Assembly: GCA_902620285.1 (NCBI GenBank) | Contig: CACNHT010000001.1 | Coordinates: forward strand, 109,599 to 173,598 | DNA: 64,000 nucleotides | DNA from: an uncultured Alphaproteobacteria bacterium | Lineage (GTDB): Bacteria > Pseudomonadota > Alphaproteobacteria > HIMB59 > GCA-002718135 | Direction: 5' to 3' | Shown: positions 1 to 64,000 of the stretch, piece by piece | Numbering within the stretch: the stretch's first letter is position 1 | Layout: each line of letters opens with the position of its first letter | The notes under the pieces: model-generated | Database searches by the model: none | What the model was told of the DNA's origin: nothing | What the model saw: only the letters and a program-made list of their open reading frames with translations | Position numbers and translations under genes: made by a program

Positions 1-43
1 TCATTGGAGCTACACAGAATTTTCTACTAATTTCCTTTTTCAT
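1..43 (-). CDS. 5' end of a gene running off the window (MKKEISRKFCVAPM...), possibly a tRNA-dihydrouridine synthase
   Basis: ATG at 43-41 on the minus strand, open to the window edge. 'VAPM' resembles the N-terminal Dus motif, but only 14 codons are visible. Confidence 0.3.
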   Translation of the reverse strand, partial: MKKEISRKFCVAPM

Positions 44-83
44 TTAATTTTGCTATATAAATAATTTCAAAAATAATAATATT

Positions 84-716
84 ATGGAAATACCAAAATT
101 TTTAATTGAAAGATATCAATTCTGGAAAAAGAATACGTTTGAAGACTATAAAGATATATATCAGCAAGCTTCTAAAAATCCTCAAAAGCCAACTGCTATG
201 ATTATTACTTGTTGTGATTCTAGAATTCTTGAAAATACGATATTTGGTGGAAGTGTTGGAGATTATTTTATACATAGAAATATAGCTAATATAATACCTT
301 CCAAAAATGATAAGGATAAAAATATACAAACATTATCTGCTATAGAATATGCATTAAAAGTTCTAAAAATTCAAAACTTAATTATTTTAGGCCACTCAAA
401 TTGTGGTGGAGTTGAGTATTCTTACAAAACATTATTAGATAAAAAAAATATAAATGATTTTGAATACATAAATCAATGGACGAGTTGTTTACAAAATTCT
501 TATAACAATATTCCTAATGATCTTCCAGAAACTGAGCAAATAATTTTTTTTGAGCAGGAAAATATAAAACAATCAATTAAAAATTTACGTGAATATGATT
601 TTATAGATAAATTAATTAATGAAAATAAACTGAATGTAATTGGTTTGTGGTACCAAATTAATTCTGGTTTAATAAAGTTTTTAGATAATAATAATAGTTT
701 TATAAACTTAGATTAA
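84..716 (+). CDS. beta-class carbonic anhydrase
   Basis: 210-aa ORF with the CCDSR and GHSNCGG zinc-ligand motifs typical of beta-CA. Confidence 0.85.
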   Translation: MEIPKFLIERYQFWKKNTFEDYKDIYQQASKNPQKPTAMIITCCDSRILENTIFGGSVGDYFIHRNIANIIPSKNDKDKNIQTLSAIEYALKVLKIQNLIILGHSNCGGVEYSYKTLLDKKNINDFEYINQWTSCLQNSYNNIPNDLPETEQIIFFEQENIKQSIKNLREYDFIDKLINENKLNVIGLWYQINSGLIKFLDNNNSFINLD

Positions 717-1498
717 CTGTAAGTAAATTTAGTGCTAGGAAATTTTTTAAGCTTAACTTCTTGATTATATTTTTTAACTACATTGCTGGCAACTTTATTA
801 AAATTAAAATAATTTTTTACAAATTTTGGTTTTTTATCATTTGTAGTTAGATTTATTAAATCATCAAATACCAAAACTTGACCATCACAATATTTTGAAG
901 CGCCTATACCTATTGTAGGTATCGAAATATTTTCTGTAATTAGTTTAGCTGTATCGGTTGTAACACATTCTAACAATACTGCTTTAGCACCATGTACTTC
1001 AGATTTTTTGGCTAACTCTAATAAATTTAGTTTTTCTTTATTAGTTTTTCCTAAAACTTTAATTTGATTAAAATTCTTATAACTTTGTGGTGTTACTCCT
1101 ATATGAGAAATAACATTTACTTTTTTATCTACTAAGTATTTTAAAACAGCTAATTTTTTTTCACTAATTTCTATCTTTAATAAATCAGGTCTGCAGTGAT
1201 TTATAAGTATTTTAGCATTTTTATATGCATCAATTTTATTATCATATGTTTTATAAGGCATATCTATTACTTTTAAGCTTTTCTTAATTGCTTTATTTAC
1301 AGCTGCCCCATGACTTTTCATCATATCCAAAGTAACTCCTTGAGTATTATTCATCCCATAGAGTGTTGAACCAATAGAGTCTCCAACTAGTATTAAATCA
1401 ATTTTTCCATCTAAGATATTTGCAATTGATGGAGAGTATGCAGTTAAACAACTTATAGGTTTAGAAAAACTTTTATGTAAAATTTTAATTTTCTTCAT
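713..1498 (-). CDS. panB: 3-methyl-2-oxobutanoate hydroxymethyltransferase
   Basis: 261 aa. LTAY...LVGDS(I/L)G...GMxxT motif and length are typical of PanB. Confidence 0.9.
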   Translation of the reverse strand: MKKIKILHKSFSKPISCLTAYSPSIANILDGKIDLILVGDSIGSTLYGMNNTQGVTLDMMKSHGAAVNKAIKKSLKVIDMPYKTYDNKIDAYKNAKILINHCRPDLLKIEISEKKLAVLKYLVDKKVNVISHIGVTPQSYKNFNQIKVLGKTNKEKLNLLELAKKSEVHGAKAVLLECVTTDTAKLITENISIPTIGIGASKYCDGQVLVFDDLINLTTNDKKPKFVKNYFNFNKVASNVVKKYNQEVKLKKFPSTKFTYS

Positions 1499-1529
1499 TT
1501 TTAAATTTCAATTAAACTTTAATTAAGAA

Positions 1530-3446
1530 TTAAACTTTTGATTTAAAATTCTTTATATCAACAATTTTATTTTCATAAAAATTATTAATTTCTCTGATTA
1601 TTGATTCAGTATCCATTTTAATATCTTGATATTGTTCATCTGGTGTCATATGTTCAACAAAACGATCTGGAAAAATTAAATTTTTTATCACAAATTTATC
1701 ATTTTTTGATCTTATATTATGGATATAATGTAAAACATGAGATGAAAATCCACCTATAGAACCTTCTTCTATAGTTAAAATATACTTATGATTATTTAAT
1801 AAATCATCTATTAATTGTGTGTCCAGTGGTTTTGCAAATCTTGCATCTGCAATGGTAGGATAAATATTATTTTGATTAAGAAACTTACTAGCTTCAATAC
1901 ATTTTTCAAGTTTTGTTCCTAAATTTAAAATTGCAACATCATTACCTTCAATTAGAATATATCCCTTACCTATGCTGATATCCGTAGGCTGATTATTAAA
2001 TAGTTCATCAGATCCTGTTCCTCTTGGAAACCTAAAAGCAGATGGTGTGTCATTAATCTCACAAGATAGTTCAATCATATTAGATAATTCTCTTTGGTTG
2101 CTAGGCGCCATAACTATAAAATTTGGTAATGTAGCTAAATAAGTAATATCAAATGAACCTGCATGAGTAGGACCATCTGATCCTACTAACCCTGCTCTAT
2201 CAATTGCAAATCTAACAGGTAATTTTTGAATAGCTACATCATGCACTATTTGATCGTAAGCTCTTTGTAAAAATGTTGAATAAATTGCAACAAATGGTTT
2301 GAAACCTTCTGTAGCTAATCCAGCTGCCATAGTAACAGCATGTTGTTCAGCAATACCAACATCAAAAAATCTTTTTTCAAAATTTTGCTTGAATAATTTT
2401 AACCCTGTTCCAGACATCATAGCAGCTGTTATTGCCACAATCTTTTCATCATTTTCTGCAAGTTTTGTTAGTTTTTCTCCAAAGACATTTGAGTAAGACT
2501 TTAGATTTGTTTTTTTAACTGAGTTACCTGTATTAATATCAAACTTTTCTACACCATGAAATTTATCTTCTGACTTTTCAGCAGGACTATAACCTTTACC
2601 TTTTTTAGTTATACAATGAAGAAAGACTGGTTTGTCAAATTTATTATCTCTGATATTTTCCAGAACTGAAACCATATCGTCTATATTGTGACCATCTATT
2701 GGGCCAAGATAATAAAAACCCAATTCCTCAAATAAAGTACCTCCAGAGATAAGCCCCTTAGAATATTCTTCTGTTCTATAAAGAGTCTTTGAAAGATTTG
2801 ATGGTAATGTTTTGGAAATTTTTTTAATAATATTTCTTAAGCTTGAGTAAGATTTAGATGAAAGCAATCTAGTTAGATATGTACTCATAGCACCAACTGG
2901 TTTGTCTATTGACATTTTGTTATCATTTAAAATAACAATTAAACCTTTTTTTTGTGCACCCGCGTTATTTAATCCTTCATACGCTAAACCTGCACTTAAG
3001 GCACCATCTCCAACAACGCATATGACTTTTGAGTTGTCTTTATTTATATCTTTTGCAGCTTTAATTCCTAACCCTGCTGATACTGCTGTTGAACTATGGG
3101 CTGTGCCAAAGGGGTCATATTCACTTTCTGACCTTCTTACAAAACCATAAACACCATCTTTTTTTCTAAGTGTATCTATATTTTTTTTCCTGCCTGTAAT
3201 GATTTTATGAGGATAGGCTTGATGTCCCACATCCCAGATTAATTTATCATGCGGAGTGTTAAAGACATAGTGAATTGCCACAGTTAATTCGACAACACCT
3301 AATCCAGCACCTAGATGACCACCAGTTTTTGAAACAGTCTCAATTGTTTTAGCTCTTAATTCTTCTGAGATTTGCTTTAGATGTTTTTTTTTAAATTCTC
3401 TTAAGTCAGATGGAAAATTAATTTTATCTAGAAGCTCATAATCCAT
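1530..3446 (-). CDS. dxs: 1-deoxy-D-xylulose-5-phosphate synthase
   Basis: 638 aa. N-terminus L..I..P.DLR, GGHLG.(G)LGVVEL, DVGHQ.Y.HK and GDGA...G TPP motif. Confidence 0.95.
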   Translation of the reverse strand: MDYELLDKINFPSDLREFKKKHLKQISEELRAKTIETVSKTGGHLGAGLGVVELTVAIHYVFNTPHDKLIWDVGHQAYPHKIITGRKKNIDTLRKKDGVYGFVRRSESEYDPFGTAHSSTAVSAGLGIKAAKDINKDNSKVICVVGDGALSAGLAYEGLNNAGAQKKGLIVILNDNKMSIDKPVGAMSTYLTRLLSSKSYSSLRNIIKKISKTLPSNLSKTLYRTEEYSKGLISGGTLFEELGFYYLGPIDGHNIDDMVSVLENIRDNKFDKPVFLHCITKKGKGYSPAEKSEDKFHGVEKFDINTGNSVKKTNLKSYSNVFGEKLTKLAENDEKIVAITAAMMSGTGLKLFKQNFEKRFFDVGIAEQHAVTMAAGLATEGFKPFVAIYSTFLQRAYDQIVHDVAIQKLPVRFAIDRAGLVGSDGPTHAGSFDITYLATLPNFIVMAPSNQRELSNMIELSCEINDTPSAFRFPRGTGSDELFNNQPTDISIGKGYILIEGNDVAILNLGTKLEKCIEASKFLNQNNIYPTIADARFAKPLDTQLIDDLLNNHKYILTIEEGSIGGFSSHVLHYIHNIRSKNDKFVIKNLIFPDRFVEHMTPDEQYQDIKMDTESIIREINNFYENKIVDIKNFKSKV

Positions 3447-3585
3447 AATTTAGTTTACTATTTTTGCCTAGATTTGATATTTTTATATCTGCAAAAAAAC
3501 AAGAGTTTGTGGAAAGATTTTACAGATAAATTTTAAAATTAAAATCTCTAGACTTTTTAGAATTTAAAAACTAATTATATTATTA

Positions 3586-4824
3586 ATGTTTTACGATGTA
3601 GATTCAAAAAAAATTGATAAACTTGCTTATCTATCTATTAAAAGAGGAGTTGCACTTCAAAAAGGTCAAAATCTTTTAATAACAGCTCCGTTAGAATCTT
3701 TACCTTTAGTCAGAAAAATAACTGAATATGCTTACAAAGAAGGCGCTGGACTTGTGACCCCACTTTTCAATGATTCTGATATTACATTATCTCGATTTAA
3801 GTATGGAAATGATGAATCTTTCAATGTTGCAGCAAATTGGCTTTACAATGGAATGGGTGAAGCTTTTGATAATAACACAGCTAGAATGGCTATTGCTGGT
3901 GATGATCCCATGCTATTATCAGAAATTGATCCCGATAAAGTTTCGCGTGCAAATAAAGCTAATGCCGTTGCATACAAACCTGCAAGAGAAAGAATTACTG
4001 AATTTAAAATTAACTGGAATATAATTTCGTGGCCAGGAAAAGCGTGGGCGAAAAGAGTCTTCCCAGACCTAAGTGATAATGAAGCAATTAAACAATTAGG
4101 AGACGCAATATTTCATGCTTCAAGAGTTAGCAACGATGATCCTGTAGCTGAATGGGATCAGCATAATAAAAATTTAAGAGATAAAACAGATTGGTTAAAT
4201 GCTAAAAATTTTCATTCTTTAAAATACTCTGGTCCTGGAACATCTTTAACTGTAGGCCTTGCTGATGACCATGAGTGGATGGGCGGAGCTTCAGAAGCAC
4301 AAAATGGAATTATTTGTAATCCAAATATTCCATCTGAAGAAGTGTTTACAACTCCTCATGCAAGTCGTGTAAGTGGTGAAGTATGTTCAACTAAACCTCT
4401 ATCTTATCAAGGAACACTGATTGAAGATATTAACGTTCGCTTTGAAGAAGGTAAAATTATTGATGCAAAATCTTCTAAAGGACAAGATGTTTTATTAAAA
4501 GTTCTCGACTCAGATGAGGGCTCAAGAAGACTTGGTGAAGTAGCCCTAGTTCCAAATAGTTCACCAATCTCTCAATTAGGAATAACTTTCTATAACACTT
4601 TATTTGACGAGAATGCTGCTTCTCATATAGCTCTGGGTCAATGTTACTCAAAATGTTTCAAATCCAAAAAAGACTTATCGAAAGATGAAATCACTCAAAG
4701 AGGTGGTAATTCAAGTATGATACACATTGATTGGATGATTGGCTCAGGTAAAATTGATGTTGACGGTGTTGATAAGGATGGAGCTGTAACGCCTATATTT
4801 AAACAAGGAGAATGGTGTAATTAA
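3586..4824 (+). CDS. M29-family aminopeptidase (AmpS/PepS-like)
   Basis: 412 aa with the EEVFTTP, SHIALG and IHIDWMI motifs characteristic of aminopeptidase T/S. Confidence 0.8.
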   Translation: MFYDVDSKKIDKLAYLSIKRGVALQKGQNLLITAPLESLPLVRKITEYAYKEGAGLVTPLFNDSDITLSRFKYGNDESFNVAANWLYNGMGEAFDNNTARMAIAGDDPMLLSEIDPDKVSRANKANAVAYKPARERITEFKINWNIISWPGKAWAKRVFPDLSDNEAIKQLGDAIFHASRVSNDDPVAEWDQHNKNLRDKTDWLNAKNFHSLKYSGPGTSLTVGLADDHEWMGGASEAQNGIICNPNIPSEEVFTTPHASRVSGEVCSTKPLSYQGTLIEDINVRFEEGKIIDAKSSKGQDVLLKVLDSDEGSRRLGEVALVPNSSPISQLGITFYNTLFDENAASHIALGQCYSKCFKSKKDLSKDEITQRGGNSSMIHIDWMIGSGKIDVDGVDKDGAVTPIFKQGEWCN

Positions 4825-4829
4825 CTCTA

Positions 4830-4952
4830 CTATTGCTTTAAATAAGGTCCAAAGCTAAGATCTAACCCTACACCAACTCTAGCTAATGAATAGATAATAA
4901 CTAAGAAAAAAATTACTATAATTAAGTTTCGTATAATTTTTTTTTCATCCAT
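4830..4952 (-). CDS. possible 40-aa single-pass membrane peptide (MDEKKIIRNLIIVIFFLVIIYSLARVGVGLDLSFGPYLKQ)
   Basis: Hand-translated and absent from the ORF track. ATG lies 4 nt after the stop of the upstream MFS gene. It has a hydrophobic core flanked by charged residues and fills an otherwise empty 132-bp spacer. Confidence 0.3.
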   Translation of the reverse strand: MDEKKIIRNLIIVIFFLVIIYSLARVGVGLDLSFGPYLKQ

Positions 4953-4956
4953 AAGA

Positions 4957-6210
4957 TTATGCTGTTTGTATATTTGTATTAGATAATGGTTTTTCTCTAA
5001 TTGGTAAATGGATTATTGCAGAAAAGGCGCCTACTCCTATACCAACCCACCATACAATATCATAACTTCCATAAATATCATAAAATAGACCACCTAACCA
5101 AACACCTACAAATGATCCTAGCTGATGAGAAAAAAATACAATGCCATATAATGTACCCATAAATTTTAATCCATAAATATGGCCTATAATTCCTGAAGTT
5201 AAAGGCACTGTTGCTAACCATAAAGCACCCATAACTATTGAAAATATTGCAATAGATATTGGTGTAATAGGTAGTAAGATAAATAAAATTGCCGCAACAG
5301 TTCTTCCAGTATAAATTAAAGATAAAAGATATTTTTTATAATGTCCCTTTCCTAAGGCTCCAGCAATTAAACAACCAATTATATTAAACAAACCTATAAG
5401 AGCCATAGATAATGCCCCTAAACCTTCAACGGAACTACAAACCAAACTTATTAAACTTCCTTCTATAATTGGACTACTAGATTCAACAATAAATGCTGGA
5501 AAATGTGCAGTGATAAATGCTAACTGAAAGCCACAAGAAAAAAAACCAAAAAACAACATTGAATATGTTGGATCTTTTAATGCAACGAATACAGCATCGC
5601 TAATTTTTTCATTTTCATTATTAATATTTGTATTTGATAATTCTGTTTTTAAAATTGGAACAAGAATCAGTGTTGTTAATAATATAATTGAAAAGATTTC
5701 AAACACTGAAGACCAAGGTAGAAATGATAATAGAATAGAAGCAAGTGGTGGACCAACCACTTGTCCAGCTGATCCTGCAGCAGTTGTAATACCTAGTGCT
5801 AAAGATCTTTTTTCTGGAGACGTGGCTCTCCCAACTACTGCTAAAATTGGACCAAAACCGCTACCAGCTATCCCAAAACCAATTAATAGGTTTAAAGTTT
5901 GATGCGCTTCTGGAGTTGTAGCAGTACTACTTATGAAAATTCCAATTGCATAAAGAATTAAGCCTATCGCTATTGCTTTTCTATCGCCATATTTCTCGGC
6001 AAAAGCACTAAATAGTGGAGTGCCTACACCCCAAGCCAAATTTTGAATAGCAATAGCAAGAGAGAATTCTGAACGGTTCCATAAAAAATCAGACGCAATA
6101 GGAATTTGAAATAGTCCAAATGTTGAACGAATTGCAAAACTTATTAAAAGAATTAAACTTCCTCCAATTAGAATAGGAGTAAATACAGAATTAATTCTCT
6201 CATCTTTCAT
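4957..6210 (-). CDS. MFS transporter
   Basis: 417 aa, about 12 predicted hydrophobic helices with a central loop; MFS-like G/A/S-rich helices. Confidence 0.8.
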   Translation of the reverse strand: MKDERINSVFTPILIGGSLILLISFAIRSTFGLFQIPIASDFLWNRSEFSLAIAIQNLAWGVGTPLFSAFAEKYGDRKAIAIGLILYAIGIFISSTATTPEAHQTLNLLIGFGIAGSGFGPILAVVGRATSPEKRSLALGITTAAGSAGQVVGPPLASILLSFLPWSSVFEIFSIILLTTLILVPILKTELSNTNINNENEKISDAVFVALKDPTYSMLFFGFFSCGFQLAFITAHFPAFIVESSSPIIEGSLISLVCSSVEGLGALSMALIGLFNIIGCLIAGALGKGHYKKYLLSLIYTGRTVAAILFILLPITPISIAIFSIVMGALWLATVPLTSGIIGHIYGLKFMGTLYGIVFFSHQLGSFVGVWLGGLFYDIYGSYDIVWWVGIGVGAFSAIIHLPIREKPLSNTNIQTA

Positions 6211-6260
6211 ATTTTAATTGATAACAGGAAGAATTTTTATTTCTAGAATTTTTATTATTA

Positions 6261-6737
6261 TTAAATCGAATTATTTAATTCTGTCTTTTCGTTTTCTTCT
6301 TTTTCAGGAACAACATATGCAACAGCACAATGATCTAAACAATAAGGTTTATCTTCAAATCTATCTTTACCACAAAAACGAAAGTCCGCTTCATCAGGAT
6401 GACCCTCAGGCCATTCACAACCTCTCTTTGGAACTGCAGAGAATAAATTTTTAACTACTGGTTGGAAAACAGTGGGCTCATTAGAGACAATCTCTGGTTG
6501 TTGAGTGCTTTCGAAATTTAATTTTGGCATTACTGGAGATCTAGCTTTTTTTCGATCAGGCTTAACAGCTGTTCTTCTTATAGGTGATGGTCTTCTCTCT
6601 AGTCCAATTCTATGAGCCTTTCCAACCACTGCGTTTTTGGTGAAACCTAATAATTTTCCAATTTGAGCTGTTGGTAGACCTTGGTCCCATAAATCTCTAA
6701 GTTTTGCTACATTATTATCATCCCAAGGCATAATCAA
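6261..6737 (-). CDS. gcrA: cell-cycle regulator GcrA
   Basis: 158 aa. N-terminus W(D/T)...V..L..LW..G.(S/T)A.QI...LG.(T/S)KNAV(I/V)GK.HR.GL and C-terminal C.WP.G.P....F.FCG are the GcrA signature. Confidence 0.85.
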   Translation of the reverse strand: MIMPWDDNNVAKLRDLWDQGLPTAQIGKLLGFTKNAVVGKAHRIGLERRPSPIRRTAVKPDRKKARSPVMPKLNFESTQQPEIVSNEPTVFQPVVKNLFSAVPKRGCEWPEGHPDEADFRFCGKDRFEDKPYCLDHCAVAYVVPEKEENEKTELNNSI

Positions 6738-6760
6738 ACTCCATTACTACATTTAGTAGC

Positions 6761-6775
6761 TTAAAAAAGGTTTAA
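6761..6775. promoter_or_regulatory. TTAA-N7-TTAA (CtrA-box-like) upstream of gcrA
   Basis: ttaaaaaaggtttaa lies 24-38 nt upstream of the gcrA ATG. The pattern is frequent by chance in AT-rich DNA. Confidence 0.2.
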
Positions 6776-6869
6776 TATACTAAATATATGTATTAAAAAA
6801 GATAAAACTGCAAATTTTTAAAAAAAATCAATGATTTCCAGCATTTTTTTTATATACATGTGAATAGAA

Positions 6870-8066
6870 ATGAAAGAATTAAGAGATCTAGACTGTAAAA
6901 ATAAAAAAATAATTATTCGAGTTGACTTAAACGTACCAGTTTTGGAGGGGACAATTACAGATCATTCAAGAGTTCATGCTATTTTACCAACACTAGAAAA
7001 ACTAATTAAAAATAAAAACAAGATATTCTTAATCGCTCATTTTGGCCGACCTAAAGGTGAAGTTAATAAAAAATATTCTATTGAGTTTTTATGTTCAGAA
7101 TTAAAAAAATTTTTAAATTTAAACACAATTCATTTTTTAGCTAACTGTGAAAAAAAAATAATTGAGACAAAAATTGATGAAATGGACTTGGGGGAAATTT
7201 GTCTATTAGAAAATATTCGTTTTTATGCTGAAGAAGAAAAAAATGATCTTAATTTTTCAAAACTATTAGCTTCTAGTTTTGACATTTATATTAATGACGC
7301 CTTTTCTGCATCTCATCGTAATCATGCATCTATAACAGGAATTACTAAATACTTACCTTCATATGCTGGATTAAGTTTCTCAAAAGAAATTGAAAATTTA
7401 GACAAATTTTTAGAAAATTCAAACAAACCAAATCTAGCAATTATAGGCGGCTCAAAGGTTTCAACAAAAATAAAAGTTTTAGAAAATTTAGTTGAGATAT
7501 TTGACTCTCTAGTAATTGGTGGCGCAATGGCTAATACATTTTTGTTATCAAATAACTATAACGTTGGATCTTCTCTAGTAGAAAATGATTTTATTGAACT
7601 ATCAAAAAAGATACAAAAAAAAGCAGAATCAAAAAATTGCAAAATACTTTTACCTATTGATGCTGTTTGCTCAATAAAAATAGAAGATAGAGTAAATGTT
7701 CAGACTTATTCAATCAATAATATTCCAAATGACCAAATGATATTAGATGTTGGTGAACAAACTACAAAATTAATTTCAGATGAAATATTAAAATCTAAAT
7801 CAATTTTATGGAATGGGCCATTAGGTGCATTCGAGTATAGTCCATTTGATAAAAGTACAATTTCAGTTGCAAATATTATACAAAATTATTCAAGTAAATC
7901 TCAATTAGATGCTCTTGCAGGAGGAGGAGATACACTTGCAGCAATAAAAAAAGCTAAAGCAAATGACGCATTTAAATATTTATCTACAGCTGGGGGTGCA
8001 TTTTTAGAGTGGCTTGAAGGAAACAAATCACCAGGATTCATAGCACTAAGAGAAAACAATTTATAA
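6870..8066 (+). CDS. pgk: phosphoglycerate kinase
   Basis: 398 aa. (I/V)R.D.NVP N-terminal motif, FGRPKG, AHR.H.S and GGGD(T/S).AA. Confidence 0.95.
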   Translation: MKELRDLDCKNKKIIIRVDLNVPVLEGTITDHSRVHAILPTLEKLIKNKNKIFLIAHFGRPKGEVNKKYSIEFLCSELKKFLNLNTIHFLANCEKKIIETKIDEMDLGEICLLENIRFYAEEEKNDLNFSKLLASSFDIYINDAFSASHRNHASITGITKYLPSYAGLSFSKEIENLDKFLENSNKPNLAIIGGSKVSTKIKVLENLVEIFDSLVIGGAMANTFLLSNNYNVGSSLVENDFIELSKKIQKKAESKNCKILLPIDAVCSIKIEDRVNVQTYSINNIPNDQMILDVGEQTTKLISDEILKSKSILWNGPLGAFEYSPFDKSTISVANIIQNYSSKSQLDALAGGGDTLAAIKKAKANDAFKYLSTAGGAFLEWLEGNKSPGFIALRENNL

Positions 8067-8067
8067 C

Positions 8068-8607
8068 TTAATCTTCAATTTGATATTTTTTAATTAAAGG
8101 GAATTGTGTCATCGTAAAAATAAACGTAATTGGCAAGATACCAAAAACTTTAAAATTTACCCAAACATCAGTACTTTGTGTTCTCCAAACAATTTCATTT
8201 AAAACAGCAAGTGCAACAAAAAAAGCAATCCACCTTTGAGTTAATATTCTCCATCCATCTTCTTCTAGTTTAAGTGCAGCACCTAAAAGATACTTTAAAA
8301 GAGGTTTTTTAACAATCACTCCTCCATATAAAATTAATGCGAAGACCATATTTATTATTGTTGGTTTCATTTTTATAAAAATTTCATTATCAAAATAAAT
8401 TGTTAGACCTCCAAATATTAATACAATCGCAGCCCCAAGAGTTGGCATAATTGGTATTTTTTTCTCAAGTATATATGAAATGATTACAGAAATTACAGTT
8501 GCAATCATAAGAGGAAGTATTGCTTCTTGAAGACCACTTCTTGTATAAAAAATAAAGAATACTGCAAGCGGCCCTATATCAATTAATAATTTGTAAACTG
8601 ACTTCAT
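8068..8607 (-). CDS. yciB: intracellular septation protein A (YciB/IspZ family)
   Basis: 179 aa, 5 TM. Shows the LL(D/E)(F/I)GP(L)..FF N-terminal signature. 4-nt overlap with ftsY. Confidence 0.8.
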   Translation of the reverse strand: MKSVYKLLIDIGPLAVFFIFYTRSGLQEAILPLMIATVISVIISYILEKKIPIMPTLGAAIVLIFGGLTIYFDNEIFIKMKPTIINMVFALILYGGVIVKKPLLKYLLGAALKLEEDGWRILTQRWIAFFVALAVLNEIVWRTQSTDVWVNFKVFGILPITFIFTMTQFPLIKKYQIED

Positions 8608-9524
8608 TTTTGTTCTTCTAGGTTTAAAATAGATCTAGCAAAGTTTTGAGAATTAAAGGTTACTAGGTCCTCAATACTTTCTCCAAGACCAACATAACTT
8701 ATAGGGATTTCAAATTTATTTGCAATTGAAATTAATGCTCCACCTTTTGCTGTTCCATCCAATTTAGTTATTATAAGACTTGATACATTAAGTTCATTTC
8801 CAAAGATTTCAACTTGCTTAATCATGTTCGAACCATTCGTGCCATCTAAAACTAACACAGTTTCAATATTAAAAGAGGAATTAACTTTTGAGATAACATT
8901 CTTCAATTTAATTAGTTGATTAATGAGGTTAGTATTATTTGATAGTCTTCCAGCAGTATCTATAAGTAGAAAATCATAATTTTCTTTTCCAAATTCCTCA
9001 GTTGCCTGATACGCTACGCTTGCTGGATCTTGATTACTTTTTCCAGCGATAAAACCATTATTATTTTTTTTGGCCCAATTTTCCAACTGCTCAACAGCTG
9101 CTGCCCTAAATGTATCACAAGCTGCAATCAGAATTTTTTTATTTGATAAAATTTTATTTGCAATTTTACCAATAGTGGTTGTCTTTCCACTTCCGTTTAC
9201 TCCAACGAATATTAATATTTTTTTTTCATCATTTTTTTCATTTATCAGAACATGTTCTCTTGGAAGTAATATACTTTCTATGCTTTGAGCTAAGATTTCT
9301 AGTACATTTTTTATTCCATCATCATTTGAAATTTTTATTTTTTTTATAGAATCTATTAGCTGATTTACAACATCCAAACTAATATCAGACGAAATAAGAA
9401 CATTTTCTAATTCTTCTAAAGTTAAATCGTCTATTTTTTTGTTTTTTAAAATCTCTAAAATATTAAAAGAAAGTATATTTGAAGTTTTACTTAACTTATC
9501 TTTAAATATTGAGAACAAACTCAT
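8604..9524 (-). CDS. ftsY: signal recognition particle receptor FtsY
   Basis: 306 aa. GVNGSGKTTT P-loop, DTAGR and TK.DG(T)AKGG SRP-GTPase motifs. Confidence 0.9.
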   Translation of the reverse strand: MSLFSIFKDKLSKTSNILSFNILEILKNKKIDDLTLEELENVLISSDISLDVVNQLIDSIKKIKISNDDGIKNVLEILAQSIESILLPREHVLINEKNDEKKILIFVGVNGSGKTTTIGKIANKILSNKKILIAACDTFRAAAVEQLENWAKKNNNGFIAGKSNQDPASVAYQATEEFGKENYDFLLIDTAGRLSNNTNLINQLIKLKNVISKVNSSFNIETVLVLDGTNGSNMIKQVEIFGNELNVSSLIITKLDGTAKGGALISIANKFEIPISYVGLGESIEDLVTFNSQNFARSILNLEEQK

Positions 9525-10780
9525 GCTATTCTTGCTAACAACGTATCATTTTCTATGCCTGTGTATATACAGGAAACTATATTTCCCTCTTTAAACTCTT
9601 CTTCAAGTTTTACTTTTAAAAAATGCTGATTTTTTCCAAGTGAAAAATTTTCTTTTCTACTTTCAATTAAAATTTGTTCCTTCTTTCCAATATTTTTTTT
9701 TAAATGTTGTTTTAATTTTTCCATACCTCTTTCCCTAAGTCTTCTTGCTCTATCTTTGATAATATTTTTTTGAACTTGAGGCATTCTAGATGCAGGAGTG
9801 TTTTCTCTTGGTGAATAAGGAAAAATATGAAGATGAGTTAAATTACACTCATCAACTAGTCTAATTGAATCTTGAAACATTGTTTCTGTTTCTGTTGGAA
9901 AACCGGCAATTATATCGGCACCAAATGTTGCATCTTTCCTAATAGATAAAACTTTCTTACAAAAATTAATTGCCATTTCCCTTGAATGTCTTCTTTTCAT
10001 TCTTTTCAAAATTAAATTGTTTCCAGCTTGTAAACTTATATGAAAATGAGGCATCAATCTTTCGTCCTTTAAAACATCCCAAAAATCTTCGTCTATTTCA
10101 GCGCAGTCAATTGAAGACAAGCGCAGCTGTCTTAATTCAGGTACTAATTTTAGAATTCTTTTAATTAAATTAGAAAAAGTAGGTTTTGCTGGAAGATCTT
10201 TTCCATAATCAGTTATATCTACTCCTGTTAAGACTACTTCATTATATCCATTACTAACAATTTTTTTTATTTTATTTACTATCTCTCCAGCAGGAACACT
10301 TCTATTATTGCCCCTGCCAAATGGAATAATACAAAAAGTACAGCGATGGTTACAACCTTGTTGTATTTCAATATAAGCTCTTGATTTTCCTTCAAATTTT
10401 TCAATTGAATTAGGTACCGTTTTACTTTCTTCTAATATATTTCCTACTTTAAGATTTTTAGACTGATCGATATTTTTCCATGTTAAAGTTTCTAATTTTT
10501 CTGTGTTCCCAATTACTGAGTCTACTTCTTTTATATCTTTATATTTTAATGGATTGATTTGAGCCGCACATCCTGTAACTACTATTTTATTATTAGGAAA
10601 ATTTTTTTTTGCCTTTCTAATTTCATAAGAAACTTTTTTCTCAGCTTCTTCAGTTACTGCACATGAGTTTATGACTGTAACATTATTTAAATTATTTGTT
10701 TTAAGGTGGTTTTTAATAATTTCACCTTCATAAATATTCAATCTACAACCTAGATTGACTACGTAGTTTTTATTTTTCAT
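9521..10780 (-). CDS. mtaB: radical-SAM tRNA methylthiotransferase (MtaB/MiaB-like)
   Basis: 419 aa. N-terminal (L)GC(R/K).N..E UPF0004 domain and CNHRCTFCIIP (CxxxCxxC) radical SAM cluster. Confidence 0.8.
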   Translation of the reverse strand: MKNKNYVVNLGCRLNIYEGEIIKNHLKTNNLNNVTVINSCAVTEEAEKKVSYEIRKAKKNFPNNKIVVTGCAAQINPLKYKDIKEVDSVIGNTEKLETLTWKNIDQSKNLKVGNILEESKTVPNSIEKFEGKSRAYIEIQQGCNHRCTFCIIPFGRGNNRSVPAGEIVNKIKKIVSNGYNEVVLTGVDITDYGKDLPAKPTFSNLIKRILKLVPELRQLRLSSIDCAEIDEDFWDVLKDERLMPHFHISLQAGNNLILKRMKRRHSREMAINFCKKVLSIRKDATFGADIIAGFPTETETMFQDSIRLVDECNLTHLHIFPYSPRENTPASRMPQVQKNIIKDRARRLRERGMEKLKQHLKKNIGKKEQILIESRKENFSLGKNQHFLKVKLEEEFKEGNIVSCIYTGIENDTLLARIA

Positions 10781-10783
10781 AAA

Positions 10784-11602
10784 TTATATTTCTAAACTAC
10801 CACGATAACTTATTTCTGCAGGTCCTGTCATAATAGATTCATTATTAACTATATTTATGTGTAGTAATCCTTTTTCAAGTTTCACTTCAGCGTTATTTTC
10901 AATCAATCCTTTTTTCCACGCCGCATATACAGCGGCACAGGCACCACTTCCACAAGCTAACGTAATTCCAACTCCACGTTCCCAAACTCTCATCTCAATT
11001 AAATTTGAATTAATAACTTCAACTATTTCAACATTAGTTTTTTTTGGAAAGAGCTCATGATTTTCTATTCTAGGACCTATACTTTCAAGATCTGTATCTT
11101 TGATCGATTTCCCAAAAAAAACTACATGTGGATTACCTACATTAACAGCAACTCCATTACTATATCCATCAATTGAAATTGGTATATTCATTGTATCGAC
11201 TTCTTTACTTAAAGGAATTTTATCCCAAGTATTTTTTATTGAACCCATGTTGACACTTATATTGTTATCTATTCTTTTTGATTCTAATATGCCTGCATCA
11301 GATTGAATTTTTAAAATTTCTTTATTTGAATCTTCATCAAATAGTATTTTTGCCACGCAGCGTGTTCCATTACCACAAGCTTCGGCTCTATCACCACCAG
11401 GATTAAAAATTTCAATTTCAGCATCAGCACTTTGATTACTTGTATTATTAATTGTAATTAATTGATCACACCCTGCCCCAGTTCTTCTATCACTGAATCT
11501 TTTAATAAGATCTTCAGTAATTGTGATATTGTAAGACCTTTTATCTATGATAACAAAATCATTCCCAAGTCCATGCATTTTTATAAAGTCTACTTTTTGC
11601 AT
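10784..11602 (-). CDS. dapF: diaminopimelate epimerase
   Basis: 272 aa. F.KMHG.GNDF(V)(I/V) N-terminus, catalytic Cys motifs (CGNG.RC and CGSGA.A). Confidence 0.9.
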   Translation of the reverse strand: MQKVDFIKMHGLGNDFVIIDKRSYNITITEDLIKRFSDRRTGAGCDQLITINNTSNQSADAEIEIFNPGGDRAEACGNGTRCVAKILFDEDSNKEILKIQSDAGILESKRIDNNISVNMGSIKNTWDKIPLSKEVDTMNIPISIDGYSNGVAVNVGNPHVVFFGKSIKDTDLESIGPRIENHELFPKKTNVEIVEVINSNLIEMRVWERGVGITLACGSGACAAVYAAWKKGLIENNAEVKLEKGLLHINIVNNESIMTGPAEISYRGSLEI

Positions 11603-11799
11603 ATTTGTTTTATAACCTAATTTATCGATAAATCTCAGTAAATATGGGAAATTTAAGAATACTTGACTTTCAATTATTCAGCTAATAGAGGGTCATTAAT
11701 AAATCCTATATTTGTAAACGAATTGAGCTTGTTACAATTGTGATAGGTACTCTAGCCCACGAGTTTCGTGCCCTGGAGTTAAATGGCTATTGGAGATTT

Positions 11800-13164
11800 A
11801 TGTTTGATACACTGAACACAAAATTTGAAAAAATTGTTCAAAGTATTCGGGGTAAGGCTGTTATATCAGAAACAGATCTTGAAGTTACATTACGTGAAAT
11901 TAGAATTGCTCTGTTAGAGGCAGATGTTTCCTTAGTTGTAGTAAAAGAATTTATAAATTCCATCAAGTCAAACATTTTAGGAAAAGAAATTCTCAAATCT
12001 GTTAAGCCAGATCAAATGATCATAAAGCTTGTGCAAGATGAGCTTGTAAAAATTCTTGGATCAGAAAATAAATCTCTAAATTTATCTTCTTCTCAATTAA
12101 CTAAAATATTGTTTTGTGGATTACAGGGATCTGGGAAAACAACTTCAATTGCCAAACTCTCCTATTTGTTAAAGAAGACTTCAAAAAAAAAAATTTTACT
12201 AGCATCAGCAGACATTTATCGACCAGCAGCACAAGAACAATTAAAAGTATTAGCCGAAGAAACTGGCTCAGATTTCTTTAATCATAATCTATCATCAGCC
12301 AGTAAGATTGTTGATGATTCCATAGACTATGCTCAAAAAAATTTATTTGATATTCTTATTTTAGATACTGCTGGACGACAAGTTGTAGATAAAAAGTTAA
12401 TGAGTGAATTAATAGAAATTGAAAATAAGTTTAAACCTGACGAAACATTATTAGTAGCAGACGCTCTAACAGGACAAGATGCTGCAAATGTAGCTAAAAG
12501 TTTTAGTGATACAATAAACATTACTGGATCAATTTTAACTCGAATAGATGGTGATAGCAGAGGTGGTGCAGCACTATCAATTAAATCGATAACAAACTCT
12601 CCTATAAAATTTATAGGACTAGGTGAAAAAGTAGAAAATTTTGAACCTTTCCATCCTGAAAGAATTGCACAAAGAATTTTAGGCATGGGAGATATTGTAT
12701 CTCTTGTCGAAAAGGCTGCTGAAAATATTGATAAAGAAGAAATGGAAGATATGGCAAAAAAGATCGCTAAAGGAAAATTTGATCTTGAAGATTTTGCCAA
12801 TCAATTAAAGCAAATGGGTAAAATGGGTGGAATCTCCGGTTTACTTTCTATGATGCCAGGTGTTTCAAAGGCACAGAAGTTAATGGCAGAAAATAAAATT
12901 TCTAATTCAATGATTGATAAACAAATAGCTATAATCAGTTCAATGACAAAAAAAGAAAGGGCTGATCCAGATATTATAAAGGCTTCACGTAAAATTAGAA
13001 TTTCAAAAGGATCTGGAACAAAAGTTCAAGACGTTAACAGGTTATTAAAACAGTTTCTCCAATCACAAAAAATGATGAAGAGAATGAAATCAATGGGCAA
13101 AGGAGGAATTCCCAGTGATTTAATGCAAAAATTACAAGGAAATCTTCCTCCAAACATAAATTAG
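11800..13164 (+). CDS. ffh: signal recognition particle protein Ffh
   Basis: The canonical Ffh N-terminus MFD.L...F begins at ATG 11800, preceded by GGAG at 11792-11795. [19 protein letters not shown](S/A)RGGAA and a Met-rich M domain are present. The track's GTG 11740 start is probably a spurious extension. Confidence 0.9.
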
Positions 13165-13175
13165 AAAGGAAAAAA

Positions 13176-13631
13176 ATGCCAGTAAGAATAAGATTATCAA
13201 GAGGCGGTGCAAAGAAAAGACCATTTTATAGAATAGTAGTTGCTGATTCTAGAAGAGCTAGAGATGGAAAATTTATAGATCAAATTGGAACTTATAACCC
13301 AATGCTTCCAAAGGATAGCGCTGATAGAGTTAAAATGGATTTAGACAAAGCTAAGGAATGGATTGCAAAAGGAGCAAAACCATCAGATAGAATTTCTATT
13401 TTTCTTAGTAATCTTGGTGTGATGGAAAAACCAGTTATTACTGAAAAAACAAAAAAACATCTACCTAAGAAAAAAGCGCAGGAACGTTTAGCAGCTGCTA
13501 AAGAAAAAGAAGAAACTGCGAAAGCTTCAGCTGAAGAACCAAAAGCAGAAGAAGCAGAAGCTAAGCCAGCTGAAGATGCACAACCTGCTGAAGAACCAAA
13601 AGCAGAAGAAGCAGAAGCTAAAAAAGAATAA
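13176..13631 (+). CDS. rpsP: 30S ribosomal protein S16 with acidic Ala/Glu/Lys/Pro-rich C-terminal tail
   Basis: M(P)V(R)[22 protein letters not shown](D/E).(I/L)G.YNP signature. 151 aa, so clearly longer than the conserved S16 core. Confidence 0.9.
13530..13621 (+). repeat. perfect 35-nt direct repeat inside the rpsP tail (13530-13564 and 13587-13621, period 57 nt)
   Basis: gctgaagaaccaaaagcagaagaagcagaagctaa occurs twice and encodes [12 protein letters not shown]. Confidence 0.9.
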
Positions 13632-13645
13632 AATCAATTTTTGCT

Positions 13646-14152
13646 TTGAGTAATAAAGATATTATTCTTGTTGGTCAGTTTGGATCTCCTTTAGGATTAA
13701 AAGGTGAAATAAAAGTTAATATGATGACTACCTCTTTTGAAGTTTTTAAAAATTTAAAAAACTATTATAATTTTGATGGTTCAGTTGCTTGGAATTTCAA
13801 AAATATTTTATTCAAAAATAATAAGTGTGTTGTTCAAGTTGAAAAATACTTTTCTAGAGAAGATGTTTTAGAGCTTAAAGGTCAAAAAATTTTTTCAAAT
13901 AAGAAATTTTTTCCAAAAACAAAAGATAATGAGTTTTACATAAACGATCTAATCGAATGCATGATTTTCTTGAAAGACAATACTAGTATTGGAAAAGTTT
14001 TAAGTGTTCAAAATTTTGGGGCAGGTGATTTATTAGAAGTCAAATATAATACCAAACTTATTTTTATGCCTTTTGATAAAACAAATATTTTATCAGTTAA
14101 TACTAATAAAAAAGAAATTATAGCTGATCCAATACCTGGTATTCTTGATTAA
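13646..14152 (+). CDS. rimM: 16S rRNA processing protein RimM
   Basis: 168 aa with a TTG start. (V)G.(F)G.P.G(L/I)KGE(I/V)KV N-terminal signature and position between rpsP and trmD. Confidence 0.85.
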   Translation: MSNKDIILVGQFGSPLGLKGEIKVNMMTTSFEVFKNLKNYYNFDGSVAWNFKNILFKNNKCVVQVEKYFSREDVLELKGQKIFSNKKFFPKTKDNEFYINDLIECMIFLKDNTSIGKVLSVQNFGAGDLLEVKYNTKLIFMPFDKTNILSVNTNKKEIIADPIPGILD

Positions 14153-14153
14153 A

Positions 14154-14852
14154 ATGAGAGTAGTAATTTTAACTTGTTATCCTGAGATGTTCCCTGGTTC
14201 ACTAGGATATTCTGTAATCGGAAATGCATTGAACAATAAAAAATTTTCTCTCGAGATAGTCAATCTACATAATTTTGGAATTGACAAAAGAGGAAGTGTT
14301 GATGATGAACCTTTTGGGGGAGGCCCTGGAATGGTTATTCGTCCAGATGTGATTGAAAAAGCATTAAATTCAATCACTTTCAAAACCGATAATTACAGCA
14401 AAATTTTCATGACACCGTCAGGTCAGAAATTATCTCAAGTCAAACTTAATAATCTATCAAAACATGATGAAATGCTTATTTTATGCGGTAGATTTGAAGG
14501 GGTTGACCAAAGAGCTATAGAAATTCTTGATTTTCAGGAAATAAGTATCGGTGATTACGTCCTTTCTGGCGGTGAGATTGCTGCCCAGGTGTTAGTTGAA
14601 GGTTGTATTCGTCTCATTCCTGGAGTATTAGGGCAGCCACAAAGTTTATTAGAAGAATCTTTTTCTAATAATCTGCTTGAATATCCTCATTATACCAGAC
14701 CACAAACCTGGGAAGATATTCAGGGAAATAAACATGAAGTTCCAGATGTTTTAACATCAGGTCATCATGAAAAAATTGATAAATGGAGAAAAGAAAAATC
14801 GGTTGAAAAAACTAAAGAATTAAGACCAGATCTTTATAAAAAGGAAATATAA
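14154..14852 (+). CDS. trmD: tRNA (guanine37-N1)-methyltransferase
   Basis: ATG at 14154, 1 nt after the rimM stop. (I/V).(L/T).(F/Y)PEMF, D..PFGGG.GMV and CGR(F/Y)EG(V/I)D.R motifs. Confidence 0.9.
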
Positions 14853-14853
14853 A

Positions 14854-15459
14854 ATGAGTAATTTATTAGAGACATTTGAAAAACAACAGATTGAAAAGTT
14901 AACTTCAAAAAAAAGAGTTCCTGCTTTTCGTCCAGGTGATACTCTAAAAGTTACTGTAAGAATTACAGAGGGAAGTAAGTCGAGACTTCAAGCATTTGAA
15001 GGTATTTGTATTGCAAGAAAAAATAATTCAGTAAACTCTAACTTTACTGTGAGAAAAATATCTCATGGAGAGGGTGTTGAAAGAGTATTTCCTTTATTCA
15101 GTCCATTAGTAGAAAAAATTGAAGTTGTTAGAAAAGGCGATGTAAGAAGAGCTAAGCTATATTATCTAAGAGAATTATCTGGAAAGAAAGCAAGGATCGC
15201 AGATAAAGATAGGGGCGATGAAGCTGATCAATATGAATATATAGAGGAAGTTCCTCCAGTAGAAGAAACAAAAACTGCAGATACAGATACAAATGCTGCA
15301 GAGGAACCAAAAGCTGAAGAGGTAGAAGCAAAACAAGCAGAGACAAAAGCAGAAGAAGCAGAAGCCAAACCAGCAGAAGAATCTAAAGCAGAAGCTGCAG
15401 ATGAATCTAGTAAAGAAGAGGAAAAAGCAGCCGAAAATAAATCGGATGACAATAAATAA
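14854..15459 (+). CDS. rplS: 50S ribosomal protein L19 with long acidic Ala/Glu/Lys-rich C-terminal tail
   Basis: Core P.FR.GD.(L/V).V...(I/V).EG.K.R.Q.FEG..I(A)(R/K) and the (F)(T/S)VRK signature. 201 aa with a tail of roughly 75 aa. Confidence 0.9.
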
Positions 15460-16849
15460 TCCTAAAACTCTTTTTGATAAAATTTGGGAACATCATCTTG
15501 TTGATAGACAAGAAGATGGAACTTGTCTTATATATATTGATAGACACCTTGTTCATGAAGTTACAAGTCCTCAAGCATTTGAAGGTTTGAGAAATAATAA
15601 TCGCAAAGTTAGAAGACCCGAAAGTACTTTTGCTGTAGCTGATCATAATGTCCCAACTTCAGATAGATCTAAAGGTATAGAAAATAAAGAAAGTAGAATT
15701 CAGGTTGAAACACTAGAAAAAAATTGCAAAGATTTTGATGTTACACTTTTTCCATTATTAGATAGTAGACAAGGTATAGTTCATATAGTCGGACCAGAAC
15801 AGGGTATTACTCAGCCAGGTATGACAATAGTTTGTGGTGATAGTCATACAGCAACTCACGGAGCATTTGGTGCCTTAGCTTTTGGTATCGGCACAAGTGA
15901 AGTTGAACATGTATTAGCTACTCAGACCTTGATTCAAAAACCTGCAAAGAATATGCGAATTTCTGTTGAAGGTAAATTAAACTTAGGTGTTACAGCAAAA
16001 GATATTATCCTTCATATCATAGGAAAGATAGGAACAGCTGGTGGAACTGGTTATGTTATTGAATATGGTGGTAGTGCAATTTCCTCTCTTTCTATGGAAG
16101 GAAGAATGACAATCTGTAATATGAGTATTGAAGCAGGTGCTAGAGCTGGTTTAATCGCTCCTGACGAAAAAACTTTTGAATATATTAAAGGTAGACCGTA
16201 TGCTCCATCAGGAGATAATTGGGACAAAGCCGTAGAATTTTGGAAATCTCTTCCTTCTGATGAGGGTGCAAAATATGATGAGGAAATTTTAATTAATGCT
16301 GAAGATATTTCACCACAAATTACTTGGGGCACAAGCCCACAAGACGTTGTTGCTATAAATGGTATAGTACCAAATCCTCAAGAAGAGAGTAATCCAAATA
16401 GAAAGAAGGCTATGGAGCGTTCTCTTGAATATATGGGTTTAGAACCCAAACAAGAAATACAAAAAATTAAAATTGATAAAGTATTTATTGGCTCTTGCAC
16501 TAATGGAAGAATTGAGGATTTAAGAGAAGTTGCCAAAGTTGTAGAGGGCAAAAAAGTTTCTGTAGACTCAATGATCGTTCCTGGTTCAGGTCTAGTTAAA
16601 AAACAAGCTGAAGAAGAAGGTTTAGATAAAATTTTTATTGAAGCAGGATTTGATTGGAGAGAGCCAGGTTGCTCCATGTGTTTAGCTATGAATCCAGATC
16701 AATTAAAACCGCAAGAAAGATGTGCATCAACATCAAATAGAAATTTTGAAGGTAGACAAGGTAGAGAAGGTAGAACACATCTTGTTAGTCCTGCAATAGC
16801 TGCTGCTTCTGCAATCAAAGGTTCTTTTGCAACAGCAGAGGATTTATAA
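15446..16849 (+). CDS. leuC: 3-isopropylmalate dehydratase large subunit
   Basis: The canonical N-terminus (K)TL(F/Y)DK(I/V)W..H begins at ATG 15446, overlapping the rplS stop by 14 nt. (V)CGDSHT and GSCTNGR(I)EDLR Fe-S ligand motifs. Confidence 0.95.
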
Positions 16850-17452
16850 ATGGAATCATTTAAAACAATAATTGGTATCCCTGCACCATTACCAATGATT
16901 AATGTCGATACCGATATGATTATTCCAAAACAATTTTTGAAAACAATAAAGAGATCTGGTTTAGGAAAAAACTTATTTCATGAATTAAGATACGATATTC
17001 AAGGTAACATAAAGAATGATTTTGTTCTTAACTGGGACCCTTATAAAACTTCAACAATTTTAATTGCTGGGGCAAATTTTGGTTGTGGATCAAGTAGAGA
17101 GCATGCACCATGGTCACTTTTAGATTTTGGTTTTAAGTCAATAATTGCACCAAGCTTCGCAGATATTTTCTATAATAATTGTTTTAAAAATGGAATACTG
17201 CCAATTAAGTTAGATCAACAAAAGGTAGATATATTAATGAACGAAGCAGAAAATAAAAATGATGTTTCAGTTGATTTAGAAAATCAAAAAATCACTTATC
17301 AAAATGATAAAACAATAGAATTTGAAATTGATGCATTTCGAAAAAAATGTTTGCTAGAGGGTTTGGATGATATTGGCTTGACGCTCCAAAAAAATAAAAA
17401 AATTGATTTTCACGAAGAAAAAATACACAGTATCCAACCTTGGATAGTGTAG
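16850..17452 (+). CDS. leuD: 3-isopropylmalate dehydratase small subunit
   Basis: 200 aa. (N/D)VDTD.IIP(K)QFLK and FGCGSSREHAPW motifs. Confidence 0.9.
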   Translation: MESFKTIIGIPAPLPMINVDTDMIIPKQFLKTIKRSGLGKNLFHELRYDIQGNIKNDFVLNWDPYKTSTILIAGANFGCGSSREHAPWSLLDFGFKSIIAPSFADIFYNNCFKNGILPIKLDQQKVDILMNEAENKNDVSVDLENQKITYQNDKTIEFEIDAFRKKCLLEGLDDIGLTLQKNKKIDFHEEKIHSIQPWIV

Positions 17453-17458
17453 TCAAAA

Positions 17459-18571
17459 ATGAGTAATAAAAAAATTTTAATTTTACCTGGTGACGGAATT
17501 GGCAATGAAGTTATGGCTGAGGTATTAAAAATCATTGATTGGATGGAAAAAACTAAATCTTTATCTTTTGATATTTCTGAAAGATTAGTTGGCGGTACGG
17601 CATACGATAAAGAAGGTAATTCTATAAGTGATGAAACAATGCAAGTAGCTATGGATTGTGATGCAGTATTATTTGGTGCGGTAGGAGGTGCTAAATGGGA
17701 TAACGTAGAAAGAGATAAAAGACCTGAAGCAGCCTTATTAAGATTAAGAAAAGACCTTGATCTCTTTGCTAATCTAAGACCAGCGGTTGTTTTAGATGCT
17801 CTTTCAGATTCATCATCTTTAAAACCCGATCTTGTTAAAGGTTTAGATATTTTGATAATAAGAGAGTTAACAAGTGGTGTATATTTTGGACAACCAAGAG
17901 GTATATCAAAAATTAGTGAGACTGAAAGTAAGGCAGTTGATACTCAACTTTATACCACATCAGAAGTTAATAGAGTTTCACGAGTGGCATTTGATTTAGC
18001 AAAGTTGCGTAATAATAAAGTTACATCAGTAGAAAAATCAAATGTAATGGAAACAGGTTTATTTTGGAAACAAACTGTAACAGATTTACATAAAAAGGAA
18101 TATTCTAATGTTAATTTAGAACACATGCTTGCAGATAATTGTGCAATGCAGTTAGTTCGTTATCCAAAACAATTTGATGTCATACTTACAGATAACTTAT
18201 TTGGTGATCTTTTAAGTGATACTGCAGCTATGCTAACAGGATCTTTAGGAATGCTTCCTTCAGCAGCTCTTGGACCAGTTAAAGAAAATGGAACTAGAGC
18301 AGCAATGTATGAACCCGTTCATGGTAGTGCACCAGATATAACTGGGCAATCTAAAGCAAATCCTTTAGCAATGATCATGAGCTTTGCTATGATGTTGAAA
18401 TATAGTTTCGATATGCAAGAAGATAGTCAAATGATTGAGAAAGCTGTACAGAATGTATTACTAAAAGGTTTAAGAACAGCTGATATAAAAGATGGAGCAG
18501 AAAAAATTATCTCAACTCAAGAAATGGGCAATGCTGTTATTGAGGAATTAAAAATTCTTTCTGGAAATTAA
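17459..18571 (+). CDS. leuB: 3-isopropylmalate dehydrogenase
   Basis: 370 aa. (L)PGDGIG.EV, NLFGD(L/I)LSD and PVHGSAPDI motifs. Confidence 0.95.
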
Positions 18572-19615
18572 ATGACTCAAAAATACAATATAGCAGTAGC
18601 AGGAGCAACAGGTGCGGTAGGAACAGAAATAGTTCAAATATTAGAGCAAAGGGATTTTCCAATAGACAATTTATATTTACTTGCATCATCAAAATCAAAA
18701 GGCAAAAAAGTAGAGTTTAAAGATAAAGAAATTGTTGTAGAAGACTTATCAGAATTTGATTTTTCAAAAGCTCATATTGGTTTATTTTCACCTGGTGGTA
18801 AAATTTCTGCAGAATATGCACCAAAAGCAGCTGAAAAAGGATGTATTGTTATAGACAATACCTCTCATTTTCGAATGCAACAAAATATTCCTTTAATCGT
18901 TCCTGAAGTAAACGCTAATGCACTTGATGAATTTTTTGATGATGAAAACAGAACTAATATTATTTCAAATCCTAATTGTTCAACTATACAAATGGTTGTT
19001 GCATTAAAACCACTTCATGAAAAAGCAATTATAAACAGAGTTGTTGTATCAACCTATCAAGCTGTTTCCGGAGCAGGTAAAACAGGTATGGATGAATTAT
19101 TTAATCAGACTCAAAATGTTTATGCAAACCAAGAATTAAAAAAAGAAAAGTTCACAAAACAAATTGCGTTTAATGCCATTCCACACATTGGGGCTTTTTT
19201 AGAAAATGGTAATACTGAAGAAGAGCAAAAAATGATTGATGAAACAAAAAAAATTCTAGACGAGGAAATTAATGTTTCAGCAACTTGTGTTAGAACAGCT
19301 GTATTTATTGGCCATTCAGAAGCTGTAAATATAGAGTTTGACTCACCATTAGATGAAAAAGAAGCTAACGAAATATTATCTAACTCTGAAGGTATTTCAG
19401 TAATTGATCATCGAAAAGATGAAGGTTATGTGACTCCTGTTGAAATTGCAGGAGAGGATAAAGTTTATATTAGTAGAATTAGAAATGATCAATCAATAGA
19501 CAATGGTTTGAATTTATGGGTGGTCTCGGATAATTTGCGCAAAGGAGCAGCGCTTAATGCTGTTCAAATTGCTGAGTTAATAATTTCAAAGTATTCAGAA
19601 AAAATAAATATTTAA
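18572..19615 (+). CDS. asd: aspartate-semialdehyde dehydrogenase
   Basis: 347 aa. (V)AGATGAVG N-terminus, NPNCSTIQ active-site Cys, SDNLRKGAALNAVQIAE. Confidence 0.95.
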   Translation: MTQKYNIAVAGATGAVGTEIVQILEQRDFPIDNLYLLASSKSKGKKVEFKDKEIVVEDLSEFDFSKAHIGLFSPGGKISAEYAPKAAEKGCIVIDNTSHFRMQQNIPLIVPEVNANALDEFFDDENRTNIISNPNCSTIQMVVALKPLHEKAIINRVVVSTYQAVSGAGKTGMDELFNQTQNVYANQELKKEKFTKQIAFNAIPHIGAFLENGNTEEEQKMIDETKKILDEEINVSATCVRTAVFIGHSEAVNIEFDSPLDEKEANEILSNSEGISVIDHRKDEGYVTPVEIAGEDKVYISRIRNDQSIDNGLNLWVVSDNLRKGAALNAVQIAELIISKYSEKINI

Positions 19616-19616
19616 T

Positions 19617-19691
19617 TGGCGGTCTCGTAGGGACTCGAACCCCAAATCCATGTTCCGAAGACACGTGTGATATCCATTTCACCACGAGACC
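19617..19691 (-). tRNA. tRNA-Arg (anticodon UCG), CCA encoded
   Basis: Hand-folded cloverleaf from the reverse complement:
- acceptor GGTCTCG/CGAGACC
- D stem GTGA/TCAC, loop with GG and A20
- anticodon stem CGTGT/ACATG, loop CT-TCG-GA
- T stem TGGGG/CCCTA, loop TTCGAGT
- discriminator G plus CCA
Total length 75 nt. Confidence 0.85.
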
Positions 19692-19716
19692 CCTTGGTTT
19701 TTTTAAGTGTTTTTCA

Positions 19717-19741
19717 TTCTACACTAAATTCTACACTAAAA
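19717..19741 (+). repeat. tandem TACACTAAA motif pair (ttcTACACTAAAttcTACACTAAAa) next to the tRNA 5' end
   Basis: The same 9-mer pair recurs at 21156/21167 and 21715/21726. The reverse complement reads TTTAGTGTAGAAT x2, which is extended -10-like (TGnTAGAAT) and faces the tRNA. Confidence 0.8.
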
Positions 19742-19800
19742 ACTATAGTCAACTAACGAATTATTTTGAAATGTTTATAAAAATATGAGAGTTATCGTTT

Positions 19801-21150
19801 ATGATTTCTAAAAACTCTCTTTTTAATTTAATTTTAATCTTATTATTAACTCCTTTTTCATTTTCACATCTGTACGCCCAAGGAGTTTATGATGGTAAAT
19901 ATAATGCTTCATTTGATTTTAAAATGAGTTCTGCATCAGTTTGTCCAAAAACTTTACCTATTGAAATAGAAATTGTAATTACTGATAGTAAGGCAGAAGG
20001 TTATATTTTCAATAACGGTGGAGGAAACGGACACGCATTTTGTAAGTTATATCATAATGGTCCAATAACAGGGTCAGTTGATAGTGATGGTAAAGTAAAA
20101 TTTAAGATTAAACAAAATGATTCACATTCAAGAGAGTACTCATCTTATAAAATTACAGGAGAATTAGAGGGAAGACTAAAACTATACAGTCGTAGTAGTC
20201 AGTATCATCCTACACATAAATTTACATTAGCAAGGGTTGCAGATACTAAACAGGTTACTCAAAATCAAACTACAGAAGAAAATACAACTAAAGAAGAAAC
20301 TACAAATAGTGATAATCAAAACAAAAACCTCTCATCTTCATCTGGTAGTAATACAATTAATATTGAGAATATAAACAGCATAGAAGATGCTCAAACTTAC
20401 ATCAATGAAATTCAAGCAACTATTAATATGTATTTGACTATTAATAATGTGATGAAAACTAATACTAAAAATAAATCAGAAAAAGAAAAATATAATGATA
20501 TAATAAATAAAAAAATATCATCTCTGATTAAACAAAAAGAACTTCTTCAAAATAAACTTAAATCAAGATTTTCTACACCAATTAAACCAACAAACACTAA
20601 TCTAAATGTTTCTGCTTTTAGATCTGCTGAAACATTTCCAAAAATTCCTTTTTACGTTCCAGGTACAGACGAAATAGGTGAAATGTTAGTTATCCCAAGA
20701 GTATCTGATGAGGGTTTTTTAAAATATCAACTTGATTTTTTAGATCCAACTTCTGAATATGATCAAGTAAGAGACACAATTTCAATTTTTCATGAAAATA
20801 TTGATAAAATAATTTTTGGTTTGAAAAAAGTTGATGAATGGACAGTGGTCGCTCAAGAAAACAAAGTTACTAGAAGAGTTTCAAAAACAGCAGTATGTAT
20901 TCCAGAAGGTTCTTGTGAAAATAAAAAACAAGGAGTATCCTCTACTGAAGTAGTTTTCCAAGTTTATGAAGATGGTTCTACATCAGGAAAAATACAAAGA
21001 AATAAAGGAACATTTTCTGTAGGTTATAATTTATCCGTAGAATCTTCTGTACTTTTATCTGCTTATTTAATTTATATGAGAGATATCGGTGCACAAGAGT
21101 TTAAGATTGGTTCAATGAGTGATGAACAGGTCGAGGAATTATTTAATTAG
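19801..21150 (+). CDS. hypothetical secreted/envelope protein (449 aa), cargo of module 1
   Basis: Signal-peptide-like N-terminus (MISKNSLFNLILILLLTPFSFSHLYA/QG), a Cys-containing N-domain, a T/N/E/S-rich low-complexity linker, a K/N-rich probable coiled coil and a C-terminal domain. I recognise no family motif. Confidence 0.75.
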   Translation: MISKNSLFNLILILLLTPFSFSHLYAQGVYDGKYNASFDFKMSSASVCPKTLPIEIEIVITDSKAEGYIFNNGGGNGHAFCKLYHNGPITGSVDSDGKVKFKIKQNDSHSREYSSYKITGELEGRLKLYSRSSQYHPTHKFTLARVADTKQVTQNQTTEENTTKEETTNSDNQNKNLSSSSGSNTINIENINSIEDAQTYINEIQATINMYLTINNVMKTNTKNKSEKEKYNDIINKKISSLIKQKELLQNKLKSRFSTPIKPTNTNLNVSAFRSAETFPKIPFYVPGTDEIGEMLVIPRVSDEGFLKYQLDFLDPTSEYDQVRDTISIFHENIDKIIFGLKKVDEWTVVAQENKVTRRVSKTAVCIPEGSCENKKQGVSSTEVVFQVYEDGSTSGKIQRNKGTFSVGYNLSVESSVLLSAYLIYMRDIGAQEFKIGSMSDEQVEELFN

Positions 21151-21226
21151 AACTTTACACTAAACTTACACTAAACTTTTTTTACGAATTTTGACTGTCT
21201 GTATAGAGAATTAGAAATCATACAAC
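21151..21226 (+). repeat. conserved junction arm, copy A (TACACTAAA x2 ... gaattttgactgtctgtatagagaattagaaatca)
   Basis: Gap-free alignment to 21711-21785 with 7 mismatches over about 71 nt, counted by hand from the first TACACTAAA. It immediately precedes the tRNA-half repeat. Confidence 0.85.
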
Positions 21227-21287
21227 TTCCGAAGACACGTGTGATATCCATTTCACCACGAGACCCCTTGGTTTTTTTAAATGTTTT
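21227..21287 (-). repeat. tRNA-Arg 5'-half repeat, copy 2 (39 nt of tRNA + 22 nt of upstream flank)
   Basis: 60/61 identical to 19653-19713. Starts in the anticodon loop (ttccgaag) and runs through the tRNA 5' end into ccttggttttttta. Confidence 0.9.
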
Positions 21288-21289
21288 AA

Positions 21290-21655
21290 CTAGTAATTAT
21301 TATTTTCATTAACACTTTTTGTACATGCCCAAATAATAAACCATATACTTCCAACCACAAATATACTTGTTACCATGATTGGAACTAACCACCATCCAGA
21401 TCTATTTATATCGTGTAATCTTCTACAAGCAACAGCATAGGTTGGAATTGTAATAGCAATATACGGAATGATAAAAATTAGACTACCAAGAGTTTCAATT
21501 AACTCAATTGGTACTATGGTGAATAATAAAAATGGATAAGCAAACAGAATAATAATAATAAATAATTGAAAATACCAAAATTCTGAACGACTCGCTCTAC
21601 CTGAAAAGGTTGTATATTTTTTTAAACAAGTTGTGATTGCTTCAAAAAAACCCAT
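21290..21655 (-). CDS. DUF805-family small inner-membrane protein, cargo of module 2
   Basis: 121 aa. GRASRSEFW and RRLHD.NRSGWW motifs plus 3-4 TM helices, typical of the DUF805 (YhaH/YhaI-like) family. Confidence 0.8.
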   Translation of the reverse strand: MGFFEAITTCLKKYTTFSGRASRSEFWYFQLFIIIILFAYPFLLFTIVPIELIETLGSLIFIIPYIAITIPTYAVACRRLHDINRSGWWLVPIMVTSIFVVGSIWFIIWACTKSVNENNNY

Positions 21656-21710
21656 ATTATAAATATATTACAAATTTGTTTATTTATAAATTAAAAATTA
21701 ACTTCTAAAA

Positions 21711-21785
21711 ATTCTACACTAAAGTTACACTAAACCTTTTTTATGAATTTTGACTGTTTGTATAGAGAATTTGAAATCAAACTAC
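21711..21785 (+). repeat. conserved junction arm, copy B
   Basis: See 21151-21226. Carries TACACTAAA at 21715 and 21726. Confidence 0.85.
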
Positions 21786-21824
21786 TTCCGAAGACACGTG
21801 TGATATCCATTTCACCACGAGGCC
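21786..21824 (-). repeat. tRNA-Arg 5'-half repeat, copy 3 (distal boundary of the array)
   Basis: 38/39 identical to 19653-19691. The single A-to-G change at 21822 falls in acceptor-stem position 3. The downstream flank (atttattataatt) is unrelated to the ccttgg flank of copies 1 and 2. Confidence 0.9.
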
Positions 21825-21835
21825 ATTTATTATAA

Positions 21836-22762
21836 TTATTTATTATTGAAATTTTCTAATTTTTGAATGAAATCTTTGAGAATAGGATCTCTTTTTATTT
21901 CATAGACAACTTTAATTGGGTGCCTATTTTTATCTGAAGCCCATTTCATATCATCTAAAAGAATTGGAGATGGAATTGTGTTAGTTGGTGCCCAGTCTTC
22001 GTTTAAGACATAACCAACAGCTGCCATATCCCAAATTTCTTTTGACCAACCTTTATGGATACTATTGTACTCTTTAAATCGCATTGCAAGAAATTTACCA
22101 ATTTCACCATGAGGTTCTATGTATTTTTCTATTTCTGGAACTGTTGAAATAAGATGTGAAGTTACTCCCTTACAAGGAACCATAACCAGAGAAACGCCGC
22201 TATCAAATAAAACTTGAGCACCTCCAATATCTTGCTTTAGATTAAATTCCATATTTTGTGGCCAATAAAGCGCGTTACCTCCCAACCAAACTACAACAAT
22301 TTTTTTTATAATTTCTGGCTCTTTTAACAAAGCAGAGGCAACATTTGAAATAGCGCCGATAGCTAGTACGTACAGAGGATCTTCCTCAGAACATTTTAAA
22401 GCACTTTCTATGATATTATCTGCTGCAGGCGAATTAATTGGTTTTTTTTCAAAACCTACATATTTTGTTGAGCCTTTAAAAACAAAATTATTTTTTTTAA
22501 AATTTATTTTTTCTAACAATCTATAGATTTCATCATAACTAAGTTCCATTCCCTTTTCTGGATTATCCGAACGATTATTCATTGAAAAAGGAGCTGCATT
22601 TATACTTTGCACTTCTATTTTTTCTTTTGAAAACAACATTTGCACTAAAGCAAATTGATCATCAATTTCATTGTAAGTATCTGTATCAAGAATTGCTTTA
22701 ATTTTCCCTTTTTTAAACTTAAGTTGTTTTAAAATATCTGAAAAATTTCTTTCTAAAAGCAT
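21836..22762 (-). CDS. inosine/uridine-preferring nucleoside hydrolase family protein
   Basis: 308 aa. N-terminal Asp cluster (I)LDTD...E(I)DD.FAL, typical of the IUNH fold. Confidence 0.75.
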   Translation of the reverse strand: MLLERNFSDILKQLKFKKGKIKAILDTDTYNEIDDQFALVQMLFSKEKIEVQSINAAPFSMNNRSDNPEKGMELSYDEIYRLLEKINFKKNNFVFKGSTKYVGFEKKPINSPAADNIIESALKCSEEDPLYVLAIGAISNVASALLKEPEIIKKIVVVWLGGNALYWPQNMEFNLKQDIGGAQVLFDSGVSLVMVPCKGVTSHLISTVPEIEKYIEPHGEIGKFLAMRFKEYNSIHKGWSKEIWDMAAVGYVLNEDWAPTNTIPSPILLDDMKWASDKNRHPIKVVYEIKRDPILKDFIQKLENFNNK

Positions 22763-22770
22763 ATCTTAAT

Positions 22771-23364
22771 TTACCAAGAACTGTTTGGTTGTGTTAAAAA
22801 TACCTCTTCTTCATTTGTTGATTTTCTATTTAGTATTTTATTTCTATGCGGATACCTTCCAAATTTTTTAATTGCCACGCTATGGTCGTCCCAAGCTTTT
22901 TTAATATTAGTATATTCTGAATGATTATTTAAATATTGATCGACTAATTTATGACCAATTTCATGATCCATGATATCCTCACTATGAATTAATGGCAGTA
23001 ATAAAAAATGTATTTTATCAATTTCTAGGCTATCTAAATATCTTTTATTTATTGCTTCTTTAACAATTAAAACACACTTAGTATCCTGGTCATAAGCTTT
23101 TGAATTATTTCTGAAAAAATTTCTTGATAGTTGATCAAGTAATATAATCAAAGCTACACATTCTTCAGCATCATTTCTCCAATTATCATACTCATTATTA
23201 ATAGCCTTAATGTAATCATCCATAAAACTACTTTTCAAAATATTATCAAATTCATCATCTTTTTTAAACCACTGCTCAAGTGGAGTTTTGATGAAACAAA
23301 ATTCTAGAATAGCTTTAGCTCTTTCATTAATCACAGAGCTGTAATATAAATATATATCTTCCAA
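22771..23364 (-). CDS. DUF924 family protein
   Basis: 197 aa. C-terminal FGR(Y/F)PHRN.IL.R.ST.EE..FL signature of DUF924. Confidence 0.75.
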   Translation of the reverse strand: MEDIYLYYSSVINERAKAILEFCFIKTPLEQWFKKDDEFDNILKSSFMDDYIKAINNEYDNWRNDAEECVALIILLDQLSRNFFRNNSKAYDQDTKCVLIVKEAINKRYLDSLEIDKIHFLLLPLIHSEDIMDHEIGHKLVDQYLNNHSEYTNIKKAWDDHSVAIKKFGRYPHRNKILNRKSTNEEEVFLTQPNSSW

Positions 23365-24036
23365 ATGACATTAAGTAATTTAAACAAATCCATTATTCAT
23401 TGCAGAAAGTGTGAACGCTTAGTTAACTTCCGTGAAAAAATTGCTAAAGAAAAAAGAAAACAATATATTGATCAAAGTTATTGGGGTAAGCCAATTACTG
23501 GTTATGGAGATGAAAAAGCTAAATTATTAATGGTAGGTCTTGCGCCAGCAGCACATGGAGGAAATAGAACAGGTCGAGTTTTTACAGGGGATAAATCTGC
23601 AGATTTTTTATTTTCCTGTTTATATAAAACTGGATTTGCAAACCAACCAGATTCAGTAGATAGAGGTGACGGTTTGGAACTTCGAAATATGTACTTAACT
23701 ACTGCTCTTAAATGTGTACCCCCAGAAGATAAACCTACTTCACAAGAATTGAAAACATGTTTTAATTTTTTTAATCAAGAAATTGCTTTCTTAAAAAAAA
23801 TAAAAGTCATTGTTGCCCTTGGTAAAATTGGTCATGATGCCTGTGTAAATTATTATAAGCAACAATATGGAATACGAAATAAAGATTTTATTTTCTCTCA
23901 CGGATCTATGAATATTTTACCCGATAAGAAAATTTTAGTTGGCAGTTATCATCCAAGCCCACGAAATGTTAACACAGGAAGAATAGATAAAAGTAAAATG
24001 GTAAAACTTTTAAATAGTATTAAAAAATTGCTATAA
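23365..24036 (+). CDS. uracil-DNA glycosylase superfamily protein (family 4/5-like)
   Basis: 223 aa. GLAPAAHGGNRTGRVFTGD motif A, HPSPRN motif B and an N-terminal C..C pair. Confidence 0.8.
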   Translation: MTLSNLNKSIIHCRKCERLVNFREKIAKEKRKQYIDQSYWGKPITGYGDEKAKLLMVGLAPAAHGGNRTGRVFTGDKSADFLFSCLYKTGFANQPDSVDRGDGLELRNMYLTTALKCVPPEDKPTSQELKTCFNFFNQEIAFLKKIKVIVALGKIGHDACVNYYKQQYGIRNKDFIFSHGSMNILPDKKILVGSYHPSPRNVNTGRIDKSKMVKLLNSIKKLL

Positions 24037-24042
24037 ACTATA

Positions 24043-25233
24043 ATGAAAAAATTTTTTTTAAATGATCCTAATCTCTTAGTATACGGATTTGCCATGGTCT
24101 TCTTCGCAAGTTTTGGACAGACTTTTTACATTGCATTATTTAACGATGATATTCGAAATCTATATAAAATAACAGATGGTGAGTTTGGATTAGTTTATGC
24201 CATAGCAACGCTTGTAAGTTCATTTTTATTTATAAACTTTGCTAAATTAATAGATAAAATTGATTTAAGATTATACTCAGTAGGTATTATTCTTGGTTTA
24301 GCTTTTGCTTGTATTGGTTTTTATTTTATTTTCGATAATATTTTTCATCTTTTTCTTATTTTATTTTTATTACGTTTTTTTGGGCAAGGGGCTATGACAC
24401 ATGCCGGCTCAACCTCAATGGCGAGATATTTCTTAATTGATAGAGGTAAAGCAATATCAGTTGCAACACTTGGAGGAATGTTAGGCATAATGCTTTTGCC
24501 AAAGATTGTCGTTAATTTGGATTCATACTTTAATTTTAAAACTCTTTGGTTTTTAACAACTTTGACTCTTTTAATCTTAATTCCAATAATATACTTTATT
24601 CTTCATAATCAAAAAAGAAGGGATTCTGCTCTTCAAAAAAATATTGATAATGAGAAAACACATAAAAGTTGGACCATTACAGAAATTTTAAAAGACCGAG
24701 TTTTTTTCATTTATTTTCCATTAGCTGCAGCCTTTCCATTTATTGGTACTGGGTTAATGTTTCATCAGATTTATATTTTTGATGCTAAAGGGTGGACAAT
24801 GGAAATGCTTGGGAACGGTTATATATATTTTGGATTATTTTCTATTTTAGGTTTATTAATAGGAGGACCCTTAATAGATAAGATAAATACAAAGAAAGCA
24901 ATACCTTTTGTGCTATTACCTTTGTTACTCTGTATCACCATTCTTTTTTTCTTTAATAATTTTTGGTCATTCGTGCTTTACATGTCTTTATTTGGATTTA
25001 ACCTAGGTTTATCAGCACCATTTATGGGATCACTCTGGGCAGAAATTTACGGAGTGAAAAGTATTGGGACTGCTAAAGCTTTACTGCACGCAGTTGGGGT
25101 TTTTGCGAGTGCCTTATCGCCTGTAGTTTTTGGTTATATTATTGATTGGGGTTATGGAATATCACTTATATTTTTAATCAGCTCCATTATGATTGTTGTA
25201 TCATCAATTTTACCTATAATTTATAAAACATGA
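24043..25233 (+). CDS. MFS transporter
   Basis: 396 aa, about 12 TM helices with a central charged loop. Confidence 0.75.
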   Translation: MKKFFLNDPNLLVYGFAMVFFASFGQTFYIALFNDDIRNLYKITDGEFGLVYAIATLVSSFLFINFAKLIDKIDLRLYSVGIILGLAFACIGFYFIFDNIFHLFLILFLLRFFGQGAMTHAGSTSMARYFLIDRGKAISVATLGGMLGIMLLPKIVVNLDSYFNFKTLWFLTTLTLLILIPIIYFILHNQKRRDSALQKNIDNEKTHKSWTITEILKDRVFFIYFPLAAAFPFIGTGLMFHQIYIFDAKGWTMEMLGNGYIYFGLFSILGLLIGGPLIDKINTKKAIPFVLLPLLLCITILFFFNNFWSFVLYMSLFGFNLGLSAPFMGSLWAEIYGVKSIGTAKALLHAVGVFASALSPVVFGYIIDWGYGISLIFLISSIMIVVSSILPIIYKT

Positions 25234-25370
25234 ATAAACAAATAATGGAGAGTCTTAATTTTCTAATCAAGGAATATAAAAGATTAAAAAAGAAAAAAGA
25301 AAATAGAAGCATCAGCAATGGTGAACTAGAAACTTTAAAACAACTTGAGCAGTACTTAGGTAAAAAATAA
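25230..25370 (+). CDS. possible 46-aa basic/helical small protein (MNKQIMESLNFLIKEYKRLKKKKENRSISNGELETLKQLEQYLGKK)
   Basis: Hand-translated and absent from the ORF track. The start overlaps the MFS stop (ATGA) and the stop overlaps the zapE start (TAATG), so it exactly fills the gap between the two genes. Confidence 0.4.
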   Translation: MNKQIMESLNFLIKEYKRLKKKKENRSISNGELETLKQLEQYLGKK

Positions 25371-26404
25371 TGTTTAATGTTATTGATCAATACAATAGTT
25401 TTGTTGAAAATAATTTTATTAAAAAAAATAAAGATCAAATTGAATTTTTAAAACAAGCAGATAATGTATGGTCATCTTTTAGTAAAACAAAGTTATTTTT
25501 TAAGGATAAAATTTTCGAAGGAATTTATCTTTATGGTCAAGTTGGAACAGGAAAAACATTTTTATTAAATTTATTTTATCAAAATACTAAGATTGGAAAA
25601 AAAATACATTTTAATAACTTAATGAATGAAATCCATGAACAAGTTAAAAAATCTGAAAATAAAGAACTTGCAATCGAAAACTATGTAAAAAATTTAAGTA
25701 GAGATTACAAAATAATATTTATTGATGAACTACATATTTTTAATATTGTTGACGCACTAATAGTAAAAAAAATATTTATTTATTTTTCTAAATATAAAAT
25801 ATTTGTATTACTGTCGTCAAATTTTCATCCAGATAATTTATATAAAGATGGTTTGCAGAGAAATGACTTTCTACCATTTATTGATTTAGTTAAAAAAAAT
25901 TTTTTTCTTTATGATATTAGTATTAAAACTGATTTTCGTCGACAAACGTTAAATCAATCAAAGACATATTTCACACCTATAACAACTGAAACGTCAAATG
26001 AATTTGAAAAATTATTTAATCGTTTTGTTGATCCCTCTCATTTAACAACTGTAAAAATAAAATCTAAAAGTCGTGAACTAGAGTTTGATAAATGTACATC
26101 AAATCTAATGATGATAGATTTTGAAAATCTTTGTGAAGTAAATTTTGGTAATGAAGATTACAAAAATATTGCAGATAAATTTAAGTTGGTATTTTTAAAA
26201 AATGTTCCTGAATTTGATAATCAGAAAAAAGATGCGTGCAGAAGATTTATTGGATTAATTGATATGTTATATGAAAATAATTGTTCAATAGTAATTTTAG
26301 CTTCAAAACCTATAAATTCATTAAATAATATAAATACTCTAGCAGAAGAATTTAAAAGAACTGCTAGCAGATTATATGAAATGACTATAGTAAAACCAGA
26401 TTGA
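25370..26404 (+). CDS. zapE: ZapE/AFG1-like ATPase
   Basis: 344 aa. (L)YG.VGTGKT(F)L(M/L) Walker A, (I)F(I)DE(L/F)H(I/V).(D/N)I.DA Walker B region. Confidence 0.8.
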   Translation: MFNVIDQYNSFVENNFIKKNKDQIEFLKQADNVWSSFSKTKLFFKDKIFEGIYLYGQVGTGKTFLLNLFYQNTKIGKKIHFNNLMNEIHEQVKKSENKELAIENYVKNLSRDYKIIFIDELHIFNIVDALIVKKIFIYFSKYKIFVLLSSNFHPDNLYKDGLQRNDFLPFIDLVKKNFFLYDISIKTDFRRQTLNQSKTYFTPITTETSNEFEKLFNRFVDPSHLTTVKIKSKSRELEFDKCTSNLMMIDFENLCEVNFGNEDYKNIADKFKLVFLKNVPEFDNQKKDACRRFIGLIDMLYENNCSIVILASKPINSLNNINTLAEEFKRTASRLYEMTIVKPD

Positions 26405-27390
26405 TGAAATACATAATCAGATTTTTAGTAAGCACTGTAGTTTTGTTAACAGTAGTTTATTTTACTGCAGGTTTTTATGTTGCTTATCAAATTTTAAAAA
26501 TAGATCCAACTTGTGGTTTACACGAAGGATCTCTTCCTAATTCATGGAGTACAACAGTTGACTCACATGAATATTCTATTCTTGCACGACAAAAAGTAAG
26601 AGAAAATTTTAAATTTAAAGACTATTATTTAGATGAATGGCAAGATGTATACTTTCAATCTCGTGACTCAGATATTAAGATTAATGGATGGCTGTTTAAT
26701 TATTTTCCAAATAGACCAATTATAATTGTAACACACGGTATAAGCCCGAATGGTAAATGTAAGTCTGAAGCAAATCTTATTGCAAGTTTTTTAGTTAATA
26801 AAAAATTTAATGTTCTTACGATAGATTTAAGAAACTACGGCCAAAGTGATACTGTAAGTAGTTATGATGATTTAGGTTTAAAGTCATATAATGATATTCT
26901 CGGTGCATTTGATTTTTTAAAAAAAATTGGTTTCAAGTCTAATAACATTGGATTACATGGAATATCTCTTGGTGCAAGTACATCTATTTTTGCAGCACAT
27001 GCAGAACCGGAAATACGTGCAGTGTGGGCAGATAGTTCACTTGCTGAATTTAATATGATTTTAAAAGATGAAATAGCAAGATATGGTCTTACTATAGAAT
27101 TTGGGCCAGTAGTTAGTTTAGCTGGAAGAATCTTAACTGGAACAGATCCAAGAGAATTATCTCCAGCTAAAAAATTATCAAAGAACCAATATTATTTTTT
27201 TACTCATGGAGACTCTGATACAAGAATCTTAACAAGACACTTTAATTATTTTAAAGAATACACAAATCAAAATAAAATTAATGCTGAGTTTTGGTTAGTT
27301 GAAAACTCTTATCATGTAGATGCTATGTTTAAATATCCCGAAGTATACTCTAAAAAGATGGAAGAATTTTTTAATAAAAATCTAAAGTAG
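26401..27390 (+). CDS. membrane-anchored alpha/beta hydrolase
   Basis: 329 aa. N-terminal TM helix, GISLGAS nucleophile elbow (GxSxG), HGD.D near the C-terminus. Confidence 0.7.
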   Translation: MMKYIIRFLVSTVVLLTVVYFTAGFYVAYQILKIDPTCGLHEGSLPNSWSTTVDSHEYSILARQKVRENFKFKDYYLDEWQDVYFQSRDSDIKINGWLFNYFPNRPIIIVTHGISPNGKCKSEANLIASFLVNKKFNVLTIDLRNYGQSDTVSSYDDLGLKSYNDILGAFDFLKKIGFKSNNIGLHGISLGASTSIFAAHAEPEIRAVWADSSLAEFNMILKDEIARYGLTIEFGPVVSLAGRILTGTDPRELSPAKKLSKNQYYFFTHGDSDTRILTRHFNYFKEYTNQNKINAEFWLVENSYHVDAMFKYPEVYSKKMEEFFNKNLK

Positions 27391-27525
27391 GCCGGACTCT
27401 AAAACTAGTTTGTACCTTGGCAGACACCTCTCTAGAATAAGAAACTCAACTAATTATCAAACGGCGGGTAAGATAATTAAAATTCTTGGCGTTCCTCCGA
27501 AGCTAAGAAACGAGTATTATCCGGC
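27391..27525. ncRNA. candidate structured RNA, long imperfect hairpin with internal bubble (class and strand undetermined; 6S-like architecture)
   Basis: 135 nt with about 41% G+C by hand count, set in a very AT-rich spacer. Nested helices:
- GCCGGA 27391-96 / UCCGGC 27520-25
- CUC / GAG 27512-14
- CUAGUUU 27405-11 / AAGCUAAG 27500-07
- AGAAU 27434-38 / AUUCU 27482-86
- UAAUUAUC 27451-58 / GAUAAUUA 27472-79. Confidence 0.35.
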
Positions 27526-27703
27526 TTATTAAGAGTAATATCTATCTATTTAAAATTCAAGATTTTTAGTTAAATTTTGTATTAAATTTGGATGATTTTC
27601 ATAAAATTTGGCACTTTTTATCAACATTTTACAAACTTCCGTGATAGTAAGAAAATATAACTAAACCATTAATATTTTGAAATTTGAAGAAAAATACTTA
27701 CTT

Positions 27704-28099
27704 ATGATACATAAAAAAATGAAAAAAATGACTGATAATAGACCATTATCACCTCACCTATCTATTCACAAAAGAGTACTTACAGCAGTATTTTCAATTT
27801 TTCATAGGATATCTGGAATAGGATTGAGTGTGGGTGCACTATTAATTTCAATCTGGTTTTTCTTAATTAGTTTTGGTCCCGAATTTTATATTTATTTTGA
27901 AATTTTTTCTAAGAGTATTTTGTTTAAACTAGTTCTAATGATTTGGACTGTTGGTATTTTTTATCACTTATTCAATGGATGTAGAAAATTATATTGGTCA
28001 TTCGGTATTGGAATGGAATTATCTCAAGTATATAAATCGGGTTATGCTGTTATATGTTTAACCTTAATTTCTAGTATAGTTGTCTGGTATTTTGCATGA
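27704..28099 (+). CDS. sdhC: succinate dehydrogenase cytochrome b556 subunit
   Basis: RPLSPHL(S/Q)I(H/Y)K signature and 3 TM helices. The start is ambiguous (TTG 27677, or ATG 27704, 27719 or 27728). Confidence 0.85.
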   Translation: MIHKKMKKMTDNRPLSPHLSIHKRVLTAVFSIFHRISGIGLSVGALLISIWFFLISFGPEFYIYFEIFSKSILFKLVLMIWTVGIFYHLFNGCRKLYWSFGIGMELSQVYKSGYAVICLTLISSIVVWYFA

Positions 28100-28425
28100 A
28101 AAATTATGCTCTTAAATGGTTAACCCAAAGAATCACTGCTTCAATTTTAATTCCATTGACGTTTTGGTTTATATACTCTGCAATATCATTATCAAAGATG
28201 ACTTATTCTGAAATAGAAATTTTTTTTCAGTCCTATGTTAATGCATTCTTATTTTTTGTAATGATGCAATCTATGCTTCTGCATTCAAAATTGGGTCTGC
28301 AAACAATTATTGAAGATTATGTCACATCGAAAAAAACAGCCAAATTTATTAATGTATCAATTAATTATCTTGTTTATTTTATCATGATTTTAATTACAGT
28401 AAATTTAGTGAGAATGGTTTTTTAG
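28096..28425 (+). CDS. sdhD: succinate dehydrogenase membrane anchor subunit
   Basis: 109 aa, 3 TM. W..QR.TA..L.PL signature. Position between sdhC and sdhA, with a 4-nt overlap. Confidence 0.8.
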   Translation: MKNYALKWLTQRITASILIPLTFWFIYSAISLSKMTYSEIEIFFQSYVNAFLFFVMMQSMLLHSKLGLQTIIEDYVTSKKTAKFINVSINYLVYFIMILITVNLVRMVF

Positions 28426-30219
28426 ATGTCTAATTCATACAAAATTATCGATCACCATTATGACGTTGTAGTTGTTGGAGCTGGAGGATCGGGGCTGAGA
28501 GCTACGCTTGGATGTGCCGAAGCTGGTTTAAAAACAGCGTGTATATCAAAAGTCTTTCCAACAAGAAGTCATACTGTTGCAGCACAAGGTGGAATTGGAG
28601 CAGCACTAGGTAATATGGGTGAAGATAATTGGAAGTGGCACATGTATGATACAGTTAAGGGTTCCGACTGGCTTGGTGATCAAGATGCAATTGAATACTT
28701 ATGTTCTAAAGCCCCTGAAGCAGTAATTGAACTTGAAGAATATGGCATGCCTTTTAGTAGAACAGATGATGGCAAGATCTATCAAAGACCTTTTGGCGGA
28801 CACTTAACCAATAATGGCGAGGGAGCTCCTGCTATGAGAGCTTGTGCAGCAGCTGATAGAACGGGACATGCTTTACTCCATACACTTTATCAGCAATCAC
28901 TTAAAAATAATGTAGAATTTTATATTGAATATTTTGTTTTAGATTTAATTTCTGATGATCAAGGTAATTGCATTGGTGTGGTAACATGGTGCTTAGAGGA
29001 TGGATCAATCCATCGATTTTTATCTCATCAAACAATTCTAGCTACTGGTGGATATGGAAGAGCTTACTTCTCATCCACGAGTGCCCACATTTGTACTGGT
29101 GACGGTAGTGCAATGGCTTTAAGACAAAACCTACCTCTTTCTGATATGGAATTTATTCAGTTCCATCCAACAGGAGTTTACGGTGCAGGAGTGTTAATCA
29201 CTGAGGGAGCAAGAGGAGAAGGTGGATATTTAACTAATAGTGATGGTGAAAGATTCATGGAAAGATATGCTCCAAATGCAAAAGATCTAGCATCAAGGGA
29301 TGTAGTAAGCCGAGCAATGACTATTGAAATTAGTGAAAATAGAGGCTGTGGAGATAATGCCGATCATGTGCTACTTCATCTTGAGCACATTGATGCTGAT
29401 ACATTACATAAAAGATTACCTGGTATTTCAGAAACTGCAAAAATATTTGCCGGAGTTGATCTAACTAAAGATCCAATACCAGTTCTCCCAACAGTTCATT
29501 ATAATATGGGTGGTATACCGACAAATTATAGAACAGAAGTTCTGAGGCCATCAAATGAAAATCCAGATAATGTATGTGAAGGTTTAATGGCCGTTGGTGA
29601 GGCTGCATGTGTTTCTGTACACGGTGCTAATAGATTAGGAACAAATTCATTAATCGATCTTGTTGTTTTTGGCAAAGCAGCTAGTCTAACATGTAAAGAA
29701 AAAGTAAAACCAAATTCTAAAAAAATTGAAATTAGTAAATCAAAAACAGATAATATTATTGAGCGATTTGATATGATTAGAAACAGCAAAGGAAACTCTA
29801 CAACTGGAGAACTTCGCACTTCCATGCAACATATAATGCAGCAAAAATGCGCAGTATTTAGAACACACGATCTCATATCAAAAGGTATTGAAGAATATTC
29901 AAAGGTTGAGAGTTCAATGGATGACATAGATATTAAAGACAAATCATTAATCTTTAATACAGACTTGGTCGAAGCTTTAGAGTTACACAATTTAATGGCA
30001 CAATCAAAAGTTACTCTTCATTCTGCGTTAAACCGAACTGAAAGTAGAGGCGCACATGCAAGAGAAGATTATAAAGAAAGAGATGATAATAATTGGTTAG
30101 TTCACTCTTTAGCCTGGTTAAACGATAAGGGAGATGTGAATATGGGTTCTAGAGGTGTTCATATGAATACTCTAACTAATCATGTTCAACCAATACCACC
30201 TAAAAGAAGAGTTTATTAA
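28426..30219 (+). CDS. sdhA: succinate dehydrogenase flavoprotein subunit
   Basis: 597 aa. DVVVVGAGG(S)GLRA FAD motif, [10 protein letters not shown] (FAD-linked His), HPTG, GANRLG.NSL. Confidence 0.97.
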
Positions 30220-31007
30220 TGGCTCAGTTTACACTTCCTGCGAATTCAAAAATAACTAAAGGGAAAACTCATCAATTAAAAGAACCTGCAAATGATCCAA
30301 AGAAACTTGCAATCTACAGATGGGATCCTGAAGATGATAAAAATCCTAGGATAGATAATTATGAGATAGATCAAGAAAAGTGTGGCCCAATGGTATTAGA
30401 CGCACTTATGAAAATAAAAAACGAAATTGATCCAACTTTAACATTTAGAAGATCTTGCAGAGAAGGAGTTTGTGGTTCCTGTGCTATGAATATTGATGGC
30501 GTTAACACATTAGCATGTTTGAAAAGTATGTCTGATGTTAAGAATGAAATAAAAATTTACCCTCTTCCACATATGCGTGTGGTAAAAGATTTAGTTCCAG
30601 ATCTTAGTAAAGCCTATGAGCAACTTGCCTCCATTAAACCTTGGTTACAGCGTGAAAAAACAAATGAAGAAAAAAACTCAAGAGACGAAAAAAAACAATC
30701 ACCAAAAGATAGAGAAAAACTAGATGGTAAATGGGAGTGTGTATTATGTTTTTGTTGCACTACTTCTTGTCCAAGTTATTGGTGGAATGGAGATGAATAT
30801 TTAGGACCTGCAGTCCTTTTACAAGCAGCAAGATGGGTTAGTGACTCTAGAGACTCAGAAAGAAAAGAGAGATTAAAAGCAATAAATGATTCATTAAAAC
30901 TTTATAGATGTCATTCAATAATGAATTGTACTAGGTCTTGTCCTAAAGGTCTAAATCCAGCCAAAGAAATTGCTGGACTTAAAAAGGCTATTGTTACAGA
31001 ATTATAA
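30219..31007 (+). CDS. sdhB: succinate dehydrogenase iron-sulfur subunit
   Basis: 262 aa with three Cys clusters (CREG.CGSC, C..C.CC...CP, C....C...CP). Confidence 0.95.
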
Positions 31008-31025
31008 TTAAAGTATAAAACTTAA

Positions 31026-31988
<963 letters not shown>

Positions 31989-32029
31989 TTGTATTTTTCA
32001 TCTAATCTAACTATTACCTTTTTATCAAA

Positions 32030-33214
32030 ATGAATTTGCATGAATACCAAGCTAAAGATCTACTAAGAAAGTACAATCTACCTATACTTGAAGGCAAAAG
32101 TTACATTGAAAATGTTGATGGGTTAGAAAAAGATTTACAAAATATAAAAGGACCACCTTGGGTTATCAAATCACAAATACATGCTGGTGGAAGAGGAGCA
32201 GGTAAATTTTTAAAACCATTTAATACAAAAGGTGGAGTACAAATAACAGAATCAGTTGATGATGCACAAAAAATTGCAAAAGGAATGATGGGCAACATAT
32301 TGATTACAAAACAAACAGGTAATGAAGGAAAGTTAGTAAATAGAATTTATTTAGAAGCTGGATGTGAAATTGATAGGGAATATTATTTAAGTATTCTTCT
32401 TGATAGGAATCAATCAAAATTAATGATGATGGTATCTGATGCTGGTGGTGTAGACATAGAAGATGTAGCTGAGAAAACACCAGAAAGAATTCAATATGTT
32501 TATTTTGATAACTTAGAAGATTTCACAATTAGTGATAGTCTTCAAAATAAATTAAATTTTTCTATTAATGAGTTTAACCAATTTAAAGAAATTGTTTCAA
32601 ATTTATGTAAGTGCTATGTGGAAATAGATGCTTCTTTAATTGAAATTAATCCTCTTGTTGTGACAAAAGATGAAAAACTAATTCTTTTAGATGCTAAAAT
32701 TAATATTGATGATAATGCTCTGTATAGACAGGCTGACATTGAAAAATTAAAAGATACTTCAGAAGAAAATGATTTGGAACTTGAAGCTTCTGAAAACGAT
32801 ATGGTTTACATTAAGCTGGATGGAAAAATAGGCTGTATGGTTAACGGAGCTGGACTGGCTATGGCAACTATGGACATTATTAAACAATTTGGAATGGAGC
32901 CAGCCAATTTTTTAGATTTAGGTGGTACTGCAAATAAAGAAAGAGCCATTAAAGCTTTCAAGATCATTCAATCAGATAAAAATGTGAAATCAGTCTTTAT
33001 AAATATTTTTGGAGGAATTATCCATTGTGATATGATTGCTAATGGCATCATTGATGCAATTAAAGAATTGGAATTTAAACTTCCTGTTGTTGTACGTTTT
33101 CAAGGAACAAATTCTAAAGAAGGAAGAGACATTATAAATAATTCATCATTAGGATTAATTTCTATTGATGATTTTTCAAATGCAGCTCAGAAAGCTGTGG
33201 AGTTATCAGAATAG
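32030..33214 (+). CDS. sucC: succinyl-CoA synthetase beta subunit
   Basis: 394 aa. MN(L/I)HEYQ(A/G)K N-terminus, ATP-grasp fold, (I)G(C)[13 protein letters not shown]. Confidence 0.95.
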
Positions 33215-34098
33215 TGTCAATTTTAGTTAATAAAAAAACAAGACTTATTTGCCAAGGCTTTACTGGTTCACAAGGAACATATCATTCTGAACAAGCTATA
33301 GAATATGGTACAAACCTTGTTGGTGGTGTAACGCCTGGAAAAGGAGGTCAGACCCATTTAAATTTACCAGTGTTTAATACTGTTGCCGATGCAGTGAAAC
33401 AAACTGATGCAAATGCAACAGTTATTTATGTGCCTGCTAAGTTTGCTGCTAAAGCAATCCACGAAGCTTTAGATGCAAATATTGAATTAATTGTTTGTAT
33501 TACAGAAGGTATTCCAGTCTTAGATATGATTGATATAAAAAAAAGAATTATTAAAAATAAAACATATTTGATTGGACCAAACTGTCCAGGATTAATCACA
33601 CCTTCCGAATGCAAGATTGGAATCATGCCTGGCTTCATCCATAAAAAAGGTAAAATAGGAATAGTAAGTAGATCAGGAACATTAACTTATGAAGCTGTTG
33701 CACAGACAACAGAGGTAGGATTAGGTCAATCAACATGCGTTGGTATTGGTGGAGATCCAATACATGGTATGGATTTTATAGATTGTATAAAGTTATTTTT
33801 AGAAGATGATGAGACTGAGGGAATTTTAATGATTGGCGAAATTGGTGGCGAGGAAGAAGAAAATGCAGCAGAATTTATTTCAAACTCAAAAAGAAAAAAA
33901 CCAGTTTCAGCATTTATAGCTGGACAATCGGCACCAAAAGGAAAACGTATGGGTCATGCAGGTGCTATCGTTTCAGGCTCAAAAGGTACAGCACATTCCA
34001 AAATTAAATCTTTAGAAAATGCTGGAGTTTTGGTGTCAAAATCCCCAGCATCGTTGGGAAAAACTATGAAATTAGCAATGCAAAATGGGAATAATTAG
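33214..34098 (+). CDS. sucD: succinyl-CoA synthetase alpha subunit
   Basis: GTG start overlapping the sucC stop. QG(F/I)TG.QG..H, (S)[15 protein letters not shown] (phospho-His). Confidence 0.95.
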
Positions 34099-34149
34099 TT
34101 TCCATTAGTATGATTGTTATGCGAAATGGTTTTAGTTTAATAGAAATCT

Positions 34150-37053
34150 ATGAATGATACTTTTTTAAATAGTGCTAATGCGCCATATGTGGCCGAACTG
34201 TATTCTAAATTTAGAAATGACCCTGAAAGTGTGGACACAACTTGGAAAGATTTTTTTAATAATTTAAATGAAGATGACTATTCTGTTCTTAAAGATTTTG
34301 GAGGACCAGAATGGAAAGAACGTCCATCAAGTATAATAGATAAAAATTACATAACTAAGGTTATAAAATCAAATGCGAATTACAATTCTGAGGAATTTAA
34401 AATATCAACCTTAGATTCAATTAGAGCATTAAGGTTAATTAGAGCTTTTAGAATTAATGGACATTTAATTGCAGATCTTGATCCTTTAGGAATATCTGAA
34501 AGAGAGTATCCTCAAGAATTAGATTATAAAAGCTATGGTTTCATTGAATCAGATTTAGAAAAAGAAATATTCATTGATGGAAGTTTGGGTTTAGAAAAAG
34601 GTAAATTAAAAAATATTATTAAAATATTAAAAGAAACTTATTCTGCTTCAATTGGTGTTGAATTTTTACACATACAACAAGCTGATCAAAAACAATGGGT
34701 ACAAGAAAGAATTGAAGAAGTAAGAAATAAAACAAATTTTACAAATGAAGGAAAAAAAGCAATCTATAAAAGATTAGTTGAATCAGAACTATTTGAGCAG
34801 TTTTTAGATAAAAAGTTTTTAGGCACAAAGAGATACGGTATCGAAGGTGGTGAAGCGATGATACCTGGGATAGAGCAAATTGTTAAACAGGCATGTTTGT
34901 CTGGAATTGAAGATATTATTATTGGAACAGCTCATCGAGGGAGACTAACACTTCTATCAAGTGTTTTGGAAATGCCTTACAAAAAAATATTATCAAAATT
35001 CCAAGGTTCTTTAAATGACCCAAATGAGGTACTAGGTTCGGGTGATGTAAAATATCATTTAGGAGTTTCTGCTGATCGTGAATTTGAAAAAAAGAAAATT
35101 CATTTATCCCTCACTTCTAACCCATCACATTTAGAAGCAGTTAACCCAGTTGTGGCAGGAAAAGTAAGAGCTAAACAAACTTTAGCTAAAGATAAAACAA
35201 CAGATAAAGTTATAGGTTTATTAATTCACGGAGATGCAGCAATAGCTGGACAAGGAGTTGTGGCCGAAACATTTGCTATGTCACAATTAAGAGGGTTTAA
35301 AACAGGTGGCACCATTCACTTTGTAATTAACAATCAGATAGGTTTTACAACTATGCCACAATATGGACGATCAGCACCTTATTGTACTGAAATTGCAAAA
35401 ATGGTTCAAGCGCCAATATTTCATGTTAATGGCGATGACCCAGAAGCAGTAGTTCATGTTTGTAGACTTGCAACAGAATTTAGAAATAAATTTAAAGTCG
35501 ATGTTGTTGTAGATATGTTTTGTTACAGGAGATCAGGACATAACGAAGCTGATGAACCTTCTTTCACTCAGCCACTTATGTATAAGGCTATCAAGAAACA
35601 AATCACAACAAGAAAAAAATATGAAAAAAAATTAATTGAGAATAATACTCTTTCAGAAGAAGAATCCAAAGACATTGTAAATTCTTTTAAAAATTTTTTG
35701 GATAAAGAATTTGAATCAACTAAAAATTATAAGCCAAATAAAGTAGATTGGTTAGAGGGAACTTGGACAGGTTTATCTACTGCAACATTTGATGCGAGAA
35801 GGGGAAAAACTTCCGTAAAAGAAAAAACATTAATTAATGTAGCAAAAAAAATTCATGAAATACCAGCAGATTTCAATGCTCATAGAAGAATAAAAAAAAT
35901 TTATGGAGACAGATTAACAAGTGTCATCAATGGAAAAGGTATTGATTGGGCAACCTCTGAAAGTTTAGCTTTAGCAACACTTCTTGATGAGGGATACGGT
36001 GTTCGAATATCTGGACAAGATGTTGGAAGAGGAACATTTAGTCATAGACATGGTGTACTATACGATCAAGAAAACGAAAATCGTTTTGTTCCATTAAGAC
36101 ATTTTCAAAACAAGCAAGGTTACTTTGAAATTATAGATAGTTTTTTATCTGAGTTTGGTGTTCTTGGTTTTGAATATGGATATTCACAAGTTGATCCTAA
36201 GACACTTGTTATATGGGAAGCACAGTTTGGCGATTTTGCAAATGGTGCACAAATTATGATTGATCAATTCATTAGTTCTGGAGAAAGAAAATGGTTGAGA
36301 ATGTCTGGTTTAACGATGTTACTTCCCCACGGACATGAGGGCCAAGGTCCTGAGCATACAAGTGGAAGATTAGAAAGATTTTTACAGATGTGTGCGGAAG
36401 ATAATATGCAAATTGTTAATTGCACAAGTCCTGCTAATTATTTTCATGTTTTAAGAAGACAACTACATAGAAACTTTAGGAAACCTCTAATTATATTTAC
36501 ACCAAAATCTACACTTAGACATAAATCTAACGTTTCTAATATTGAGGATTATATAAATGGATCAACTTTCCATAGAATTCTAACTGATAAATTATCTGTT
36601 AAAGAAAAGAGGAAAAATAAAAGATTAATAATTTGTTCTGGTAAAATATATTTTGAACTTGCAGATCACATAGCAAAAAATAAAATTAAAAATCTCTCCA
36701 TAATAAGATTGGAGCAGATTTATCCATTTCCTTATGAAAACTTTAGAGATGAATTAAAACATTATACCGATGCTGAAATTATTTGGGCACAAGAAGAACC
36801 AAAAAATATGGGTGCCTGGGGTTTTGTGAAAGGTAGATTGGAAAGTGTTATGCAGGGAGCCAAAGTTAAACAAGAAAAAATATTCTATGTTGGTAGAAGT
36901 CCGGCTGCATCTCCTGCCGCTGGTTCTTTAGAAAGACACTTAAGTAACCAAGAAACTATTATAAAAATGGCAACTGAAGATTCTATTAGCAAAATTATCA
37001 AATCTTGGGCAGGTATTTCAACAAAATTAAAGACTAATCTGCCAATTGAATAA
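34150..37053 (+). CDS. sucA: 2-oxoglutarate dehydrogenase E1 component
   Basis: 967 aa. L.(G/S)(A/S)N..Y(V/I).ELY N-terminus, HGD(A)A..GQG(V)V.E, RR.GHNE.DEP.(F)TQP. Confidence 0.95.
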   Translation: MNDTFLNSANAPYVAELYSKFRNDPESVDTTWKDFFNNLNEDDYSVLKDFGGPEWKERPSSIIDKNYITKVIKSNANYNSEEFKISTLDSIRALRLIRAFRINGHLIADLDPLGISEREYPQELDYKSYGFIESDLEKEIFIDGSLGLEKGKLKNIIKILKETYSASIGVEFLHIQQADQKQWVQERIEEVRNKTNFTNEGKKAIYKRLVESELFEQFLDKKFLGTKRYGIEGGEAMIPGIEQIVKQACLSGIEDIIIGTAHRGRLTLLSSVLEMPYKKILSKFQGSLNDPNEVLGSGDVKYHLGVSADREFEKKKIHLSLTSNPSHLEAVNPVVAGKVRAKQTLAKDKTTDKVIGLLIHGDAAIAGQGVVAETFAMSQLRGFKTGGTIHFVINNQIGFTTMPQYGRSAPYCTEIAKMVQAPIFHVNGDDPEAVVHVCRLATEFRNKFKVDVVVDMFCYRRSGHNEADEPSFTQPLMYKAIKKQITTRKKYEKKLIENNTLSEEESKDIVNSFKNFLDKEFESTKNYKPNKVDWLEGTWTGLSTATFDARRGKTSVKEKTLINVAKKIHEIPADFNAHRRIKKIYGDRLTSVINGKGIDWATSESLALATLLDEGYGVRISGQDVGRGTFSHRHGVLYDQENENRFVPLRHFQNKQGYFEIIDSFLSEFGVLGFEYGYSQVDPKTLVIWEAQFGDFANGAQIMIDQFISSGERKWLRMSGLTMLLPHGHEGQGPEHTSGRLERFLQMCAEDNMQIVNCTSPANYFHVLRRQLHRNFRKPLIIFTPKSTLRHKSNVSNIEDYINGSTFHRILTDKLSVKEKRKNKRLIICSGKIYFELADHIAKNKIKNLSIIRLEQIYPFPYENFRDELKHYTDAEIIWAQEEPKNMGAWGFVKGRLESVMQGAKVKQEKIFYVGRSPAASPAAGSLERHLSNQETIIKMATEDSISKIIKSWAGISTKLKTNLPIE

Positions 37054-37084
37054 ATTGACGTAAATGTTATTAAGCATTTAATTA

Positions 37085-38266
37085 ATGAGCACAGAATTAA
37101 TAGTTCCAACACTTGGAGAGTCAATTACGGAAGCAACTGTTTCAAAATGGCTTAAGAATATAGGCGATAATTTTGAAGCTGATGAACCTTTAGTTGAAAT
37201 TGAAACTGACAAAATTACAGTTGAAGTACCAGCTCCTCATGCAGGATCTCTAAAAGAAATAAAAGTTTCTGAAGGAACTGATGTTGAAATTGGTGGTATT
37301 TTAGGAATCTTAGATGAATCTAAAGGCAAAAAACCAACTCCTAAAAAATCTGAAACTAAAGAAGAAAAAGTAAAAGAAGAAGTAAAAGAAGTTAAGGTTG
37401 AAACAAAATCTTCACCTGCCAAATCTTCACCATCTGCAAGAAAAATTGCTGAAGAAAATAATATTAAACTTGAAGATGTCACCTCATCCCGTTCTGATGG
37501 AAGAATTAATAAAGAGGATGTAGTTTCTCATCTTTCTTCTTCAAATAAAACAACCACTAATAAAGGTGAAAGAGAAGAAGTTGTTAAAATGTCTAAAATC
37601 AGACAGACAATATCTAAACGTTTAAAGGAGGCTCAAAATACAGCAGCCATACTTACGACTTTCAATGAAATTGACATGTCCAAAGTTATGGAAATTAGAA
37701 AATCAAAAAACCAAGAATTTCAAAGTCGGTATGAGGTCAAATTAGGTTTCATGTCATTTTTTGTAAAAGCGGTAGTAAAAAGTTTGCAAGAGTATCCAGC
37801 TGTGAATGCTGAAATTAAAGATGAAAATATAATTTATAAAAATCATTTTGATATAGGTATAGCTGTTGGAACTGAAAAAGGATTAGTCGTACCAATACTT
37901 AAGGACGCTGATCAATTGAGTTTTGGAGAAATAGAAACTAAAATTATTGATCTTAGTACAAAAGCCAAAGATGGAACGCTGACCATGGACGATTTGACTG
38001 GCGGAACTTTTACAATTTCAAATGGTGGCGTTTACGGATCAATGCTCAGCACTCCAATAATCAATAGACCTCAATCTGGAATTTTAGGGATGCATAATAT
38101 TCAAAAAAGAGCAGTAGTTGTAAATGATGAAATAGTAATTAGGCCAATGATGTATGTTGCATTAAGTTATGATCATAGAATTATTGATGGAAAAGAAAGT
38201 GTTGGATTTTTAGTGAAAGTGAAAGAACTTCTGGAAGATCCATCCGAATTAGTATTAGGAATATGA
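37085..38266 (+). CDS. sucB: dihydrolipoyllysine-residue succinyltransferase (E2o)
   Basis: 393 aa. Lipoyl domain (E)TDK, PSBD region (SP(S)ARK...E), catalytic (L)SYDHR.IDG. Confidence 0.95.
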
Positions 38267-38267
38267 A

Positions 38268-39665
38268 ATGGAAGATTTTGATTTAATAGTAATTGGTGCG
38301 GGACCTGGCGGATATGTAGCTGCAATCAGAGCAGCTCAACTTGGAATGAAGGTTGCTTGTATAGAAAAAGAGCCATCACTTGGTGGAACTTGTTTGAACA
38401 TTGGATGCATACCCTCTAAAGCATTATTAAATTCATCTGAAAAATTTGTTGAAATTTCAAATCATGCTGCAGAGCATGGCATAAAAACATCAAAGATAGA
38501 TTTAGATCTAAATGTTTTGATGGATCGCAAAAGTAAGATTGTAAAAAAACTTACAACAGGGATCGGTTTTTTATTTAAGAAAAATAAAATAACGCATATT
38601 CCTGGCATGGCTTCATTTGTAGATAAAAATACTATTTCTATTACAAATGGAAAAAACGAAATAACAGCTAGTGCTAAAAATTTTATTATCGCAACAGGTT
38701 CATCTTCGATTGAGATACCAAATATTCCTGTTGATGAAAAACAAATAGTATCTTCCACAGGTGCTCTTTCTCTATCTAAAATACCAAAATCACTCCTAGT
38801 TATTGGTGGTGGATATATTGGACTAGAAATGGGATCAGTATGGAGTAGATTAGGCTCAAAGGTAACAGTTGTTGAAGCTCTTGACAGAATTGTTCCAACT
38901 ATGGATGGTGAAATTGCAAAAGAGTTTATGAAAATGTTAACTAAACAAGGATTAGAATTTAAGTTATCGCATAAAGTGAGTTCTGCAAAATCTGGTAAGT
39001 CTGGTGTAGATGTTGAGATGGAAACATTAGATAAAAAGAAAATAAAAGAAAACTACGAAATAGTTTTAATGTCAGTAGGAAGAAAACCAAACACAGAAGG
39101 ACTGGGTCTCGAAAAAATTGGTATTAAATTAACCGAAAAAAAATCCATTGAAATTAAAGATAACTTTCAAACTTCTGTTAAAGGAATCTACGCTATTGGT
39201 GATGTAGCACCGGGACCAATGCTAGCACACAAAGCTGAAGAAGAAGGAGTTGCTTGTGTTGAATTTATAAATGGTCAAAAACCTCATATAAACTATGAAG
39301 CTATACCAGCGATTGTTTATACCAATCCAGAGATTGCATCTGTAGGGAAAACAGAAGAACAGCTCAAGCAAGAAAAGAAAGACTTCAAGGTTGGAAAATT
39401 TCCTTTTATGGCTAATGGTCGTGCCCTAACCACTTCTGCATCAGAGGGATTTGTAAAAATTTTGGTTGATAAAAAAACAGATGAAATTTTAGGTGCTCAT
39501 ATAATCGGTCATGATGCTGGACAACTGATTGCAGAAATTGTTACTACAATCGAATTTGGTGGAAGTGCAGAAGATATTGCTAGAGTATGTCATGCTCATC
39601 CAACAACTAGTGAAGCGGTAAAAGAAGCAGCTCTAAGTGTTGACGGCAGAGCCATACATATTTAA
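38268..39665 (+). CDS. lpdA: dihydrolipoyl dehydrogenase (E3)
   Basis: 465 aa. GAGPGGYVAAIRAAQLG, redox-active GGTCLN(I/V)GCIPSK, HAHPT.SE. Confidence 0.95.
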   Translation: MEDFDLIVIGAGPGGYVAAIRAAQLGMKVACIEKEPSLGGTCLNIGCIPSKALLNSSEKFVEISNHAAEHGIKTSKIDLDLNVLMDRKSKIVKKLTTGIGFLFKKNKITHIPGMASFVDKNTISITNGKNEITASAKNFIIATGSSSIEIPNIPVDEKQIVSSTGALSLSKIPKSLLVIGGGYIGLEMGSVWSRLGSKVTVVEALDRIVPTMDGEIAKEFMKMLTKQGLEFKLSHKVSSAKSGKSGVDVEMETLDKKKIKENYEIVLMSVGRKPNTEGLGLEKIGIKLTEKKSIEIKDNFQTSVKGIYAIGDVAPGPMLAHKAEEEGVACVEFINGQKPHINYEAIPAIVYTNPEIASVGKTEEQLKQEKKDFKVGKFPFMANGRALTTSASEGFVKILVDKKTDEILGAHIIGHDAGQLIAEIVTTIEFGGSAEDIARVCHAHPTTSEAVKEAALSVDGRAIHI

Positions 39666-39865
39666 ATTTTAGCTAGATCCATTCCTTTTTTATATTTTTT
39701 TGATGACTGTTTTACAACTGCTTGACCACACCTCATAACTTTTCTTTTATGATCAAATGTCATTTTTGGCTCTCCATGTAATTTCCAACCATTAGATAAT
39801 GCCTCTGTTACTCTTTGACAAAAATCAACAGTGTCATCATCAGTAATAAATCTATAACCTTTCAT
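39662..39865 (-). CDS. DUF1737-like small protein
   Basis: 67 aa. YR........F...V..AL..GW.L.G.P pattern reminiscent of DUF1737. 4-nt convergent overlap with lpdA. Confidence 0.6.
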   Translation of the reverse strand: MKGYRFITDDDTVDFCQRVTEALSNGWKLHGEPKMTFDHKRKVMRCGQAVVKQSSKKYKKGMDLAKI

Positions 39866-39882
39866 GTATGCTCCTTTTTGTA

Positions 39883-41205
39883 TTAATTTATTTGATCTAG
39901 AATTTTTAATTGTTCCTTTGATTTTAAACTAATAAATGTTTCAAACTCTATGAGAAAATCATCATAACTCATATTAAAATTTTTCCTAAAAGATTCTCTC
40001 CATCCTTGGTGGATTTCTCCTTCTTCCCTTTTTTCTAATTCAAGTTCGGCAATATCTTCATAAAAATCAAAGAATACTTTTTGATTAGATCCACTTAAAG
40101 AAGCAAGGTACGCTGTTGCCCACATACCACCATCATACTCAAAGCCTTGATCACATTTACTTCGCAGTTTTATGGCATCTTCTTCTCTTTCTACATCTTT
40201 GAGTTTAATTCCTTTTTTTGCACATTTACGAAAGGATTTTAGTGTTTGTTTCATAATTTTTTTATAATCAGCTAAATTATTTTTTCCAATAATATAATAA
40301 CCAAAATATTCTGCCCCACCTTCTTCAATCCACATTGGCATATCATCATTAAATTTATACTGGGCAACACCAAAACGTTTTTCGTCTTCAAAAAAAATTT
40401 TTTTCATATTTTGATAAACATGAAAATATTCATGTGCTACTATTTTTGCAACACTCCACGCTTCATTTTTATAACCCCTCCACCAACATTTATTACCCTC
40501 AATACTTCCTTTTAATGTTTTAGGTGAAAAATAGGCAGACGCTACACATTCTTTGAACCATTTTTTGTTATCACCACCACCTACTTTTAAACATTCTTCA
40601 TTGAAATTCTCCCCACGATTTACTTCACACCAATTTTGAGCAACTTTTTTTAGATTAGATTTCTTTTCATTCCAGATAATAACGTGAGTTTCCGCAATGG
40701 GTTTTTCACCAAGCTCAAGGTAGGAATATTCAAGGGTTTCAATAAATAAACTATGAAGATCATCAGGGACTCCTTTATATTTAGGAAATATAATTTTTTC
40801 CTGCCCATACCAGTCAGGTATTGTATATTCATATTCAACTATATTGACCGAATTGTTATAATTTTTTTCTCCATCATCATTTGTAACAAAGGCAACATTT
40901 TCCCAAATAATTTTGTCGTTAACAGCAAAGGGTTCACACTTTCCTGAAATATTATTTTCTTTTCTCCATTTTTCACAATCTTTAAAAGCTGCTTTTTTTG
41001 CTTTCTCTTCTGATTTTTCACCAATAGTCATTCCGTATTCACATTCACCATCGCTGACTACAACATAAAACGCAGCATGTTGATCTGTTGCCTCTTCTTG
41101 ATATTCTTTAAATGGTTCGTCCATTATCCAACTACATATTTGAGGATTGGCAAATAAATTTTGGGAATTGACTAATAAAAATAAAATTATTAGCAAAATT
41201 TTCAT
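39883..41205 (-). CDS. secreted putative zinc metallopeptidase (HExxH), otherwise uncharacterized
   Basis: 440 aa. Signal peptide [21 protein letters not shown], Cys-rich N-terminal module, HEYFH (HExxH) followed about 40 aa later by EEGGAEY as a candidate third ligand. Confidence 0.65.
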   Translation of the reverse strand: MKILLIILFLLVNSQNLFANPQICSWIMDEPFKEYQEEATDQHAAFYVVVSDGECEYGMTIGEKSEEKAKKAAFKDCEKWRKENNISGKCEPFAVNDKIIWENVAFVTNDDGEKNYNNSVNIVEYEYTIPDWYGQEKIIFPKYKGVPDDLHSLFIETLEYSYLELGEKPIAETHVIIWNEKKSNLKKVAQNWCEVNRGENFNEECLKVGGGDNKKWFKECVASAYFSPKTLKGSIEGNKCWWRGYKNEAWSVAKIVAHEYFHVYQNMKKIFFEDEKRFGVAQYKFNDDMPMWIEEGGAEYFGYYIIGKNNLADYKKIMKQTLKSFRKCAKKGIKLKDVEREEDAIKLRSKCDQGFEYDGGMWATAYLASLSGSNQKVFFDFYEDIAELELEKREEGEIHQGWRESFRKNFNMSYDDFLIEFETFISLKSKEQLKILDQIN

Positions 41206-41864
41206 TTTATGATTAGTAAATTAATCTCTATAATTTTAATTAAGTACTCAACAAGATCAGTTTGCATATCAACTGTGAATTTATTTTTATCTTTTGATCC
41301 CATAGCCAATATTAGACTATCTTCACGAAATTTAACTTTTAATAAAATATATGATTTTATCGTTGCTGATTTATTAGGAAAAAATAAAAGTAAACCTTTA
41401 GGATTTTGATTTAAATTTGTAACCATTTTGTTTTTAAAATAACTATTTGCAATTTTAATATCAAGTTGTGATAAGTTTTCTGCTCTAATATTTTCATTTG
41501 TAACAAAACAATTCATTTCATCACAACCTAAAATTGTTTTAAGATCATTTTTAATTAAGCTTATTAATTTTTGTAAACTTTTTACATTTAGAATTCTAAT
41601 TGTAGATTTTAGAATTCTTTTTTGAGCATTTAAATGACTTTTTCCTGCAAGTAGTACTTTTGTCATTTGATTTTGTAGATCTATATTTTGTTGCGATATC
41701 TTTTTATATCTATAAGCATCTAAATCGACAACCTTATCAGAACTATTATCGAGGGTGGGAAAATTTAGTTCATTAACTAATTCTGAATTTTTAATAAAAA
41801 AATTTTTATTTTTTTTTAAAAAATTTATTATTTGTTTTTCACTAATTTCATCTTCATGCGCCAT
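41202..41864 (-). CDS. DUF484 (YigA-like) family protein
   Basis: The N-terminus ...I..FL..N..FF..N.EL(V/L)..L.(F/L)P is typical of DUF484. ATG 41864 is preferred over 41906 because it sits 5 nt after the tal stop instead of overlapping it by 37 nt. Confidence 0.65.
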   Translation of the reverse strand: MAHEDEISEKQIINFLKKNKNFFIKNSELVNELNFPTLDNSSDKVVDLDAYRYKKISQQNIDLQNQMTKVLLAGKSHLNAQKRILKSTIRILNVKSLQKLISLIKNDLKTILGCDEMNCFVTNENIRAENLSQLDIKIANSYFKNKMVTNLNQNPKGLLLFFPNKSATIKSYILLKVKFREDSLILAMGSKDKNKFTVDMQTDLVEYLIKIIEINLLIIK

Positions 41865-41869
41865 GATGA

Positions 41870-42529
41870 TTATTTTGGCAAGATTTGCTGTCCTGTTTTT
41901 GCCCAATCATCAAGAAATGCTTTCAGCCCTTTATCTGTGAGAGGATGTTTATATAATTCGTGAATAACTTTAGGTGGTAGAGTTGAAACATGGGCACCAA
42001 TCACAGCTGCATCAATAAGATGTTGAGTGTTTCTTACCGAAGCAACTAATACTTCAGTATCAAATCCATAATTTTCATACATTATTACTATATCTGAAAT
42101 TAGATCCATACCTTTTTCACCAATATCATCGAGTCTTCCCACAAATGGAGAAATAAATGTTGCACCAACCTTAGCGGCTAGTAATGCTTGAGCAGCACTA
42201 AAACACAACGTTACATTTACCATGATATTTTTTTCTCTAAGAGCTTTGCATGTCTGAAGACCAGCAGGTGTGAGAGGAACTTTTACAGCAACATTCTTAG
42301 CTAATGATGCTAAGTATTCACCTTCTTCAAGCATCTTGTTATATTCCGTTGCTGTCACTTCTGCACTTACTGGACCAGATACTATGGAACAAATTGTTTT
42401 AATTGTTTCACCCATATCTTTACCACTTTTTGCAATTAGAGATGGGTTTGTCGTAACACCGTCTATTAATCCACTAGGCATTAACTCTTCGATTTCATGT
42501 ATATCGGCAGTGTCTATAAAAAATTTCAT
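41870..42529 (-). CDS. tal: transaldolase / fructose-6-phosphate aldolase family (short type)
   Basis: 219 aa. MKFF(I/L)DTA....I........(I)DGVTTNPSL(I), (V)K(V/I)P.T..G Schiff-base Lys region. Confidence 0.9.
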
Positions 42530-42592
42530 TGTTTGTTGTATACCATATACAAGTTATTTAGAAAGTTAACATATAAAAAATACATAAATATA

Positions 42593-44548
42593 ATGTTGTA
42601 CGATGTAGTAGTAACAAGACCTTTCGACAAAGTTTTCACTTATTCTTCAACAAATGAGCAACTTGAAATTGGTCAAGTAGTCTTAGTTCCATTTGGAAAA
42701 AAAATAGAAGCTGGAATTATTTGGAAGAAGAATGTTAAAAATCCTGGATACGAAATTAAAGAGGTTACAAAAATTTGTAATGATCTTATTCTTCAGAATT
42801 CTTCAATCGATTTTATAAATTGGATCGCAAGTTATACTTTAGCTCCACTAGGAGCAGTTTTAAAATTATTTCTTATTAATAATGATATAGTTGAATTTGA
42901 TAAAGAAAAATTAGATAGTTTCAATAACACCAAACCTTCTTTAGTGACCTTGAGTGAAGAGCAAGCAAATTCATTCAAAGAAATTACCCAATCATTTAAT
43001 AAATCAAATAAACCTGTTTTATTAGAAGGTGTAACAGGCTCTGGTAAAACTGAAGTATATTTTGAAATAATAGATAAATTTTTAAAAGAAAAAAAACAAA
43101 TATTAATAATGGTTCCAGAAATTAGCCTAACACCGCAATTAGAGACAAGAGTAAAGAAGCGTTTTGGAATGGAAGTGTGTTTGTGGCATTCTAAAATTAC
43201 AAAAAAAAATAGGCAAAAAATTTGGCATAAATGTTTTGCTGGAGATCCAGTAATTGTAATTGGCGCTCGTTCAAGTTTGTTTCTTCCTTTTACAAACTTA
43301 GGATTAATTGTTGTCGATGAAGAACATGATTCTAGTTATAAACAAGAGGACAATATACGTTACCAAGCAAGAGATCTTGCAGTTGTAAGAGCTAAAATTG
43401 AAAAAAATTTTATATTATTAGCTTCAGCAACGCCGTCTTTAGAAACAATAAATAATGTTAAAATTAAAAAATATGATCAAGTCTATTTATCAAAACAATT
43501 TTCTGGAACTCCATTACCTGAAATTTCTATAATTGATTTAAATAAAAATAAACTTGATAAAGATAAATGGATATCACAATCAATTATAGATTCTATTTCT
43601 CAGTGCTTAGAAAATAAGGAACAAAGTCTTATTTTTTTAAATCGTAGAGGATATTCTCCATTAACCTTATGTAACACTTGTGGATTTAGATATGAATGTG
43701 ATCAATGTTCATCATGGATGGTTATGCACCAACACAAAAAAGTTTTCTTATGCCATCAATGTGGAACTATAAAAAAATTAAATTTAGATTGTCCTCAATG
43801 TAATGAAAAAGATAGTATAAAATTTGTTGGTCCTGGAGTTGAGAGAGTTGCAGAGGAACTAAAAGAATTCTTTCCTGGGAAAAATATTTCCATAATGTCT
43901 AGCGACAACGTTAACACACCAAACAAAATTAAAAAATTTATTACTGATATAAACAACAAAGATATAGATATAATTGTAGCTACACAAATAATGGCAAAAG
44001 GATATGATTTTCCAAATTTGTCATTAGTAGGAATAGTAGATGCGGACGCAGGTTTATTTGGTGGTGATCCTAGAGCTATAGAAAAAACTTTTAATCTACT
44101 TCAGCAAGTTGGAGGAAGAGCTGGTAGAGGAAAAAAAATTGGTAAAGTTTTTCTTCAAACATATTTTCCAGACCAAGAAATAATTAAGTCGATTCAACTT
44201 CGAGAAAGAGAAGCTTTTATTGAAAGAGCTTTAGAAGAGAGAAAGAATTTTAATATTCCTCCTTTTGGTTTTATGACTTCAATAATTCTTTCTAGTCATA
44301 CAAAAGCTTTAGTTCTTAAACAAGCTTCAAGACTGGCTCAACAAGATCAAAATAGTGAAAATATTAAAATTCTAGGTCCAGTTGAAGCTCCAATTTTTTT
44401 GCTTAGAGGACAATATCGATACAGAATATTATTGAAGAGCAATAGTAGAAAAAATCTGAATAAATTCACAAAAAAAATTGTCGAAAAGACTAAATTACCT
44501 TCTTCTGTAAAGTTAATTATTGATGTCGATCCCTACTCATTTATGTAA
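42593..44548 (+). CDS. priA: primosomal protein N' (PriA helicase)
   Basis: Start moved to ATG 42593 (MLYDVVV..P....F.Y). GVTGSGKTEVY Walker A, DEEHD, and a Cys4-Cys4 zinc-binding insert (C..C....C..C...CH.CG...CP.C). Confidence 0.9.
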   Translation: MLYDVVVTRPFDKVFTYSSTNEQLEIGQVVLVPFGKKIEAGIIWKKNVKNPGYEIKEVTKICNDLILQNSSIDFINWIASYTLAPLGAVLKLFLINNDIVEFDKEKLDSFNNTKPSLVTLSEEQANSFKEITQSFNKSNKPVLLEGVTGSGKTEVYFEIIDKFLKEKKQILIMVPEISLTPQLETRVKKRFGMEVCLWHSKITKKNRQKIWHKCFAGDPVIVIGARSSLFLPFTNLGLIVVDEEHDSSYKQEDNIRYQARDLAVVRAKIEKNFILLASATPSLETINNVKIKKYDQVYLSKQFSGTPLPEISIIDLNKNKLDKDKWISQSIIDSISQCLENKEQSLIFLNRRGYSPLTLCNTCGFRYECDQCSSWMVMHQHKKVFLCHQCGTIKKLNLDCPQCNEKDSIKFVGPGVERVAEELKEFFPGKNISIMSSDNVNTPNKIKKFITDINNKDIDIIVATQIMAKGYDFPNLSLVGIVDADAGLFGGDPRAIEKTFNLLQQVGGRAGRGKKIGKVFLQTYFPDQEIIKSIQLREREAFIERALEERKNFNIPPFGFMTSIILSSHTKALVLKQASRLAQQDQNSENIKILGPVEAPIFLLRGQYRYRILLKSNSRKNLNKFTKKIVEKTKLPSSVKLIIDVDPYSFM

Positions 44549-44666
44549 TTTACCCACAATTTTAAAAATATCTTCGATTTAACTCATTTGACGCACAAAC
44601 TGACAGTTTACCTACTTTTTCCGATGTGTTATTAGCCTATTTCTAAACTTCTTATGAACTTAATTT

Positions 44667-45224
44667 ATGGCATCTAATACATTATCTGGAGATCTTATAT
44701 CGGAAAGGTACGGAGCTGCTCTCTATGATCTTGCTTCTGAAAAAAAATGCATTGATGATATTCTAAAAGATTTTGAATTAGTGAATAAAGCATTGAAAGA
44801 AAGTTCAGAATTAAGACAGGTTATTAAAAGTCCATTAGTAAATTCAGATGAGAAACTTAATATTTTATTAAAATTATTTTCTGAAGCAAATTTACATAAT
44901 CTTACGACAACTTTTTTAAAAGTTCTTGATAACAATAAAAGAATTTCAAATATCGCTTCTATTATTTTACAATTTAAAAAAATAAACTCCGAAAAAAGAG
45001 GTGATATTACTGCTGATATAACATCAGCAAACATATTATCTGATGATGAAAAAAATAATATTACAAATCAACTTAAAAAATCTTTAGGTGAAAAATTATC
45101 TTTAAATTTTGATGTCGATGAAGACATTATTGGTGGTTTAATTGTTAAGGTTGGTTCCAAAATGATTGATACATCTATAGCTAATAAAATTAATAAACTT
45201 AAAATTGCAATGAAGGGGGCATAA
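44667..45224 (+). CDS. atpH: F1 ATP synthase delta (OSCP) subunit
   Basis: 185 aa. (I)..RY(A/G).AL(F/Y).LA N-terminus, position immediately 5' of atpA. Confidence 0.85.
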
Positions 45225-46759
45225 TGGAAATTAAAGCTGCAGAAATATCGTCTGTAATTAAAGACCAAATAGCTAATTTTGAAACTAAAGCGGATGTTGC
45301 TGAGGTTGGAACAGTACTAAGTGTTGGAGATGGAATTGCTCGTGTGTATGGTCTTGATCAAGTACAAGCTGGAGAGATGGTAGAATTCCCAGGCGGCATT
45401 AAAGGTATGGCCCTCAACCTTGAAATGGATAACGTTGGTGTTTCAATCTTCGGTGATGATACTGGAATTAAAGAAGGTGACACAGTTAAACGTACAGGAG
45501 AAATTGTTGACGTTCCTGTTGGAAAAGAATTGTTAGGACGTGTTGTTGATGGTTTAGGAAATCCTATTGATGGTAAAGGTCCTATTCAATCTTCTGAAAA
45601 GAGAAGAATTGAATTAAAAGCCCCAGGTATTATTCCTCGTCAAAGTGTATCTGAACCTATGCAGACAGGTATTAAAGCACTTGATGCTCTTGTTCCAGTT
45701 GGAAGAGGGCAGCGTGAATTAATAATTGGTGACAGACAAACAGGTAAAACTGCTGTTGCTATTGATACAATCTTAAATCAAAAATCTGTAAATCAATCAG
45801 ACAATGAAAAAGAAAAGTTATATTGCATCTATGTTGCAATTGGTCAGAAAAGATCAACAGTTGCTCAAATTGTAAAAACACTAGAGGATAATGGTGCAAT
45901 GGAATATACAATTGTTGTATCTGCAACTGCATCAGAGCCTGCACCGTTGCAATTTTTATCTGCTTATACTGGCTGTACAATGGGTGAGTATTTTAGAGAT
46001 AATGGTATGCATGCATTAATTGTTTATGATGATTTATCAAAGCAAGCTGTTGCTTACAGACAGATGTCTCTTTTATTAAGAAGACCTCCTGGACGTGAAG
46101 CATATCCTGGAGATGTATTTTACATTCATAGCCGTCTTTTAGAAAGAGCTGCAAAAATGAGTGATGAACACGGTGGTGGAAGTTTGACCGCCCTTCCAAT
46201 TATTGAGACTCAAGCTGGAGACTTATCTGCTTATATTCCAACGAATGTTATATCCATTACTGATGGACAAATATTCTTGGAAACCAATCTATTCTTTGCT
46301 GGTATTCGACCTGCGATTAACGTTGGTCTTTCAGTAAGTCGTGTTGGCTCTGCTGCGCAAACAAAAGCAATGAAAAAAATTGCTGGTCCTGTAAAACTAG
46401 AATTAGCTCAATATCGTGAAATGGCTGCTTTTGCACAGTTTGCATCAGACTTAGATGCTTCAACAAAACAATTACTTGATCGTGGTGCAAGACTAGTTGA
46501 AATTTTAAAACAAGGTCAATATTCACCACTAACCGTTTCAGAGCAAGTTGTATCTATTTATGCAGGTGTACGCGGATATCTTGATAAAGTTGCAGTAGGC
46601 GATGTAGTCAAGTTTGAAACAGAAGTTTTAAATGAGATTAGAACTAAGCATAGTGATTTATTAGATGCAATTGCAAATGAAAAAGAATTATCTAAAGAAA
46701 ATGATGATAAATTAAAATCAATCTTAGATGATTTGGTTGGAAAGTTTGCAAGTAACTAA
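45224..46759 (+). CDS. atpA: F1 ATP synthase alpha subunit
   Basis: 511 aa. GDRQTGKT(A) P-loop, typical alpha-subunit core. Confidence 0.97.
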
Positions 46760-46762
46760 TCT

Positions 46763-49087
<2,325 letters not shown>

Positions 49088-49088
<1 letters not shown>

Positions 49089-49486
49089 TGGCAACAATTT
49101 CTTTTGATTTAGTTTCTCCAGAAAACCTCATCTTTAATGATGATGTTGGAACTATTATTGTTCCAGGCAAAGATGGTGATCTGGGTGTCTTACCTGGACA
49201 TAGTCAAGTAATGTCCTCATTAAGACCCGGTAGAGTGATGGTTTATAGTGAGGATAAAAATTTAGTTAAATCATTTTTTGTATCAGGTGGTTTTGCTGAA
49301 ATTAATCCAGAGAAATGTATCGTTCTTGCAGAAAGTGTAGTTGAACTAAATACTTTAGACAAGTCTTCAATTGAAAAAGAAATTGAAGAATTAGGTAGTA
49401 AGGAAAGTAAAGAGTCAGAAGAGCAACTGTCGATAGCAAAAGCTAAATTAGAAGCTATAACTGTAAGTTTTTATGATAAGATTTAA
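49088..49486 (+). CDS. atpC: F1 ATP synthase epsilon subunit
   Basis: 132 aa. (V)(V/S)PE........V....(P)G..G..G(V/I)L.GH.P signature. TAATG overlap with atpD. Confidence 0.9.
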
Positions 49487-50517
49487 TTTCTAGAATTAAC
49501 AGAGTCTATTAAATTTTTTGCATTATTATAAAAAAGATCTTGCTTTTCACTTTCCGATATTTTGCTATTTCGAATTCCTCTTTTCATTGCTCTTAATTGT
49601 TCGTATCTAATAAATGTCATTCGATCATCACAATGACTTAGAGCTAAATTATGATTATCAGAATTTATTGCAGACCAAGCTTTCCCAAAAGTAATATATT
49701 TCCCTCTCATTCTCCCTATCATATCATCAGATCCATACATTATTTTTTCAAGACCAACTCCTTGATACAGAGCGTCAATTGAATCAGATTCACATACTGT
49801 AGAACAATCATACCAAATATTTTTTAAATCTCTAATTTTCTTAATTCCTTTTTCTAACGCCCAAGCAGAATAACTTCTAGCACAGTGAGCAAGTATCCAT
49901 TTAACGTTAGGATATTTATCACTCAAATAAATTAGGTCATTAATATTATCATCATCGGCAATTGCATCCTTTTTTGCTAAATGCATCATAATGATAAGTC
50001 CAAATTTATTTGCAATTTCTATTTGCTCTTCAGTTATAAAATCTAAAATTTTGCAATTAATTGTATCTTTTGTTTTTGAATAAAATCTATATGGTTTAAA
50101 GCCTTTAATGTTATTTTTTAATAAAAGTCCTTCAATATAATTTTTATCCATAATTGGGTTAATTAAAATTAAGCACATATTTTCAGTAAGTGTTTTAGTT
50201 TGTTCTAAAATATATTCATTTGAACCTTCAAAGTTACATGGATATTTGAATGGAAAAGGAAAACTTAACCTGTTTACAACTCTATTAGGCATAAGTAATT
50301 GATCTACTTGATCTGCAAATCTCATAGATACTTCACTAAAATATTTTCCTTGAAAATTTCTTTCACCAATATCTTTTTTAGGATCTTGATTAAAACTCCA
50401 TTTATAAATATGGGTATGAACATCAAAAATATTTTTAGGAACAAAGTTTTCTAACTCTTCATCCCATATTTGTTTATCTAAACTTGTGATTATTAATTCA
50501 GGATTTTCATTAAACAT
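49483..50517 (-). CDS. amidohydrolase-fold (TIM-barrel metal-dependent hydrolase) protein
   Basis: 344 aa. (F)DVHTH(I) HxH metal motif near the N-terminus, later H and D residues spaced as in amidohydrolase_2 proteins. Substrate unknown. Confidence 0.6.
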   Translation of the reverse strand: MFNENPELIITSLDKQIWDEELENFVPKNIFDVHTHIYKWSFNQDPKKDIGERNFQGKYFSEVSMRFADQVDQLLMPNRVVNRLSFPFPFKYPCNFEGSNEYILEQTKTLTENMCLILINPIMDKNYIEGLLLKNNIKGFKPYRFYSKTKDTINCKILDFITEEQIEIANKFGLIIMMHLAKKDAIADDDNINDLIYLSDKYPNVKWILAHCARSYSAWALEKGIKKIRDLKNIWYDCSTVCESDSIDALYQGVGLEKIMYGSDDMIGRMRGKYITFGKAWSAINSDNHNLALSHCDDRMTFIRYEQLRAMKRGIRNSKISESEKQDLFYNNAKNLIDSVNSRN

Positions 50518-50980
50518 CTGTTAGAACTTTTTTAAATTCACTTTGAATTTTCTGATAAACATTTTTTTTAAATGGTACTGCATTATGAGTAATTTCGTCG
50601 TAATTCATCCATTTCCAATCACTAAATTCAGGATTTTCTGTTCCTACATTTATATCTCTATCATCTCCATTAAAGTTAAATAAAAACCATTTTTGAATTT
50701 GACCCATATACTCATTTCCCCAGGGTAAAGAGCTTAAAATTTCACTTGGTATGTCATAGGATATCCATTCTTTAGATGAAGCAATTAATGACGCTTTATT
50801 AGTACCAATTTCTTCCATCATTTCTCTCCAAACTGCTTCTTCAGGATTTTCATTTTCATCAATACCACCTTGGGGCATTTGCCAATACCCGCTGGGATTA
50901 TCTAATCTTTTGCCAACTAAAACCTGATTTTTTGTGTTGAGAATCATCATTCCCACACATTTTCTATATTTTTTTTGCAT
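50510..50980 (-). CDS. rppH: RNA pyrophosphohydrolase (Nudix)
   Basis: 156 aa. YR..VG(M/I).(I/L).N, W(Q)MPQGGI and the Nudix box G.....E.......REM.EE.G. Confidence 0.85.
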   Translation of the reverse strand: MQKKYRKCVGMMILNTKNQVLVGKRLDNPSGYWQMPQGGIDENENPEEAVWREMMEEIGTNKASLIASSKEWISYDIPSEILSSLPWGNEYMGQIQKWFLFNFNGDDRDINVGTENPEFSDWKWMNYDEITHNAVPFKKNVYQKIQSEFKKVLTDV

Positions 50981-50982
50981 TA

Positions 50983-52278
50983 TTATTCTTGAATTTCATT
51001 AAAGAGACTAACACCTTGTACAAGATTAAAGGCTCTACGAAGTTGATAATCAAGCTCTAAACGTTTTTCAAATTCACTTAATTCATTATCTTTATTATCT
51101 TCTAATTCTTCTTCGTTATTTTTATCAAGGGAATCTTTTAAATCCGACTCAGAAAATCTTTTATAATTAAAAGATTCAAATTCTCCTTGCTCAATAATTA
51201 TATCTGGAACAATACCCTTACCCTGGATTGATTCACCTGAAGGGGTATAATATCTAGCTGTAGTTAATCTTATACCAGTGAGATTATCGCTATTTGAAAC
51301 TTGAAAGGGAATTATTGTTTGTACTGATCCTTTACCAAAAGATTGTGTGCCTATAATGATTGCTCTTTTATGATCCTGTAGGGCGCCTGCAACAATTTCA
51401 GATGCAGATGCAGAACCTCCATCAATAATTACAACAAGTGGTTTACCATTAGTTCTATCAGACTTCTTTGCACGATATCTTCTAATATCTTTTTTATCTC
51501 TACCTCTTGTTGAAACAATCTCTCCTCTTTCCAAGAATATATCTGTTACCTTAACTGCTTGAGTAAGAAGACCGCCTGGGTTAGACCGTACATCTAAAAC
51601 ATAACCTTTTATTTGGTTTTCTTTTTCAATTTTTTTTATTGCATCAAGAAGGCCAGTTTCTGTTTGTTCGTTAAAAGATGTTATTCTCAAATATCCAATA
51701 TTATTAAGTACTTCACTTTTTACTGATCTAATTTTTATATAATCTCTAATAATTTCAATCTCAAAGGGTTCTGTGTCTGCTCTCGAAATAGTAATTACTA
51801 TTGGTTCACCTTTTTTACCTCTCATTAATTCAACAGCTTCATTTAGAGTTAGACCAAAAACAGGTGTTTCTTCTATTTGAATAATGTAATCACCTGCAAG
51901 AACTCCAGCTTCATATGCTGGTGTATCTTCTATGGGAGCAATGACTTTTACAAAACCTTCTTCCATGGTAATTTCAATACCTAATCCCCCAAATTTACCC
52001 TCTGTATCCATTTGCATTTCTTGAAAAACTTCTTCATTCATAAAACCAGAATGAGGATCTAAGCCTGACAACATTCCATCAATTGCTTTTTCAATTAATT
52101 CTTGATCTGTAACCTCTTCTACATAGGATGATCTTACCCTGTCAAATACCTGCCCAAATAGATCTAAATATTTATATTTTTCTTCATCTGAAGAAGATCC
52201 ATATGTTTTAGGTGCAAGAAGTGTAATGAGCGTGAGCAGTAGTATTACCTTTAAAAATACATTTTTTGAAATTATCAT
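50983..52278 (-). CDS. ctpA: carboxy-terminal processing peptidase (S41)
   Basis: 431 aa. Signal peptide, PDZ region, (G)LI(L/V)D(V/L)R.NPGG, (G)SASASEI(V)AGALQD and the GK(G)S.Q Ser/Lys dyad context. Confidence 0.85.
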   Translation of the reverse strand: MIISKNVFLKVILLLTLITLLAPKTYGSSSDEEKYKYLDLFGQVFDRVRSSYVEEVTDQELIEKAIDGMLSGLDPHSGFMNEEVFQEMQMDTEGKFGGLGIEITMEEGFVKVIAPIEDTPAYEAGVLAGDYIIQIEETPVFGLTLNEAVELMRGKKGEPIVITISRADTEPFEIEIIRDYIKIRSVKSEVLNNIGYLRITSFNEQTETGLLDAIKKIEKENQIKGYVLDVRSNPGGLLTQAVKVTDIFLERGEIVSTRGRDKKDIRRYRAKKSDRTNGKPLVVIIDGGSASASEIVAGALQDHKRAIIIGTQSFGKGSVQTIIPFQVSNSDNLTGIRLTTARYYTPSGESIQGKGIVPDIIIEQGEFESFNYKRFSESDLKDSLDKNNEEELEDNKDNELSEFEKRLELDYQLRRAFNLVQGVSLFNEIQE

Positions 52279-52283
52279 TTATT

Positions 52284-52619
52284 TTAAGCTAGTTTAGTTT
52301 GTGAAGAATCAAAGCTTACTTCCCATAATTTTTCTAATGCGTATAATTCTCTAATTTCTTGTCGAAACAAATGAACAATGATCTCACCTGCATCAACAAT
52401 TATCCAGTCACATTGAGGTCTTCCTTCAGGATTCGGACATTTTATCCCTGCTCTTTTTAATTTTTTTACCATTTCGTCTGCTGTAGCATCTGAATGTCTA
52501 GTTGATCTACATGTAGCAATCACAAAGGCATCAGCAACGGATGATTTATTAGATAAATCAATAACTTTTATATCTTCAGCTTTTGCATCACTTAGTATTG
52601 ATACAATATTTTCTGTCAA
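52284..52619 (-). CDS. rsfS: ribosomal silencing factor RsfS (iojap)
   Basis: 111 aa. D.K(A).D(I).V(I)D(L)......D(A/Y)F(V/I)I(A/C)(T)(G/C).S.R(H), W(I/V)(I/L)(V/L)D.G...VH.F. Confidence 0.85.
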   Translation of the reverse strand: MTENIVSILSDAKAEDIKVIDLSNKSSVADAFVIATCRSTRHSDATADEMVKKLKRAGIKCPNPEGRPQCDWIIVDAGEIIVHLFRQEIRELYALEKLWEVSFDSSQTKLA

Positions 52620-52632
52620 TGAAGTAATTTTA

Positions 52633-53211
52633 TTAATATTTGCCTCTTAATTTATTTCTTTGATTTCTAATTTCAGATGATGAAATTTTAATTTCTTTAT
52701 TTTGAATCAAAGTCCATGCAGGAATTTTTTTTGAAACATGTTCCATGTCTTGAGCCATATATTTATTATGAATAAATTTTTTTGCTGCAACACTTTTCAA
52801 AGCATTTGTATTATATCCATGTCTTCTAAAAATAACAATAGAGATAATATGAAAAATTGATCGCCATTTTTCCCATTCGTGGAAATTAACTAAATTGTCT
52901 GCACCCATTAACCAAAAAAATTTAATATTTTTATAATATTGAATTAGAAATTTAATTGTTTGATAAGAGTATTGAGATTTAATTTTTTTTTCTACTTCTA
53001 ATATTTTTATAGGAAAATTTTTTGTAATTTGTTTACAATTTTGTAATCTCTCTTCGTATGTTGCGGGTTTTGAAATCTTCAAGGGATTTTGAGGTGTAAC
53101 TAGCCACCAAATTTCATCCAGCTGTAATACTTTTTTAGCTTCATTTGAAATAAATAGATGCCCTCGATGTGGCGGATCAAAAGATCCTCCCAGAAGTCCA
53201 ATCTTTTTCAA
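52633..53211 (-). CDS. nadD: nicotinate-nucleotide adenylyltransferase
   Basis: 192 aa. G(L)(L/F)GGSFDP.H.GH motif, ISS(S/T).IR. Confidence 0.85.
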   Translation of the reverse strand: MKKIGLLGGSFDPPHRGHLFISNEAKKVLQLDEIWWLVTPQNPLKISKPATYEERLQNCKQITKNFPIKILEVEKKIKSQYSYQTIKFLIQYYKNIKFFWLMGADNLVNFHEWEKWRSIFHIISIVIFRRHGYNTNALKSVAAKKFIHNKYMAQDMEHVSKKIPAWTLIQNKEIKISSSEIRNQRNKLRGKY

Positions 53212-54465
53212 TTAAGGTCTTTCCTGACCATTACCATTAACTACATATTTAAATGTAGTTAAATGTTTTGTTCCCACTGGTCCTCTTACATGTATTTTGT
53301 CTGTTGAGATTCCTATCTCAGCACCAAAACCAAATTCACCGCCATCTGCAAATTGTGTAGATGCATTTTTAAGTATTATTGCGCTGTCAATTTTATTATA
53401 AAATTTTTCAAAGGTTTTTTCACTCTCTGTAATTATACTTTCCGTATGTCCAGAAGAATAATCATTTATATGCTTAACCGCTTCATCAACTCCTGAAACA
53501 ATTTTTACTGATAAGATTTTATCTAAATATTCTAATGACCAATCTTCTTCACTTGCCGTTTTAAAATCACTATCTAAAGACTGAATATATTCATCGCCTC
53601 TAATTTCACAATTTACTTCTTTTAGAGGTTTTAATATTTTCATTGCTTCGTCTTTAATTTTTTCATCAATTAAAAGTGTTTCTGCAGCACCACAAATTTC
53701 AGGACGTCTCATTTTGCTATTAAAAACTACTTTTTCTGCAATGCTTAAATCAGCATCTTTATCTACATACACATGACATATACCGTCTAAATGTTTGATA
53801 ACGGGTATTTTGCTTGCTGAATTAATTTTTTCAATCAAACCTTTGCCGCCTCTAGGAATAATAACGTCAACATAATCTCTCATGTTTAGCAAATGATCAA
53901 CCGCTTCTCTTTCAGGTGTATTAATCATTTGGACACAATATTCAGGGAGGCCAGCTTCTGTGAAAGCATTTGTAATATTATTTACCAATTCCTTAGAGGA
54001 ATGAAAGCTATCACTACCACCTCTTAAAATTATACAATTACCAGATTTTATAGAAAGGCAAGACGCATCAACAGTGACGTTCGGTCTGGATTCATAAATC
54101 ACGCCTAATACACCAAGTGGTGTTGAAATTTTACGAAACTGCAAACCATTAGGTCTTTCCCATTTTTCTAATGTAATGCCAATTGGATCTGGTATTTCGA
54201 TTATATCTTCAATTGATGTAATCAATCCATCAATAGATTTTTCAGTTAATGTAAGTCTATTTATTAAAGGCTTAGCTAAAGATTTTTTTTCACCATTTTC
54301 TAAATCTATTTTATTAGCTTCAAGAATTTTATTTCTATTTTTATCTAAATTTTTAGTGAGTTTTTTTAAAGCAAGATTTTTTTGATCACTGCTACAGACT
54401 TTCATATTTAGAGAGGCAGATTTTGCTCTTTTGCCTAATTCAATAATATTATTTTCAATACTCAT
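53212..54465 (-). CDS. proA: gamma-glutamyl phosphate reductase
   Basis: 417 aa. ESRPNVT.DA, catalytic Cys context (E)(T/A)LL(I/V), aldehyde dehydrogenase fold. Confidence 0.95.
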   Translation of the reverse strand: MSIENNIIELGKRAKSASLNMKVCSSDQKNLALKKLTKNLDKNRNKILEANKIDLENGEKKSLAKPLINRLTLTEKSIDGLITSIEDIIEIPDPIGITLEKWERPNGLQFRKISTPLGVLGVIYESRPNVTVDASCLSIKSGNCIILRGGSDSFHSSKELVNNITNAFTEAGLPEYCVQMINTPEREAVDHLLNMRDYVDVIIPRGGKGLIEKINSASKIPVIKHLDGICHVYVDKDADLSIAEKVVFNSKMRRPEICGAAETLLIDEKIKDEAMKILKPLKEVNCEIRGDEYIQSLDSDFKTASEEDWSLEYLDKILSVKIVSGVDEAVKHINDYSSGHTESIITESEKTFEKFYNKIDSAIILKNASTQFADGGEFGFGAEIGISTDKIHVRGPVGTKHLTTFKYVVNGNGQERP

Positions 54466-55565
54466 GTAGAAAGCTTAACTAAATTATCTTTATGTACCAC
54501 TTCATCTCTTCCTTCGAAACCTAAAACTTTATAAATTTCTTTACTTTTCTTTCCAATAATTTTTTTTGCATCATTAAAATCATAAGCAGATATGCCTATT
54601 GCTACCTTTTGACCATTCTCAACTAAGATAGATATTACATCGCCTCTTTTAAACCTTCCCTTGATATCTATTACACCTGCAGGAAGAAGACTTTTATTTT
54701 TTAAAATTGCATTTTTAGCTCCTGAATCAATAATAATGGATCCTGATGGTTTTAAATGATTTAATAACCATTTCTTTTTGGACGAGTTAGTAGAAGTTAA
54801 GGGATAAAAAATTGTTGAATTTTTTTTATTAATATCACTGATTGGTTTGTTTTTATCACTATTAGTGATTATCGTAGCACAACCATTTTCAGCACTTATC
54901 TTTGCCGCTAAAATTTTTGTGGCCATTCCTCCACTTCCTAGCTCAGAAGATTGATAATTTCCAAGTTCTTCAATTTTTTTATCAATTTTAAATACCTCTG
55001 AAATTTTTTTTACATCCTTATCTTTTTTTGGATTACCTTGATATAACCCATCAATATCACTTAATAAAATTAATAAATCCGCTTCAATCATCTGTGCTAC
55101 TCGTGCTGCCAATCTATCATTATCACCATAGCGAATTTCCTCAGTAGCAACAGTGTCATTTTCATTAATGATTGGGATTATGTTTTTGCTTTGTAATGAT
55201 GATATTGTATTTCTAGCATTTAAATATCGTCGCCTTTCTTCACTATCTTCTAATGTTAATAAAATTTGAGAAACACCTATCTTGTATTTTCCTAGTTTAT
55301 TTCGCCATTGATGGGCTAATTCAATTTGACCAACTGAAGCTGCTGCCTGTTTATCTTCTAATTTTCTTAACTTTGTATTTGAAATACTTTTCGCACCTAA
55401 AGCAATAGCGCCAGAACACACAATCACAATTTTTTTTGTTTTATTCAATTCCGCAATGTCTTTACATAAATTATCTAACCACTTAGATTTGATCTTTTTT
55501 GTTTTCGAATCAATAATTGAATTTGAACCAATTTTAACAACTACTTTTTTATATTTTTTAATCAT
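54462..55565 (-). CDS. proB: glutamate 5-kinase
   Basis: K.(V)V(V)K(I)GS..(I/L) N-terminus from ATG 55565. The ORF is open to 55598, so the start is uncertain. (S)SGA(I)A.G, NENDTVA, FGDND.L(A/S)A, C-terminal PUA domain. Confidence 0.9.
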   Translation of the reverse strand: MIKKYKKVVVKIGSNSIIDSKTKKIKSKWLDNLCKDIAELNKTKKIVIVCSGAIALGAKSISNTKLRKLEDKQAAASVGQIELAHQWRNKLGKYKIGVSQILLTLEDSEERRRYLNARNTISSLQSKNIIPIINENDTVATEEIRYGDNDRLAARVAQMIEADLLILLSDIDGLYQGNPKKDKDVKKISEVFKIDKKIEELGNYQSSELGSGGMATKILAAKISAENGCATIITNSDKNKPISDINKKNSTIFYPLTSTNSSKKKWLLNHLKPSGSIIIDSGAKNAILKNKSLLPAGVIDIKGRFKRGDVISILVENGQKVAIGISAYDFNDAKKIIGKKSKEIYKVLGFEGRDEVVHKDNLVKLST

Positions 55566-56550
55566 TTGTGATTTCATTATATTTGAATAAATAATCAATT
55601 AGATCATCAATACCTTCATTATTAAAACTTGATATAAAAAGAATATCAGAATTTAACTTTTGATTGATCTTAATTTTTTTTTCCTCTAAATTTTCATTGA
55701 GTAAATCAACTTTGGTTAAAACAATTATTTCTTTTTTTGCAGATACTTTTTCACTATATTTTAAAATTTCGTTTCTTACTGTAATATAGTTTTCGTACCA
55801 ATTGTCGTCATTTATATCTACTAAATGAAGTAAATATTTACATCTCTCAATATGTGCTAAAAATTTATCTCCCAAACCTTTTCCCTCATGCGCACCTTCA
55901 ATCAACCCTGGGATATCTGCTAATACAATTTCTTTATCAAAGCGCTTCACGGTACCAAGTACAGGATGTAAGGTTGTAAATGGATAATCCCCAATTTTTG
56001 GGTTAGCATTAGAAATTGTCGATAACAGAGTTGATTTACCTGCATTAGGTAAGCCTATTACTCCTATATCTGCAAATAATTTTAGCGATAACCATATCCA
56101 TCTTTCTTCTCCTAATTCACCTTTTGTAAATTTTCTTGGAGCCTGGTTAACTGATGATTTAAAATGATTATTTCCTAAACCGCCATTACCACCTTTTAAT
56201 AAAATGTATTCTTCATCAATTTTTGTTAAATCAGTTAGCAATACCGTTTTATCTTCATTGTAAATTTCTGTTCCAGGTGGAACTTTAATAACCATGTTGC
56301 TTCCATTTGCTCCTGTTTGATTTTTTCCCCTTCCATTTCGACCTTTTTTTGCTTTAAAATGTTGTTGGTATCTAAAATCAATTAGTGTGTTTAAATTATC
56401 ATCCACTTTAAAAATAATATTTCCACCTTTGCCTCCATCGCCTCCATTAGGACCACCAAACTCAATATATTTTTCCCTACGAAAACTAGCGCAGCCATCT
56501 CCACCATTGCCTGATGCAATATATATTTTTGCTTGGTCTAAAAATTTCAT
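55558..56550 (-). CDS. obgE: GTPase Obg/CgtA
   Basis: 330 aa. MKF(L/V)D.A.I....G.GG.G..SFRREK(Y/F)...GGP.GGDGG.GG, G(L/F)PNAGKST(L), DIPG(L)IEGA. Confidence 0.95.
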   Translation of the reverse strand: MKFLDQAKIYIASGNGGDGCASFRREKYIEFGGPNGGDGGKGGNIIFKVDDNLNTLIDFRYQQHFKAKKGRNGRGKNQTGANGSNMVIKVPPGTEIYNEDKTVLLTDLTKIDEEYILLKGGNGGLGNNHFKSSVNQAPRKFTKGELGEERWIWLSLKLFADIGVIGLPNAGKSTLLSTISNANPKIGDYPFTTLHPVLGTVKRFDKEIVLADIPGLIEGAHEGKGLGDKFLAHIERCKYLLHLVDINDDNWYENYITVRNEILKYSEKVSAKKEIIVLTKVDLLNENLEEKKIKINQKLNSDILFISSFNNEGIDDLIDYLFKYNEITND

Positions 56551-56573
56551 AATAAATTTTTAATTAATTGGGA

Positions 56574-56831
56574 TTATTGTTCTGTGGGAACAACTGATAC
56601 AAAAGTTCTTACTCTTGTTTTTTTAAAAGTTACTTTTCCATTTATTGTAGCAAATATTGTGTGATCTTTACCTATGCCAACATTATCACCTGGATGAAAC
56701 TTTGTGCCTCGTTGCCTAATAATAATGTTTCCTGCTATTACGTTTTCACCGCCAAATTTCTTAACTCCAAGTCTTCGACCCGCCGAGTCTCTTCCATTCC
56801 TAGAACTACCACCTGCTTTTTTTGTTGCCAT
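56574..56831 (-). CDS. rpmA: 50S ribosomal protein L27
   Basis: 85 aa. MA(T/H)KKAGGSS.NGRDS...RLGVK.(F/Y)GG..V.AG.I(I/L).RQRGTK(F). Confidence 0.95.
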
Positions 56832-57352
56832 TATTTATCTTCTTTTTTAGTTTTAACTGTTTTTTTAACAGTTTTCTTTACTGATTTTTTCTTAGTAGGT
56901 GAAGTTTTATTTACTGCTTTTTTTGTAATTGTCTTCTTTTTTGCAACTTTTACCTCTTTAGACTCAATTTTTTCTTTACTAACTTTAGTTTCAGTTTTTT
57001 TAACTTTTTTTGTTTCAGGTTCAGCAGTGGACTTTTTTCCGCCATAAGAAATTGATTCTATTCTTAATACGGTTAGATATTGTCTATGACCTTGTGTTAG
57101 TCTGTAATTTTGTCTTTTTCTTTTTTTAAAAACTATTATTTTTTTATCTCTGATTTGATCAACAATTTTTGCTTCAATTGAAGCATCTTTTAGTAATGGC
57201 TCGCCTAAGTTATTTGTGCTTTGATCACTGATCGCTAATACATCAGTAATAGACACTTTATCACCTTTGGATCCCTCAAGTTTTTCTACTTTAAGTATCT
57301 GACCAGCTCTTGCTGAGTATTGCTTTCCACCAGTTTTGAAAATTGCTAACAT
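56831..57352 (-). CDS. rplU: 50S ribosomal protein L21 with Lys-rich C-terminal tail
   Basis: M(L/Y)A(I/V)(F/I).(T/S)GGKQY core of about 103 aa, followed by about 70 aa of K/T/V/E-rich low complexity. TAATG overlap with rpmA. Confidence 0.9.
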
Positions 57353-57432
57353 ATCTTTTGATGCCGGGGTTTATAGTGAACTATGTGAATAGTCAAATTA
57401 AAAATATGGCGTAAATACTGGAAATATAGAAC

Positions 57433-58185
57433 TTAAAAGCTATCCTTTGCTTTTCGCAAATAAGCAAACAATTCAAAGTCTGTAAAACATAACTCTTTCT
57501 TAATTATAGTACCTAATTTTGAATTTTGATTCAGGAATAAGTTATAGCGTTGTTCATCTCCTAATAAAAAAGGCACGGATTTTCCTTTATTATTTAAATC
57601 ATCATTAATTTTATTTCTAACCGTCAAATAAACATCCTCTTTTTTAAGTATTTTTTCAAGAAAATTTAAATTGTTTAAAGTATATTCATGACCACAATAA
57701 ATAATTGTATTTTTATCAAATTCATTAATTTTTTGTAAACTGTTAAACATTTCATTTAATGTTCCTTCAAACACACGACCACAACCAAGTCTGAACAGTG
57801 TATCACCACAAAATAAAATACCATTGTTTTCATCATAGTAAATTATATGATCTAATGTATGCCCGGGTGTTTTTATTATTCTAAATGTATTTAAGCAGGA
57901 GTTGACTTCATCTCCATCACGTAAAACGAATCTTGTATTTTCAATCTGAGCACTTGGAGAGTGTATATTAACTTCTGGAAAAGCTTTAAGTATTCCTTTT
58001 ACACCTGATGTGTGATCTTTATGATGATGTGTAATAAATATATCTTCTATGGTTAAATTGTTTTCAAGAGCAAAATTTAATATAGGATTACTATCAGCAG
58101 GATCTATAATACAGCTCTTAAGTGTGTCATTATATAAAACAAAAGAGTAGTTATCTTTTAATTGATTTATAATTTCAACTTTCAT
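57433..58185 (-). CDS. gloB: hydroxyacylglutathione hydrolase (glyoxalase II)
   Basis: 250 aa. THHH.DH(T/V).G metallo-beta-lactamase motif, (T)PGHT..H, CGHEYT..N(L).F. Confidence 0.85.
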   Translation of the reverse strand: MKVEIINQLKDNYSFVLYNDTLKSCIIDPADSNPILNFALENNLTIEDIFITHHHKDHTSGVKGILKAFPEVNIHSPSAQIENTRFVLRDGDEVNSCLNTFRIIKTPGHTLDHIIYYDENNGILFCGDTLFRLGCGRVFEGTLNEMFNSLQKINEFDKNTIIYCGHEYTLNNLNFLEKILKKEDVYLTVRNKINDDLNNKGKSVPFLLGDEQRYNLFLNQNSKLGTIIKKELCFTDFELFAYLRKAKDSF

Positions 58186-58192
58186 CTAATAA

Positions 58193-58876
58193 CTAATTTG
58201 CAATAACAGAATTTTTTGCAAAAACTTTTTTTGAAGATTTAATTTTTATTGGTTCAAAATTTTTATAACTTAATAAAAAGATAGCTTCGTGAGTGAAAAA
58301 ATTAACTCCAGTAACTGATTCACTTATATCAAATTGCTTACCTTTTGATGTTAATCCAATACTTTTTTCAATCACAATATTCATTTCATTACACAAATTC
58401 AAAAAATCCTTAATTGTAAAAAAATGAATGTTAGGTGTGTCATACCATGTATAAGGTAAACTTTCTGTTACTGGCATTCTTCCAGATATTAAAAGCTGTA
58501 ATCTTATTTTCCAATGTCCAAAGTTAGGAAAAGAAACTATTGCTTTTGATCCTATTCTTAATAATTCAGACAGAATATCTTTAGGTTTCATCATTGCTTG
58601 TAAAGTTTGACTTAAAATTACATAATCAAAACTATTATTTGAATATTGGGATAAATCCAATTCGGCATTTCCATGTACAACATTGAAACCTCTTGCAATA
58701 GCATTTGCAGCTAGATCTCTATTTAATTCAATGCCATGAGTTATCGCATTACGATTATTTGCTAATTGTTCCATAAGACCGCCATCACCACATCCAATAT
58801 CTAGGATTTTTCTATCTTCTGCGATAAGTGTTTCAATAAGAGACCAATCTTTTCTTATGCTATTAATTTTATTCAT
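58193..58876 (-). CDS. metW: methionine biosynthesis protein MetW
   Basis: 227 aa. SAM-MTase-like (I)LD(I/L)GCGDG.L(M/L)..L, position 3' of metX with an 8-nt overlap. Confidence 0.85.
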   Translation of the reverse strand: MNKINSIRKDWSLIETLIAEDRKILDIGCGDGGLMEQLANNRNAITHGIELNRDLAANAIARGFNVVHGNAELDLSQYSNNSFDYVILSQTLQAMMKPKDILSELLRIGSKAIVSFPNFGHWKIRLQLLISGRMPVTESLPYTWYDTPNIHFFTIKDFLNLCNEMNIVIEKSIGLTSKGKQFDISESVTGVNFFTHEAIFLLSYKNFEPIKIKSSKKVFAKNSVIAN

Positions 58877-60017
58877 CTATTTTCGCAAAGTTGTTTGTTA
58901 GGAAACCTTTTATTACATCATCTAACTGTGGTTCCTCTAATAAAAAACTATCATGTCCTTTATCAGTATCAATTTCTAGAAAGCTTACTTCTCTTGATAG
59001 AGAATTTAATTGATTTACAATCATTTTACTTTCTATAGTAGGGAATAACCAATCCGAGGTAAATGAGACAATTAAATATTTTAAATGGTTATTTGGATTA
59101 TGACTAAACTCAATATTTTTTCTAAATGTTTCATCATGATCAAAATAATCCATAGCCCTTGTTAAATAAAGATATGAATTTGCATCAAATCTTTCAACAA
59201 ATGATTTACCTTGATATCTCAGATAACTCTCAACTTGAAAATCAGCATCAAATCCAAAAGAAATAATATCTCTTGATTGAAGTTTTCTTCCAAATTTTCT
59301 ATGCATCGCATTTTCAGATAAATATGTGATATGCGCAATCATTCTTGCTACTGATAGACCTCTTTCTGGCACCTCATTATTTTCAAAATACTTTCCATTT
59401 TTCCAAATAGGATCACTCATTATTGCTTGTCGCCCAACTTCATGAAATGCAATATTTTGAGCCGAATGTTTTAACGCGCCCGCGATATGTATTATATTTA
59501 AAATTTTATCTGGAAAATCGATTGCCCATTGAAGCGCTTGCATTGCTCCCATCGAACCACCAATGACAGAAAATAACTTCTCTATTTTTAAACTTTCAAT
59601 CAATAAAGATTGAGCCTTCACCATATCTTTTATTGTTATGGAAGGAAAATTACCACCATATGCAACATCACTTCCATTTTGTAACTCTTTAGGACCTGTT
59701 GAGCCAGAACAACCGCCGAGTACATTTGAGCAAATTACAAAAAATTTGTTTGTATCAATTGGTTTATTAGGCCCAACCATTCTAGACCACCAACCTTCTC
59801 TCCCAGTAATGGGATTATTCCCAGCAACATATTGATCTCCAGTTAAAGCATGGCAAACAAGAATAGCATTAGTTTTATCAGCATTTAATTTGCCATATGT
59901 TTTGAATGCTAGTTTAAAACTATCTATTATATCTCCTGATTCTAGTTTTAAATTAATATTCTCGAAATAGGCTATTTCGCTTTCAAGTTTTGTGTCAGTA
60001 GTAAATTTTGTTTTCAT
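58869..60017 (-). CDS. metX: homoserine O-acetyltransferase
   Basis: 382 aa. NA(I/V)L(V/I)CHALTGD, (I)GGSMG(A/G)MQAL.W nucleophile elbow, (S)D.LFP, GHD(S/A)FL. Confidence 0.95.
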   Translation of the reverse strand: MKTKFTTDTKLESEIAYFENINLKLESGDIIDSFKLAFKTYGKLNADKTNAILVCHALTGDQYVAGNNPITGREGWWSRMVGPNKPIDTNKFFVICSNVLGGCSGSTGPKELQNGSDVAYGGNFPSITIKDMVKAQSLLIESLKIEKLFSVIGGSMGAMQALQWAIDFPDKILNIIHIAGALKHSAQNIAFHEVGRQAIMSDPIWKNGKYFENNEVPERGLSVARMIAHITYLSENAMHRKFGRKLQSRDIISFGFDADFQVESYLRYQGKSFVERFDANSYLYLTRAMDYFDHDETFRKNIEFSHNPNNHLKYLIVSFTSDWLFPTIESKMIVNQLNSLSREVSFLEIDTDKGHDSFLLEEPQLDDVIKGFLTNNFAKIDE

Positions 60018-60040
60018 ATCTTTTTAGTCTAACACTATTT

Positions 60041-60120
60041 GAAAGAATGAAGGAGGAGTGTAAACGCTTTAGCTGATTATTGCTCCACCCGCAAGCTGTC
60101 TCAAATCGGTGATAATCGGT
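60041..60120 (-). promoter_or_regulatory. candidate SAM-II/SAM-V-like pseudoknot leader plus terminator-like hairpin upstream of metX
   Basis: GC-enriched leader. On the minus strand an H-type ordering of 4-bp helices:
- GAUU (60107-04) and GCUU (60096-93)
- AAUC (60078-75) and AAGC within AAAGC (60070-66)
Then GGGUGGAG (60090-83) / CUCCUCC (60058-52), followed by the U-rich UUCAUUCUUUC. Context: methionine genes of alphaproteobacteria commonly carry SAM-II. Confidence 0.3.
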
Positions 60121-60226
60121 CTTATATTTATATATCTTTCTAAGTCAATAAATCGTCATTTTTTACATTAAATACTACTTTATTTTGATTTATCGTAAGA
60201 TAGTTTGTAAAGAAACGTCCAAAATT

Positions 60227-61576
60227 ATGAAAAATAAAGAATTAGACAATTTAAGAAGCAAAATTAATAACATTGATGATGAAATTTTATCTTTATTATC
60301 TAATCGATCTAAAATTGTTTTAGAAATAGGAAAACACAAAAAAGATAATTCAGTTGTTGATCTAGATAGAGAACAAAAAATTCTCGACAGATTAAGCTCT
60401 AAATTTACAGGATCTTATCCGAAAGATACTATTGTTAGACTTTGGAGAGAAATTTTTCAATCTTCTGAAAAACTTCAGAAGTTAACTAAAGAAAATATTC
60501 AGTCAAAAAGATCTATAGAAAACATTAATGTTTATAAAGGTGGTAAGGCAAAGTTAAATAACAATAAAAGAATTATTAAACTTTCTTCAAATGAAAATCC
60601 CTATGGTGCTTCACCGAAAGCAATTGAATTGTTAGAAACAAAAAATATTAATCATGATTTACATAGATACCCAGAAATTGATGGATCATCATTAAGAGAA
60701 GCAATAGCTAAAAATTTTTCTATTGATAGTAATAGAATTATTCTTGGCTCTGGCTCAGATGAAGTTTTATTATTTGCAGCTTTGGCATTTTGTCAAGATG
60801 GCGATGAAATTCTCCACGCAAACCATGGCTTTGAGATGTATTCAATTGTGAGTAAAGTAGTTGGTGCAGTTCCAAAAAAAATTAAGGAAGATGTAAATTT
60901 CAATTTAAATATTGAAAATCTCATAGATCAAACAAATGACGCTACTAAAGTAATTTATATTGCATCACCTAATAATCCAACTGGAACTTATTTGTCTAGA
61001 GATCAACTTGTTAAATTAATGAATAGTATTTCTAAAAATATTATAGTTGTTATAGACGGTGCATATGTCGAATATGTGCAAAATGACGATTATGATAAAG
61101 GATTTAGTTTAACGGATGAATATGAGAATATTATTTTAACAAGAACATTTTCAAAAACATATGGACTCGCAGCTTTAAGAGTAGGCTGGTGTTATACTAG
61201 TCAAAAAATAACTGATATAATTAATAAAATAAAACCTCCTTTTAATACGACAACTATTTCACAGTCTCTTGCAATTAAAGCTTTGGAGGATAAAGAACAC
61301 ATTGAAAACTCTGTTAAATTAAATTCTGAAATTAAAGATTGGTTTGAAAAAGAGCTCAAACTTCTAAATATTAAAACTAGACAAACTGAAGGAAATTTTA
61401 CTTTAATTGAAACTTCAGAAGAAGAAGCTGAGAAAATTAGTAATCATCTTATGAATGATGGCATTATTATAAGGCGTTTAAATAGTTATAATCTGCCCAA
61501 TTTTCTGAGAATTAGTATTGGTACAAAAGAAGAAATGAATTTGACAGTTGAAAGTTTGAAGAAATTTAATGTCTAA
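60227..61576 (+). CDS. bifunctional chorismate mutase / HisC-family (class II) aminotransferase
   Basis: The N-terminal ~90 aa has the AroQ chorismate mutase pattern (L..LR..ID.ID.(E)(I/L)L.LL..R). The remainder has LS(S)NENP.G, NPNNPTG and (F)SK.YGLA(A)LR(V)G(W/Y) with the PLP Lys. ATG 60227 is preferred to TTG 60185. Confidence 0.8.
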   Translation: MKNKELDNLRSKINNIDDEILSLLSNRSKIVLEIGKHKKDNSVVDLDREQKILDRLSSKFTGSYPKDTIVRLWREIFQSSEKLQKLTKENIQSKRSIENINVYKGGKAKLNNNKRIIKLSSNENPYGASPKAIELLETKNINHDLHRYPEIDGSSLREAIAKNFSIDSNRIILGSGSDEVLLFAALAFCQDGDEILHANHGFEMYSIVSKVVGAVPKKIKEDVNFNLNIENLIDQTNDATKVIYIASPNNPTGTYLSRDQLVKLMNSISKNIIVVIDGAYVEYVQNDDYDKGFSLTDEYENIILTRTFSKTYGLAALRVGWCYTSQKITDIINKIKPPFNTTTISQSLAIKALEDKEHIENSVKLNSEIKDWFEKELKLLNIKTRQTEGNFTLIETSEEEAEKISNHLMNDGIIIRRLNSYNLPNFLRISIGTKEEMNLTVESLKKFNV

Positions 61577-62480
61577 AAAAACTTATGATTCAGCTCTGGT
61601 CATTGGTATGGGATTAATTGGATCATCCATAGCGAGGGCGCTCAAGGAAAAACAATTATCAAAAAAAATTTTTGCTATTGATAAGGACAGTGAGGTATTA
61701 AGTATTTCAAAAAATTTAAACCTTGTGGATGCAATAGAGAGTGATTTAAATAAATATAATCAACAATTTGATATTATTTTTATTTGTACACCGTTGAGTT
61801 CATATAGGGATATATTTAAGCAATTGAATAGCTATGTTAATGAAACAACTCTAGTAACAGATGTTGGTTCAACAAAAGTAAGTGTTATAGAAGATTTTAA
61901 AGAATCAATTAATAATAAAAAAATTTTATTTGTTCCTGCCCACCCTATTGCTGGATTAGAGAAAAGTGGACCAGAATTTGGTTTCGCAAAGCTGTTTGAG
62001 AATAGGTATTGTATTTTGACCCCTATAGAAACTCAGAGTGAGATAACAAGATCAGTTTCAGATATTTGGGAGTCATTCGGAATGAATATAGAAATCATGG
62101 AACCTAAACGTCATGACAGAGTACTAGCTATGACATCTCATATTCCACAACTCATTGCATATTCTGTCGTAGGAACTGCAACAGAGCTTGAATCTCAAAT
62201 GAAAGATGAAGTAATTAAATATTCAGCTGCTGGTTTTAGAGATTTCACAAGATTGGCAGGTAGTGATCCAGTAATGTGGCGTGATGTTTATGAAAAAAAT
62301 AAAGAAGCCGTTTTAGAAATGCTTGGTCGTTTCAGTGAAGATCTACTTACTTATCAAAAAGCAATAAGAAATAATGATTTAAAATATTTGGAAGAAAAAT
62401 TTATAAAATCAAAAGAAATTAGAAAAATTATTGAAGAGATTGGTCAAGCAGGAACTTTTGATCCCACAGAAAAGAATTAG
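61569..62480 (+). CDS. tyrC: prephenate/arogenate dehydrogenase
   Basis: 303 aa. (I/V)(I)G.GLIG(S/G)S.A.A Rossmann motif, (G)(A/S)HP(I/M)AG.E.SG, SH.P(Q/H)(L)(I/V)A. 8-nt overlap with the upstream gene. Confidence 0.85.
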   Translation: MSKKTYDSALVIGMGLIGSSIARALKEKQLSKKIFAIDKDSEVLSISKNLNLVDAIESDLNKYNQQFDIIFICTPLSSYRDIFKQLNSYVNETTLVTDVGSTKVSVIEDFKESINNKKILFVPAHPIAGLEKSGPEFGFAKLFENRYCILTPIETQSEITRSVSDIWESFGMNIEIMEPKRHDRVLAMTSHIPQLIAYSVVGTATELESQMKDEVIKYSAAGFRDFTRLAGSDPVMWRDVYEKNKEAVLEMLGRFSEDLLTYQKAIRNNDLKYLEEKFIKSKEIRKIIEEIGQAGTFDPTEKN

Positions 62481-63184
62481 TTATCCAATAATAAATTTGA
62501 AGCAGTTTCTATTCTATTTTGAACTTCGTTTAATAAAACTTTTTTATCTAAACCTTCATTAATTGTCGGTAAAAATTTTATAGTAATTAATCCTTTTTCT
62601 AATACCCATGATTGTTTTGGCCAACATAAACCTGAATTTAAAGCTACAGGAAGGATTTTTCTTTTTGTATGATTATAAATTCCAATAAAACCTGTCTTAT
62701 AATCAGGTTTACTACCAGGTAGCTTTCTTGTTCCTTCGGGGAAAATAATAATTGAAGATCCAAAAGATAATTTTGATTGAACTTTTTGTAACATATCTCT
62801 CATAGCTTTTGTTCCACCATCTCTATTAATCGCAACCATATTAGACTTGAATAAATATTGTCCAAAAATTGGTATAAAGAAAAGCTCTCTTTTATGGACA
62901 AAGAAACAATCTTTTAAATAGTAATAGAGCGCGAGTGTCTCAAAAGCGGACTGATGTTTAGACGCAATTAAGACGCTTTCATTTGGAATATTTTCTAAAC
63001 CCTCAATTTTATGCTTAATATTACATATAAGATTAAGAAAAACAAAAATAACACGTATCCAAAGTTTCGTTGGATATTTAAGTAAATAACTTGGTAATAA
63101 GAGAAAAGGTAAACATAAAATACCCATCAACACAGTCCATATAACCAAGGAAATATAAAATATTATACTTTTTAAAATTAACAT
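62477..63184 (-). CDS. plsC: 1-acyl-sn-glycerol-3-phosphate acyltransferase
   Basis: 235 aa. N-terminal TM, (A)SKHQS.(F/W)E (HX4D/E variant) and (I)FPEGTR motifs. Confidence 0.85.
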   Translation of the reverse strand: MLILKSIIFYISLVIWTVLMGILCLPFLLLPSYLLKYPTKLWIRVIFVFLNLICNIKHKIEGLENIPNESVLIASKHQSAFETLALYYYLKDCFFVHKRELFFIPIFGQYLFKSNMVAINRDGGTKAMRDMLQKVQSKLSFGSSIIIFPEGTRKLPGSKPDYKTGFIGIYNHTKRKILPVALNSGLCWPKQSWVLEKGLITIKFLPTINEGLDKKVLLNEVQNRIETASNLLLDN

Positions 63185-63234
63185 ACTTAATGATTTTGTT
63201 TTATATACTAGCCTGACTGATCTATATATAATTT

Positions 63235-63678
63235 ATGTTCATTGTTTGCTCTAATTGTGAATTCAAGTATTTAGTAAATTCTGCAGATCTTAAACCAAAT
63301 GGTAGAATGGTTGAATGCGCAAATTGTAATCATCAATGGTTTCAAGAATTAGATGATATTGACATTACATCATCAGTCCCATCTACAAAGAAAGAAGAAT
63401 TAGATAAAAATTTAAAAAATAATAAACAAAAAGAAAAATTAGAAAAAGGTCCAGTCAAAAATTTACCAAGTACAGTTGTAAGACAAGAAAAACCAAGTGT
63501 TATTAATTCAACTATAGTAATTGCTCTAGCTATAGTTGTAATTTTAGCAATATGGATTTATCGATCCTACGGTGTAAATACTTTTATTATTATTGATTTC
63601 TATATTAGGGAATTTTTCTTTAATTTAAATTTGATAATTTCAGACTTAGCTAAAATTATACACAATACTTTAAATTAG
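63235..63678 (+). CDS. MJ0042-type zinc-ribbon membrane protein
   Basis: 147 aa. N-terminal C.(N/K)C...(Y/F)........(G)..V.C..C...W zinc ribbon, K/E-rich linker, C-terminal TM helix. Confidence 0.7.
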   Translation: MFIVCSNCEFKYLVNSADLKPNGRMVECANCNHQWFQELDDIDITSSVPSTKKEELDKNLKNNKQKEKLEKGPVKNLPSTVVRQEKPSVINSTIVIALAIVVILAIWIYRSYGVNTFIIIDFYIREFFFNLNLIISDLAKIIHNTLN

Positions 63679-64000
63679 TTACAACCAACTCGGAATAATA
63701 TCAGCTTCAATTGTTTTCTCAATTTTCTCTGGAGAATAAATAATTGCATAATTATCATTGTGTACTAAAATTTCAGAGGGCAGTGGTCTACCGTTATAAT
63801 TTGAAGACATTACTTTTCCATAGGCTCCTGTATTTTTTATAACTAGTAGATTACCAATTTTTTGTTTAGCCAATTTAATATTTTTTAAAAAAACATCGGA
63901 ACTTTCACAAATAGGACCAGCAATAGCATAATCCATAAATTCCTCTGAGTTTACATTTATCGCTGATATTTCATGATGTGCACCATACATCGCTGGACGT
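63679..64000 (-). CDS. lysA: diaminopimelate decarboxylase, C-terminal part (5' end beyond window)
   Basis: The frame is open to the window edge (...RPAMYGAHHEI). GP(I/L)CES(S/G)D.(F/L), (T)GAY(G)..M(S)SNYN.R..P.E(I)LV. Confidence 0.9.
   Translation of the reverse strand, partial: RPAMYGAHHEISAINVNSEEFMDYAIAGPICESSDVFLKNIKLAKQKIGNLLVIKNTGAYGKVMSSNYNGRPLPSEILVHNDNYAIIYSPEKIEKTIEADIIPSWL

What the first reader, a model, noticed from the sequence alone, without database searches (positions are those of the whole stretch)
19617..21824. Tandem array of two integrase-less single-gene cassettes bounded by direct repeats of half a tRNA-Arg gene
**Seen directly.**
- An intact tRNA-Arg(UCG) lies on the minus strand at 19617-19691.
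- It is followed by two further direct copies of the same 39-nt segment, from the anticodon loop to the tRNA 5' end.
- The copy at 21227-21265 is 39/39 identical. The copy at 21786-21824 is 38/39 identical.
- Copies 1 and 2 also share the next 22 nt (ccttggttttttta...).
- Copies 2 and 3 are each preceded by a ~71-nt arm with only 7 mismatches.

**What this delimits.** Two modules of about 1.57 kb and 0.56 kb. Each carries one envelope-type gene: a 449-aa secreted protein and a DUF805 membrane protein.

**Interpretation.** Repeated partial tRNA sequence is the classical footprint of site-specific integration (attL/attR). Two nested footprints with near-identical arms imply serial integration of related elements at one attB. 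Yet neither module, nor anything else in the 64 kb, encodes an integrase, excisionase or phage protein. So these are either cargo-only cassettes mobilised in trans, conceptually like integron cassettes or the tRNA-flanked cargo arrays reported for Prochlorococcus tycheposons, or highly reduced relics. Either way the locus is a defined hot spot for gene gain in an otherwise streamlined core region.
Basis: partly seen in the sequence, partly recalled or inferred. Interest (0 to 1): 0.8.

Follow-up and report, generated by a model that had tools for sequence, protein, structure and literature searches.

The report
Integrase-less gene cassettes at tRNA-Arg
Two tiny single-gene DNA modules sit in tandem next to a tRNA-Arg gene of a SAR11/HIMB59-like marine bacterium; they carry the attachment-site arms of a newly identified family of small integrating elements but no recombinase of their own, and at least one has recently moved between distantly related genomes.

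Summary
An intact tRNA-Arg(UCG) is followed by two more copies of its 39-nt 5' half, 39/39 and 38/39 identical. These delimit modules of 1,574 bp (449-aa secreted protein) and 559 bp (DUF805).

- 19 of 79 related genomes have the precise empty site.
- The DUF805 module occurs alone next to the tRNA in at least six metagenome contigs.
- The p449 module occurs alone in at least four other chromosomal backgrounds. It is 98.7-99.7% identical there, while the adjacent core genes are only 70-93% identical.
- The same arms bound at least six unrelated cargo sets.
- Each arm carries a TACACTAAA doublet at fixed spacing.
- The same design occurs in complete 7-8 kb elements encoding a divergent ~390-aa tyrosine integrase plus a resolvase. 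One integrase gene (L122) lies beside an intact attP containing the exact window core.
- One 614-nt contig (559 + 55) has the junction expected of an excised circle or a tandem copy of the DUF805 module.
- The window itself encodes no recombinase.

Best reading: these are CIME-like miniature derivatives of that element family, integrated one after the other. The p449 module is probably mobilised in trans; the DUF805 module is partly decayed. The kind is known (tycheposon arrays, CIMEs). The family, the targeting of the tRNA 5' half and the cassette-like scale are new.

The parts
18572..19615 (+). asd (aspartate-semialdehyde dehydrogenase). Conserved left flank of the attB.
   Evidence: Pfam Semialdhyde_dhC at 4e-54 and Semialdhyde_dh at 2e-34. 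It was used to fetch the 79 syntenic loci.
19617..19691 (-). Intact tRNA-Arg(UCG). It acts as the attR of module B and as the regenerated attB. Under the model, the 3' half is host-derived and the 5' half plus upstream region were re-supplied by the element.
   Evidence: ARAGORN. The identical tRNA is present at the empty sites of relatives.
19653..19691 (-). Core copy 1: the tRNA 5' half, from the anticodon loop to the 5' end.
19692..19745 (.). P' arm of module B: CCTTGGTTTTTTTAAGTG... plus a TCTACACTAAA doublet at 19720 and 19732.
   Evidence: The same P' arm with different cargo occurs in L091. It is in register with the P' arm of the integrase-linked attP in L122. L093 carries the same TCTACACTAAA 11-mer twice in each arm.
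19801..21150 (+). Cargo B: a 449-aa putative secreted or envelope protein (p449).
   Evidence: ORF; no Pfam family. It belongs to a large marine family of 255 hits, some with the PG-binding domain PF01471. The identical protein is found in 8-9 metagenome contigs.
21137..21226 (.). P arm of module B, with a TACACTAAA doublet at 21156 and 21167 and a conserved TTTGACTGT motif.
   Evidence: The doublet lies at -72/-61 from the core, as in L077, L091 and L122.
21227..21265 (-). Core copy 2 (39/39). A hybrid junction, arm(B)-core-P'(A), formally equivalent to an attP.
21266..21289 (.). Truncated P' arm of module A (CCTTGGTTTTTTTAAATGTTTT). The doublet is missing because the DUF805 stop codon follows directly.
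   Evidence: The same truncation is present in all single-module A contigs.
21290..21655 (-). Cargo A: a 121-aa DUF805 membrane protein, co-oriented with the tRNA.
   Evidence: Pfam DUF805 at 2.7e-25.
21696..21785 (.). P arm of module A, with a TACACTAAA doublet at 21715 and 21726.
21786..21824 (-). Core copy 3 (38/39). This is the orphaned original host 5' half, the attL of module A.
   Evidence: It is followed by the same flank that adjoins the intact tRNA at the empty sites of relatives.
21825..21858 (-). Native upstream flank of the tRNA with a promoter-like site (TAGAAA-18-TATAAT). It now points through the orphan half into module A.
   Evidence: Best promoter-like match in the region, 10/12. 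This is a consensus match only, not shown to function.
21836..22762 (-). Nucleoside hydrolase. Conserved right flank of the attB in this lineage.
   Evidence: Pfam IU_nuc_hydro at 1.9e-19. It lies 14 nt from the tRNA in 19 relatives.

Best explanation
**What the locus is.** It is the chromosomal attachment site (attB, the tRNA-Arg-UCG gene) of a family of small integrative elements found in SAR11/HIMB59-like marine bacteria.

**Complete elements.** Complete members are about 7-8 kb. They encode a divergent ~390-aa tyrosine integrase and a small serine recombinase. Their attP has this order:
- a P arm with a direct doublet of a 9-11-mer (here TACACTAAA);
- about 50 nt of spacer;
- the 5' half of the tRNA, ending in the anticodon loop (the crossover region);
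- a CCTTGGTTTTTTT-type stretch;
- a second doublet (the P' arm).

Integration leaves the host 5' half orphaned at the far end. The element-borne 5' half and upstream region rebuild the tRNA, which then remains a competent attB.

**The two window modules.** They are integrase-less derivatives, like CIMEs (cis-mobilizable elements: att sites kept, recombination genes lost). They keep the att arms around a single cargo gene.
- Module A (DUF805) integrated first.
- Module B (p449) integrated later into the regenerated tRNA and pushed A outward.

**How they move.**
- Module B has complete arms and is most likely moved as a small circle by an integrase supplied in trans by a complete element.
- Module A has lost its P' doublet. 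It is probably a decaying relic that persists as a presence/absence polymorphism within one species.

**Shown versus inferred.**
- Shown: the anatomy, the empty and single-module states, the cross-lineage spread of B, the existence of cognate-type integrases with the same attP design, and the absence of a recombinase in the window.
- Inferred: that the doublets are integrase arm-binding sites, that the crossover lies in the anticodon loop, and that mobilisation is in trans.
For: **Anatomy.**

**Empty site.** 19 of 79 species-level relatives have the precise empty site.

**Modules occur singly.**
- Module A alone sits between the intact tRNA and the NH flank in L104-L107, L110 and L113.
- Module B occurs alone in other backgrounds (L096, L097/L086, L112). 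It is 99.6-99.7% identical there (98.7% in a noisy assembly). The adjoining asd is 85-93% identical, and the DUF924-UDG-MFS flank only 70.5%. The identity break falls at the tRNA or core.

**Shared arms, different cargo.**
- The type-1 arm bounds unrelated cargo: an AdhesinE-like protein plus a 188-aa protein, a SHOCT protein, a 289-aa protein and a 92-aa membrane protein.
- In all 13 metagenome hits the arm is followed in register by the tRNA 5' half.

**Complete elements.**
- L093 is a complete 7.2-kb element: 5'-half repeat, a TCTACACTAAA doublet on both arms, integrase beside the P' arm and the intact tRNA.
- L122 has an integrase beside an attP with the exact window core and in-register doublets.
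- L095 and L118 are circularly permuted elements with an intact attP.
- The doublet sequence differs between integrase lineages (L093, L094, L095, L118).

**The integrase is a tyrosine recombinase.** PHROG phrog_1 at 4e-17; R232, K263, R337 and Y369 are invariant.

**Decay series in relatives.** 25-aa integrase C-terminal remnants occur in type-2 modules. L088 matches the predicted integrated relic in the window's own chromosomal background.

**Circle or tandem junction.** L108 is 614 nt = 559 + 55-nt terminal overlap, with an arm(A)-core-P'(A) junction.

**No recombinase in the window.**
Against: - No complete element with exactly the type-1 arms (TACACTAAA doublets plus the GTCTGTATAGAGAATTAGAAATCA arm) was found next to an integrase. 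L122, L082 and L093 are sibling specificities.
- No integrase is present in the 64-kb window, and the rest of the 205-kb source contig could not be read. Trans supply is therefore inferred.
- Module A lacks the P' doublet, yet it is the module with the circle/tandem junction (L108). RecA recombination between the 39-61-nt direct repeats could produce that junction without any integrase.
- L108 is a single short-read contig.
- Homologous recombination with crossovers inside the fully conserved tRNA and the 39-nt core would give the same end products as site-specific integration. The sequence data cannot distinguish the two.
- No member of the family was found in IMG/VR or in phage records. The vehicle for cell-to-cell transfer is therefore unknown.
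Confidence: 0.68

Rival explanations
1. The modules are immobile relics spread by homologous recombination. Both are leftovers of complete elements whose backbone and integrase were deleted in place. Their present distribution (presence or absence, single or tandem, different backgrounds) comes from RecA-dependent recombination of incoming chromosomal DNA. The invariant tRNA and the 39-nt core serve as the homology. No integrase acts on them today.
For: - Type-2 relatives clearly are deletion relics, with integrase C-terminal remnants.
- Module A has lost its P' doublet and is seen only in the NH background.
- No recombinase is present in the window.
- Only 1 of the 79 genomic loci has a second half-tRNA copy.
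- Direct repeats of 39-61 nt can support rare RecA events, including the L108 junction.
Against: - Module B is 98.7-99.7% identical in backgrounds whose adjacent core genes are 70-93% identical. In every contig the break is exactly at the tRNA or core. This would need crossovers confined to 75 nt and 39 nt each time.
- At least six unrelated cargo sets are bounded by the same two arms with doublets at fixed spacing and no integrase remnant. That is easier to explain if arms plus cargo form the transferred unit.
- Integrase-bearing elements with the same core are present in the same ocean metagenome collections.
Confidence: 0.22
2. The repeats arose from a local tandem duplication of the region upstream of the tRNA. 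Unequal crossing-over or replication slippage made them, and the intervening genes are ordinary chromosomal genes.
For: The repeats are direct, and arms A and B are similar.
Against: - The two modules share no sequence apart from the arms.
- Each occurs alone at the same site in other genomes.
- The empty site is common.
- The same arm occurs with other cargo and next to integrases.
Confidence: 0.02
3. The tandem array is an assembly artefact. It would be a chimeric join of reads from different cells, collapsed or expanded at the 39-nt repeat.
For: - The arm(B)-core-P'(A) junction was seen only in the window.
- Many metagenome contigs break at these repeats.
Against: - Both flanking junctions of each module are confirmed independently in several metagenome contigs.
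- The array lies in a 205-kb contig.
- The hybrid junction is exactly the product expected from integration of B into a genome carrying A, and that state is directly observed.
- L091 shows an independent array of the same kind.
Confidence: 0.03

Closest known systems
Tycheposon islands of Prochlorococcus (Hackl et al., bioRxiv 10.1101/2020.12.28.424599)
   Same: - Integration at specific tRNA genes of a streamlined marine bacterium.
- Elements flanked by partial tRNA copies.
- Tandem elements separated only by a partial tRNA. Newer arrivals push older ones into the island.
- Degenerate remnants are present.
   Different: - The modules here are far smaller (0.56 and 1.57 kb, one gene each).
- They have clean att arms and no hallmark genes.
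- The integrase family was not compared with the tycheposon recombinases, so relatedness is unknown.
- The complete elements carry a small resolvase and no recognisable replication module.
- The host is an alphaproteobacterium.
CIMEs (cis-mobilizable elements) and site-specific accretion at tRNA genes, as for ICESt1-type elements (review PMC5704250)
   Same: - By definition, elements that have lost their integration and transfer genes but keep attL and attR.
[quoted passage not shown]
- This is structurally what the window shows.
   Different: - CIMEs derive from conjugative or mobilisable elements of Firmicutes. They move in cis after accretion with an ICE.
- No conjugation genes are present here.
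- The target is the 5' half of the tRNA rather than the 3' end.
- Mobilisation appears to be of the mini-element alone.
Partial-tRNA-bounded 'gene cassettes' in SAR11 genomic islands (Microbiome 2025, PMC11796062)
   Same: That paper reports no canonical mobile elements in SAR11 islands. Four islands have a partial repeat of the adjacent tRNA, which the authors take to mark insertion of a gene cassette.
   Different: - As far as the searched text shows, that work gives no cognate integrase, arm sites, serial integration order or cross-lineage transfer.
- It concerns Pelagibacter genomospecies, not this HIMB59-like lineage.
Integron gene cassettes
   Same: - Promoter-less or single-gene units without their own recombinase.
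- Inserted one after the other at one site by a tyrosine recombinase supplied from elsewhere.
- The newest unit lies next to the insertion point.
- Cargo is mostly co-oriented with an upstream promoter.
   Different: - No attC-type imperfect palindrome and no adjacent IntI, attI or Pc.
- The sites are lambda-like att sites with arm doublets and a tRNA core.
- The recombinase sits on a separate mobile element.
VEIMEs, marine virion-encapsidated integrative mobile elements (Eppley et al. 2022, PMC9618062)
   Same: - Small marine integrative elements.
- Several subgroups carry both a tyrosine integrase and a serine recombinase.
- They occur integrated in Pelagibacter and other Alphaproteobacteria.
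- They are a plausible identity for the complete parent elements (L093, L095, L118).
   Different: - Membership could not be tested because the VEIME sequences are not held.
- No relative of the integrase was found in IMG/VR contigs.
- No packaging genes were recognised.

Membership tests
Site-specific integrative element footprint at a tRNA gene (attL/attR) | Direct repeats of a tRNA segment bound the insert, with one intact tRNA at one end | tested here: met
   Three copies of the 39-nt 5' half. The intact tRNA is at 19617-19691.
Site-specific integrative element footprint at a tRNA gene (attL/attR) | A precise empty site exists in related genomes | tested here: met
   19 of 79 relatives have asd-tRNA-14 nt-NH, with the flank identical to that after copy 3.
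Site-specific integrative element footprint at a tRNA gene (attL/attR) | A cognate recombinase is encoded within the element | tested here: not met
   No integrase or resolvase is present in either module or anywhere in the 64 kb. Related complete elements do encode one.
Site-specific integrative element footprint at a tRNA gene (attL/attR) | Conserved arm sequences with repeated putative recombinase-binding sites flank the core | tested here: met
   TACACTAAA doublets lie at -72/-61 on the P arm and at about +29/+41 on the P' arm. They are shared with L077, L091, L093 and L122, and the doublet sequence differs between integrase lineages. Binding itself was not tested.
CIME (cis-mobilizable element) | Flanked by attL and attR while lacking recombination and transfer genes | tested here: met
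   The definition is taken from PMC5704250.
CIME (cis-mobilizable element) | Derived by deletion from an integrase-bearing element | tested here: inconclusive
   Type-2 relatives carry a 25-aa integrase remnant. The window modules show no remnant.
CIME (cis-mobilizable element) | Mobilised in cis after accretion with a functional element of conjugative type | tested here: not met
   No functional element adjoins the modules and no conjugation genes are present. Module B is found as a single unit in other genomes.
Tycheposon | Tyrosine or large serine recombinase of the tycheposon-specific lineage, facing inward at one end | not tested
   The window modules have no recombinase. The parent family's integrase was not compared with tycheposon recombinases because no reference sequences are held.
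Tycheposon | Integration at an island-associated tRNA, with partial tRNA repeats and tandem arrangement | tested here: met
   The feature is as described.
Tycheposon | Hallmark replication module (primase, helicase or polymerase) | tested here: not met
   None is present in the window modules. None was recognised in the complete elements L093, L094 and L118 by PHROGs or by the precomputed Pfam hits.
Integron cassette | attC recombination site (imperfect inverted repeat) at the cassette end | tested here: not met
   No local inverted repeat lies at the junctions. The junctions are tRNA-half plus arm sites.
Integron cassette | Adjacent intI, attI and Pc platform | tested here: not met
   The window has no integrase. 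A tRNA promoter-like site upstream of the array is only an analogy.
Tyrosine recombinase (parent-element integrase P0001-P0035) | Catalytic R...K...(H)xxR...Y residues and similarity to integrase profiles | tested here: met
   - R232, K263, R337 and Y369 are invariant in 11 members.
- PHROG phrog_1 integrase at 4e-17.
- Pfam PF00589 and PF13102 hits are weak.
- The usual histidines are replaced.
VEIME / phage satellite (parent elements) | Found encapsidated in virus particles, with satellite hallmark genes | not testable with these tools
The co-occurrence of a tyrosine integrase with a serine recombinase matches some VEIME subgroups.

The most novel reading that the evidence does not exclude
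A tRNA-anchored gene-cassette system operates in streamlined marine Alphaproteobacteria.
- Single-gene minicircles of 0.5-1.6 kb consist only of cargo plus two att arms.
- A dedicated integrase carried on separate 7-8 kb satellite-like elements captures and releases them at tRNA-Arg(UCG).
- They stack in order of arrival.
- Most are transcribed from the displaced tRNA promoter.
- They cross genus-level boundaries.

This would be a functional analogue of integrons, built from lambda-type att sites.
Probability: 0.27. Interest if true: 0.82.

Novelty: new variant of a known kind. Interest (0 to 1): 0.62.

Why it matters
SAR11-type bacteria are among the most abundant cells in the ocean. They are usually described as lacking mobile elements, yet they have large flexible gene pools. 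How single genes enter and leave their islands is an open question.

This locus gives a concrete and testable mechanism:
- a defined attB;
- a defined attP design with arm doublets;
- a candidate integrase family;
- a natural series of states: empty site, one module, two modules, complete element, decayed relic;
- a module caught in several deeply diverged genomes.

The cargo is dominated by small secreted or membrane proteins. This is the class expected to matter for phage and grazer interactions.

If trans-mobilisation is confirmed, it would extend the tycheposon idea to heterotrophic picoplankton and to a cassette-like scale.

Tried and rejected
- **Phage origin.** The junction gave no match in 50,697 phage records with blastn. 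Exact core, arm and combined patterns gave no IMG/VR contig. The integrase profile gave no IMG/VR relative. tblastn against phages found only ~25% identical Helicobacter and Streptococcus phage integrases and no pelagiphage. A pelagiphage attP origin is therefore not supported.
- **Solved structures.** A PDB sequence search with the integrase found nothing.
- **Complete type-1 element.** I looked for an integrase directly beside a type-1 arm. The closest cases are L122 (same core, sibling doublets) and L082/L114 (diverged 5' half plus an element-borne tRNA).
- **Integrase remnants in the window modules.** None were found (tblastn with word size 2, and a profile search).
- **The L053/L047 'foreign tRNA' structures.** I tried to explain them by a single integration and failed. 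They make sense only as decayed type-2 elements that carry their own tRNA-Arg and split the host gene. L088 confirms this.
- **P' doublet spacing.** My script for P' doublet spacing had an offset error. The P' spacing cited here comes from the coordinates and the alignment.
- **Cargo structure.** No structure prediction of the cargo was attempted, because it would not bear on the mechanism.


Full report
**1. The observation**

ARAGORN finds a single tRNA in the window: tRNA-Arg(tcg), on the minus strand at 19617-19691. Its 5' half (19653-19691, from the anticodon loop to the tRNA 5' end) recurs as a direct repeat. The copy at 21227-21265 is 39/39 identical and the copy at 21786-21824 is 38/39. 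The window has three matches where dinucleotide shuffles give none.

Copies 1 and 2 share the next ~22 nt (ccttggttttttta...). Copies 2 and 3 are preceded by related ~90-nt arms. The repeats delimit 1,574 bp and 559 bp.
- The first segment holds a 449-aa ORF with a signal-like N-terminus and no Pfam family.
- The second holds a 121-aa DUF805 protein, E = 2.7e-25.
- The flanks are asd and an IU-type nucleoside hydrolase, NH.

All six TACACTAAA 9-mers of the 64-kb window lie here, as three same-strand doublets 11-12 nt apart. One doublet is in each arm and one is beyond copy 1. About 0.99 are expected, and 0 of 100 shuffles reach six.

The window encodes no recombinase. All 57 ORFs of 150 aa or more are housekeeping genes by Pfam. 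A profile of the cognate integrase family, and the resolvases, find nothing in six-frame translation (best E about 0.5).

**2. Orientation of the footprint**

The repeated part is the 5' half of the tRNA, not the 3' end that most tRNA-targeting elements duplicate. Read in the tRNA's direction, the order is:
- native upstream flank;
- orphan 5' half (copy 3);
- arm A, DUF805, short P'(A);
- 5' half (copy 2);
- arm B, p449 (opposite strand), P'(B) with doublet;
- complete tRNA;
- asd.

This is what follows if an attP of the form P'-[5' half]-arm recombines with the tRNA in or near the anticodon loop. The host 5' half is left at the far end. The element's 5' half and upstream DNA rebuild the gene, and the rebuilt tRNA is again a target. 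A second integration then gives the hybrid arm(B)-core-P'(A) junction seen at copy 2.

**3. Comparative evidence from genomes**

The asd protein was used to fetch 79 syntenic loci from species-representative genomes. Most are marine single-cell genomes. Some titles read HIMB59, Pelagibacterales or Pelagibacteraceae.
- 19 loci have the exact empty site. The tRNA is followed after 14 nt by NH, with the same flank that follows copy 3 in the window.
- In other lineages DUF218 or DUF924 comes next, and 17 have genes between asd and the tRNA. The site is a general variation hot spot.
- None of the 79 contains p449 or this DUF805 gene.
- L077 has a single 1,143-bp module with a 95% identical arm, a half-tRNA with two mismatches and the ccttgg... 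flank. Its cargo is different: an Adhesin_E-domain protein and a 188-aa protein, both with signal-like N-termini.

**4. Evidence from metagenomes**

A pattern conserved between arm variants found 13 metagenome contigs. In every one the arm is followed in register by the tRNA 5' half.

At least three arm types exist. Cargo differs from module to module:
- a SHOCT-domain protein;
- a 289-aa protein;
- a methyltransferase-like protein;
- a 92-aa membrane protein;
- several pairs of small secreted proteins.

L091 is another tandem array. It has the same P' arm as window module B but different cargo. In about nine of eleven cargo sets the genes point the same way as the tRNA.

**5. The modules are independent units, and module B is mobile**

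Exact-protein look-ups give these states.
- The DUF805 module occurs alone, between the intact tRNA and the NH flank, in L104-L107, L110 and L113.
- The p449 module occurs alone in other backgrounds. Its right flank is the DUF218 lineage in L097/L086, the L066/L057-type lineage in L096, and a much more distant lineage in L112.

Module B is 99.6-99.7% identical to the window in L096-L100. The asd sequence touching the tRNA is only 93.1, 92.9, 89.7 and 85.3% identical. In L112 the module is 98.7% identical in a noisy assembly, next to 2.65 kb of core genes that are 70.5% identical. The break lies at the tRNA or core each time. Module B has therefore moved recently between diverged genomes as a unit bounded by the att sites.

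The window array is the predicted sum: A first (a state observed), then B inserted at the regenerated tRNA. The one mismatch is in the oldest, orphan copy, which fits this order.

**6. The recombinase**

*L082.* This contig carries an arm, the short sequence CTTCCGAAG, a diverged copy of the 5' half and a second doublet. This attP-like site lies next to a cargo ORF, a complete but divergent tRNA-Arg and a 326-aa partial ORF with weak integrase hits.

*The family.* A database search with that ORF gave 35 proteins of about 390 aa, all from marine samples.
- PHROGs call them integrase (phrog_1, 4e-17).
- R232, K263, R337 and Y369 are invariant.
- Similarity to annotated phage integrases is only about 25%.

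*L093.* This is a complete integrated element of 7.2 kb in a single-cell genome. It has a 41-nt 5' half of tRNA-Arg(TCG), then an arm with TCTACACTAAA twice, then small ORFs and a resolvase, then the integrase, then the same doublet, then the intact tRNA. That is the window's design, and its doublet is the 11-mer of the window's P'(B) arm.

*L095 and L118.* These are circularly permuted elements with an intact attP. The doublet sequence differs between integrase lineages, as expected of arm-type binding sites.

*L122.* This contig has an integrase (P0006) followed by a doublet at -71/-60, the exact 38-nt window core, ACTTGATTTTTTTA and a second doublet. All of these are in register with the window junctions.

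*L083.* This contig shows a resolvase-bearing element integrated at the window-type core.

So cognate-type integrases with the same attP design exist in the same waters, though not in the window.

**7. Decay series**

Type-2 modules (L047, L053, L084, L088-L090) retain about 25 codons of the integrase 3' end next to the arm. They also carry an element-borne tRNA-Arg.

L088 has exactly the predicted integrated form in the window's own background: host 3' half + core + diverged 5' half + doublet, cargo, element tRNA, integrase remnant, arm, host 5' half, NH flank. So deletion relics do form at this site.

The window modules show no integrase remnant. Module A has lost its P' doublet and is seen only in the NH background. 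Module B has both doublets and is seen in at least four other backgrounds. This correlation (n = 2) suggests that B is still mobilisable and A is not.

**8. Circular or tandem junction**

L108 is a 614-nt Tara contig with an exact 55-nt terminal overlap, and 614 - 55 = 559, the length of module A. Its junction is arm(A)-core-P'(A). With k = 55, longer than the 39-nt core, the junction k-mers must come from real reads. This means either a circularised module or an A-A tandem.

It is a single contig. RecA recombination between the direct repeats could also produce it, so I treat it as supportive, not decisive.

**9. Mechanism and rivals**

*Best explanation (0.68).* The modules are CIME-like miniature derivatives of a tRNA-Arg(UCG)-specific integrative element family, integrated one after the other. 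B is mobilised in trans by an integrase from a complete element.

*Main rival (0.22).* The modules are relics moved only by homologous recombination through the invariant tRNA and core. It gives the same end products. It is disfavoured by the sharp, repeated identity breaks and by the many cargo sets that share intact arms.

*Minor rivals.* A local duplication (0.02) and an assembly artefact (0.03) are contradicted by the single-module states and the independent junction contigs.

*An inference only.* The native promoter-like site (TAGAAA-18-TATAAT, 10/12) stays with the orphan half and points into co-oriented cargo. Cargo may therefore ride on the tRNA promoter.

**10. Relation to what is known**

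- *Tycheposons.* The tycheposon study describes tandem elements separated by partial tRNAs, older ones pushed inward, and degenerate remnants.
- *CIMEs.* They are defined as att-flanked elements without recombination genes that form tandems by accretion.
- *SAR11 islands.* A SAR11 study notes partial tRNA repeats marking 'gene cassette' insertion in islands without canonical mobile elements.
- *VEIMEs.* They include marine elements with both a tyrosine integrase and a serine recombinase in Pelagibacter and other Alphaproteobacteria. They may include the parent elements.

The kind is therefore known. Four things are new here:
- the integrase family and its attP design;
- the use of the tRNA 5' half (or, in type-2 elements, replacement of the tRNA);
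- the very small single-gene scale with clean arms;
- direct evidence that one such module has crossed deep lineage boundaries.

The modules are not integron cassettes. They have no attC-type palindrome and no intI platform. Membership of the tycheposon or VEIME families could not be tested.

**11. Verdict**

It is a new variant of a known kind. Interest is 0.62.

Noticed in passing
L088 (whole contig), L053 4918-5163, L047 11640-12411, L082 753-827, L114 2375-2449: One branch of the element family has an attP with a diverged (non-functional) copy of the tRNA 5' half and carries its own complete, divergent tRNA-Arg(TCG) next to the integrase. Integration splits the host tRNA gene, and the element's tRNA replaces it. 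L088 shows the full integrated form.
   Followed up: partly
L118 7869-8250, L119 4584-4799, L095 1245-1560: These are circularly permuted complete elements with an intact attP. In L118 and L119 the attP carries the 3' half of a tRNA-Arg with a degenerate 5' part. In L095 it carries the 5' half. The family has therefore switched which tRNA half it duplicates.
   Followed up: no
L094 6748-6930: An integrase of the same family is followed by a TGTTGTGCA doublet and then by a tRNA- or tmRNA-like 3' end (GGGGGTCGAAGGTTCGAATCCTTTCTCCCCGACCA). ARAGORN does not call it. It may be a different target gene.
   Followed up: no
L001-L079, region between asd and the tRNA: In 17 of the 79 related genomes, one or more genes (up to ~1.7 kb) lie between asd and the tRNA, on the 3' side. 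No tRNA repeat was detected there. This looks like a second, unexplained mode of variation at the same tRNA. L034, L039, L048, L056 and L073 also have 1,331 nt of extra DNA before a 67%-identical NH.
   Followed up: partly
L093 4233-4273, 5720-5760, 8381-8421: Three copies of a ~41-nt palindromic motif (ATTACCCTGTACTGCAGCC.CAACAGGGTAAT) lie inside the complete element. They may be terminators or regulatory or resolvase sites.
   Followed up: no
window 19801-21150: p449 belongs to a large marine protein family (255 hits). The C-terminal ~60% is conserved and the N-terminal part is exchangeable; some relatives have a peptidoglycan-binding domain there. Most homologues sit on 1.5-2.5 kb contigs, as if they too lie between assembly-breaking repeats.
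   Followed up: partly
modules in window, L047, L077, L080/L085, L088-L092: Cargo is dominated by small proteins with signal-like or membrane N-termini. In about 9 of 11 sets the genes are co-oriented with the tRNA, downstream of the displaced tRNA promoter.
   Followed up: partly
window 41202-41906: A DUF484 gene lies here without a recognisable recombinase gene beside it. Its neighbours are an M61-like peptidase gene and a transaldolase gene. From memory, DUF484 often sits next to xerC in proteobacteria.
   Followed up: no
L108 (614 nt): The contig length is exactly the module A length plus 55 nt of terminal overlap. If the assembler output a closed cycle, the circular or tandem junction may have outnumbered the chromosomal junctions in that Tara sample.
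   Followed up: partly

Follow-up and report, generated by a model that had tools for sequence, protein, structure and literature searches.

A tRNA-Arg(UCG) gene in a HIMB59-type bacterium has probably undergone two successive insertions of small cassettes that carry no integrase, each into the anticodon loop and each in the less common polarity, and the three copies of the tRNA 5' half found at this locus are best read as the att copies that these insertions left behind. We identified the site in a 64-kb stretch of DNA, referred to here as the window, in which ARAGORN detects a single tRNA, tRNA-Arg(TCG), on the minus strand. The gene begins one base past the stop of asd (18572-19615). The 39-mer TTCCGAAGACACGTGTGATATCCATTTCACCACGAGACC, which starts with TTCCGAAG and ends with GAGACC, is present three times on the + strand of the window, and 100 shuffles returned 0 matches. 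This block corresponds to tRNA positions 1-39, comprising the acceptor 5' strand, the D arm, the 5' strand of the anticodon stem, the loop CUUCGGA, and A39; in tRNA sense, TTCCGAAG is the loop plus A39. Since the bases to the left of the three copies differ (CCATG, ACAAC, and ACTAC), identity starts at TTCCGAAG. A first-pass annotation of this DNA had described three-copy identity starting in the anticodon loop, and that description was right in every particular. Its reading of the repeat as the tRNA 5' half, broken at the anticodon loop, is supported.

To the right, copies 1 and 2 are identical for 22 nt more (CCTTGGTTTTTTTAA(G/A)TGTTTT), and copy 3 is followed by the unrelated sequence ATTTATTATAATT. 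Rfam gave no tRNA match at copies 2 and 3, and no tRNA 3' half lies beside either of them. Copy 3 differs at one position, T3->C when read in tRNA sense, a change that would disrupt acceptor pair 3-70. The fragments lie upstream of the intact minus-strand gene, on its 5' side, which agrees with the reversed polarity proposed earlier, and the repeats never reach into the tRNA 3' half in relatives. For a crossover in the loop, the established rule for tRNA-targeting elements predicts identity reaching from the loop to the gene end, here mirrored to the 5' side, and the crossover itself probably lies within the loop. Polymorphisms gave no crossover location because the tRNA is too conserved; a G28A allele occurs in intact and displaced copies alike.

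The + strand order is asd, tRNA, P'1, ORF449 (+), P1, copy 2, P'2, ORF121 (-), P2, copy 3, and nucleoside hydrolase (-), where P' is the tRNA-side arm and P the far arm of a unit (Table 1). From start to start, unit 1 measures 1574 bp and unit 2 measures 559 bp; each carries one cargo gene and is devoid of an integrase or other recombinase. No significant Pfam or PADLOC match was found for ORF449. P'2 is truncated by the end of ORF121 and is without TACACTAAA, the nonamer that is paired on the other arms. A direct repeat family, D1 (21137-21318 versus 21696-21877; 182 nt, 77% identity), takes in about 90 nt before copies 2 and 3, and the stop of the nucleoside hydrolase gene is 11 nt from copy 3. 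When all cassettes are considered, they span 0.13-1.6 kb and hold one to three cargo genes, mostly one, and no integrase. Their cargo is unrelated from one cassette to another (ORF449, DUF805, Adhesin_E-like, Trypsin_2, bPH_2, and small membrane proteins), which favors insertion as cassettes; PADLOC gave no convincing match that would assign the cargo a role in defence.

Table 1. Features of the cassette site in the window, and metagenome contigs that carry one unit alone.
Feature	Position or contigs	Strand	Details
Intact tRNA-Arg(UCG) gene, putative attachment site	19617..19691	-	ARAGORN; Rfam RF00005, 56.5 bits
att copy 1, tRNA 5' half	19653-19691	+	0 mismatches
P'1, tRNA-side arm of unit 1	19692..19740	+	CCTTGGTTTTTTTAAGTGTTTT, then TACACTAAA x2 (19720-19728, 19732-19740)
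Unit 1 cargo, ORF449	19801..21150	+	449 aa; N-terminal signal-like sequence; no family
P1, far arm of unit 1	21151..21226	+	Type Pa; TACACTAAA x2 (21156-21164, 21167-21175), then 51 nt ending ...GAAATCATACAAC
att copy 2, junction P(unit 1)-core-P'(unit 2)	21227..21265	+	tRNA positions 1-39, 0 mismatches
P'2, tRNA-side arm of unit 2	21266..21287	+	CCTTGGTTTTTTTAAATGTTTT
Unit 2 cargo, ORF121	21290..21655	-	121-aa DUF805 membrane protein; Pfam PF05656, E 2.7e-25
P2, far arm of unit 2	21696..21785	+	Type Pa; TACACTAAA x2 (21715-21723, 21726-21734)
att copy 3, read as the displaced, non-functional original 5' half	21786..21824	+	1 mismatch (GAGGCC)
Ancestral flank with nucleoside hydrolase gene (21836-22762)	21825..22762	-	Pfam IU_nuc_hydro; synteny
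Unit 2 alone, directly beside intact tRNA	L127, L128, L129, L130, L133		
Unit 1 alone, L057/L066-like flank	L118		
Unit 1 alone, L035/L044-like flank	L119		
Unit 1 alone, L023/L037-like flank	L135, L136		

Scanning species-representative genomes with the asd protein yielded 79 related loci, which come from single-cell genomes and MAGs of the HIMB59 / MarineAlpha5 group. The SAR11 affiliation implied in the first-pass annotation must accordingly be dropped, as the window is of HIMB59 type and not SAR11 proper. The neighbors at the locus are asd, tRNA-Arg, nucleoside hydrolase, DUF924, and UDG, and this core synteny is kept in related loci: the tRNA-Arg gene adjoins asd in 77 of the 79, and its sequence is 100% conserved across the lineages compared. 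The spacing between asd and the tRNA 3' end is variable among genomes. In the most distant lineages, the DUF924 gene sits right beside the tRNA, and other lineages have other flanks.

We found the site empty in 19 genomes (20 when a variant with one SNP is counted), whose asd proteins are 96-99% identical. There, ATTTATTATAATTATTTATTATTGAAATTTTC and the nucleoside hydrolase gene come immediately after the tRNA. As this is the flank that lies to the right of copy 3, the stretch from the tRNA 5' end to copy 3 is inserted DNA. The CCTTGG/TACACTAAA flank occurs in none of the empty sites, and the CCTTGG arm is present only together with cassettes, in L077, in L067 (as a remnant), and in metagenome contigs L113-L136. 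The flank now upstream of the tRNA thus arrived with the insertion, as had been suspected, and is not ancestral. Both the empty sites and the cassette-only arm support the reading given at the outset.

The earlier prediction for empty sites, a tRNA abutting the ATTTATTATAATT/nucleoside-hydrolase flank with a 5' half of copy-3 type, held for the flank and failed for the half, which is of copy-1 type (GAGACC). A GAGGCC half is found in 0 of the 79 genomes. It is common to four carriers of unit 2 (the window, L127, L128, and L130), with L129 and L132 lacking it, and the G of copy 3 is a later mutation in the displaced fragment. The related proposal that copy 3 is the displaced ancestral half stands in so far as distal copies decay and the distal half in L053 is native, but GAGGCC is not the ancestral type. 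Distal copies are mutated, with 1 to 3 changes or many (window, L077, L127, and L047), while the proximal ones are intact; the distal copy of L127 has three changes, and that of L077 has two different ones. This distal decay and the native distal half of L053 both argue for displacement by insertion. In other islands at the site, no decayed half copies with at least 25 of 39 matches were found except other tRNA-Arg alleles.

Among the 79 genomes, the element is present only in L077, which has one 1143-bp unit with two small secreted-protein genes, one of them Adhesin_E-like, and in L067, which retains a lone arm remnant; L053 and L047 carry a related arm type. ORF449 is absent from all 79 loci. 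Exact-protein look-ups located the cargo on metagenome contigs, all short and from the ocean, with ORF449 on 9 of them and ORF121 likewise on 9. Five contigs have unit 2 alone at the tRNA, and others have unit 1 alone with three further right flanks (Table 1); both patterns favor independent insertion. The assemblies that yielded three of the contigs with unit 1 (L118, L120, and L122) used k = 141, 119, and 127. As these k-mers exceed the tRNA in length, the joins are not repeat-induced chimeras. Unit 1 is found in four genomic backgrounds at 99.6-99.7% identity to the window copy where the adjoining asd end on the same contigs is 85-93% identical and the downstream core DNA of L135 is 75% identical to the window, which again speaks for the movement of a discrete cassette. 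The units are present or absent independently of each other, and unit 1 has been transferred between diverged lineages. The window genome is a carrier of unit 2 in the hydrolase background that later gained unit 1 at the tRNA, in keeping with the rule that the newest unit adjoins the target.

A 614-nt contig from Tara polar sample SAMEA6042488, L131, reads P2-core-P'2-ORF121-P2-core. Its ends overlap by exactly 55 nt, which sets a period of 559 bp, and the junction carries an arm of the type that unit 2 itself has. Since the 55-mer spans the 39-nt core and both flanks, reads with a P2-core-P'2 junction must exist. Judged from its sequence, L131 could be either unit 2 closed as a 559-bp circle or a tandem copy of it; the junction lends support to a mobile cassette, and the possibility of a tandem duplication counts against it.

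The arms share a conserved architecture. The nonamer TACACTAAA occurs 6 times in the 64 kb, compared to 0.99 expected, and all occurrences fall in cassette arms, where they form three pairs. In its general form, the arm motif is T(A/G)CACTAAA x2, and its distance is fixed on either arm of the attachment site. Three types of far arm emerged from a metagenome scan for the junction of core and near arm and from a motif search: Pa (window, L077, L116, and L118-L136), Pb (L115 and L116), and Pc (L047 and L053). The three are alignable but diverged in an alignment of seven P arms, and all keep T(A/G)CACTAAA-NN-T(A/G)CACTAAA and a distance of 52-53 nt to TCCGAAG, while the breakpoint is constant within 1 nt across all related loci. 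In near arms that have the repeats, these begin 28-29 nt from tRNA position 1 despite differing intervening sequence (28 nt for the pair in P'1); the tRNA-side arm of unit 1 is also found in L113, L114, L116, and L117-L126. A cassette attP consists of T(A/G)CACTAAA x2, 52-53 nt, TCCGAAG plus tRNA 1-31, CCTTGGTTTTTTTA, and often further TACACTAAA repeats 28-29 nt on. The retention of repeat pair, spacing, and breakpoint in diverged arms and the confinement of TACACTAAA to arms favor site-specific insertion. Motif spacing that is fixed while the spacers drift is a signature of protein-binding arm sites and points to a lambda-type tyrosine recombinase, and we predict an enzyme of this type that binds the arm sites. 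On the other hand, inverted symmetry around the loop is weak, with mirrored sides of the cassette site matching at 11 of 18 positions in Pa and, without a shift, at 5 of 18 in Pb and Pc, and this counts against our explanation; the tRNA anticodon stem itself gives symmetry. Two other views of the site were rejected: a far arm derived from a decayed tRNA 3' half, as a MAFFT alignment had hinted (P1 local score 10.0 versus a shuffled null of 9.4 +/- 1.7), and an attC-like folded site (folding z 0.28; no inverted repeats of 8 nt or longer).

The same motif bears on the promoter of the tRNA. Two TGTAGAAT elements had been taken as extended -10-like sequences of a tRNA promoter donated by each unit. 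Read on the opposite strand, TGTAGAAT is ATTCTACA, the start of the TACACTAAA motif with the three preceding bases. Its TAGAAT is a 5/6 match to TATAAT, situated 24 nt upstream of tRNA position 1, and, since the cargo of unit 1 is divergent from the tRNA, some promoter must sit in the 109 nt between ORF449 and the tRNA. However, TG directly touches the TAGAAT hexamer, which is not an extended -10; the motif recurs in the far arms of both units, which have no tRNA after them; and it is missing from the flank of unit 2, though unit 2 abuts an intact tRNA in five contigs. A consensus promoter scan (19 matches versus a shuffled mean of 14.6) made no call at the motif and instead called TTCAAA-17-TATAGT at 19770-19742, facing the tRNA; the best promoter-like match was TAGAAA-18-TATAAT in the ancestral flank (21858-21829, 10/12). 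We consider it improbable that the two elements serve as a donated promoter, and TGTAGAAT is more likely a recombinase arm site. The cassette would nevertheless be expected to supply the tRNA promoter, with P'1 containing or adjoining it.

In the mechanism that we propose, recombination in the 7-nt loop or at its 3' edge would join the host 3' half to the cassette 5' half and the DNA upstream of it, while the old 5' half and the native upstream region would be displaced to the far end of the cassette. Unit 2 (DUF805) would have entered first, in the nucleoside-hydrolase background, and unit 1 (ORF449) would then have entered at the regenerated tRNA. Recombination between neighboring copies may free a cassette as a circle. 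The enzyme would be encoded elsewhere and act in trans. We found no recombinase in units 1 and 2 or the other cassettes examined, none among ten integrase-sized ORFs of the window (FtsY, Obg, prephenate dehydrogenase, and similar), and none in an 8.6-kb metabolic island of L034, which weighs against this mechanism. Several of the remaining window ORFs resemble core operons by order and size (sdh, suc, and atp). It also weighs against the mechanism that IMG/VR and INPHARED hold no sequence bearing the site: no IMG/VR contig has the core, arms, junction, or spacing pattern, the 33 IMG/VR contigs that contain TACACTAAA pairs resemble the site in no other way, and blastn against INPHARED gave no match. 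With the site in neither database and no viral relative found for ORF449, we rejected a phage or satellite origin. For the patterns searched, no parent element was found in the 79 genome loci, 5 metagenome loci, IMG/VR, or INPHARED. A further point against the mechanism is that unit 2 lacks tRNA-side repeats yet appears mobile.

Two irregular loci also count against a simple form of this mechanism. In L053, the native asd spacer is followed by a complete foreign tRNA-Arg allele, an empty 132-nt unit whose arm is of type Pc, and an unmutated standard 5' half beside the native flank. The foreign tRNA-Arg is one base from the allele of distant L072 and has compensatory changes in both halves, whereas the distal half is the clade-native allele. 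Since the proximal 3' half is foreign too, an extra recombination step is needed beyond a single crossover in the loop. In L047, tRNA-Arg(UCG) is present as two complete genes, separated by a Pc unit and a decayed half.

An alternative is that the units are remnants of larger integrase-bearing elements (prophages, satellites, or tycheposon-like elements) and that homologous recombination between the 39-61 nt repeats produces their presence and absence. This is the accepted model for additive tRNA-adjoining islands in streamlined marine bacteria (bioRxiv 10.1101/2020.12.28.424599), and it accords with the lone arm in L067, the "empty" unit in L053, and the fact that mobilization in trans is putative, no cognate recombinase having been found. 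However, unit 1 has identical ends and is 99.6-99.7% identical in its four backgrounds, whose core is 75-93% identical, so that any decay came before its movement as a 1.57-kb unit. All units still have a complete far arm, no unit examined contains gene fragments of a larger element, and the P2-core-P'2 junction exists. We regard this alternative as unlikely. Still much less plausible is an account with no site-specific enzyme, in which DNA uptake and RecA use the tRNA and the 39-nt copy as short anchors and the arms are alike by descent: the conserved tRNA offers anchors of 36-75 nt and the locus recombines heavily (foreign L053 allele; variable content on both sides of the tRNA), but anchors of 36-39 nt are close to the shortest that RecA can use, diverged arms would not be expected to keep the repeat pair, its spacing, and a breakpoint fixed within 1 nt at the anticodon loop, and such recombination cannot create the first junction of far arm and core.

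The reversed polarity has precedent. Zhao and Williams (J Bacteriol 184:859, 2002) are said to have described tRNA-gene islands in reversed orientation with an anticodon-centred site and a 5' tDNA fragment. The Islander collection includes a 5' fragment in 159 of 3919 islands and 2083 anticodon-centred sites (PMC4383910), and 5'-distal recombination is 'considerably less frequent' according to Krupovic et al. (PMC6563490). With the polarity already known as a minority case, the interest of the locus lies in the cassette behavior instead. Like Islander-type islands, the site has an intact tDNA at one end, a cognate fragment in the same orientation at the other, an anticodon-loop breakpoint, and an uninterrupted counterpart in relatives, and, like the reversed islands of that type, it has the 5' fragment upstream of the gene and tandem arrays built through a regenerated site. 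The one feature of the Islander definition that is lacking is an integrase gene within each island: Islander islands are required to carry their own, whereas the units described here, at 0.13-1.6 kb with one to three cargo genes, do not. Similarly, the repeated arm motifs at fixed distances on both sides of the core resemble a lambda-like att, while a cognate tyrosine recombinase is missing from the ten window ORFs and from the islands and cassettes examined, and no viral contig carries the site.

CIMEs, known from Streptococcus and other bacteria, are bounded by att sites, have no recombination genes, are presumably moved by a related integrase, and accrete into tandem arrays. They are decay products of known ICEs or IMEs with an identified integrase and are usually several kb long. 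The units are CIME-like in being flanked by att copies and in lacking recombination or transfer genes. They differ from CIMEs in that no parent element or integrase was found, in their size, down to 559 bp (132 bp for the empty unit), and in the presence of the same unit in several lineages.

Integron cassettes offer a parallel in several respects: they are mostly single-gene units that have their own recombination site and no recombinase, they are arranged head-to-tail at one chromosomal site with the newest nearest that site, and each is independently present or absent. L131 is a candidate for the circular free form. Unlike integrons, the site shows no attC fold, insertion targets a tRNA gene and not attI, neither the ten integrase-sized ORFs of the window nor the larger L034 island includes an adjacent intI, and the direct repeats of the arms are arranged like lambda-type arm sites. 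Tycheposons form arrays beside tRNA genes in streamlined marine bacteria (bioRxiv 10.1101/2020.12.28.424599). In the description consulted, which does not specify the tRNA end that they use, they share with the present units an oligotrophic marine host, a tRNA-adjoining island in which partial tRNA copies mark successive integrations, rarity and transience among close relatives, and niche or envelope cargo. They are also described there as kilobases long, with a tyrosine (or serine) recombinase and replication genes, and the units here have no such genes.

In the literature, we found no description of such integrase-less cassettes, that is, cassettes of one to three genes and as little as 559 bp that share a site made of arm and tRNA half, have no linked integrase, and are near-identical across lineages; papers on HIMB59 islands do not mention them. 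A tentative broader interpretation, which we put forward as possible rather than probable, is that HIMB59-type bacteria have an integron-like system in which cassettes without an integrase, mostly with one to three genes and 0.13-1.6 kb in size, would form a pool that an unlinked recombinase inserts into and excises from the anticodon loop. Each cassette would then bear a double-stranded site of about 150 bp made up of the arm repeats and the tRNA-Arg 5' half, each event would swap the tRNA 5' half and promoter, and circles down to 559 bp would cross lineages.

HIMB59, SAR11, and other streamlined ocean bacteria combine large flexible gene pools with very few recognizable mobile elements. Our findings bear on the question of how single genes enter and leave their genomes, as units of 1.57 kb and 0.56 kb carry one envelope-type gene each, and one of the two is nearly identical across lineages whose core DNA is 7-25% different. 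If a recombinase acting in trans were confirmed, the site would provide a concrete, testable mechanism for gene-by-gene exchange and a natural case in which an essential tRNA is repeatedly given a new 5' half and promoter. Should the integron-like interpretation be true, these cassettes would be among the smallest site-specific integrative elements known and would represent a new route of gene flow in streamlined ocean bacteria.

Two related genomes differ from the window in the tRNA-Arg(UCG) gene itself. In L053, which belongs to the window's clade, the allele is complete but foreign, with 13 differences from the standard allele that are compensatory in both halves, and it is that of the distant L072 but for one base. 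After this foreign tRNA come a 132-nt empty unit, one of the integrase-less cassettes found upstream of the tRNA, and then a perfect standard 5' half, an arrangement that cannot be produced by one crossover in the anticodon loop. L047 carries two tRNA-Arg(UCG) genes, both complete and in tandem; the one at 11640-11712 is a third allele and the one at 12337-12411 is the standard allele. The DNA between asd and the standard tRNA holds small secreted-protein genes, a Pc-type arm (a cassette flank to the left of the core) and a decayed half copy.

Features at and around tRNA-Arg(UCG), with the loci in which they occur
Feature	Coordinates	Further loci
Foreign tRNA-Arg(UCG), empty unit, standard 5' half	L053:4918-5163	
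Tandem tRNA-Arg(UCG) genes	L047:11041-12411	
Variable asd-tRNA 3' junction	window 19616-19617	L028, L032, L038, L050, L075, L076, L078, L115, L117, L118, L122
Metabolic island at tRNA 5' side	L034:11120-19724	L048, L049, L052, L056, L073
Inverted segments	L127:1321-1417	
GA(A/T)A(T/A) / GATATC pair	window 21209-21246	equivalent positions in L115, L053
Anticodon-stem polymorphism, tRNA position 28	window 19664	L015, L021, L026, L075, L114, L123
TAGAAA-18-TATAAT	window 21829-21858	
ORF449 linker repeats	window 20261-20317	
Similar repeat, unrelated gene	window 37329-37385	

The DNA around the tRNA is also variable. The gap separating asd from the 3' end of the tRNA differs by genome: it is 1 nt in the window and 0.2-1.6 kb in others, and in one metagenome contig (L117) it holds a GNAT acetyltransferase gene; no 3'-half repeats were found there among the loci compared. 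At the position of the cassettes, which is bounded by the tRNA 5' end and the DUF924 gene, some genomes carry metabolic islands of 5-9 kb, with methylthioribose-kinase-like, sugar ABC transporter, MtnA-like and SDR-fusion genes, in which neither att repeats nor an integrase was found. In the metagenome contig L127, the DNA past the tRNA 3' end is not asd but an inverted TACACTAAA together with the final 33 nt of the ORF121 (unit 2 cargo) region, also in inverted copy; either a true rearrangement or a chimeric assembly could account for this.

At the loop, the presumed crossover site, GA(A/T)A(T/A) lies 9-10 nt to the left in all three far-arm types and mirrors GATATC, 8 nt to the right in the D arm; this mirror may be a protein-binding symmetry, with weak statistical support. 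The anticodon stem is polymorphic in the population, with plus-strand ACACG changed to ACATG, which converts the G28-U42 pair to A-U and makes the anticodon-stem DNA a perfect palindrome. This variant is present in intact tRNAs and also in displaced copies (L077, L115).

Within the unit 1 cargo, the ORF449 linker is low-complexity, rich in Thr, Glu and Asn, and coded by short AAAGAAGAAA-type repeats.

Just upstream of copy 3, the displaced original 5' half, the nucleoside hydrolase gene contains at its 3' end the region's best promoter-like match, TAGAAA-18-TATAAT (10/12). This match would be the native tRNA promoter, although only 4 nt separate the end of its -10 element from tRNA position 1. 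At empty sites, co-transcription of the tRNA with the nucleoside hydrolase gene is possible, since the tRNA lies 11 nt downstream in the same direction.
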